Source: Mycoplasma mobile 163K (lineage in GTDB: Bacteria; Bacillota_I; Bacilli_A; Mycoplasmatales; Metamycoplasmataceae). From it: 32,000 bases of DNA. Below the pieces are notes generated by a model. That model saw only the letters and a list, made by a program, of their open reading frames with translations, ran no database searches and was not told where the DNA came from. The DNA is taken from NCBI RefSeq assembly GCF_000008365.1, contig NC_006908.1, forward strand, positions 600,001-632,000, written 5' to 3'. Both the position numbers and the translations under genes were made by a program. Of the stretch, positions 1-32,000 are shown piece after piece (the stretch's first letter is position 1; every line of letters begins with the position of its first letter).

Positions 1-787
1 AGGCATCTAATATTAATAAAACAAGATTTGATTCTTCAATTGTTTTGAAGGCTCTATTCAAAATATAAAAATCAATATCATCTGCCATTCTTGATTTTTT
101 TATAATTCCAGCTGTATCAATAATTTTCAATTTTTCATCTTTATAATAAAATGATTCACTAATTGGATCATGTGTTGTTCCTGGAATTGGAGATACAATA
201 CTTCTTTCTTCATCAAGAATTGTATTTAAAAGAGAGCTTTTTCCTGCATTTGGTTTCCCAATAATTGCAATTTTAAAATCTTTATCTTCAATATTTTCAT
301 CTTTAGGAAAGGTTTTTGTACATGCTTCTAGTAAGTCTCCAATACCTTCTCCATGTAAGGCACTAATTTTAAAGATTTTATCAAAGCCAAGTTTATATAA
401 GGAATGATCAAATTCATGATTGTCTTCTAATTTATTTGCAACAAAAAATATTTGCTTATTTGATTTTCTTAAAATATCAACAATTAAATAATCATCTTTA
501 CTTAATTCAGATCTTCCTTCTACAACAAAAATAATTACATCAGCTTCTTCAATTGCAATCATTGCTTGAATTTTAATTTGTTTTTGAAAAGGCACATCTT
601 CTATTTGGATCCCACCTGTATCAACAACTTCAAAAGTTTTTCCATCTCAAGTAGCTTTTTCATATAATCTATCTCTTGTTACACCTGGTATATCTGCAAC
701 AACAGCTTGTCTTTTTCCAATTATTCTATTAAAAATTGTGCTTTTTCCCACATTTGGTTTTCCAACAATGGCAATTAATTTACTCAT
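1..787 (-). CDS. der: Ribosome-associated GTPase Der/EngA, N-terminal ~262 aa (gene continues beyond the window start)
   Basis: Reverse translation from ATG 787-785 gives [59 protein letters not shown] (G1 GKPNVGKS, G3 DTGG). A second GTPase domain follows ([17 protein letters not shown]). One in-frame TGA is read as Trp. The start overlaps the cmk stop (ATGAGTAA). Confidence 0.9.
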
Positions 788-1952
788 TTTTCAATTCCTC
801 TTCTTTGACTTTTGCCAAATCATAAATTTTTTGGACAACTTCTTCTATTGTCATACTAGAGGTATCAATTTCTATTGAATCTTCTGTTTTTTGTAATGGA
901 TCAATTTCTCTAGTTGAATCAACATAATCTCGATCTTCCATTTCGGATAAAATTTTTGTATAAGTTATTGTGGAATTAGTGTTTTTTAATTCATCAAATC
1001 TTCTTTTAGCTCTTACTTCTTTACTTGCTGTAAGAAAAATTTTCAACTCAGCATTAGGTAAAACTTTAAAAGTAATATCTCTACCTTCCATAATAATACC
1101 TTTTTTTGCAGCTAATTTTTGTTGATATTCAACAAGAAGAGATCTAATTTTCTGTAACTTTGCAATTTTAGAAGCAATTTTAGCTATTTCATTGTCATTT
1201 AAAAATGATGCAACATTTTTTTTATTTAAAAGAATTTCATCTTCACTAAAATATTCTATCATATCATCAGACCAAAGATTAGCCACTTGATCTTCAACAT
1301 TTGGATTATTTTCAAAATTAATTCCATTTTCCATGACATTTAAAGCATAAGCACGATACATTTTTCCTGTGCCAATGAAAGTATAATTTAATTTTTTTGA
1401 TAAAAGTTTTGAAATAGAAGATTTTCCAACTCCAGAAGGACCATCAATTGCAATATTAATTTTTGTTGGCGATTTTGAAGATAGATTTGCATCTTCAACA
1501 AGTTCAATTTTTTGAACAGACACTTTTACAATGTCATTTTTATTTATATTTTTTGAATTTTCTTGCTCTTCTCATTTCGAAATAAAATCATCAATATATT
1601 TATTAGAAGATAATTTTTTGATGAAAGATTCGGTCTTATCTTCATAATTAGTTTCAATATTTTTTTTAATTTCTTGAATATGAAAATCGATTTTTTTAGA
1701 ATCATATAAATTTACAGTTTTTATTTTTTCCTCTTTTAAAGGACTAAAAAAAGAATTGGATTTTAAATATGTTGAAAGTGATTCTGATATTTTAGGACTT
1801 TTTGTTAGAATTCCTAAAAGTTTTAAATTATTAGAATTGTCATATTGATTTAAAACTAAATTAATAATGTTTGTGAATTCTTGATTATTTTCATTTTTAT
1901 TTTCAAAATAAGTAGGTATTTTTTTTACTATACCTTTTTTTGTATTTGCCAT
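780..1952 (-). CDS. cmk: Cytidylate kinase; continuous 390-aa code-4 ORF whose C-terminal ~225 aa is the Cmk domain, with a ~165-aa N-terminal extension of unknown function (alternative internal GTG start at 1523)
   Basis: Track ORFs 780..1523 and 1572..1952 share a frame and are separated only by TGA (1572-1574), with no TAA/TAG between. Cmk hallmarks: [20 protein letters not shown] (P-loop) and [11 protein letters not shown]. There is no ATG between 1952 and the P-loop; the only alternative start is GTG 1523. Confidence 0.8.
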
Positions 1953-1972
1953 ATTTTATTATTATAAATAAA

Positions 1973-3094
1973 TTATTCAAATTCTTTTATTCATTTTTCA
2001 TAAAATTTGTCAGCATTTTTTTCTAAAATTGTGCTAATTTCTTTTTTTTCAAAAGAAGTTAGTTTAGGAATGAATATTTCAAAGATGACAATCATCTTCC
2101 CACTTTCGTACTTTGTAATAATTCCTTTATTTTTTATTATTAATTCATCACCTGTTTTTATATTAGGGTCAATTTTTATAATTTCAAATCCATATGGTGT
2201 TGGAACTTCAACTTTTTCTGATCCTATAACACTTTTAATTGAAACTGGAAGCCTTAAAATAATATCATTATTTTTTCTAACAAAATGTTTATGTGGAGAA
2301 ACTTTAATAGAAAGAATTAAATTTCCATTTGAACCACCATTTAGTCCTGCATTACCATAATTTTCAACTCTTAAAGTTTGTCCATTTTGAATTCCAGCAG
2401 GAATTTTTATTGTAATGTTTTTTGTAGTTTTTGTGTGTGTTTTACCTTTACAAATTAAACACTTCTCAACAATTTCTTTTCCTATTCCATTACATTTTGA
2501 ACAAATAACATTTTGTTGCATTTGCCCCAAAAAAGTTTTGGTAATTTTTATTTGTTCACCCATTCCACTACATTGAGTACAGGTTATTATATCGCTTTGA
2601 GACTTTGCTCCTGATCCATTACATGTATTACATGTTTCAAATTTTTCTAATGGTTCAACAATTTCTTTTCCTAAAACAGAATCAATAAAAGAAATTTTTA
2701 TTACAGCATGACGATCTTCTCCTCTTTGGGCCCTATTAGGATTAGCCCTTTGCGAGTTTCCAAATCCTCCAAAAAAATCAGTAAAAATGCTTCCAAAACC
2801 ACTAAAGTCAGAAAATCCAGAAAATCCTTCAGCATTTGTAAATGGATTTTGACCACCAAATCCTCCAGCATTAGGATCAAATGCAGCATGACCAAATTGA
2901 TTATACTGCTCTCTTTTGACATCATCATTTAAAATTTCATATGCTTCTGTAATTTCTTTAAATTTTTCTTCAGCATTTGTTTCTTTATTAACATCTGGGT
3001 GATATGTTTTTGCTAAAGTTCTATAAGCTTTTTTAATTTCATCTTTTGAGGCACTCTTAGTAAGACCTAAAATTTCATAATAATCTTTTTTCAT
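1973..3094 (-). CDS. dnaJ: Molecular chaperone DnaJ (373 aa)
   Basis: J domain DYYEILGL...YHPDVN, G/F-rich linker, and four zinc-finger repeats ([32 protein letters not shown]). The track ORF ends at TGA 1991-1993. Read as Trp, the frame continues WIKEFE to TAA 1973-1975. Confidence 0.95.
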
Positions 3095-3104
3095 ATTTAA
3101 AATT

Positions 3105-3131
3105 TTAGCACAAATATATTATGAGTGCTAA
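3105..3131 (-). promoter_or_regulatory. CIRCE (HrcA operator) inverted repeat upstream of dnaJ
   Basis: On the gene strand: TTAGCACTC-ATAATATAT-TTGTGCTAA, versus consensus TTAGCACTC-N9-GAGTGCTAA. The left half matches 9/9, the right half 7/9, and the spacer is 9 nt. It ends 10 nt upstream of the dnaJ ATG. Confidence 0.8.
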
Positions 3132-3140
3132 AAAACAATA

Positions 3141-3164
3141 AAAAAACCCATTTAAGGGTTTTTT
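3141..3164. terminator. Bidirectional intrinsic-terminator-like hairpin (AAAAAACCC-loop-GGGTTTTTT)
   Basis: A 9-bp stem with a 6-nt loop; the A-run and T-run arms read alike on both strands. It lies 12 nt downstream of the stop (3176) of the minus-strand gene 3176..3616 and upstream of the dnaJ CIRCE. Confidence 0.55.
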
Positions 3165-3175
3165 ATTGAATTGAC

Positions 3176-3616
3176 TTATTTTAGTAAGTTATCTAATTCA
3201 TTGTAAATTCATTTTTTACGTCTTTCATAATACTCTTCAGCATTAATTAAACGATCATTAAACATTTTTTCTAAAGCATCTAATTTTTCTTCAAGTTTTG
3301 TTTTTTCTCTTACAGGAACATTATAAAATTGTTGTGTTTGTGATAAATTTTGAGCTGGAACATAATTATGTCTGCTAAAAAATGCTTGAGTTGATGTCTG
3401 ATTTTGATCTTGGTAAGACACTGGGTAAGCAACTGGTAATTGTTGTCTAAAATTAATTTGTTGTGGCTGTGGTCTTACAGGTTGTGGGGCTTGTGGGTAA
3501 AAAGCTTGTGTGTTTTGTTGTGGATAACCAAATTGATGTGTTTGAGTATTTTGTAGCCCATTAACATTTCCATTATAAAATGAATTTTGATTGTATGGAT
3601 CATATTTTTTGTTCAT
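3176..3616 (-). CDS. Hypothetical Q/P/N-rich low-complexity protein with a SHOCT-like C-terminal helix (146 aa)
   Basis: Track ORF 3209..3616, extended through TGA 3209-3211 (WIYNELDNLLK) to TAA 3176-3178. The C-terminal LEEKLDALEKMFNDRLINAEEYYERRKK resembles the SHOCT short C-terminal domain. The rest is Gln/Pro-rich. Confidence 0.6.
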
Positions 3617-3762
3617 TTTTTCCTTTCGGTTGTCAACACTATCAATGTGTCTAGACCAATTTATTTTTTTATGTACATAATAAATATACCATTTTTTTTG
3701 ATTTTTTATTAAGTTTTGTAATTTTCAATTTTTTTAAAATCAATATAATAAAATTATCATAT

Positions 3763-3838
3763 GCCATCTTAGCTCAGTCGGTAGAGCGCATCCATGGTAA
3801 GGATGAGGTCGCAGGTTCGATTCCTGTAGGTGGCACCA
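3763..3838 (+). tRNA. tRNA-Thr (anticodon GGU), 76 nt with encoded CCA
   Basis: Hand-folded cloverleaf. Acceptor GCCATCT/AGGTGGC (one G-U), D arm GCTC-AGTCGGTA-GAGC, anticodon arm CATCC-ATGGTAA-GGATG (anticodon GGT), 5-nt variable loop, T arm GCAGG-TTCGATT-CCTGT, discriminator A plus CCA. Confidence 0.93.
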
Positions 3839-3916
3839 TATGTTGAATCGCCTTAAATATAAACTATAAAAATGCTTGTGATATTTTTTAATTTGAAAAT
3901 AATTTATAATAATTAA

Positions 3917-6865
3917 ATGGAAAAGCTTATTAACTTACATACAAATAGTGAGTATTCAATTTTAGAATCTGCTATTTCACTAGAGCATCTTATATCTTAT
4001 GCAAAACACAATCAACTTAAATATCTTTCTTTAACAGATCATAATACAATGTTTGGTGTTCCTGAGTTTTATGAATTATGTAAGAAAAATAGCATCAAGC
4101 CAATTATTGGTCTAGATTTAGATGTTGAAAATTATAGATTAGTTTTGATTGCAAAAAATTATCAAGGATATTTAGAACTTATAAAATTGAGTTCTAAGAA
4201 AATGTTGAATGAAAATGTTGAATTAAATCATATTGATTCTACTAATTTATTTATTATTGATCATCCAACAAAAGGATCTTTTTCAAAATTTGGACAATCA
4301 ATAGAAATAAAAAACTATTACATTAATAGTCTAGATCCAAAACATAAAAATGCTATTTTTACTAAAGAAATAAGAATTCTTGAAAAAGAAGATAATGAAA
4401 TTTTAAAAACTTTTAATCAAATTGCAAATAATGAAGAAGAAGAATTTACTTTACCTGAATATGAAATAAATGAAAAATTACCACAAAATGTTTTAAACAA
4501 TATTTTTTATATTATTGAAAATTCAAATGTGGAATTTCCAAAAGAATATCAAAATTATTTACCTCAATATGATCTAAAAATTGATTCTAGTATTGTATTA
4601 AAAGAAATTGTTTATAAGAATTTTTTAGAAAAAATTAAAAAATTTGAAAAATACCAAAATGTAAAAGAAAGAATTAATTATGAATTAAATGTAATTAATT
4701 CTTTGAAATTTGCAGATTATTTTTTAATTATTTATGATATTGTAAAATTTGCTAAGGAAAATAAAATTTCAGTAGGACCGGGAAGGGGTTCGGCTGCAGG
4801 TTCAATTGTTTCTTATTTATTAAATATCACATCAATCAATCCACTAAAATATGATTTACTTTTCGAAAGATTTTTAAATCCTGAAAGAATTACAATGCCT
4901 GATATTGATATTGATTTTCAAGATGATAGAAGAGATGAAATTGTTGAATATGTTACTAAAAAATATGGTCACCAAAAAGTTGCTTTAATTACAACATTTC
5001 AAAGATTCGGGGCTAAAATGGCTTTAAGAGATGTTGGAAGAAATTTAAATTTTACTCAAGTAGATATGAATAATATTTCTAAATTAGTTAAATTGAATCA
5101 AAATTTAGATGAAGCTTATAGAACAACTAAATTTAAAGCTCAAATGCTAGCTTCTCCTAAACATGAATTGTTATATAAAAATGCAAGGAAAATAGAAAAT
5201 TTCCCAAGACAAGTTGGAACTCATGCTGCTGGTATTATTATTTCTAATAAAAATTTAATTGAAATAATTCCAATTATGCAAAGTAGTGTTTCAAATATCC
5301 AAACTCAATATTCAATGAATTATTTAGAAAATTTTAGTTTATTAAAAATTGATCTTTTAGGTTTAAAAGCTTTAAGCACAATTAAATTAATAGAACAAAA
5401 AATAAGAGAAGCATATAAAATAAAATACAATTTTTCAAATGAAGATGAATATACTGAACAATTAAAAAAAGATTTAGATCCAAAAAAAGCTTTTCAATTA
5501 CTATCAGATGGAAATACTGCTGGAGTTTTTCAATTAGAATCTCCGGGTATGATCCAAACAATTAAAAAAGTCAAAATTAGTAAATTCAGTGATATTGTTG
5601 ACGTAATTTCTTTATATAGACCCGGACCTATGCAATATATTCAAGAATACATAGATAATAAAAATGATGCTTCAAAAATCAAACATGTTGAAAAACTTTA
5701 TGATGAAATAGTTTCTAAAACACATGGAATTATTATTTATCAAGAACAAATTTTAGAAATTGTACAAAAATATGCGGGACTGTCATATGCAAAAGCAGAC
5801 ATTTTAAGAAGAGCAATTAGCAAGAAAAATTCCGAAGAGATTGAAAAATTTAAGGATCTTTTTATTAGTTCTTCGATCCAACATGGTCAAAGCGAAAAAG
5901 TAGCTAATGAGATTTTTAGTAAAATTGAAAATTTTGCTCAATATGGTTTTAATAAAAGCCATGCTGTTTCTTATGCTACAACAACATTTTATTTTGCACA
6001 ATTGAAGGCTAATTTTCCACTTGAGTTTTATACTGTTTTAATTTCCTCATCAGATTCTTTAGAAACAATTAATAAATATGTTATTGAAGCAAAAAATAAT
6101 TTATATACTGTTGAAAGTCCAGACATTAATGTTTCCGATTTTAAAGCTTTTAGTGATTTTGAAAAAATATTTTTACCTTTGATTATGATTAAAGGTCTAG
6201 GAAAAGTTGCAATACAAAAAATTCTAGATGAGAGAAATCAAAATGGAAAATATAGTTCTTTTTTTACTCTTGTAGCAAGATTAAATTTTGTTGGAATAAC
6301 TAAAGGTATTTTGGAAAAACTAATACTATCAAATGCGCTAAGAAATTTTGGATCAATGCAAACTCTTTTGGCAAATTTAACCCAAGCTTATGCTTATGCA
6401 GAAACAGTTCTTTTTAAAGATGAAAACGGAATTGAAAAAATTAATTTTGGACTTTCAAAAGAACATACAATTGTCGAAGACAAAAGAGATTTGTCTTTTG
6501 AAGCGAAAAATGAATCAGAATATTTAGGAATGGTTTTTAATGCTTTTCCAACATTAAAATATGAAACAAAAAATACACTAAATAATTTGATTTTGAATAT
6601 TGAATATAATGTTGCAATCATTGTGGATAAAATTTTCATTTCAAGAACTAAGAGTAAAAACAAGGAATATATAAAATTAATTTTTAGTGATAGAACAAAA
6701 GTTGTTGAGACAGCAATTTTTAATGATATTGAAAAATACCGCGAGTTAAAAGATGGTGATATTTTAATTGCCAACATCATTATGAAAAAATATGATGGAT
6801 TAATTAGTTATTCATTAAGGCCTAATTGAAGAATAATTAACAACTCTAAAAAAGGAGAACAATAG
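3917..6865 (+). CDS. dnaE: DNA polymerase III alpha subunit, DnaE type (982 aa)
   Basis: N-terminal PHP domain (LHTNSEYSILESA...LTDHNTMFG), the polymerase core motif GPGRGSAAGSIVSYLLNITSINP, MPDIDIDF, and FNKSHAVSYA. The track ORF ends at TGA 6827-6829 and continues WRIINNSKKGEQ to TAG 6863-6865. Confidence 0.95.
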
Positions 6866-6866
6866 C

Positions 6867-7754
6867 ATGAGTATGAATAAAATTTTATTAATTGATGGAA
6901 ATCTTTTAGCCTTTAAATCTTTTTTTGCAACAGCTTATATAGGTTCATCTTTACAAACTTCCACTGGGATTCCTACTAATGCTGTGCACACTTTTATTAA
7001 TACTATTTTTAAATTGTTAAAAGAACTAAATCCAACTCATATTTTTGTTGCTTTTGATAAACCTGGAAAAACTTTTAGACACGAATTTTTTGAAGAGTAT
7101 AAAAGCAAAAGACAATCTACTCCAGATAGTTTAAAAGTCCAATTCATTTATATCAAACGTGTTTTAAGTAAAATGAGAATTTGTTGATTTGAAGAAAGTT
7201 TAATTGAAGCTGATGATTTAATTGCAACTTGAGTTTCAAAAATTAACACTTCAAAAGATGAAGTAATTGTTTATTCTTCTGATAAAGACTTATTGCAATT
7301 AGTTGCAAAAAATGTCTCTGTAATTTCAAAATGAGATAAAAATGAATATGTAATTGATAATGAAAACAATTTTTTTGAAAGGCATTCAATTTTTCCTAAT
7401 CAAATCCCAGATTTCAAAGCTCTTGCTGGTGATGCAAGTGATAATTACTTAGGAATTAGCGGAATCGGACCTAAAACTGCAATTAATTTATTAAGTGAGT
7501 TTCAAATCATTGAAAATTTATATGAAAATTTAGCAAATATAAAAAGTAAAAAAGTAAAAGAAGTTTTGGAATTAGAAAAAGACAAGGCTTTTTTGTATAA
7601 AAAAATTGCTAAATTAAAAACAGATGTGAATCTGAATTTTAGTTTAGAAGACATTAAATTGAGCTATAAATTTCAAAAAGAAGCTATGGAAATTTTTGAA
7701 GAGTTAGAAATGAAAAACACATCAAGCAAATACTTGAATGTGTTTAATTTATAA
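6867..7754 (+). CDS. 5'-3' exonuclease (Pol I N-terminal/FEN-like domain only, 295 aa)
   Basis: Track ORFs 6867..7187 and 7566..7754 share a frame and are joined across three in-frame TGA codons. Motifs: ILLIDGNLLAFKSFFA, FDKPGKTFRHEFFEEYKSKR, EADDLIAT, SSDKDLLQL and GDASDNYLGISGIGPKTA (H3TH). An SD-like AAAGGAG lies at 6851-6857. Confidence 0.9.
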
Positions 7755-9915
7755 TCTTTGAAATCGATGCATGATTTTTCAAAAGTGTCTTAGGCTGTTT
7801 TTTATTTGTAAAAAGCACTGTAATTTGACCTAAAGATTCTTCAAGAACAATTCCTTCTCCGAAAACTTTATGGACAATTTTGTCCCCTACAAAGATATCA
7901 TCATTATTTGTTTGATAATCTTTCATTAAATCTACTTGCTTATTCAAAAGTACAGAATTCATATATTGTTCCATTGTTTTTTGATTTTCATTTTCAAGAA
8001 CAATTCCCATTTCTCCAATAAATCTTGAAGTTTTTTTCTGAGTTTTAAAATTACCAAATAAATATCCATCAGAATCTGTTAAGAATAACATTTTTTTAGC
8101 TCTTGTGATTGCTACATAAGCTAATCTTCTTTCTTCTTCAAGATTTGAATCATCGAAGTCATTTTCTAAAGCTTTTTTAGAAGGCAAAATTTCTTCTGAT
8201 AAACCCACAAGAAAAACATAACTAAACTCCAATCCTTTACAATTATGAATGTTCATTAATGAAACCGTGTTTTTATCATCTTCTTGACTAGCATTTGGAA
8301 CTAGAGAAATTTCTTCAAAATAATCTTGAAATGTTTTTTTAGGATTATTTCTAAATCAGTTTGAAATGATGATTAATAATTCTTTAACATTATCTACTTT
8401 TCCATTTTTAAAAGTATCTTCATTTGCTAAATAATCATAATATTTAATATCTGCAAAAAATTCATCAACAGAAACTTGCACATTATTTTCATTAATAATT
8501 TTTTGATACTTATTGATTTTAAAAATAAGATCAAAAAGTTTTTCTCTAATATTAGATGAAACTGGTAGATCTTCTAGATGATTGTTTATTGCTTGGAAAA
8601 TGCTCAAATTACTTTCATCACAATAGTCTAAAATTTTATTTCTATAAATGTTACCAATACTTCTCTGAGGAATATTTAAAATTCTTTGAAAAGCTAGATC
8701 TGAATCACTGACTAATAATTTTATATATGAAAGAGCATTTTTTATTTCGCTTCTTTCATAAAATTTTTCTCCACCATGAACTTGGTGATGAATACTTTCT
8801 CTTAAAAGAGCATCTTCAAAATTTTTAGAATAAAAATTTGCTCGATAAATAATACTAATTTCGCTTAATTTTGCTTTTTCGATAGAAATCAATCATTTTA
8901 TTTTATCAACAACTCATCTTGCTTCTAATTCGGGACTAAGTGCGTGGTGAAATATTACTTCTTGACCTTGTTTTGTATAAGCAACTAAATCTTTTTCTAA
9001 TCTTTTTTTGTTGAAATGAATTAAAGAATTAGCGTGTTTTAAAATTTTTTCTGTTGAACGGTAATTTAGATTTAAATTGATTGTTTTTGCATTTTCAAAA
9101 TCCTTATGAAAATCTAAAATTAAATTTACATTTGCTCCTCTTCATGAATAAATAGTTTGATCTGGATCTCCTACAATAGTTAAATTATGATTTTGAGCTA
9201 AAGTTTTAATTATTTCATATTGAATTGGTGATGTGTCTTGAAACTCATCAACAAGAATGTACTTAAATCTTCTTGATCATTTAAGTTTAATTTCTGGAAA
9301 TTTTTCAAATAATTCTTGAGTTTTCAAAAGTAAATCATTAAAATCTAATAAAGCTAATTTTTTTAATATTTCATTATATTCCAAATAAATTTTTAGTTTT
9401 ATTCTATCATCTTCAGAATTATCTTCGGTTTCTAAAACTTCAATTGGAGTTTTGTTTATTTTGTGAAAAGAAATATAATTTATCATTGAAGTTAAAGTTA
9501 TATCAATTTTATTAATGTCAAATTTTTCATAAATATTTTTTAAGATATCAAATTGATCAGCGACGTCTAAAATTGTAAAATTTTTAGGATATTTTAGAAC
9601 ATCAATATCTCTTCTTAAAATATAAACACATAAAGCATGAAAAGTGCTTATTAAAGGTTCACTTTCATGATTATCGACAAGAGTTTTAATTCTTTCTTTC
9701 ATTTCGTTTGCAGCTTTATTTGTAAAAGTAACAGCAAGGATTTGATATGGCTTAACATTCATTTTTTGAATTAAATAAGCAATTTTGTGTACTAAAACTC
9801 TTGTTTTTCCACTACCTGCTCCTGCAATAATTCTTAAAGGTGAATCATTAAAAACAACAGCTAGTTTTTGATCTTTGTTTAAAGAATCTAATAGATTTTT
9901 TTCTGACTTTTCCAT
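7744..9915 (-). CDS. pcrA: ATP-dependent DNA helicase PcrA/UvrD (SF1A), canonical paralog, 723 aa
   Basis: Track ORFs 7744..8256, 8356..8892 and 9277..9915 share one frame. I translated both gaps and found only TGA, no TAA/TAG. Motifs: AGAGSGKT, VTFTNKAANEM, ILVDEFQDTS, VGDPDQTIYSWRGA, NYRS, LMNIHNCKGLEF, RRLAYVAITRAK, and a C-terminal VHKVFGEG module. SD AAGGAG lies 5 nt before the ATG. Confidence 0.93.
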
Positions 9916-9924
9916 AAAGACTCC

Positions 9925-11481
9925 TTAATTTCAAGTGTAATAATATTTAAGTGAAATAGATTTTTTCTGTTTTTCATTAATGTTAAAATCAGGGTTTTCA
10001 TACACTAATACTATTCCTCTTTTTTTAGCGACGTTTGCTAAATCTAGTAATCCAAAAATATTTTCAGAAACTCCTAATTTAGTTGCAATTTTTTCACTTA
10101 TAAAAAGATATTTTGGATTTATCGTATTTATTAACGAAAAAAGTGCAGGATCGATTTCTTCTACATAAATTCCATATCTTACATCTTCTTTTTCTAACTC
10201 TGTGAAAATATTTGAAATTTCATTAAAATTTTTTATGTCTATTTTTTTCAAAATGAAAATGTTTCTATTTAATTTTAGTTTTTCATAATGTTTTACTAGT
10301 TGATAATCATTTAGAAAATAAAAAGTATTTTCAAATAAATTATTTTCTAAAAAGAATTTTTCAAAAAAAGCATCCAAAACAATATTTCTATTATTTTCAT
10401 TTAATAAAATTTCTGTCATTCCTTCTTCATTATTTAATTTTGGAACAATAATCTTTGATATTTCTGAATTTTTACTATTCATTTTTGAAATATTTAAATA
10501 TTTAAAACTTACTTTTTTATTTTGAACATCTAAATAAAAATCAAGAATATTTTTCTTAAATAAATTAAATTTAGAAAAATTAACATCTCTTAATTTAAAA
10601 CCAAAAATTTCTTTTGATCTAATTGATTCTGTAATGGAAAATTGTAATCTTCTTAAAACTTTGTTTATATCTTCTTCAGTTTTAATTGATTTAGCTTCAA
10701 CATATCCAAGGCCATGGAAAAAATAGTCAAGAAAAAAAACTCTTTTACCTTTTTTTTCATATAAATCTAAAAAAGCTCTTTCTTTTCTTTCTAATCTTTT
10801 TAATTTTGAAGATTCAAAAACAATCACAACAACTGATCTAGATTGAAACAAATAAAATTTTTGAAAATGCAACATTTTTACTAAAGATCTAATTAAGGAT
10901 TTTGAAAAATCAAGATGATTTTTTTCAACATTAAAACCAAAAAAAACAGCATATTTAAGATCTTTTTTTAATAATTCTTCTTTTGATGTAAAAACAATTG
11001 ATTTATTATGTTCTTTTTCGATTATTTTATAAGATAAAATGCAATGAATAGTACTTTCATCTTCATAAATTAATTTAAAATCTCCAAAAATATTTTGATT
11101 TTTATTAGTTGGAACAAAAATATTTTCAAGATTAACTTTTAAGTCGCTAATATTATTATTTATATTTAAATTGTTTAATTTTGTAATAAAAATTTCATCT
11201 TTATTTAATTTAAAAAAGTTTTCAAATTCTCTAATTGGAATTCAAAATCCACTTAAGATATTTCTTGGTAAAGGTAAGACAATGTCATGTCTTATTAAAG
11301 GAATTAAATCTACAAGTCTAATTCTTCTTTTTTCTCTATCAAAAACAAAAGATAAAACATTTCTACTGTGGTTTTCTAAATTTTTCTTTTTTTCAAAAAG
11401 TACAATAAAAGCAATAAGTAAACTTATTACAATTAAAATTGATATGCTTGCAAAAATAGAAATAAAAACAATACTTAGCAT
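9925..11481 (-). CDS. Hypothetical membrane-anchored protein (518 aa), one N-terminal TM helix; C-terminal region with weak, degenerate EAL/TIM-barrel-like pattern
   Basis: Track ORFs 9931..10875 and 11242..11481 share a frame. I translated 10876-11241 and found no stop apart from TGA 11242-11244. The 3' end extends through TGA 9931-9933 to TAA 9925-9927. The N-terminus MLSIVFISIFASISILIVISLLIAFIVL is a TM helix. Confidence 0.7.
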
Positions 11482-11488
11482 GTGGTCC

Positions 11489-13717
11489 CTAATTTACTTT
11501 CTTTAATGATGGATGATTTTTTCTAATAGTTTTAGCTTCGTGAGGATGTCTAAATGCAATCGTTACAGTATCATCATTTATATCCATTATTGTTCCTTCA
11601 CCAAAAATGTCATGCATGACAATAAAACCTATTTCAAGTTCGCTTTCCTGATTTACATTCGGATCAACACTTAAATTAGAAGTGAATTGTTGAAGATCTA
11701 TTCCTATTTCATTTAAAAATCTACTTGGAGATTTTTTATATTTTAAATCTGAATTAAAAAAACCTTGAGAATCTGATAAAAATATTCTATCAACAGCTCT
11801 AGTTAAAGCAATATAAAATAATCTTCTTTCATTATCAATTAGATCACTTGAGCCTGTTTTTTCTAATTCTTCAATTGATTTAATATTAGGCCAAATATAT
11901 TCACTTAAACCTACAATAAAAACATTTTTAAATTGTGTTCCTTTAGAATGAATAGCTGAAATTAGTGAAACACTATTTTTGCTTAAAGGACTTTTGTATT
12001 TAGAAGAAATTAATGAAATCTCTTCTAAATAATCAGCTAAATTTTTATTTCTATTTGCATTTTCTCAAATTTTTATTGAATTTAAAAGTTCAAGAATATT
12101 TTTTTCTTTATCGCTACCTGCATCATCATCTTTTAAATAATCATAATATTTAACTTCTTCTAAAAAACCATGTAAAGATTTGTAAATTGGATATTTTTTA
12201 AGAGCATTACGATATTTTCTAAATGAATTTATTAAATTAACTAAATTTAATAAAATTGTCTTATTTTTAGTATTTCATTGCAACTTCATTTTAGAAGTAA
12301 CTTCTTTTTTAGTATCTTTAAATAAATTAATTAAAGCATCATAAATATTTTCATTTCTAGATTCTGCATATTCCAAAAGTTTTTTTTCAAAAGTAACAGA
12401 AACATCCCGATTAGGAACATTTAAAATTCTTAAAAAAGTTGTTGAAGATCCATCATGTAAAACTCTCAAAAAAGAAATACAATCTTTGATTTCATCACGC
12501 TCATAAAATTTATTATCATCCAAAATTTGAAAATTAATCTCTGCTTTTTCCAATTCATCTTCGAAACTTTTAGTATAAAAACTTGAACGATAAAAAATAG
12601 CAATATCTTTTAGTTGTACTTTATTTCTTTTTAATTTATTGATTTTATGAACAACTCATCTTGCTTCTGCATCTGTACTAAATGCTTGCTGATAAACAAT
12701 TTTTTCCTCTTCTAAATTTTGAGCTTCCATTTCTTTAATAGAACTTTCAAAACTAGTATTATTTTTTTTCATTAAATTATTAACAGCTTCAATAATTGAT
12801 TTATTTGAACGATAATTTTTATTTAAGTGAAAAATTTGAACATTAGGAAAATCTTCATGAAATTTAGACATATATTTAACATCAGTGTATTTTGGTGAAA
12901 AAATTGTTTGATTAGTGTCTCCAACAATCATAATTGGAGTTTTCATAGCTATTTTTTTTAATATTTCATATTCTTGAAAACCTAAATCTTGAAATTCATC
13001 TATTAAAATGTATGAAAAATATTGGCTTCATTTTTTTCTTATTTCAGGAAATTCAGATAATAGTTCAAATGTCTTAGTAACTAAATCTTCATAATCAATA
13101 CTTTTATTTTTTTCTAAGTATTTTTCATAAGACATATAAAATTCTGCTTTTAATTTTATTAAATCGTTTTTTGCTTCATTGTAAGAATCTTTTGGACTAA
13201 TATTTTTAATTTTATTAGCTGAAATAAAAGCAAAAATTTCATCTAATTTAACAGTTCCTTCTTTTAAATTTTTATGTCTAAAAATTTGTTGTAGCACTTG
13301 CTTTTTATCTGTATTATCAGTTAAAATAAAATCATTAGGCAAACCTAATTTATCAATATCTTCTCTTAAAATTTTTCCACAAAAAGTATAAAAAGTATGA
13401 ATATTTGTAGTTTTTTCAAAATCAAAACTAAAAAATCTTGAAATTCTGTTTTTCATCTCATCAACTGAATGTTCATTTAAAGTAATTACTAAAATTTTTT
13501 CATAATCAATTCCCAAAACAGATGATAAATAAGCATATCTTCTTGTTAAAACTTTTGTTTTACCACTACCAGCACTTGCTAGAACCTTTGAGCTAGTTTT
13601 TGAATTTAAAGTAACAATGCTTTTTTGAATGTCATTTAAGCCTTCTAAAAGTTTATCTTCAATTCTTGGCTCTTCATTCAATTCATTATTACTTTTTTTC
13701 ATATATGTCCTCTTCAT
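11489..13717 (-). CDS. UvrD/PcrA-family SF1 helicase, divergent second paralog (742 aa; alternative start ATG 13702 preceded by AAGAGGA)
   Basis: Track ORFs 12275..12553, 12656..12946 and 13028..13717 share a frame. I translated 11489-12277 and both gaps: TGA only, with the true stop TAG at 11489-11491. Motifs: ASAGSGKTKV, ILIDEFQD, VGDTNQTIF (motif III lacks the RGA), NYRS, AIHSKGTQF, RRLFYIALTRA, and C-terminal VMHDIFGEG. Confidence 0.88.
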
Positions 13718-14408
13718 TTTTGTTTATAAAAATTATTTTATTTTTTATGTATGATACAGGTATCAATTTTTCATTTTCTATTTTAAAATTAGGTTTTTCT
13801 TCAAATTTATTTAAATAAATTAGTTTTGTTTTGCTGAAAACTTCTACTATTGTAAGGCTATCTTTTCTTATTCCTGAAGTTATAATAATAAAAAAATTTA
13901 AAAAAACTAAAAATGTTGAAAATGTAGACGGAATAGCAATTAATGCTTGATCAATTAGTTTTTGAGTTTGATTGTTTTGATTCGAAACTAAATTATTTCC
14001 AGGTGTGCTTGAAGCTATTCGAAAAGCAAGTTCTGGATTAATTAAGGTCATTGACAAAAAAACAATAACAATCCAAGATAAAGAGGTAAAAGTTTGATTT
14101 TTTAAAATTGCAATGAATCATATTAAATTTAGTTTTGACTCTTCATTGTTTTTTAAAGCTAATTTTGTTCTAAAAATTCACCTAAAAAGTGTGAATCCTC
14201 TAAATAAAAACGGAATTATTACTCAATATAAAAAAAATCAAATTATTATTGAAAAACTTCACAAATAATAACCTAGATTATCAATAGTATTGTTAGGCTT
14301 TATCACTAAAACTGAAAAGCCAATTGGTAGTGATAAAGCAACAATTAAATCCATCAATATAATGAATAATCTGTACCAAAATCCAACAACTCTATTTTTT
14401 TGTTTCAT
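13689..14408 (-). CDS. RDD-family-like polytopic membrane protein (239 aa)
   Basis: Track ORF 13689..14057 extends upstream through five in-frame TGA codons to ATG 14408-14406. The N-terminus MKQKNRVVGFWYRLFIILMDLIVALSL matches the RDD pattern (FW-R...D-LI). FRGFTLFRWIF and further hydrophobic helices follow. Confidence 0.6.
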
Positions 14409-14419
14409 ATTGTACAAAT

Positions 14420-15430
14420 TTATTCAAAATTCTTCAGAATTTTTACTCATTTTGATTTTGGTGTTACTTTTTCTAAAAATTCAACTTCAGAATTTTTTAA
14501 CATCATATATTTACTATTTACTGCTAAATTTTTAAATTCAGCTTCATGAATTGATTTTAGTTTTTCATAATAGTTTGAATTTAATTGTGAATTTGCTTTA
14601 TCTATAAAATTATAACTTAAACTGATGATTTTTTTTCTATTTATATGTCCTAGAAAGCCTGGTATTAAAACTTGCAAACAGAAAAACTTTGCATAAATTA
14701 ATTCTTGAATTAAATTTTGGTGTGAAGAATTGTAAAAATTTTCTAATTTTTTTCAAGTTTTGAAAAATACTAAATATGAATTAAAATGTGATTTATTAAT
14801 TGATTCTTTACTTAATTCTTTATTAAAAGTCATATAAGTTTTTGCAAAAGGCAAAATATAATAAAATAACTCAAAAATTGAAGTGTTTTCTGAAAGATTT
14901 TTATTTTCAAATGCTTTAAGTAAAATTTCCTTTCTAAAAATTTTATTAAAAATAAATGGGAAAGCATAAACTAAAACTTCTGCTATTTTTTCATTTTCAA
15001 AAATGCTTTCCAAAGTTTCAAAATTAAATCTTAATTTTGGATTTCAATGTGTTAAACCTTCAATATCTGGTCTAAATTCAATAATATCTGCAATATTTTT
15101 GCTTTTTAACAAATGAGAAACATCCTCTACAAAATTTTTTTTATAAGAGGAAAAATTGGGTTGGATTAAAGTAAAAGTTTTATTAGAAATTTTTACTGCA
15201 TCAAAAATGCCTTGGATTTCCCCTTGTTTTTTTTCATTGAAAATAATTTTAAAATCATTAGTTTTAAAATTATTTTCTAAATCTAAGAGTTTTTTAAAAG
15301 CAGTTTGATTTAAGTTATCTGCAATAAGAATAAATTCGAACTTTGCAATTTTTTGCACTTCCAAAATTGACTTAATATTATCTAAGTTTTTATTTTTTGC
15401 ATCTAAGTAAGTGATAAGCGATAGTTCCAT
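14420..15430 (-). CDS. Hypothetical protein (336 aa), N-terminal glycosyltransferase-family-2-like fold, apparently degenerate
   Basis: Track ORFs 14447..14677, 14753..15013 and 15044..15430 share a frame; the gaps translate without TAA/TAG, and the stop is TAA 14420-14422. LSLITYLDAKNKNLDNIKSILEVQKIAKFEFILIADN resembles the GT2 N-terminal beta-alpha-beta pattern. I see no clear DxD motif. Confidence 0.45.
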
Positions 15431-15438
15431 TTGTATTC

Positions 15439-18201
15439 CTATAAATCAGTTTCTTGATCTTCATCTTGTTTATCTTCAATTTCTTCTTGAATTCCATAGT
15501 TATTGTTTTCTAAATCTAAAACAGGCCCTGAAGAAACTTCTAGCTCAAGTGATTTTTCAATTTCTTCATCAATTTTTTCAGTGTTGATAATTGCAATTGA
15601 AGCAATATAGTCTTTATCTTTTAGAGTAATTAATTTTACTCCCTTAGTTCCTCTTGAAGTTTCACTAACTTGGTTTAGTTCTGTACGAATTGCAATTCCT
15701 TCATTTGTTAGGAAAATTGCTTCTTCATATCCTTTGACAATTCCAACGTAATTTAGTTTTCCAGCTTTTTTAACATTTAATGAAATTACACCTTTTACAT
15801 TACGATGTGATAAGCGATATGATTCCAGTTCTGTTTTTTTACCAAATCCTTTATCTCCAATTGAAAGAACATATTTACCTTCACTACTTTTACCGACTCC
15901 AACAACACGCTCTTTTTTGTCAAGTTTCATTGCAATAACTCCAGAAGCTGTTCTTCCCATTGGTCTAATTTCTTTAGAATCAAAGTGAACAACTTTTCCA
16001 TTGTTTGCTCCAATAATAACGCTATCTTCATCATCAATAGTAATAACTTTAAATAACTCATCGTCTTCTTTTAGACTTAAAGCAAATTTACCATTTGATT
16101 GAATTCTTTTATATGCTTCAATTGACGTTTTTTTAGCAATTCCATTTTTAGTAATTGTTAATAAATAAGTTCCTTCAAAATATTCCTCAACACTTAAAAG
16201 TGAGACAACTTTTTCTTTTTTATCAATGTTAATAAAATTAATAAAAGGCACTCCTTTAGCTTGTCTAGATAATTCAGGGATTTGATGTGCTCTAATTTTA
16301 TAAACTTTGGCTGAAGAAGTAAAGACTAAAATATCTGTATGAGTATGAGTTGTTAAAATTGAATCAACATCATCATCTGCATATGTTTTATGAGTATAAA
16401 CTCCAACTCCTCCACGTTTTTGACTTCTAAAATCAGTTAAAGGAGTTCTTTTTACATATCCATTTTTACTCAAAGTAATAGCAATATTTTTGTTTGGAAT
16501 TAAATCTTCATCTTTAATAATTCCATAATCGCTTGTATTAATTATAGTTCTTCTTTCATCGCCAAAACGAGCCTTAATTTCTTCTAATTCACTAACAATT
16601 AAATCAATTAATTTTTCATGTGAATTTAAAATATTTTCATATCCAGCAATTTCTTGTTTTAAAGCATTTAATTCATCTTGAGTTTTTTCAATTGCAAGTG
16701 AAGTTAATCTTCCTAATCTCATATCAATAATAGCTTTTGCTTGAATTTCTGACAATTTAAAACTTGCCATTAATTTACTTTGAGCATCATTATCATTTGT
16801 TGAAGATCTTATTAATCTAATAACTTCATCAATATTTGAAACAGCTATAATTAAACCTTCTAGAATGTGAGCTCTATCTTGTGCACGTTCTAAATCAAAT
16901 TTAGTCCTTCTAGTTACGACATCTATTTGATGTTTTAAATAAACATCTAAAGCTTGTTTTAGATTTAATAATTTTGGTTCGCCTTTAACTAATGCAATCA
17001 TGTTAAAGTTGTAATTAACTTGTAAATTTGTTAGTTTCAACACTTTATTTAAAATAACTTCAGGAATTACATTTTTCTTTAAATCAATAACAACTCTAAT
17101 TCCTTTTCTGGAAGTTTCATCTCTAATTTCACTAATTCCTTCAATTCTTTTCTCTTTTGAAAGAAGTGCAATTTTTTCAATGACTGCAGGTTTTTTAACT
17201 TCATATGGAATTTCAGTAATAATAATTCTACTTTTACCACTTTTTAAAGTTTCAATATGACTTTTTGAACGAAGTACAATTGCTCCACGCCCTGTTTCAT
17301 AAGCTGTGATAATTCCGCTTGTACCTAAAATTTCAGCACCAGTAGGAAAATCTGGTCCTTTAATATGCTGCATTAATTCTTCAATTGTAATTTCACTATT
17401 TCTAGCCAAAGCAACAACCGCATCAATTGTTTCAGTTAAATTATGTGGAGGAATTGTAGTTGCCATTCCGACAGCAATTCCAGTTGCACCTGAAATTAAT
17501 AAGTTTGGAATTCTTGAAGGTAAAACACTTGGCTCTTCTTCACTTCCGTCATAATTAGGGATAAAATCAACGGTGTCTTTTTTTAGTCCTTCAACCATTG
17601 AAGAAGCAATTCTACTCATTCTTGCTTCTGTATAACGCATAGCTGCTGCTGAATCACCATCAATTGATCCAAAATTACCATGCCCATCAATTAAGGGATA
17701 CCTTAAAGAAAAATCTTGAGCCATTCTTACCATTGCTTCATAAACACTTGAATCCCCATGTGGGTGATACTTACCTAGAACATCCCCGACAACTCTTGCA
17801 GATTTTTTATATTGAGCATTATAAAAAAGTCCTAATTCAGTCATTCCATATAAAATTCTACGATGTACAGGTTTTAGACCATCTCTTGCATCTGGTAGAG
17901 CTCTTGAGACAATAACTGACATAGCATATTCTAAAAATGAAGTACGCATTTCTTTAGATACATTAATTGGGGCTAAATTATCAGTTTCTTCTTCAATAAG
18001 TTGTGATTTTACTTCATAAGTGCTATCTGATTGAGGTGATCTTTCATCTTCATCCACTTCAATTTCTTTTTTCTTAGAACCAAAAACTGTTCTAATACTG
18101 TCCTCTTCAACTTCGTATTCAGAATCTGAATTATCTACATTTTTTTTATCAAAAAAATCATCTTTTTCTCTTTCTTCGTCATCATTAAAATTTGAAAACA
18201 T
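15439..18201 (-). CDS. gyrA: DNA gyrase subunit A (type IIA topoisomerase A subunit, 920 aa)
   Basis: Single intact ORF. Motifs: [28 protein letters not shown], the catalytic-Tyr block [10 protein letters not shown], and a GyrA-box-like QKRGGVG at the start of the C-terminal beta-pinwheel, which favours GyrA over ParC. Both termini are acidic. Confidence 0.85.
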
Positions 18202-18370
18202 TATGGGCTCCTTTGATTATTTAGTAATAGTTCTATTTATTATACCAAGTTTTAACAATTAAATTGCTTATAAAAATACAAAAATACTAATGAATTCGCT
18301 TGTTTTTTCAACTATTACAAATTTTATTTTATAATATAAGCAACAAATGATATGTTGTGGAGGTAGAAAT

Positions 18371-18874
18371 ATGAAAACTATTTATTTAGGTGGTGGTTGT
18401 TTTTGAGGTATTGAAGGTTATTTTCAAAAAATTAAAGGAATAATTGACACTGATGTTTATTATTTGAATGGCGGCTTTGAAGGAGTATCTTATCGAGATG
18501 TTTGCAATGCAAGTGGTCATGTTGAAGCTGTTGAATTAATTTATGATGAAACACTAATTTCATCTAAAGAAATTTGAAATTTATTTTCTGATTTAATTGA
18601 TCCTTATTCAATTAATAAGCAAGGAAATGATCGTGGAGTTCAATATCGGAGTGGAATTTATGCAAAAGATAAAGCAATTTTAGATGAATTTAAAAAATAT
18701 AATAAAGAATTTGAAGTAAAACATGGTAGAAAAACTGCATTTGAGTTCAAATTAATTAATGATAAAACTAGAGCTGAAGAATATCATCAAAATTATTTAA
18801 TTAAAAATCCAAATGGTTATTGTCATATTGATATTAATAACATTGAGAAAAAATATTTAAAAACTAGCTTCTAA
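18371..18874 (+). CDS. msrA: Peptide methionine (S)-S-oxide reductase MsrA (167 aa)
   Basis: Absent from the track because of early TGA codons. ATG 18371 is preceded by [23 protein letters not shown] carries the active-site GCFWG with W encoded by TGA 18404-18406. [22 protein letters not shown] and EYHQNYL follow. Stop TAA 18872-18874. Confidence 0.92.
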
Positions 18875-19462
18875 ATAATTAATACTCTTTCCTAAAGAAG
18901 ATCATTTTTTTTCATAATCAGTCATTTCGTTATCTAGATTTTTTATAGAATTATGCAAATCATTTGTTTGGTACAAAATTTTCATGCCAAATTCAGACAT
19001 TGACTCTAAAGAATAATGAAAAAACTTATCATTATCTGTTTTTAGTTTAATAACTCCTTGTGGAGATAAAAATTTTTTGTATAAATCCAAAAATGTTTTA
19101 TATGTAAGTCGGCGGTGCTCATGTCTATTTTTGGGTCAAGGATCTGAAAAAGTTAATCAAATTGTGTTAACTTTATTTTCAATAATTTCAGTTAAATGTT
19201 GAATATCACTAACAATTAAATTAATATTTTTTAAATTTAAATCATTAAATTTTTCAATTGCTTTTGAAGCAATAGTCCGGTCTCTTTCAACACATAAATA
19301 ATTTTGAGACGGATTTTTTAAAGCTAAAGCACTTATCATTGTTCCTTTGCCGCTACCAAGTTCAATAATTGTATCTTGTTTTAATTTAAAAGGAAATTTG
19401 CTAATTACTAAAGGATCAACATCTAAAATTTTTTCTAAATTTTTATCTCTTCTTACTCTCAT
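18857..19462 (-). CDS. trmB: tRNA (guanine46-N7)-methyltransferase TrmB (201 aa)
   Basis: Track ORFs 18902..19090 and 19157..19462 share a frame. The junction reads [18 protein letters not shown] (the TrmB signature). The SAM motif is IELGSGKG. The frame extends through TGA 18902-18904 to TAA 18857-18859. Confidence 0.9.
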
Positions 19463-19532
19463 GGTTTTTATTATACAAACAATAAAGTAATTAAAAATAT
19501 TTTCTTAAACAAATTAAAGTAAAATAATTATT

Positions 19533-21413
19533 ATGAATAGTCAAAATAATTATTTAAATAATAAAAAAGTTAAATCAAAATTTTGAAAAAGACTTTTTTT
19601 ACTTGGCGGAATAACTTTAGGTCTAAGCATGATTGGTGCAGGTGGTTTTTTTGCTATTAATAGTATTACAAATATTTCAACAAGTACTTCTCAAGTAATT
19701 GTTCCTCAAAGTGTTTTTGCACAAACTACTTATACTGATCCTAAAACAAATCATTCTTTAATTATTAAAGAATATAAAGCAATTTATAATCATCCTGCTA
19801 CAAGTGTTCCTAATGAAAGCAATTTGAGATTTTATCTTACTAAAGAAAATGAAGATGGGAGTCATGATACTAGTGTTTTAAAACAATTAGCTCAGTATAT
19901 TTTTGAAAATTTAAGTTTTGGCCCTGAAATTTCAGAATTAAAATCAATTAGCATAGGATATCAACAACTTGGAGTTATTGATGTAAATGGTTTTTATATT
20001 CCTGCTACAAATGAAATGTTTATTGATCCTAACCCTGTTATAAAATCTTTAGAAGGATTAAAATATTCAATTGATCCTAAATTAAATAATTCTAATTCTT
20101 TGAGTGATTTACAAAAAATTCAAGCAATTTTTTCTACTATTTTCCATGAATATGGTCATCACATTGCAACTGTTTATGCTAGTTCAATAAAATCAACTGA
20201 TATTTCAAGTGAAAAAATTTATTTTAATGTTATTGATTCAAAAAATATAGTAACTGAATCAAGGGAAGAAATTTATAATTCTAATTTTTATAAAGAATTT
20301 TTAAAATATACAAATTTAGAAAGTAATTCAATAAATAATTCAAGAAGATATACAAGTTCTGGAAATAGTTTTGATTCTATAAACATTGGGAGCTTAACTT
20401 CTGCTTCAGAATTATTTGATATTGCAAATAAGAAGTATCTTAAAGGGGCAACAAACATTTTTAAAGTAAATGACAATGATTCTCATAAATTTTCAAGTAC
20501 TATTGACTCAAATATTAATTTAGATCGCAAAACATTAGGTCATTTAGAAGATAGAACTTTAGGATATTATTATTCTTTTGAAGAACAATTCACTAGAAAA
20601 TATCAGAGATTAAGCTTTAGTCCTCCAATTAGTCTTAATGATTCGAATCAATTTAGCAACAATGTAAAAAATGCAATTCAATTTTACGGAACTTCAAACG
20701 TTAGTTCTTTAAGTAGTTTTGGGCAAGATATTTTACATAACTTTTCTATTAAAAAAGTTGGTAATTCTTATCAAATTAATAATCTATATTTAGCTGATAA
20801 TCCTTTTGGCGGAGTTTTTCAAACTGATGAAGGACACGAAACAATTGTAGATCAATCTCTTAAATTATATGAATCATATTTAAAATTAATTGGTTATGGA
20901 GCAAGTATTAGTCAGATCCATCATCGCAATGAAACTTCAGCAGGTGCAAGTGGAAGTCTAAGTGTTACTACTAAAGAATCTTTTGATCAAATTAAATTTG
21001 ATGGTTATTTTGATTCAACAAAAAACATTAAAGGCTTAGTTTTAAAAAATAAAAATAATATAAATGAAGTTTTACCAATAAAAATTACAACAAATGAAAA
21101 TTTTGCATTTAAATCAAAAAGTAGTATTACTTCTAGTCGTGATATTTTCCCTCAAAATACAACGGCATTTGCTTCTGTTTTATATAATTCATATTCAACA
21201 CGTGAATATGTGGATTTGAATAAAATTAATCTAAATATTCCAATTAAATTTTGAAATGATTTTAATAATGATAATGAATTACAAGAAAGTGAATTAGAAA
21301 ATTTAGTCTCAACTTCTGAAACAAGAAAAGTAACAAATTTTAGATCTCATAATTCAGAAAAATTAAAATACTACCAAATTTCTAATGATTTTATTATCAA
21401 AAAAGATTATTAA
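19533..21413 (+). CDS. Membrane-anchored surface protein with HExxH zinc-metallopeptidase motif (626 aa)
   Basis: Track ORF 19629..21254 extends upstream to ATG 19533 (MNSQNNYLNNKKVKSKFWKRLFLLGGITLGLSMIGAGGFFAI, an N-terminal TM anchor with no lipobox Cys). It extends downstream through TGA 21252-21254 to TAA 21411-21413. FHEYGHHIA lies at 20142-20168. Confidence 0.6.
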
Positions 21414-21418
21414 AAATT

Positions 21419-21447
21419 ACTTGTTTTAAACTATCTTTAAAACAAGT
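21419..21447 (+). terminator. Perfect 12-bp hairpin downstream of the HExxH gene (putative terminator, no U-tract)
   Basis: ACTTGTTTTAAA-CTATC-TTTAAAACAAGT, starting 6 nt after the stop codon. No T-run follows, so terminator function is uncertain. Confidence 0.4.
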
Positions 21448-21474
21448 ATAAAAATATAAGTTAAAATAAAAGTA

Positions 21475-22077
21475 ATGAAATTAAAAGAAGATCAAATAGA
21501 ATTAAATGGTGTTCCTGAATTAGGAAGCATTATTAATATTCAAGCATATAAATATGATGGAACTTTATATCGCCAGTGAAATGGAGCTAGAGTTCTTGAA
21601 GTTTCTCCATTTCATATTGTTTTAGTCTTAATTAAAACTAAAGTAGCTGAAGAGACTAATCGTAAGTGAATTATAAGAGAACCAACATTATGATTTTTTC
21701 CTGTTGAAGGAAGTTTTTTCAATGCTTCAATTCTTTTAAGAAAAAAAGAAAAATTATATTACATCAATTTATCTTCTCCTCCTATTTTTGAAGATAATAC
21801 TTTAAAATTTATTGATTTTGATTTAGATATTAAAATTAGTCCGAAACAAATTTTTTCAGTTGTTGATGAAAATGAATTTGCAATTAATTCTAAAGAATTT
21901 AAATATTCAGAAGAATTAATAAAATTAATAAGGAAAAATATCAAATTAATCAGAGTTAATTTTCACGATAAAGATTATATTTTTGATGATGATTTTTTAG
22001 AATCATACATTAATGAACTAAAAGATTTGAGATTGGTTAAAGAATCTTTTAAAATAATAGCAAAGAAAAAACACTAG
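21475..22077 (+). CDS. DUF402 (UPF0374/Ntdp-like nucleoside di/triphosphatase family) protein, 200 aa
   Basis: Not in the track because three in-frame TGA codons break it. MKLKEDQIELNGVPELGSIINIQAYKYDGTLYRQWNGARVLE...NLSSPPIFEDNTLKFIDFDLDIKI matches the conserved DUF402 core (KYDG..R.W; IDxDLD). Stop TAG 22075-22077. Confidence 0.75.
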
Positions 22078-22096
22078 AATATCTAGTGTTTTTTTA
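22065..22096. terminator. Bidirectional intrinsic terminator shared by the convergent DUF402 gene and the large helicase gene
   Basis: AAAAAACACTAG-AATAT-CTAGTGTTTTTTT: stem 22071-22077/22083-22089 flanked by an A-run and a T-run. It overlaps both stop codons (TAG 22075-22077 on plus, TAA 22094-22096 on minus). Confidence 0.65.
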
Positions 22097-25000
22097 TTTA
22101 AAATTAGTAATATGGTTATTAATTTCATCTAAAATATTTTGTTTGTTCAAGTATCAATCAATTTTTTTTATAATTTTTATTGGGTATTTTTTAGATCTAA
22201 TAAAATTAATTTGATCTTTGTCACTTACATAATTATAGTATGATTCATGATAATAATAATCATCTGCAAAAACAGCTAATAAAACTTGTTTTGTATTTTT
22301 ATCCATAATTGCCAAATCAATATTTTTAGTTCCTATTGTATAATTAATTTCCATTTCATACATTAAAAGATTTAATCTTTTACTTAAAGCATCATGAATA
22401 TTTTGAATAAATTCTTGGTTATTTTTAACAAATAAATGTTCTGTTAAAGTTCTAGTGATTTCAGAAACATTAATATAATTTCTTTGCTCTTTTGCACTTA
22501 AGTCTAAAAAGTTTAATCACTCTCTAAAAATAAATAAATCTTCTGGAGCATTTAAAGCATTAATGTCTTTAGCGTAAATTGATTTAACAACAATCATCTT
22601 ATCTTTAGCTCGACTGATAGCAACATTTAAAGCGTTTTTCCCACCTTTTTTTGCAACATAAGTTGAATGTAGTTTTGTTGTTGAATCATATGAAACTGAA
22701 GCAATAACTAAATCAGCTTCATCTCCTTGAATATTTTCAATATTTCTTAATAATAATTTTTCATTCTGAATAGCTTCTTCTAAATCTGGCATTGATTCAA
22801 AAATAGTTTTTTCTAAAAGATTTTGCTGCGAAGAGTTAAAACATAAAATAATAATTTTTTCATGTTTTTTTAATTCCTTAGCAGTAATTTCTAAAACAGC
22901 TTCAGCTTCAGCATGATTTTCACTATTTTCTCATTTACCATTAATATTAACAACTTCAATTGGTAAAAAAGCTTTTTCAGAATTAATGTCCAAAACATCC
23001 AATTCACCTTTATAAAAATGTTTGCTACTAAAAGTCATTAAGGCAGCATAATTTGAGCGATAATTCTTATCTAATAAAACATTATAAGTACCTTTAGTTG
23101 TTGCATAATCTAGTAAACTATCAATTCCACTTAAAAAGTTTTCATCTTCACCTTCAAATTTTTGGGCAAATCATCTTGTTGGCTGCATTTGTTGATCATC
23201 ACCTGCAAGAATTTTAATTTTAGCTAAATATAGAACAGGAAGTCCTTTTTCTAAAAAGATTTGCGAAGACTCATCTAAAATTGCATAATCAAATTCTTCT
23301 TTTTGTCAATACTTTAAATCTGTTTCAGGAGTAGTAATGATAATTGGAAATAAAATTTTAATAATTTTATAGTGAATATTGATAAATTTTTGTGGAGTTA
23401 AAAAACCTTTTCTTACACTGACTGTAAATTCACTATAAAGTTTTTTATATTCATCGTCAAAATTTTTGATTCGATTAATAATATTTTTAAAAATTAAAGC
23501 TTGGATTGATTCAATACTTGTAATTTCAACATTATTTTCATCAAATTTATATTTTGAAAAATTAGCAATTCCTAAAAGATGTTCTTTTTTAAATTCTTTT
23601 AACCTTATAATGGTTTCATTAATATTACCTTGAAAATCTTTTAATTCTTCTTTAATAACATTAAAAAACTTTTCAGCTTCATCATGACTTAATTTATTTT
23701 TCCCACGTTTAATTTCATTGTTGACTAAAAAACTTTTAATAGCTCTTCTTTTGTTTTCTTCAATAATTAAATCATTGTAGTTATAAGCAGGATCAAGTTT
23801 TAAAAATGATTCTAAAGTATTAGGATTAATTGAACTTGAATTTTCACTAATATAGCCTAAAAGATTTAAAATATTATCAAAATTTTCTAACTTAACAATT
23901 TTTTCTAAAATATCAATGTATTTTTTTTCTTCGGGAGAAATAATTCTAATTGGATCTTGAATTTTTGGAGAAGTAAAATTCTCTAATTCATTAATGTATT
24001 GTTGTAATGGCAAATAAAATTCTTTTTTATCCATTCCTTTTCCATTCAAGACAAAAATACAAAATATACTTAAATCTTCTAAACGATTTCTTAAAACTTC
24101 TAAAGCAGCTTTTTTTTGACTAACAACTAAAGCTGTTTTTTTATAAACTAAAATATTAGCAATAATATTACTAATTGTTTGTGATTTACCAGTCCCTGGA
24201 GGCCCTCAAATAATTGTATTTTGTAATAATGAACTTACAGTTGCTAAATCTTGGGAAAAGTTAGTTCTTTGAATTTTATAAAAATTAAAACTATCCTTAA
24301 AAATTACTGAAAGCACTTTATTTTTATAAGAATTTTTATCAAAATCAATTTTTAAAATATCATCAATTTCATCACGGTCAATAATGTCTTGCAAATTTTG
24401 TCTAATTGAATCTCCTGAAGAATCAAAAATTCCTAAAACTACCCCACGATGAAATTCAATTCCTTTATTATTAATTTCTTCAGCTCTTTTGTTTATAAAA
24501 GGTCCATAAATTTCAGGTAATTGATAACCTAAATTTCATGCTCTCATTAACGAAGAAATAAATTCATCTGGAATAATTTTTTCTTCTGAATTTTCACGAT
24601 AATTAAAATTAGTCAAAAAACCTTCGCTTTTTAAAAGAAAAAATAATTTATGATTAATTTTATATTCATTACTTGCAGATAAAACTAAGCTACCTGCTTT
24701 AATATTTAAATAAGCTTCTCTTAAAAAAATTGGAGCATAATAAACTCTTTTTGGAGTTCTAAAACTAATAAAATGTGAAGCTAATTGTAAAGGTCAAATA
24801 TTTGATTCAGTATTAATTTCATTAGCTCTATTAATAAAAATTTTTCACTTTGAAATTCATTTTTGTCCTTTAGTTTCTCAAGAATCAATTAAAGATTTTT
24901 TAGCATTAACAAAATCATTTTGCAAAGCATTAACAATTAATTGAGATAATCTTTGGTTATTAGCATGATAAATCGCTTGAATTTCTTCAATAGTTCTTGC

Positions 25001-25267
25001 TTCAATCAAACGATCTATAATATAAGGGATATCAACATCTTTAATAGCAATATCTAAATCTTGTTTTTTAACAACATGAGTTTGTACTTCAATACCAAAT
25101 TTTAAAAACACATCAAAATAGTTTTCATTATCTATTTTGGTAAAAATTGTTGCATCTTTATTAGAAATACTTAGTAAATTGTTTAATAGAGAGCTATATT
25201 TTTTTCGATTTTCAATTATTTTTAATTTTGCTTCTTCTGAAAGATTTTGATTATCAAAGGTATTCAT
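22094..25267 (-). CDS. Large SF1 (Upf1-like, AAA_11/AAA_12-type) helicase with DUF4011-like N-terminal region and C-terminal Vsr/DUF559-like endonuclease-fold domain (1057 aa); Hhe-like architecture
   Basis: Five track ORFs (22154..22363, 22517..22792, 23306..24049, 24206..24394, 24878..25267) share one frame. I translated all four gaps and the 3' extension: TGA only, stop TAA 22094-22096. Motifs: Walker A WGPPGTGKSQTI (24182-24205), motif II ILDESSQ (23261-23275), AGDDQQMQPT, DKNYRSN, IQGDEADLVIASVSYD, NALNVAISRAKDKMIVV. The C-terminus reads NIDLAIMDKNTKQVLLAVFADDYYYH...IRSKKYPIKIIKKIDW. Confidence 0.85.
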
Positions 25268-25322
25268 AAAAAAATTATAATGAATTATTATTTTTAATTA
25301 AGAAATAAATTTAAAAATAGAA

Positions 25323-25691
25323 TTAAGACTTTTGAAGTTTATTTTCAAGTTCTTTTTGGATAGTTGGAGCACTATTTCCAACTACTAAAGAAATTTGAGT
25401 TGTATTATTTACCACTCCACTAATTCCTTTTAAATTTTTTACTTCATCAATTTTTACTAAGGAATTATCATTAATAGCAATTTTAACAATTTGATTTGAA
25501 GATTTAATTGATTTAATATTTTCTTTAGATCCTAAAGAATCAATTAAATCTTCTAATTTAAAACTAATTTTTGTAGAAATACTTAATTCTTTTTTGGGTT
25601 TAATTTGACGATATTTTCTTCAATAAAGTAAAATTAAACCGAAAGTAATAATAATTAAAAAAATATATAAAAACTTATCTTTTTTTGACAT
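25323..25691 (-). CDS. Small membrane-anchored protein with degenerate PTS EIIB(Glc)-like domain lacking the phospho-Cys (122 aa)
   Basis: Not in the track because of a TGA at codon 24. GGAGAGATT precedes ATG 25691-25689. The TM helix is FLYIFLIIIITFGLILLYW. LIDSLGSKENIKSIKSSNQIVKIAINDNSLVKIDEVKNLKGISGVV...ISLVVG aligns by eye with the EIIB pattern (GGKENI...CATRLR...GV.GV...Q.I.G). SSNQIV stands where the CATRLR active site would be. Confidence 0.6.
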
Positions 25692-25787
25692 AATCTCTCC
25701 TAAGTAAATGAAATTAAAACATTCTTGTATATATAATATAATAAGATAATAAGAAATTATTAAAAGAATTATTTTGAATGGAAAATT

Positions 25788-26789
25788 ATGGAAAATGATA
25801 AAAAAAGAGTTGTTAGCGCAATTACTGCAACAGGTTCTTTAACACTAGGAAATTATCTTGGAGCAATTAAAAATTTAATAAAGATGCAAAATGAATTTGA
25901 TTTATTTGTTTTTGTTGCAGATTTGCATGCTCTAACTAATGAAATCGATCCTAAAATTTTAGAAAAAAATCGGAAAGAGGTTTTTGCTTTATATTTAGCT
26001 TGTGGTTTAGATAATAGAAAAATTGCCTTATTTTTTCAAAGTGATATTTTATTTCATTCAGAAATGAATTGATTAATTTTAACGCAAACTAATTTAGGTG
26101 AACTAAATCGGATGACTCAATTTAAAGATAAATCTAAAGGTGTTAAAGCTGCTAATAATACAATTCAAGTTCCAACTGGACTTTTAATTTATCCTACTTT
26201 AATGGCAGCAGATATTCTTTTATATAATCCTCATTTTGTTCCTGTTGGTCAAGATCAAAAACAACATTTAGAATTAACACAAAATATTGCTAAAAGATTA
26301 AATTTTAAATTTAAAACTAATTTTAATATTCCTGAAGTAATTATTCCTAAAGTGGGTGCTAAAATTATGGACTTACAAAATCCTGAAAAAAAGATGTCAA
26401 AATCTTCACTTTCACAAAAAGGAACAATTTTTCTTTTAGATAAACCTACTGAAGCTTATAAGAAAATTCTTTCAGCAATAACTGATAGTGAAAATAAAAT
26501 TTATTATGATTTAAAAAATAAAAAGGGAATTAGTAATTTATTAACTATTTATGCTGGACTAAGTAATATTAGCATTACTCAAGCTGAAAAGATGTTTAAA
26601 GATGAAAACTATAAAACTTTTAAAGAAAGTGTTGCAACTAAAGTAAAAGAATTTCTTGAAGAAATTCAACTATCTTATAATACTTGAATTAATCAAGTAG
26701 AAATTGAAAGATATTATGGCGTTGAAAAAGCAAATGAAGTTGCAAAACAAACTATTTTAAAGCTTAAAAAGAAAATGGGACTTAAATAA
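25788..26789 (+). CDS. trpS: Tryptophan--tRNA ligase (333 aa)
   Basis: Track ORFs 25788..26072 and 26112..26687 plus a 3' extension, all in one frame and joined by TGA. Motifs: TGSLTLGNYLG (HIGH-like region), YPTLMAADILLY, VPVGQDQKQHLELT and KMSKS. Stop TAA 26787-26789. Confidence 0.95.
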
Positions 26790-27880
26790 TGATTGCTGAA
26801 CTAGAAATCATTTTCTATTCACAAAAAGGTGAAGGAGTAGGTTTTTATTTAAATAAACCTACTTATGTAAAAGGTGTCATTAAAGGCGAAAAAATTAAAG
26901 CTTTTATTTATTTAGAAAGTGCTTCATTTTTTAAAGCAAGATTAGTAGAGATATTAATTGAAAGTAAAAATCGAAATCATGATGTTCCTAAATTGCATTA
27001 TTTAATTGGTGGTTATGAATTATTACATATGAATAATACTGAACAAATTAATTTTAAAAAAGAAAGAGTTATTAATGATTTTAAAAAAATTGCTAATTAT
27101 GAAATTAGTAGCCTTGAATTAGTTCAAGGTAAAAAACTTTTACATTATCGCAATAAAATTACTTTACATTATGGGAGTCTTTATTTAGCTAATAGTAATC
27201 ATAAAATTAAATTAGCTAAATCTTTACTTACAGATATTAATTTAAAAGCAAATAAAAAAGAAGCAGAGTGAATAATTCGAAAATTAGATACCCAAATTGA
27301 AGGAACAAAGCAAACTAAAATTTATACAACAGATAAAATGAATGGAATTACTTTTAGAGTTGGGCTAAATTCTTTTTATCAAGTAAATAAAGAAGTAGCT
27401 AATCTTATTTATAATCAAATTAGTGAATTTATTAATTTAAATGAAAATGTTTTAGATCTCTATTCCGGAATAGGAACAATTAGTCTTTTAATTGCTGCTA
27501 AAGCTAAAAGTGTTACTGGAGTTGAAAGAAATTTAGATTCAATTGAAGATGCTAATTTTAATAAAGAATTTAATAAAATTAAAAATGTTAATTTTATTCA
27601 TCAAGATGTAATTAAATATTTAAAACAAAATAAAACTTATTTTGATACAGTTATTGTCGATCCTGCAAGAAGAGGATTAGAAGAAGATATTATTGAATTA
27701 ATTTTAAAACTTAAACCACAAAAAATTATTTATCTCTCTTGTAATGTTGGAACTCAAGCATCTAATTTTAATAAATTTAAGCATGAATATCAAATTGAAT
27801 TTATTAAATCTTATGATATGTTTCCACAAACATATCATATTGAGTCATTGATGGTGTTAAAAAAATTAAATAAACAGTAA
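26789..27880 (+). CDS. TrmA/RumA-family SAM-dependent RNA (uracil-5)-methyltransferase (363 aa)
   Basis: Track ORFs 26789..27271 and 27338..27880 share a frame across TGA. The N-terminal part is TRAM-like. Motifs: FYQVN, DLYSGIGTISL (SAM motif I), VDPARRG, and IIYLSCNVGTQASN (catalytic Cys). The ATG overlaps the trpS stop (TAATG). Confidence 0.85.
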
Positions 27881-27941
27881 TAATTCGAATTATATTGATG
27901 TAAAATTTTGATATCAAATATAGATAGGACTAAAGTATTTT

Positions 27942-28799
27942 ATGGACCAAATAAAAGCAAGAACAATTGAAATTTTTCTACCAACAGGAGATTCCAAAGA
28001 AGTTTCTCAAGCAATAATTACAAATGAATCTATTAAAATAATATATATTTCAAAATCGGAAATAGAAAATCAAAAAAAGAGAATTAGTAAAATTCAGGGG
28101 TGTTATATATTGGTAGGAAAAGATGATGATGGGAGTGATTTAGCTTATATTGGGCAAACTGAAGACTTTTTTCAAAGATTAAATTTACACAAAAAAGAAA
28201 AGGAGTTTTGAGATGGTGTATATGTAATTCAAAATTCTTCAGATTCTTTTGACCAAGCTCACCTTAATTTTCTAGAAAAATTAATGATACAAGAAGCAAA
28301 AAAAGTGAAAAATTACAAATTAGAAAATGTAAAAGATGGAAATAATTTTTCGATTTCAGAGTCTAAAGAAAATGAATGTTATTTGTATTTTTCAACTATT
28401 AAAACTTTATTAAAAACACTTGGATTTGATTTATTTGTGCCTAATGTTGAAGAATTTGAAATAAACGAAGAAAATAAATTTTATTTTAAGGAAAAAAACA
28501 ATAATTTTAGCGGTGAGGCAATATTTGAAAATGACAAATTGATTGTTCTGAAAAATTCAATTGTTTCAAATGAAGAAAATGTCAAGGATAATTACATTCA
28601 ATATTTAAAATTTAGGAATAAATTAATTAATGAAGGTGTTATTCAAAAAAACAATGAAAATCTTATTTTTATTAAAGATTATCCTTTCAATTCTCCTAGT
28701 GTTGCAGCAGGTGTTATTTCTTTAAAAAGTAAAAATGGATGAGAGGTTTGAAAAAACATAGAAGGTGAATCATTAGATAAAAAATATAGACAAAAATAA
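27942..28799 (+). CDS. GIY-YIG nuclease domain protein with C-terminal DUF4357-like domain (285 aa)
   Basis: Track ORFs 27942..28211 and 28284..28742 plus a 3' extension share one frame; the gaps contain only TGA. The GIY-YIG region is GCYILVGKDDDGSDLAYIGQTEDFFQRLNLH...LNFLEKLMIQEA. The C-terminal FNSPSVAAGVISLKSKNGWEVWK matches the DUF4357 SPS...NGW..WK signature. Confidence 0.8.
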
Positions 28800-28888
28800 A
28801 ACAAAATCTAATTGAATTAATAAATTGCATAATGATTATTAAAATCAAAAGTAATTTAAGAATATAATTTATATAAAGGGAGGTAAAT

Positions 28889-29017
28889 ATGAATTCAAAA
28901 AATAACCAAAAGAGTAATGTTAATAACTCAAATAAAACAACTCCAGATAAAAATAATACAGATTATAAAAATAAAATTGACAACAAATCAAACCAAAAAA
29001 ATCCTAATAAAAAATAA
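28889..29017 (+). CDS. Putative small basic N/K-rich peptide (42 aa)
   Basis: MNSKNNQKSNVNNSNKTTPDKNNTDYKNKIDNKSNQKNPNKK. It is preceded by the strongest SD I noticed in the window (AAAGGGAGG, 6 nt before the ATG) and by TATAAT at 28863-28868. Its low-complexity composition makes it uncertain. Confidence 0.4.
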   Translation: MNSKNNQKSNVNNSNKTTPDKNNTDYKNKIDNKSNQKNPNKK

Positions 29018-29055
29018 ATTTTAATTTAATTAAATTTATTTAACTTTATATTTTT

Positions 29056-29086
29056 AAAATTTATATACATGTTGTATATAAATTTT
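29056..29086. repeat. Perfect 14-bp inverted repeat with 3-nt spacer (hairpin/operator or terminator of the small ORF)
   Basis: AAAATTTATATACA-TGT-TGTATATAAATTTT; the arms at 29056-29069 and 29073-29086 are exact reverse complements. Confidence 0.7.
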
Positions 29087-29143
29087 CATTTTAAACCAGA
29101 AAATGAATTTTACTTATTGTATACTCATATTTTAAAAATACCC

Positions 29144-29201
29144 AAATATGATATATTTATTAAAATATAATCAAAATATGATATATTTATTAAAATATAA
29201 T
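29144..29201 (+). repeat. Two-copy tandem direct repeat (28 nt identical, 30-nt period), each copy carrying a TATAAT box, immediately upstream of gene 29215
   Basis: AAATATGATATATTTATTAAAATATAAT at 29144-29171 recurs exactly at 29174-29201. TATAAT lies at 29166-29171 and 29196-29201. The second copy ends 13 nt before ATG 29215, with AAAGGA between. Confidence 0.9.
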
Positions 29202-29214
29202 GTAAAAGGAATAT

Positions 29215-29772
29215 ATGGTAAATCACACACAAGTAAATTCAAGCAATTCACATCCTATAAATAATGTTATAAGTTATAATGATAGAAGAAAATCAACTAA
29301 ACTTTTAAGAATTTCAATTATAAGTACAATTTTTGCTATTTTAACAATTGTATTTTCAATTTTAGCTTCTCAAAATTTATTAGTAATTTTTAATTCAGGA
29401 ATAAATACAGGAATAAGGAATTTATTTGATTTTATTGGAAATATGCCAGCTATTATTAGTGGTGCTACTACAGGTAATCTTAATATTCCTAATATTCCTG
29501 ATGTAAATGCTTTATTAACTTTAATAACAAATAATATTTCTGGAATTATTTCTGGATCAATATTTGCAATTTTAGGAATAATCTTTTTTATAATCTTTTT
29601 TATTCAATGAATTATTATTGTTATAAAAATCTTTATAACTCGTTGAGATTTAAAATGAGCTAGAAGATGAAGACTTTTATTTGGATTTCTTTCACTATTA
29701 ATAATTTTTTCTATAAGTGGAATTATTTATGCAAGCTTAATAAAACTCCTTTCAAGAAAATTGAATAGTTAA
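29215..29772 (+). CDS. Hypothetical small integral membrane protein (185 aa, about 3 TM helices)
   Basis: Track ORF 29215..29610 extends through four in-frame TGA codons (…FFIQWIIIVIKIFITRWDLKWARRWRLLFGFLSLLIIFSISGIIYASL…) to TAA 29770-29772. Hydrophobic helices: ISIISTIFAILTIVFSILA, GSIFAILGIIFFIIFFIQWIIIVI, LLFGFLSLLIIFSISGIIYA. Confidence 0.7.
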
Positions 29773-29774
29773 TT

Positions 29775-29799
29775 AAATATTGCTTTAGGCAATATTTTT
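29775..29799 (+). terminator. Intrinsic terminator after the membrane-protein gene
   Basis: AAATATTGC-TTTAG-GCAATATTT followed by TT. The 9-bp stem starts 3 nt after the stop codon. Confidence 0.55.
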
Positions 29800-29989
29800 A
29801 TATTCCGATAAAGTGCTTATTATTTAAGAAATACTATTTTAAAATTTATGAAATGAGCAAAAATGTTTTATCATTATATTTAATAAAAAGTAAAAACAAA
29901 ATATTTATTATTTCAACAAAATTAGTATGTAAAACATTAAATATAAAAGTTAAAAGATAATATTATCAAACAATAAGGGAAAATAAATT

Positions 29990-31570
29990 ATGATAAAAAA
30001 AATTTCTAACGATGCTACATACGAAATTTCATCAATTTTTTGTGGTGATAAAAATGAATTTTTTGAATATAAAACTCTCTCAAAATTATTTGAATTTTTC
30101 AATCATTATTTCAATATGAACGACTCTATAAATTTTTATACAGCAATATCTAGGAAAAATTATGTTAATGATAAATTAAAATGGTTAATTGAAAAAGATA
30201 AAATTAATGAATTTTTTGATGTTATTCTTAGTGTTGAATATATACAAAAAGAAGAAAAAGCATTTGAAATATCTGATACTGAAGCATTTGAAAAATCAAA
30301 AAAAATTCTTATTAAATTGAACAATATTTTTAAAAAAGATTTTTATTTAATTGTTAAAAAAAATAATAAATTTTATTTAGAGCATAAAAATGATGAATTA
30401 GTTACTTTAGGTTCAGGAGGGTTTGCTGAAATTTTTAAAGTTAACTCTTCTGGAAGAATTTTAAAAAAATTAAAAAAAGAATTTTGATTAGATAATAAAA
30501 TTGTAAGTAGATTTAAAAGAGAATTTGAGATAATGAAAGATATTCAAAATATAGATGGAATTATTAAAGTTTTTGATTTTTCCTCATCTGATAATAGCTA
30601 TACAATGGAATTTGGAGGAATTACCCTTTATGAACATGTTGAAAATAATAATTTTTCTGAAGAAATTAAATTAAAATATGTTGAAAAAATTTTGAATATA
30701 GTTTCAGAAGTTCATAAGAGAAAATATATTCATAGAGATTTAAGTCCTTCAAATATTTTTATAAATAATGAGAATATTAAAATTGCAGATTTTGGCTTAG
30801 GTAAAAATATTGATTTATTAAAAAATCATTCGCACAAAACAAATAGTACAAAAGATTTAGGACAAATGTATTATTGTGCTCCTGAACAATTAAAATCTTT
30901 AGGTGATGGAACTGCTAAAAGTGATGTTTTTTCTTTAGGTAAAATAATAAATTTTATTTTTAATAAATCGCCTCAGGAAAACGAACACATTTTGAAAAAT
31001 TTAGTAGAAAAATCTACTATAAACGAACCAGATAAAAGATTTTCTGACTCAACAGCGATGCTTTATTCTTTTAAAGATTCTCAAGACCTTTCAAAATATA
31101 AAAAAATTAAAGAAATTGCTTTGGAAAAAATTAAAAATTCAGAATTTGATGATAATGTTAAATTTTTTATCGATTTTTTATCCACGGAAGAAATTTCAAA
31201 ATATTTACTCAATAAAGAGTATCTTATTGATATTAAATTAGTTAATAGTAGTCTTTTAAAGTTTATGAATTTAAGTGAAAATAATGCTTTAAAAATAATT
31301 AAAGGAGTTGAAATGAAATATAAGAAACTATGTGAAATAGTTTCAAAAAGAGATAATGTTAAAATATTCGATTTATATGATAATTTCGCTCTTTTTTCTT
31401 ACATTATATTAAGTGAAAAAGAGGGTTTGTTTCCACTAGAAGTAAGAGAATATGCTGCAAACATATTGAAATATGTAGCATTTGATGTATGAAGATACAA
31501 AGCCCAGAATTTTATAGAGGAATTAAAATTTAATGATATTGATGAAACAACAAAAAATTTATTAAATTAA
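29990..31570 (+). CDS. Hanks-type Ser/Thr protein kinase with unknown N-terminal (~140 aa) and C-terminal (~210 aa) domains, no TM segment (526 aa)
   Basis: Track ORFs 29990..30487 and 30533..31492 plus a 3' extension share one frame and are joined by TGA. Kinase motifs in order: G-loop LGSGGFAEIF (~30407-30436), ILKKLKK (beta3 Lys), REFEIM (alphaC Glu), HRDLSPSN (30731-30754), ADFGLG (DFG 30788-30796), YCAPEQ (APE 30878-30886), SDVFSLG, DKRF. SD-like AAGGGA lies upstream. Confidence 0.85.
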
Positions 31571-31669
31571 ATTCAATTGAAATTTTGATAGAATAATTTA
31601 TGAGTAAAGATTTGCTTGATTCGTTTCATTAAGTAATGCTTAAAATAATTATCTATAAGGGGGTATTAA

Positions 31670-32000
31670 ATGACAAGTATTAAACACTTGCTAATAAATG
31701 CAAAAAAATATGATCAAAAAGAATTTGAAATTAAAGCGTGAGTTGCTTCCAATCGTGGAAATACTAATATTAGATTTGTTGAAATTAATGATGGTTCTAC
31801 AATTAAAAATTTACAAGTAGTAATTAAAAAAGAAATAATGAGTTTTTTGGAAGTTGATAAAATTAGACTTGGTGCTGCAATTCATGTTAAAGGTGTTTTA
31901 AAATATACTCCAGGTATGGCTCAAGAAATTGAATTAAATGCTGATAAATTTATTTTATTAAAAAATACAGATGAAGACTTTCCAATTCAAAAGAAAGAAA
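31670..32000 (+). CDS. asnS: Asparagine--tRNA ligase, N-terminal 110 aa (continues beyond window end)
   Basis: ATG 31670 is preceded by AAGGGGG. MTSIKHLLINAKKYDQKEFEIKAWVASNRGNTNIRFVEINDGSTIKNLQVV is the typical AsnRS N-terminal OB-fold anticodon-binding region; the W is TGA. Confidence 0.8.

What the first reader, a model, noticed from the sequence alone, without database searches (positions are those of the whole stretch)
22094..25267. Intact 1057-aa helicase-nuclease fusion with single-gene defence-type (Hhe-like) architecture in a minimal-genome Mollicute
The track shows five fragments that look like a decayed gene, but all lie in one frame and I found only TGA codons between them. The product has three parts. 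The N-terminal ~330 aa has the feel of DUF4011 (LLNNLLSISNKDATIF...). The middle is a complete Upf1-like SF1 helicase core (GPPGTGKS, DESSQ, GDDQQ, NYRS, QGDEADLVI, NVAISRAK). The ~90-aa C-terminus follows the Vsr/DUF559 restriction-endonuclease-like pattern (IDLAI...LLAVFADDYYYH...). From memory of published defence-system surveys, a DUF4011-helicase-Vsr-type nuclease fusion is the architecture of the single-gene anti-phage system called Hhe. The gene has no housekeeping role I can assign. It sits between core genes (DUF402, trpS) and shares a bidirectional terminator with its convergent neighbour. A large standalone defence-type gene kept intact in a reduced genome is noteworthy. The expected nuclease acidic residue (E in E-x-D-G) seems replaced in FADD.
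Basis: partly seen in the sequence, partly recalled or inferred. Interest (0 to 1): 0.7.

Follow-up and report, generated by a model that had tools for sequence, protein, structure and literature searches.

The report
Conserved Hhe-like helicase of mycoplasmas
The gene is intact and does look like the anti-phage helicase-nuclease Hhe, but it is a shortened relative inherited vertically across a whole family of mycoplasmas, its nuclease site is not conserved, and it is dispensable in culture, so it is not a stray defence gene.

Summary
Window 25267..22094 (-) is one intact 1057-codon gene under code 4, with 11 in-frame TGA codons and no TAA or TAG. It is 100% identical to an annotated Mycoplasma mobile "DEAD/DEAH box helicase".

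So are the terminator hairpin shared with the DUF402 gene and the E-to-F change in "FADD".

- The protein fails the curated Hhe and ProA cut-offs (150 vs 2000 bits; 249.5 vs 1500 bits). It is about half their length and lacks their DUF3320 tail.
- Full-length orthologues occur in more than 50 named Metamycoplasmataceae species, and their tree mirrors genus taxonomy.
- The gene order trpS | small gene, helicase recurs across genera.
- It diverges at the same rate as its core neighbours.
- It is not a single gene. A ~120-aa membrane-anchored EIIB-like gene sits directly upstream in 8 of 11 genomes examined.
- All helicase motifs are invariant in 75 orthologues, but the nuclease positions are not.
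- The M. bovis orthologue is non-essential by Tn-seq.

Genes matching defence-system profiles over their full length (PDC-S14, Stk2) lie 2.7 kb away.

The parts
22094..25267 (-). Intact 1057-aa CDS (code 4, including the TAA stop): helicase of the DUF4011 / SF1B / Vsr-fold superfamily, annotated in M. mobile as DEAD/DEAH box helicase
   Evidence: AlphaFold2 model: pLDDT 84.8, pTM 0.83.
24263..25267 (-). N-terminal domain, aa 1-335: a helical region followed by a beta-sheet core carrying the invariant W141-K142, N156, W158, P179, N205, K207. It is a diverged DUF4011.
   Evidence: No Pfam DUF4011 hit for M. mobile itself. DUF4011 hits 6 of 13 orthologues, best E 5.2e-8. The family N-terminal HMM aligns to Izimaplasma L001 residues 70-356 (E 5.9e-10), which contains that protein's Pfam DUF4011 hit at 103-236. 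The domain model (pLDDT 80) has no significant PDB fold match, best E 0.25.
22568..24262 (-). Upf1-like SF1B helicase core, aa 336-900: RecA1, a ~240-aa all-helical insertion and RecA2. Every ATPase/helicase motif is invariant.
   Evidence: Pfam AAA_11 and AAA_12 above gathering score. Foldseek best matches are Aquarius, SETX/Sen1, UPF1, IGHMBP2, DNA2 and ZNFX1, at E 1e-19 to 1e-11. The core residues of every motif (Walker A GPPGTGKS, DE-SQ, G-D..Q, DKNYR, QG-E, R886) are identical in 75 of 75 orthologues.
22097..22417 (-). C-terminal Vsr/DUF559-type (MTES_1575) restriction-endonuclease-fold domain, aa 951-1057, with a non-canonical active site (D984, F1000, D1002, H1007, D1018)
   Evidence: Pfam MTES_1575, E 1.2e-8, 35.3 bits, below the 38.2 gathering score. 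It hits 9 of 13 orthologues. The family profile matches DUF559 structure 3HRL over the whole domain, E 0.003. The model has alpha-beta-beta-beta-alpha-beta topology at pLDDT ~90. Residue mapping.
25323..25691 (-). Conserved upstream partner gene, 122 aa: an N-terminal transmembrane helix plus a degenerate PTS-EIIB-like domain that lacks the catalytic Cys. It has an AGGAG ribosome-binding site and lies 55 bp before the helicase start, with no terminator between.
   Evidence: The same gene sits immediately upstream of, or overlapping, the helicase in the 71% relative and in M. pulmonis, M. arthritidis, M. lagogenitalium, M. anseris, M. hyorhinis and M. cynos. It is absent in M. agalactiae, M. 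sualvi and the M. sualvi-like MAGs. It is 38-70% identical, tracking the helicase. PTS_EIIB scores 28.1 bits in M. lagogenitalium and is weak elsewhere. Sequence.
22066..22094 (.). Palindromic hairpin with an A-tract and a T-tract, overlapping the stop codons of the helicase and of the convergent DUF402 gene: a bidirectional terminator-like site

Best explanation
This is the M. mobile copy of a gene inherited vertically throughout the Metamycoplasmataceae. It is a shortened offshoot (~1050 aa) of the DUF4011 / SF1B-helicase / Vsr-fold superfamily, whose long members (Hhe, ProA, 1600-1900 aa) are anti-phage proteins.

Shown. The ATP-driven Upf1-like motor is the part under strict selection. The C-terminal Vsr-fold domain is kept as a fold, but its catalytic positions are not conserved across the family. 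The gene is co-oriented with, and usually abuts or overlaps, a small membrane-anchored EIIB-like gene. The M. bovis orthologue can be disrupted in culture.

Inferred. The protein works as a 5'-to-3' translocase/unwindase on single-stranded or branched DNA, as expected for SF1B enzymes of the Upf1/DNA2/Sen1 class. The diverged DUF4011 domain would act as a substrate-sensing or regulatory module. The Vsr-fold domain would act mainly as a DNA-binding module. In M. mobile itself, which still has D984/D1002/H1007/D1018 at the Vsr D51/H64/H69/D97 positions, that domain may still nick DNA.

I judge its role to be a conditionally useful genome-maintenance or surveillance function fixed in the lineage: handling aberrant replication or recombination intermediates. 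I do not think it is a mobile abortive-infection nuclease. My rough split is 55% genome maintenance, 30% a chromosomally fixed immune function, 15% something else.
For: Intactness and identity.

Superfamily link. PADLOC hits PDC-S37 at 3.8e-69 and Hhe at 9e-42. NCBIfam hits ProA at 5.8e-74 and Hhe at 6e-44. Plasmid proteins with full-strength DUF4011 and MTES_1575 domains that score just under the ProA cut-off (Haloferax, Vibrio) share the domain order. Intermediate forms, HRDC + DUF4011 + SF1 + MTES_1575 and ~1235 aa, occur in Izimaplasma and Acholeplasma.

Vertical inheritance. There are more than 50 named species. The neighbour-joining tree recovers the Mycoplasmopsis, Metamycoplasma and Mesomycoplasma clades and places M. 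mobile next to M. sualvi. Synteny is conserved. Identity to the closest relative is 70.8%, against 71.1% for TrpS, 65.6% for the tRNA methyltransferase and 68.0% for DUF402. GC content is ordinary, 0.23-0.24.

No mobile-element link. There were no relatives in IMG/VR and one weak hit among 50,697 phage records.

Motor versus nuclease. The core residues of all helicase motifs are identical in 75 of 75 orthologues. D984 is Pro in 21 of 75, position 1007 is His in 2 of 75, and the canonical Glu position is Phe in M. mobile and non-acidic in all 75.

Dispensability. MBOVJF4278_00541 has the same neighbours as the M. agalactiae orthologue (IF3/L35/L20 on one side, choline kinase/EF-4 on the other). 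Its log2FC is +1.07 and it is classed non-essential (PMC6753880 Table S2).
Against: No biochemical or genetic data exist for this family, so polarity, substrate and role are inferred from relatives.

Every functionally tested relative is an anti-phage protein. Non-essentiality and variable C-terminal extensions (1027-1764 aa) fit an immune role as well as a maintenance role.

Core status alone does not exclude an immune role. In P. aeruginosa a DUF4011 gene is present in every isolate and flanks defence hotspot cDHS1 (PMC10250203). In M. mobile, PDC-S14-like and Stk2-like genes lie 2.7 kb away.

E. coli Vsr itself has Phe at the 'missing Glu' position, and M. mobile keeps all four Vsr-equivalent residues, so nuclease activity in this particular protein cannot be excluded.

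Universality within the family was not shown, because no complete presence/absence matrix could be built.
Confidence: 0.55

Rival explanations
1. It is a true Hhe-type single-gene anti-phage system. The helicase senses phage DNA metabolism and the C-terminal Vsr-type nuclease destroys DNA, and the gene is kept as an accessory defence gene in a small genome.
For: The best profile hits are to defence families. The order of the three domains is the same. [quoted passage not shown] M. mobile keeps the residues equivalent to Vsr D51/H64/H69/D97. Genes matching the PDC-S14 and Stk2 defence profiles lie nearby. The M. bovis orthologue is non-essential.
Against: It scores 150 of the 2000 bits required for Hhe and 249.5 of 1500 for ProA, and the best-scoring stretches lie in the C-terminal half. 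It is half the length and has no DUF3320/wHTH tail. Nuclease residues are not conserved in orthologues: Pro at 984 in 28%, including its nearest named relative M. sualvi. It shows family-wide vertical inheritance, conserved synteny and a core-like substitution rate. A conserved partner gene contradicts 'single gene'. There is no link to mobile elements.
Confidence: 0.12
2. It is a chromosomally fixed immune gene. It would be a domesticated two-gene module, the membrane EIIB-like protein plus the helicase, that interferes with incoming DNA by helicase action rather than by cleavage.
For: All characterised relatives are immune proteins. The partner gene is conserved and often overlaps the helicase start. 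The M. bovis orthologue is dispensable in culture. A core DUF4011 gene, with a small conserved neighbour, flanks a defence hotspot in P. aeruginosa.
Against: Defence genes rarely persist vertically across three genera at the rate of housekeeping neighbours. The partner gene is missing in M. agalactiae, M. sualvi and related MAGs. There is no experimental support.
Confidence: 0.25
3. It is an essential core replication/repair helicase, the alternative named in the reader's refutation clause.
For: It is conserved family-wide, syntenic with aminoacyl-tRNA synthetase and tRNA-modification genes, and has invariant motor motifs.
Against: The M. bovis orthologue tolerates transposon insertions: log2FC +1.07, against an essentiality threshold of < -4.64. 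An M. hominis clinical strain carries an ICE inside a DUF4011 gene (PMC12228374), though orthology there is unverified. The locus is rearranged in the M. sualvi lineage.
Confidence: 0.05
4. It is a decaying pseudogene split into five fragments.
For: Table-11 ORF calling gives five fragments.
Against: All interruptions are TGA, at conserved Trp columns. The product aligns end to end with orthologues (1-1053 of P0002) and gives a confident structure model.
Confidence: 0.01

Closest known systems
Hhe (single-gene anti-phage helicase-nuclease; NCBIfam NF042953 'DUF4011 domain-containing anti-phage protein Hhe', PADLOC PDLC02194)
   Same: The order is the same: DUF4011-type N-terminus, Upf1-like SF1 helicase, Vsr/MTES_1575-fold C-terminus. 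The similarity is significant (E 6e-44 and 9e-42).
   Different: It reaches 150 bits against a 2000-bit cut-off. The best stretches cover profile positions ~1280-1780 of 1800-1900. It is 1057 aa, with a much shorter insertion in RecA1 and no tail after the REase domain. It is vertically inherited and syntenic rather than accessory. Its nuclease residues are not conserved, and it has a partner gene.
ProA (NCBIfam NF058533 'anti-phage protein ProA') and PADLOC candidate PDC-S37
   Same: These are the best-scoring curated and candidate families (249.5 bits, E 5.8e-74; 231.8 bits, E 3.8e-69). The near-ProA plasmid proteins of Haloferax and Vibrio show the same domain order, with strong DUF4011 (92-129 bits) and MTES_1575 (125-136 bits) hits.
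   Different: The cut-off is 1500 bits. Those proteins are 1566-1683 aa, carry DUF3320, keep the canonical D..ExDG..H..RDxDR motif, and sit on plasmids.
HRDC-DUF4011-SF1-MTES_1575 proteins (~1235 aa) of Izimaplasma and Acholeplasma, and ~1250-aa forms in Bacillota (Allobacillus, Caloramator)
   Same: They are 28-31% identical over residues ~240-1055, with DUF4011 and MTES_1575 above Pfam gathering scores. The Mollicute forms also lack the canonical Glu.
   Different: They have an N-terminal HRDC domain and a longer insertion. The Allobacillus protein keeps the intact IECDG..YH motif.
Upf1-like SF1B helicases (UPF1, SETX/Sen1, IGHMBP2, DNA2, Aquarius, ZNFX1)
   Same: The fold of the motor and all its motifs match (Foldseek E 1e-19 to 1e-11; PDB sequence hits).
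   Different: Identity is 12-16%. The flanking domains differ. Those enzymes are eukaryotic RNA/DNA-processing enzymes.
Vsr endonuclease / DUF559 (PDB 1CW0, 3HRL) / MTES_1575 REase (Anantharaman et al. 2013, PMC3710099)
   Same: It has the alpha-beta-beta-beta-alpha-beta REase fold. The profile matches 3HRL (E 0.003). M. mobile D984/F1000/D1002/H1007/D1018 align with Vsr D51/F62/H64/H69/D97.
   Different: The canonical ExDG Glu is absent. Across orthologues the D51-equivalent is Pro in 28% and the H69-equivalent is His in only 3%.
Other Mollicute paralogue lineages: ~1380-aa DUF4011 proteins (Ureaplasma, and Metamycoplasmataceae MAGs), ~1114-aa Malacoplasma form, M. bovis MBOVJF4278_00637 / Mbov_0647
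   Same: They belong to the same superfamily, and Prokka names both M. bovis copies 'putative ATP-dependent helicase MG140'.
   Different: They are longer, with strong DUF4011 and MTES_1575 hits. Some MAG contigs that carry a short form appear (judged by matching contig length) to carry a long form too. The long M. bovis copy lies beside type I restriction-modification genes and was proposed to be horizontally transferred (PMC3365025). These look accessory.

Membership tests
Hhe (NCBIfam NF042953, equivalog) | Whole-protein score at or above the curated cut-off of 2000 bits | tested here: not met
   149.9 bits; best stretch 657-921 against profile positions 1280-1564 of 1797
Hhe (PADLOC PDLC02194) | Match along most of the 1911-position profile | tested here: not met
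   140.5 bits; best stretch covers profile positions 1364-1782
Hhe | N-terminal DUF4011 domain | tested here: inconclusive
   There is no Pfam hit for the M. mobile protein at E<=1. PF13195 hits 6 of 13 orthologues, best E 5.2e-8. The family N-terminal HMM aligns to the DUF4011 region of an Izimaplasma homologue at E 5.9e-10.
Hhe | Single-gene system found as an accessory or defence-island gene | tested here: not met
   A partner gene is conserved upstream and the gene is inherited vertically and syntenically
Hhe | Protects against phage when expressed | not testable with these tools
ProA (NCBIfam NF058533, equivalog) | Whole-protein score at or above 1500 bits | tested here: not met
   249.5 bits; best stretch 586-1055 against profile positions 1230-1705 of 1903
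Upf1-like SF1B helicase (Pfam AAA_11 + AAA_12) | Both domains above gathering score, with intact Walker A, DExx, motif III, IV, V and VI | tested here: met
   40.9 and 52.6 bits against a gathering score of 27. Core motif residues are identical in 75 of 75 orthologues. Foldseek matches UPF1, SETX, IGHMBP2 and DNA2.
MTES_1575 / Vsr-type REase (Pfam PF18741) | Domain score at or above the gathering score of 38.2 bits | tested here: not met
   35.3 bits, E 1.2e-8, covering positions 5-96 of the 96-position model. Homology is still well supported: the family profile matches 3HRL and the model has the right topology.
MTES_1575 / DUF559 nuclease | Catalytic motif D ... E-x-D-G ... H ... D-x-x-R | tested here: not met
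   The Glu position is F1000 in M. mobile and non-acidic in all 75 orthologues. The first Asp is Pro in 21 of 75. The His position is His in 2 of 75. D1002 and D1018 are invariant.
Vsr endonuclease proper | Residues equivalent to D51, H64, H69 and D97 | tested here: inconclusive
   M. mobile has D984, D1002 (Asp where Vsr has His), H1007 and D1018. The set is not conserved in orthologues. Activity is untested.
Essential core genes of mycoplasmas | No transposon insertions tolerated | tested here: not met
   M. bovis orthologue MBOVJF4278_00541 has log2FC +1.07 and is classed non-essential (PMC6753880 Table S2). Orthology is inferred from gene order identical to M. agalactiae L034.

The most novel reading that the evidence does not exclude
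The membrane-anchored, catalytically dead EIIB-like protein and the nuclease-decayed Hhe-like helicase form a two-protein module fixed across the Metamycoplasmataceae. The module would tether an SF1B motor at the membrane to intercept incoming DNA (phage, ICE or chromosomal transfer) or to process it without cleavage. That would make it a domesticated, nuclease-independent descendant of an anti-phage system, kept for hundreds of millions of years in minimal genomes.
Probability: 0.1. Interest if true: 0.65.

Novelty: new variant of a known kind. Interest (0 to 1): 0.33.

Why it matters
Defence-system finders rely on profile similarity, and this case shows the risk. A protein with the Hhe/ProA domain order and E-values of 1e-40 to 1e-70 is, in mycoplasmas, a vertically inherited gene whose helicase motor is conserved and whose nuclease site is not. 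It marks a branch of the DUF4011 helicase superfamily that has been streamlined and fixed in reduced genomes. [quoted passage not shown] If the conserved pairing with a small membrane protein is functional, it would offer a tractable minimal-genome model for what the DUF4011 helicase motor does apart from killing phage-infected cells. For annotating this window, the genes that match defence-system profiles are the PDC-S14-like and Stk2-like genes 2.7-6 kb away, not this helicase.

Tried and rejected
- Genome collection scans. The first scan, with the single protein, found nothing. It returned no mycoplasmas, only Izimaplasma, Acholeplasma and distant helicases. A full presence/absence matrix therefore could not be built. 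Synteny came instead from the look-up of encoding contigs and from mycoplasma chromosomes mislabelled as plasmids in PLSDB.
- Naming of distant cluster representatives. Most carry no name. The calls yielded only M. phocimorsus, Malacoplasma muris, Ca. M. pogonae, an unclassified 'Mollicutes bacterium PWAP' MAG and a second M. ciconiae copy.
- The MG140/MPN153 lead, recalled from memory. M. genitalium and M. pneumoniae proteins did not appear among the top 120 hits of the M. mobile, Malacoplasma or M. hyorhinis queries. The only support is that Prokka names both M. bovis copies after MG140. I have left it as unverified.
- The M. hominis ICE inserted in a 'DUF4011 gene'. I could not show whether that gene belongs to the short family. 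The 1072-1073-aa metagenomic cluster I suspected to be M. hominis has the M. sualvi gene context instead.
- 'A missing Glu means a dead nuclease'. I rejected this as a stand-alone argument after verifying that E. coli Vsr has Phe at that position. The argument now rests on the lack of conservation of the D51- and H69-equivalent positions.
- Tn-seq papers for M. hyopneumoniae and M. hyorhinis. Their supplements list only species-specific genes. The M. bovis 2014 paper has no helicase entry.
- Pfam scan of the 75-sequence alignment.


Full report
**Observation**

The reverse strand of window 22094..25267 reads as 1058 codons. Under table 11 there are 11 internal stops. All are TGA, and the only TAA/TAG is the terminal TAA. 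With the window's composition (A 0.37, T 0.39), a frame of this length free of TAA/TAG has a chance of about 7e-36.

Eight of the 11 TGA codons sit on columns where Trp is invariant in 75 orthologues, and a ninth sits where Trp is at least 90% conserved. The other genes of the window use TGA and almost never TGG. The 'five fragments' are what table-11 ORF calling returns.

The table-4 product (1057 aa) is 100% identical to an annotated protein, 'DEAD/DEAH box helicase [[Mycoplasma] mobile]', on a 777,079-bp contig. So the gene is intact, and it is already annotated as such.

**Anatomy**

Pfam finds three domains:
- AAA_11 at 336-697.
- AAA_12 at 717-894.
- MTES_1575 REase at 961-1053 (E 1.2e-8; 35.3 bits, just under the 38.2 gathering score).

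There is no DUF4011 hit for this protein, even at E<=1.

An AlphaFold2 model built on 75 orthologues is confident (pLDDT 84.8, pTM 0.83). Its best PDB matches are the Upf1-like SF1B helicases Aquarius, SETX/Sen1, UPF1, IGHMBP2, DNA2 and ZNFX1 (E 1e-19 to 1e-11).

The last ~105 residues fold as alpha-beta-beta-beta-alpha-beta at pLDDT ~90. A profile of this domain matches the DUF559 structure 3HRL along its whole length (E 0.003). MTES_1575 was defined as a 'novel Vsr-REase' (PMC3710099).

The N-terminal 335 residues are a diverged DUF4011:
- PF13195 hits 6 of 13 orthologues, best E 5.2e-8.
- A family HMM of this region aligns to residues 70-356 of an Izimaplasma homologue (E 5.9e-10). Pfam places DUF4011 at 103-236 of that protein, above its gathering score.
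- A separate model of the domain (pLDDT 80) has no significant match among solved structures, best E 0.25.

**Relation to Hhe and ProA**

| Library | Family | Score | Cut-off | E-value |
|---|---|---|---|---|
| PADLOC | PDC-S37 | 231.8 bits | none given | 3.8e-69 |
| PADLOC | Hhe | 140.5 bits | none given | 9e-42 |
| NCBIfam | ProA | 249.5 bits | 1500 bits | 5.8e-74 |
| NCBIfam | Hhe | 149.9 bits | 2000 bits | 6e-44 |

The best-scoring stretches lie in the C-terminal half of the protein and match the last third of profiles 1550-1911 positions long.

Two plasmid proteins of Haloferax and Vibrio (1683 and 1566 aa) serve as comparators. They score 1304 and 1391 bits, just under the ProA cut-off. 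They have strong DUF4011 (92-129 bits) and strong MTES_1575 (125-136 bits), a DUF3320 tail in the Vibrio protein, and a RecA1 insertion about twice as long.

The M. mobile protein is therefore a homologue with the same domain order, but it fails every curated membership threshold. [quoted passage not shown]

**Distribution and inheritance**

Full-length homologues (~1030-1460 aa, 38-46% identical) occur in more than 50 named species. They span Mycoplasmopsis, Metamycoplasma and Mesomycoplasma, and include M. pulmonis, M. arthritidis, M. fermentans, M. agalactiae, M. hyopneumoniae, M. hyorhinis and M. salivarium.

A neighbour-joining tree of 33 named orthologues, rooted with Izimaplasma and Acholeplasma, recovers the three genera as clades. 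It places M. mobile beside M. sualvi.

Synteny is conserved:
- A metagenomic relative (71% identical) has exactly the M. mobile order: DUF402, helicase, small gene | trpS, tRNA methyltransferase.
- The arrangement trpS | small gene, helicase also occurs in M. arthritidis, M. anseris and M. hyorhinis.
- M. lagogenitalium has small gene, helicase, then the same methyltransferase.

Identity to the 71% relative is 70.8% for the helicase. It is 71.1% for TrpS, 65.6% for the methyltransferase, 68.0% for DUF402 and 69.7% for the small gene. At genus distance the helicase is 39-45% identical, like the methyltransferase (45%) and somewhat below TrpS (56-60%).

GC content is unremarkable. Family-specific patterns found no relative in IMG/VR, and the phage collection gave one weak partial hit. 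None of this fits a recently acquired or mobile defence gene.

Window 25691..25323 (-) encodes a 122-aa protein with an N-terminal transmembrane helix and a degenerate PTS-EIIB-like domain. It has an AGGAG ribosome-binding site and ends 55 bp before the helicase start, with no terminator between.

The same gene lies immediately upstream of the helicase, often overlapping it, in the 71% relative and in M. pulmonis, M. arthritidis, M. lagogenitalium, M. anseris, M. hyorhinis and M. cynos. In the last two it is annotated as a PTS IIB or IIABC subunit. It is absent in M. agalactiae, M. sualvi and the M. sualvi-like MAGs.

Its divergence tracks that of the helicase. PTS_EIIB passes the Pfam threshold only in M. 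lagogenitalium (28.1 bits), and the catalytic Cys is missing in most copies. Whether the two proteins interact is unknown.

**Nuclease site**

Alignment to canonical MTES_1575 domains maps GIECDG..YH..RDRDR..GW onto AVFADD..YH..SDKDQ..KY.

This alone does not prove inactivity. I verified the E. coli Vsr sequence against 1CW0, and Vsr has Phe at that position. Its D51/H64/H69/D97 align with M. mobile D984/D1002/H1007/D1018.

Across the family the picture is different. D984 is Pro in 21 of 75 orthologues, including M. sualvi, the nearest named relative. Position 1007 is His in only 2 of 75. D1002 and D1018 are invariant.

By contrast, the core residues of every helicase motif are identical in all 75 orthologues. 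Selection therefore acts on the motor and on the fold of the C-terminal domain, not on a nuclease active site. M. mobile may retain residual activity.

The canonical Glu is also missing in the Izimaplasma and Acholeplasma forms. A short-form homologue in Spiroplasma sp. JKS002669 (38% identical) and a Bacillota homologue keep the intact IE[VC]DG..YH motif.

**Essentiality**

[quoted passage not shown] These are the same neighbours as the M. agalactiae orthologue has. Its log2FC is +1.07 and it is classed non-essential; the essentiality threshold is < -4.64 (PMC6753880 Table S2).

A second, longer copy (00637 = MBOVPG45_0243) sits beside type I restriction-modification genes and is also non-essential. 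A 183-kDa DUF4011/MTES_1575 protein of M. bovis HB0801, Mbov_0647, which may be the same long paralogue, was earlier proposed to be horizontally exchanged with the mycoides cluster.

Long (~1380 aa) DUF4011 paralogues also occur in Ureaplasma and in Metamycoplasmataceae MAGs.

Mollicutes thus appear to have both accessory-looking long forms and this vertically inherited short form.

**Interpretation**

The protein is best described as a streamlined, lineage-fixed, non-essential relative of Hhe and ProA.

The conserved part is an SF1B motor. By analogy with the Upf1/DNA2/Sen1 class, I infer that it translocates 5'-to-3' on single-stranded nucleic acid.

I infer that the Vsr-fold domain acts mainly as a DNA-binding module and the DUF4011 domain as a sensing or regulatory module. 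I judge the role more likely to be conditional genome maintenance or surveillance (about 55%) than immunity (about 30%).

The immune reading is not excluded:
- Every characterised relative is an immune protein.
- A DUF4011 gene is core in P. aeruginosa, where it flanks defence hotspot cDHS1 next to a small conserved gene (PMC10250203).
- In M. mobile, genes matching defence-system profiles lie close by.

**In passing**

Window 27942..28799 is a full-length PDC-S14 match (E 6e-76). Window 29990..31570 is a full-length Stk2 match (E 8.3e-150, covering 496 of the 500 profile positions). A multi-transmembrane protein is encoded between them, and GC dips to 0.18 there.

These genes lie between the tRNA methyltransferase and an aminoacyl-tRNA synthetase gene. 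They are absent at the corresponding place in the 71% relative and in M. lagogenitalium. They look like the accessory, defence-type insertion in this window.

**Verdict**

I rate the finding a new variant of a known kind, of modest interest.

Noticed in passing
window 27942..31570 (+): Three genes look like an accessory, defence-type insertion. (1) A 285-aa DUF4357 protein is a full-length PADLOC PDC-S14 match (E 6e-76). (2) A 185-aa multi-transmembrane protein lies at 29215..29772. (3) A 526-aa Ser/Thr kinase is a full-length Stk2 match (E 8.3e-150, profile positions 3-498 of 500). GC dips to 0.18. The block lies between the tRNA U5-methyltransferase gene and an aminoacyl-tRNA synthetase gene. 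It is absent at that place in the 71%-identical relative (L044) and in M. lagogenitalium (L033).
   Followed up: partly
window 25323..25691 (-): A 122-aa gene for a transmembrane, degenerate PTS-EIIB-like protein lies directly upstream of the helicase. It is conserved there in M. mobile and in 7 of the 10 other genomes examined (8 of 11), often overlapping the helicase start. The catalytic Cys of EIIB is missing in most copies. Its function is unknown.
   Followed up: partly
P0007/P0329, P0019/P0325, P0092/P0337, P0048/P0350 (paired by matching contig length); P0089 and P0170 (both M. ciconiae): Several Metamycoplasmataceae genomes carry a second paralogue. In MAGs it is a ~1380-aa protein with strong DUF4011 and MTES_1575 hits, whose longest contig has the same length as that of a short form, so the two probably share a contig. 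M. ciconiae has two short-form copies, 41% and 33% identical to the M. mobile protein.
   Followed up: partly
L045 5001..8204 (Spiroplasma sp. JKS002669, P0146): A short-form homologue (1067 aa, 38% identical, full length) keeps the canonical nuclease motif IEVDG..YH. The loss of the Glu in the Metamycoplasmataceae short form may therefore be secondary. An unrelated 87-aa coiled-coil ORF precedes it in place of the EIIB-like gene.
   Followed up: partly
window 7744..9915 (-) and 11489..13717 (-): Two UvrD/PcrA-type helicase paralogues (723 and 742 aa) lie on the same strand. They are separated by a 518-aa membrane-anchored protein (9925..11481) that has no Pfam match.
   Followed up: no
window 19533..21413 (+): A 626-aa protein has an N-terminal hydrophobic segment and an HExxH-like motif (FHEYGHH) but no Pfam family. 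It may be a surface metalloprotease.
   Followed up: no
L038 3951..9060 (Spiroplasma citri plasmid pSciBLHMB-7): A DUF4011-type helicase gene appears to be split into three consecutive CDSs (621, 576 and 500 aa). It lies next to an NgoFVII-family restriction endonuclease on a plasmid, so this is an accessory copy of the superfamily in another Mollicute.
   Followed up: no
L043, L041, L042 (M. sualvi and related MAGs): In the M. sualvi lineage, the nearest named relatives of M. mobile, the helicase has moved to a different neighbourhood (obg ... helicase, a 799-aa protein, a class I aminoacyl-tRNA synthetase). It has also lost the EIIB-like partner and has Pro at the D984 position.
   Followed up: partly

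What the first reader, a model, noticed from the sequence alone, without database searches (positions are those of the whole stretch)
27881..31669. Loosely packed four-gene islet (GIY-YIG/DUF4357 nuclease, basic micropeptide, 3-TM membrane protein, three-domain Ser/Thr kinase) between an RNA methyltransferase and asnS: candidate uncharacterised defence or signalling module
Elsewhere in the window genes abut or overlap. Here four same-strand genes are separated by long AT-rich spacers (89, 197 and 217 nt), each with promoter-like TATAAT boxes, hairpins or terminators. None of the four is a recognisable housekeeping gene. The islet combines a nuclease often seen in defence islands, a membrane protein, and a cytosolic Hanks kinase with two unknown flanking domains. 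That resembles sensor/effector abortive-infection logic, but it matches no named system I know. The flanks are core genes (trpS plus m5U methyltransferase on the left, asnS on the right).
Basis: inference. Interest (0 to 1): 0.7.

Follow-up and report, generated by a model that had tools for sequence, protein, structure and literature searches.

The report
Two single-gene phage-defence genes, side by side
The 3.7-kb islet in Mycoplasma mobile is not a new four-gene system: it holds a kinase of the known Stk2 suicide-defence family and a candidate defence nuclease (PADLOC PDC-S14), each working alone elsewhere, with two genes unique to this species between them.

Summary
Read with code 4 (TGA=Trp), four same-strand ORFs lie between the m5U methyltransferase and asnS. 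Their spacers (61/89/197/217/99 nt) are longer than elsewhere in the window (median 7.5 nt, p=0.0016).

The window is [Mycoplasma] mobile 163K. The 526-aa kinase matches the PADLOC Stk2 profile end to end (E=8e-150). Stk2 is a characterised single-gene abortive-infection kinase of staphylococci. All catalytic residues are intact, and both "unknown" flanking domains are conserved across the family. The 285-aa GIY-YIG/DUF4357 protein matches PADLOC candidate PDC-S14 over its full length (E=6e-76).

Relatives of each gene occur alone, never together, in 12 kinase loci and 13 nuclease loci. They sit in restriction-modification operons, plasmids, conjugative elements and prophages. The membrane protein has no credible relative among 1.84 billion representatives. 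The 42-aa peptide matched no family and no fetched locus.

What remains is a small defence islet with two independent modules. The indel test could not be run because no close relative is available. Verdict: new member of known kinds, modest interest.

The parts
27942..28799 (+). GIY-YIG / DUF4357(RAMA) protein, 285 aa; PADLOC candidate PDC-S14; GenBank AAT27989, named 'Expressed protein' in UniRef
   Evidence: PDC-S14 profile PDLC04925 E=6e-76, residues 5-281 against 15-294 of 301. DUF4357 E=2e-21; GIY-YIG Pfam match below threshold (17.7 bits, cut-off 22.6). 43 of 51 family members hit PF01541 at E<=0.01. Family-invariant Y55, Y69, G71, R79, H83, E112, N129. All three invariant Trp residues are TGA codons.
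28878..28883 (+). GGGAGG Shine-Dalgarno-like site, 5 nt before the small ORF
   Evidence: It is the only GGGAGG on either strand of the 32-kb window.
28889..29017 (+). 42-codon ORF encoding an Asn/Lys-rich basic peptide; coding status uncertain
   Evidence: No hit in Pfam, PADLOC, NCBIfam or PHROGs. No relative in any fetched locus. Called as a gene in public assemblies of the same strain. ORFs of this length are common by chance here: 67 ATG-ORFs of at least 42 codons in the window. The strong ribosome-binding site is the only support.
29056..29086 (+). 14-bp AU-rich hairpin followed by a U-run; terminator-like, probably ends a nuclease + small-ORF transcript
   Evidence: -10.1 kcal/mol, z=-4.0, 0 of 200 shuffles fold as well.
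29140..29197 (+). 30-bp tandem duplication (two copies, 93% identical) just upstream of the membrane gene
   Evidence: the repeat finder family D12.
29215..29772 (+). 185-aa membrane protein with three hydrophobic stretches; found only in this species (GenBank AAT27991)
   Evidence: phmmer against 1.84 billion representatives returned itself plus one weak partial hit (E=3.6e-5 over 72 residues). No family hit. Hydrophobic stretches 28-61, 106-145 and 152-180. A 185-codon ORF is very unlikely by chance at this composition (about 1e-6 per start). GC3 of 0.06 is typical of genes here.
29775..29797 (+). 10-bp hairpin followed by a U-run, 3 nt after the membrane gene stop; terminator-like, separates the membrane gene from the kinase gene
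   Evidence: -7.9 kcal/mol, z=-2.7, 1 of 200 shuffles folds as well.
29990..30343 (+). Kinase residues 1-118: helical N-terminal domain, conserved across the family, no known fold relative
   Evidence: AF2 model pLDDT about 78-96 per 10-residue block. Invariant G19, K28, F36, F37, S54, R55. No Pfam or PDB sequence match.
30344..31039 (+). Kinase residues 119-350: Hanks-type Ser/Thr kinase core
   Evidence: Pkinase E=5e-28. Invariant K159, E178, H248-R249-D250, N255, D267-F268-G269, A297-P298-E299, R350. Foldseek top hits are PknB, PknA and Stk1. Activation loop 271-290 is disordered and carries invariant T284 and T287.
31040..31570 (+). Kinase residues 351-526 plus stop: all-helical C-terminal domain, conserved across the family, no known fold relative
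   Evidence: AF2 model pLDDT about 76-97 per 10-residue block. Invariant M426, D464, E487, A489, A497, R502. No Pfam or PDB match below E=0.01. The whole protein matches Stk2 profile positions 3-498 of 500, E=8e-150.
26789..27880 (+). Left flank: RNA m5U methyltransferase (core gene, not part of the islet)
   Evidence: PF05958 E=7e-21.
31670..32000 (+). Right flank: asnS, runs off the window (core gene, not part of the islet)
   Evidence: 447-aa product with tRNA_anti-codon and tRNA-synt_2 domains in the extended locus L105.

Best explanation
The islet is a small chromosomal defence islet in Mycoplasma mobile. It holds two unrelated genes that each work alone, plus two genes found only in this species. 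It is not one four-gene machine.

(1) The 526-aa protein belongs to the Stk2 family of abortive-infection kinases. In the staphylococcal founder, a phage protein activates the kinase. The kinase then phosphorylates many essential host proteins, and the infected cell dies before phage is released. By inference the same happens here. The conserved helical N- and C-terminal domains would hold the kinase off and sense the trigger. Activation would go through the invariant Thr284/Thr287 of the activation loop.

(2) The 285-aa protein joins a GIY-YIG nuclease core to a C-terminal DUF4357/RAMA domain. That domain is also found fused to type IV restriction enzymes. By inference the protein is a restriction-like or suicide nuclease. 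In most other bacteria sampled it lies next to type I restriction-modification genes, most often between hsdS and hsdR. In M. mobile it stands alone.

(3) The 42-aa peptide and the 185-aa membrane protein have no relatives anywhere. They are separated from the kinase gene by terminator-like hairpins. They are best read as lineage-specific genes that share the permissive spot.

Shown: family membership, intact catalytic residues, independent distribution, full adaptation to the host code and composition. Inferred: the trigger, the targets, and defence activity in M. mobile.
For: Kinase:
- Stk2 profile E=8.3e-150, residues 7-525 against profile positions 3-498 of 500.
- All 61 aligned relatives hit the same profile, best 2.6e-226.
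- The nearest relatives are about 42% identical over 99% of the length. The few that carry a source name are Clostridium, Lachnospiraceae, Anaerolineaceae and Phascolarctobacterium, none a Mollicute.
- Catalytic residues are invariant and present.
- AF2 model has pLDDT 87 and three domains.

Kinase relatives sit alone in varied mobile or defence settings:
- between hsdS and hsdR (L090-L094) or just after hsdR (L003);
- beside a DNA methylase, a helicase and a TIR protein;
- in a conjugative element or next to a transposase;
- on a Lactococcus plasmid between IS6 and an AlwI-type system;
- on viral contigs and in PHROG 4972.

Literature: Stk2 is a single-locus, phage-protein-activated abortive-infection kinase (PMC6532042, PMC9146914, PMC11341870).

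Nuclease:
- PDC-S14 E=6e-76 over the full length.
- More than 4000 relatives of about 285 aa.
- 10 of 13 loci lie next to type I R-M genes.
- DUF4357 is reported fused to GmrSD and McrB homologues (PMC4619093, PMC11090510).

Independence of the four genes:
- No locus holds both families or a relative of the other two ORFs.
- The membrane protein has no credible relative among 1.84 billion representatives.
- Hairpins follow the small ORF and the membrane gene.
Against: - No experiment shows defence in M. mobile, and I know of no M. mobile phage.
- The genes show no sign of recent acquisition. GC and GC3 match the rest of the window, and conserved Trp residues are TGA codons.
- No integrase, tRNA or flanking repeat marks a mobile element.
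- The indel test could not be run.
- I could not align the kinase directly with the S. epidermidis RP62A Stk2 protein. Membership rests on the PADLOC profile that carries its name.
- PDC-S14 is an unvalidated candidate. In one Pseudomonas panel it was not enriched in phage-resistant strains (PMC10855318).
- The GIY-YIG assignment rests on a sub-threshold Pfam match plus motif conservation. Foldseek against the PDB found no significant match.
- A lineage-specific functional link between the kinase and the neighbouring membrane protein cannot be excluded from sequence.
Confidence: 0.7

Rival explanations
1. The four genes form one integrated sensor/effector system. The kinase senses infection and acts through the membrane protein, the peptide and the nuclease.
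For: - The four genes share a strand and lie next to each other.
- All are non-housekeeping.
- The small ORF has the strongest ribosome-binding site in the window.
- No terminator-like hairpin lies between the nuclease gene and the small ORF.
Against: - Kinase and nuclease relatives never co-occur in 25 loci.
- Each family is full-length and self-sufficient elsewhere.
- The membrane protein and the peptide have no relatives, so no conserved partnership can exist.
- Terminator-like hairpins separate the units.
- Stk2 is documented as a single-locus system (PMC11341870).
Confidence: 0.06
2. Domesticated genes. The kinase has been taken over as a housekeeping signalling kinase in M. mobile, standing in for PrkC. 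The nuclease serves DNA repair or recombination. Neither now acts in defence.
For: - Both genes are kept intact in a reduced 777-kb genome, between core genes.
- Both are fully adapted to code 4 and to host composition.
- UniRef names the nuclease 'Expressed protein'.
Against: - The kinase keeps every family-invariant residue of the N- and C-terminal domains that define Stk2.
- No phosphatase partner lies nearby.
- There is no PASTA domain or membrane anchor.
- Relatives are found almost only in defence or mobile contexts.
Confidence: 0.14
3. Orphaned guards of a restriction system. Both genes derive from cargo carried inside type I restriction-modification operons, the slot that the anticodon nuclease PrrC occupies. 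They are triggered when a phage anti-restriction protein blocks the restriction complex. In M. mobile they either work with a type I system elsewhere in the genome or have lost that partner.
For: - Nuclease relatives sit in the order hsdM-hsdS-[gene]-hsdR in 7 of 13 loci, often overlapping hsdS by 4 bp. Ten of 13 lie next to type I R-M genes.
- Kinase relatives sit in the same slot in L090-L094 and just after hsdR in L003.
- PrrC and Ronin set the precedent for restriction-linked suicide effectors released by anti-restriction proteins (bioRxiv 10.1101/2023.04.06.535777).
Against: - No hsd gene or remnant lies in the window or within 10 kb to the right.
- Four of six independent kinase contexts are not type I operons.
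- Sharing a slot may only reflect a general tendency of defence genes to insert into R-M operons.
Confidence: 0.1

Closest known systems
Stk2 abortive-infection Ser/Thr kinase of Staphylococcus epidermidis RP62A and S. aureus (PADLOC PDLC02375)
   Same: - End-to-end profile match (E=8e-150, 3-498 of 500 positions).
- About 500-aa cytosolic single protein with a central Hanks kinase core and intact catalytic residues.
- Relatives occur as stand-alone genes in mobile elements and defence islands.
   Different: - The host is a wall-less Mollicute that uses code 4.
- The gene lies between core genes rather than in an SCCmec-type cassette.
- It is only about 42% identical to its nearest relatives.
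- The trigger is unknown.
- It was not compared directly with the staphylococcal protein.
PADLOC phage-defence candidate PDC-S14 (GIY-YIG / DUF4357 single protein; reported to overlap candidate GAO_29)
   Same: - Full-length match to several PDC-S14 profiles (best E=6e-76).
- Same size and domain order.
- Same invariant Y-Y-G-R-H-E-N set.
   Different: - In 10 of 13 relatives examined the gene lies next to type I R-M genes, and in 7 of them between hsdS and hsdR. In M. mobile it has no hsd neighbour.
- The family itself has never been validated experimentally.
PrrC (and Ronin): suicide effectors embedded in or linked to type I restriction-modification loci
   Same: Relatives of both islet genes occupy the same position between hsdS and hsdR that prrC occupies. 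This suggests a back-up role behind restriction.
   Different: - There is no sequence relationship to PrrC or RonA.
- In M. mobile no hsd genes lie nearby.
- The guard logic is untested for either family.
PrkC/PknB/Stk1 PASTA kinases (housekeeping Hanks kinases of Firmicutes and some Mollicutes)
   Same: The catalytic core has the same fold. The top Foldseek hits are PknB, PknA and Stk1.
   Different: - No transmembrane segment and no PASTA repeats.
- It scores 95 bits against a 450-bit cut-off.
- It has N- and C-terminal helical domains that PrkC lacks.
- The catalytic loop reads HRDxSxxN, with an invariant Ser.

Membership tests
Stk2 abortive-infection kinase | Full-length similarity to the Stk2 profile, covering the regions on both sides of the kinase core | tested here: met
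   PADLOC PDLC02375 E=8.3e-150, residues 7-525 against 3-498 of 500. All 61 relatives hit the same profile.
Stk2 abortive-infection kinase | Catalytically competent Hanks-type kinase core | tested here: met
   K159, E178, HRD 248-250, N255, DFG 267-269, APE 297-299 and R350 are present and invariant in 61 sequences. Pkinase E=5e-28. Foldseek hits PknB and Stk1.
Stk2 abortive-infection kinase | Single-gene system without a conserved partner, found in mobile or defence contexts | tested here: met
   Six independent contexts of relatives have different neighbours: R-M operons, a conjugative element, a transposase, a plasmid, a TIR protein. [quoted passage not shown]
Stk2 abortive-infection kinase | Direct sequence similarity to the founder protein of S. 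epidermidis RP62A | not tested
   The founder sequence could not be obtained with these tools. Membership rests on the PADLOC profile that bears its name.
Stk2 abortive-infection kinase | Activation by a phage protein, followed by killing of the infected cell | not testable with these tools
   Needs phage challenge and phosphoproteomics.
PADLOC PDC-S14 (GIY-YIG / DUF4357) | Full-length match to PDC-S14 profiles | tested here: met
   PDLC04925 E=6.1e-76 (5-281 against 15-294 of 301). Four further PDC-S14 profiles also match.
PADLOC PDC-S14 (GIY-YIG / DUF4357) | C-terminal DUF4357 domain | tested here: met
   PF14267 E=2.4e-21, 75.9 bits against a 38.4-bit cut-off. Present in 51 of 51 relatives.
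GIY-YIG nuclease superfamily | GIY-YIG catalytic domain (Tyr, Tyr, Gly, Arg, Glu and Asn on a beta-beta-alpha-beta-alpha core) | tested here: inconclusive
   For:
- PF01541 scores 17.7 bits, below the 22.6-bit cut-off.
- 43 of 51 relatives match at E<=0.01.
- Y55, Y69, G71, R79, H83, E112 and N129 are invariant.
- The model shows beta-beta-alpha-beta-alpha at residues 53-122.

Against:
- Foldseek against the PDB gives nothing below E=0.09.
- A profile search of PDB sequences finds no nuclease.
PADLOC PDC-S14 (GIY-YIG / DUF4357) | Anti-phage activity | not testable with these tools
   The family is a candidate only, 'characterization remains to be done' (PMC10855318).
PrkC/PknB PASTA kinase (housekeeping) | Transmembrane segment, extracellular PASTA repeats, and a score above the family cut-off | tested here: not met
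   NF033483 scores 95.1 bits against a 450-bit cut-off, over residues 139-319 only. The highest 19-residue hydropathy is 1.09, so there is no membrane segment.
Multi-gene defence system (the proposed four-gene module) | Co-occurrence of the component genes in other genomes | tested here: not met
   No locus among 12 with the kinase and 13 with the nuclease holds both, or a relative of the membrane protein or the peptide. The membrane protein has no credible relative.
PrrC-like effector embedded in a type I R-M operon | Gene located between hsdS and hsdR of a type I system | tested here: not met
   Met for relatives but not in M. mobile. No hsd similarity was found anywhere in the window (all E>0.03), and there are no hsd genes within 10 kb to the right.

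The most novel reading that the evidence does not exclude
Stk2-family kinases and PDC-S14 nucleases could both be back-up 'guards' of type I restriction systems. They would be carried between hsdS and hsdR, as PrrC is, and released when a phage anti-restriction protein disables the complex. The M. mobile islet would then be a pair of such guards that have lost their restriction operon, or that answer to one elsewhere in the genome. That would make it a minimal-genome example of restriction-independent (Ronin-like) suicide defence.
Probability: 0.15. Interest if true: 0.6.

Novelty: new member of a known kind. Interest (0 to 1): 0.3.

Why it matters
For this genome, two vaguely annotated genes gain precise, testable roles: an abortive-infection kinase and a restriction-associated nuclease. 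The proposed new four-gene system drops away.

It is mildly notable that a 777-kb, code-4 genome keeps at least two, possibly three, defence-type genes in intact form. All family-conserved Trp residues of the nuclease are encoded by TGA, which argues that the genes are used.

The by-product may have wider value. Both families repeatedly occupy the PrrC slot inside type I restriction-modification operons. This suggests a concrete experiment on what triggers Stk2-type kinases and PDC-S14 nucleases.

Tried and rejected
- **Junction/indel comparison.** A genome-collection scan with trpS returned no close relative of M. mobile (best 54% identity). No Mollicute locus had the methyltransferase or asnS within 10 kb. 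The test could not be done.
- **Remnants of hsd genes.** tblastn with 23 neighbour proteins of the relatives, mostly HsdM, HsdS and HsdR, found nothing in the islet (E>=0.2 there; best anywhere in the window 0.03).
- **Mobile-element marks.** The only tRNA lies at 3763-3838, and no convincing flanking repeats were found.
- **Structured RNAs in the long spacers.** Rfam found none at E<=1.
- **Promoter boxes.** They are no more frequent than in shuffled sequence.
- **Fold confirmation of the nuclease.** Foldseek against the PDB gave no significant hit, and the profile search of PDB sequences found none.
- **Founder protein and paper.** The original Stk2 paper (PubMed 27667697) is not held, and the founder sequence could not be obtained.
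- **Strain variation.** Public assemblies that hold the kinase are 100% identical to the window, so there is no polymorphism to test selection.

Full report
**Reading the region.** Under the standard bacterial code every gene in the region breaks at TGA. The window has 24% GC, and table 4 restores intact trpS, methyltransferase and other genes. The exact kinase, nuclease and membrane proteins are on record from [Mycoplasma] mobile 163K, whose genome is one 777,079-bp contig.

With table 4 the layout is:
- trpS 25788-26789
- m5U methyltransferase 26789-27880
- 285-aa protein 27942-28799
- 42-codon ORF 28889-29017
- 185-aa membrane protein 29215-29772
- 526-aa kinase 29990-31570
- asnS from 31670

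**The observation.** The spacers are 61, 89, 197, 217 and 99 nt, exactly as reported. Same-strand spacers elsewhere in the window have a median of 7.5 nt (Mann-Whitney p=0.0016). The spacers are AT-rich, at 11-22% GC.

Promoter-like boxes carry no information in this composition: 36 were found against 37.3 +/- 6.5 in shuffles. The strict terminator scan found none. Two AU-rich hairpins followed by U-runs do fold better than shuffles:
- 29056-29086, after the small ORF: -10.1 kcal/mol, z=-4.0
- 29775-29797, three bases after the membrane gene: -7.9 kcal/mol, z=-2.7

No such hairpin follows the nuclease gene. The likely transcription units are therefore nuclease plus small ORF, membrane gene, and kinase. 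Rfam finds nothing in the spacers.

**The kinase.** It matches the PADLOC Stk2 profile from residue 7 to 525, over positions 3-498 of 500, with E=8.3e-150. So the "two unknown flanking domains" are part of a known family architecture.

- A search of 5.8 billion proteins found 427 relatives. The best are about 502 aa long and 38-44% identical over 97-100% of the length. The few that carry a source name are Clostridium, Lachnospiraceae, Anaerolineaceae and Phascolarctobacterium, none a Mollicute.
- All 61 aligned relatives hit the Stk2 profile.
- The alignment shows the full catalytic set as invariant and present in M. mobile: K159, E178, HRD 248-250, N255, DFG 267-269, APE 297-299, R350.
- Invariant positions also occur in the N-terminal domain (G19, K28, F36, F37, S54, R55) and the C-terminal domain (M426, D464, E487, A489, A497, R502).
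- An AlphaFold model (pLDDT 87) gives a helical N-terminal domain, a kinase core and an all-helical C-terminal domain. The activation loop (271-290) is disordered and carries invariant T284 and T287.
- Foldseek matches only kinase cores: PknB, PknA, Stk1.
- The flanking domains have no Pfam or PDB relative.
- It is not a PrkC orthologue. It scores 95 bits against a 450-bit cut-off over the core only, and it has no hydrophobic segment.

Stk2 is described as a single-locus abortive-infection system of S. epidermidis and S. aureus. A phage protein activates it, and it kills the cell by phosphorylating many core proteins (PMC6532042, PMC9146914, PMC11341870). In RP62A it lies within the SCCmec cassette (PMC10055296).

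**The nuclease.** It matches five PADLOC PDC-S14 profiles, the best at E=6e-76 over the full length.

- Pfam gives DUF4357 (E=2e-21), a weak RAMA match, and a sub-threshold GIY-YIG match.
- A profile search found more than 4000 relatives of about 285 aa. The few named ones are Variovorax and Alcaligenaceae.
- 43 of 51 relatives give the same weak GIY-YIG match.
- Y55, Y69, G71, R79, H83, E112 and N129 are invariant.
- From my own knowledge of the superfamily, this matches the order and approximate spacing of the catalytic residues of I-TevI. I did not test that here.
- The model (pLDDT 82) has a beta-beta-alpha-beta-alpha unit at residues 53-122.
- Foldseek and the profile search of PDB sequences gave no significant nuclease match. 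I therefore rate the fold assignment as probable, not proven.
- DUF4357 is reported fused to GmrSD and McrB-type restriction proteins (PMC4619093, PMC11090510).
- PDC-S14 itself is uncharacterised (PMC10855318).

**Are the four genes a unit?** I examined the contexts of relatives of each family.

Kinase relatives were seen in six independent contexts:
- between hsdS and hsdR of type I operons (five contigs)
- directly after hsdR
- beside a DNA methylase, a helicase and a TIR protein
- in a conjugative element
- beside a transposase
- on a Lactococcus plasmid between IS6 and an AlwI-type system

Nuclease relatives were seen in 13 loci:
- 7 in the order hsdM-hsdS-[gene]-hsdR, often overlapping hsdS by 4 bp
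- 3 more next to type I genes
- 2 after very large helicase or ATPase genes
- 1 with no evident partner

tblastn of all four islet proteins against every fetched locus found no locus with both families. It also found none with a relative of the membrane protein or the peptide.

The membrane protein returned only itself and one weak partial hit among 1.84 billion representatives. The peptide has no hit in any family library. Both larger families also have full-length PHROG families and occur on viral contigs.

The four genes therefore do not travel together.

**Status of the two small genes.** The 185-codon ORF is very unlikely to be open by chance at this composition (about 1e-6 per start). 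It has gene-like codon-position GC. It is probably a real, lineage-specific membrane protein.

The 42-codon ORF could be chance: 67 ATG-ORFs of that length or more occur in the window. However, it is preceded at 5 nt by the only GGGAGG in the 32 kb. It is also called as a gene in public assemblies of this strain. I leave it as uncertain.

**Origin.** Nothing marks a recent insertion.
- GC and GC3 of the islet genes match their neighbours.
- The three family-invariant Trp residues of the nuclease are all TGA codons.
- There is no integrase, no tRNA at the borders and no flanking repeat.
- There is no hsd remnant.

The phyletic pattern still suggests old horizontal acquisition, since the nearest relatives are non-Mollicutes at 35-42% identity. 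The decisive indel test was impossible. The genome collection holds no close relative (best trpS 54%), and gene order around trpS is not conserved in other Mollicutes.

**Mechanism.** The most likely reading is two independent single-gene defence modules at about 0.7 confidence.
- For the kinase: a phage trigger is sensed through the conserved flanking domains, the activation loop is phosphorylated, host proteins are broadly phosphorylated, and the cell arrests or dies. The staphylococcal founder is documented. The rest is inferred for M. mobile.
- For the nuclease: a GIY-YIG cutter is directed or gated by a DUF4357/RAMA nucleic-acid-binding domain. This is inferred.

Three rivals remain:
- domestication as a housekeeping kinase (0.14)
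- orphaned PrrC-like guards of a type I system (0.10), supported by the shared slot in other genomes and by the PrrC/Ronin precedent
- the four-gene module (0.06)

**Verdict.** The "unnamed four-gene system" resolves into a known system (Stk2), a catalogued candidate (PDC-S14) and two genes unique to this species. It is a new member of known kinds, of modest interest.

Noticed in passing
window 22094-25267 (- strand): A 1057-aa protein with an SF1 helicase (AAA_11/AAA_12) and a C-terminal MTES_1575 restriction-endonuclease-like domain. It matches PADLOC candidate PDC-S37 (E=4e-69, partial) and Hhe (E=9e-42). It may be a third defence-type gene, 2.7 kb left of the islet, separated from it by trpS and the methyltransferase.
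   Followed up: partly
loci L086, L087, L097, L098, L100, L106, L111 (nuclease family); L090-L094, L003 (kinase family): Relatives of both islet genes, in different genomes, sit in the position between hsdS and hsdR of type I restriction-modification operons. That is the slot PrrC occupies. Ten of 13 nuclease loci lie next to type I genes. I found no paper describing this for Stk2 or PDC-S14.
   Followed up: partly
window 28878-28883: The only GGGAGG on either strand of the 32-kb window lies 5 nt upstream of the ATG of the 42-codon ORF. It is a stronger ribosome-binding site than that of any annotated gene in the window.
   Followed up: partly
window 29140-29197: A 30-bp tandem duplication (two copies, 93% identical) lies in the 197-nt spacer just upstream of the membrane gene. 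Its function is unknown.
   Followed up: no
kinase residues 248-255 and 284/287 (window 30731-30754, 30839-30850): The whole Stk2 family has an invariant HRDxSxxN catalytic loop, with Ser where Hanks kinases usually have Lys. It also has two invariant threonines in the disordered activation loop.
   Followed up: no
window 27942-28799: All three Trp residues that are invariant in the nuclease family (W90, W267, W270) are encoded by TGA in M. mobile, and the gene has no TGG. This shows full adaptation to code 4. The gene could not be expressed in a standard-code host without recoding.
   Followed up: yes
window 7744-13717 (- strand): Two UvrD/PcrA-like helicase paralogues (723 and 742 aa) flank a 518-aa ORF that has an N-terminal hydrophobic segment and no Pfam or PADLOC hit.
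   Followed up: no
loci L102, L103 (IMG/VR contigs): Stk2-family kinases, one full-length and one partial, occur on viral contigs. Both the kinase and the nuclease have full-length PHROG families of unknown function: phrog_4972 and phrog_12629.
   Followed up: no
loci L005-L084: Gene order around trpS is not conserved between M. mobile and any other Mollicute fetched. The closest trpS is only 54% identical. M. mobile is too isolated for synteny-based tests with this collection.
   Followed up: yes
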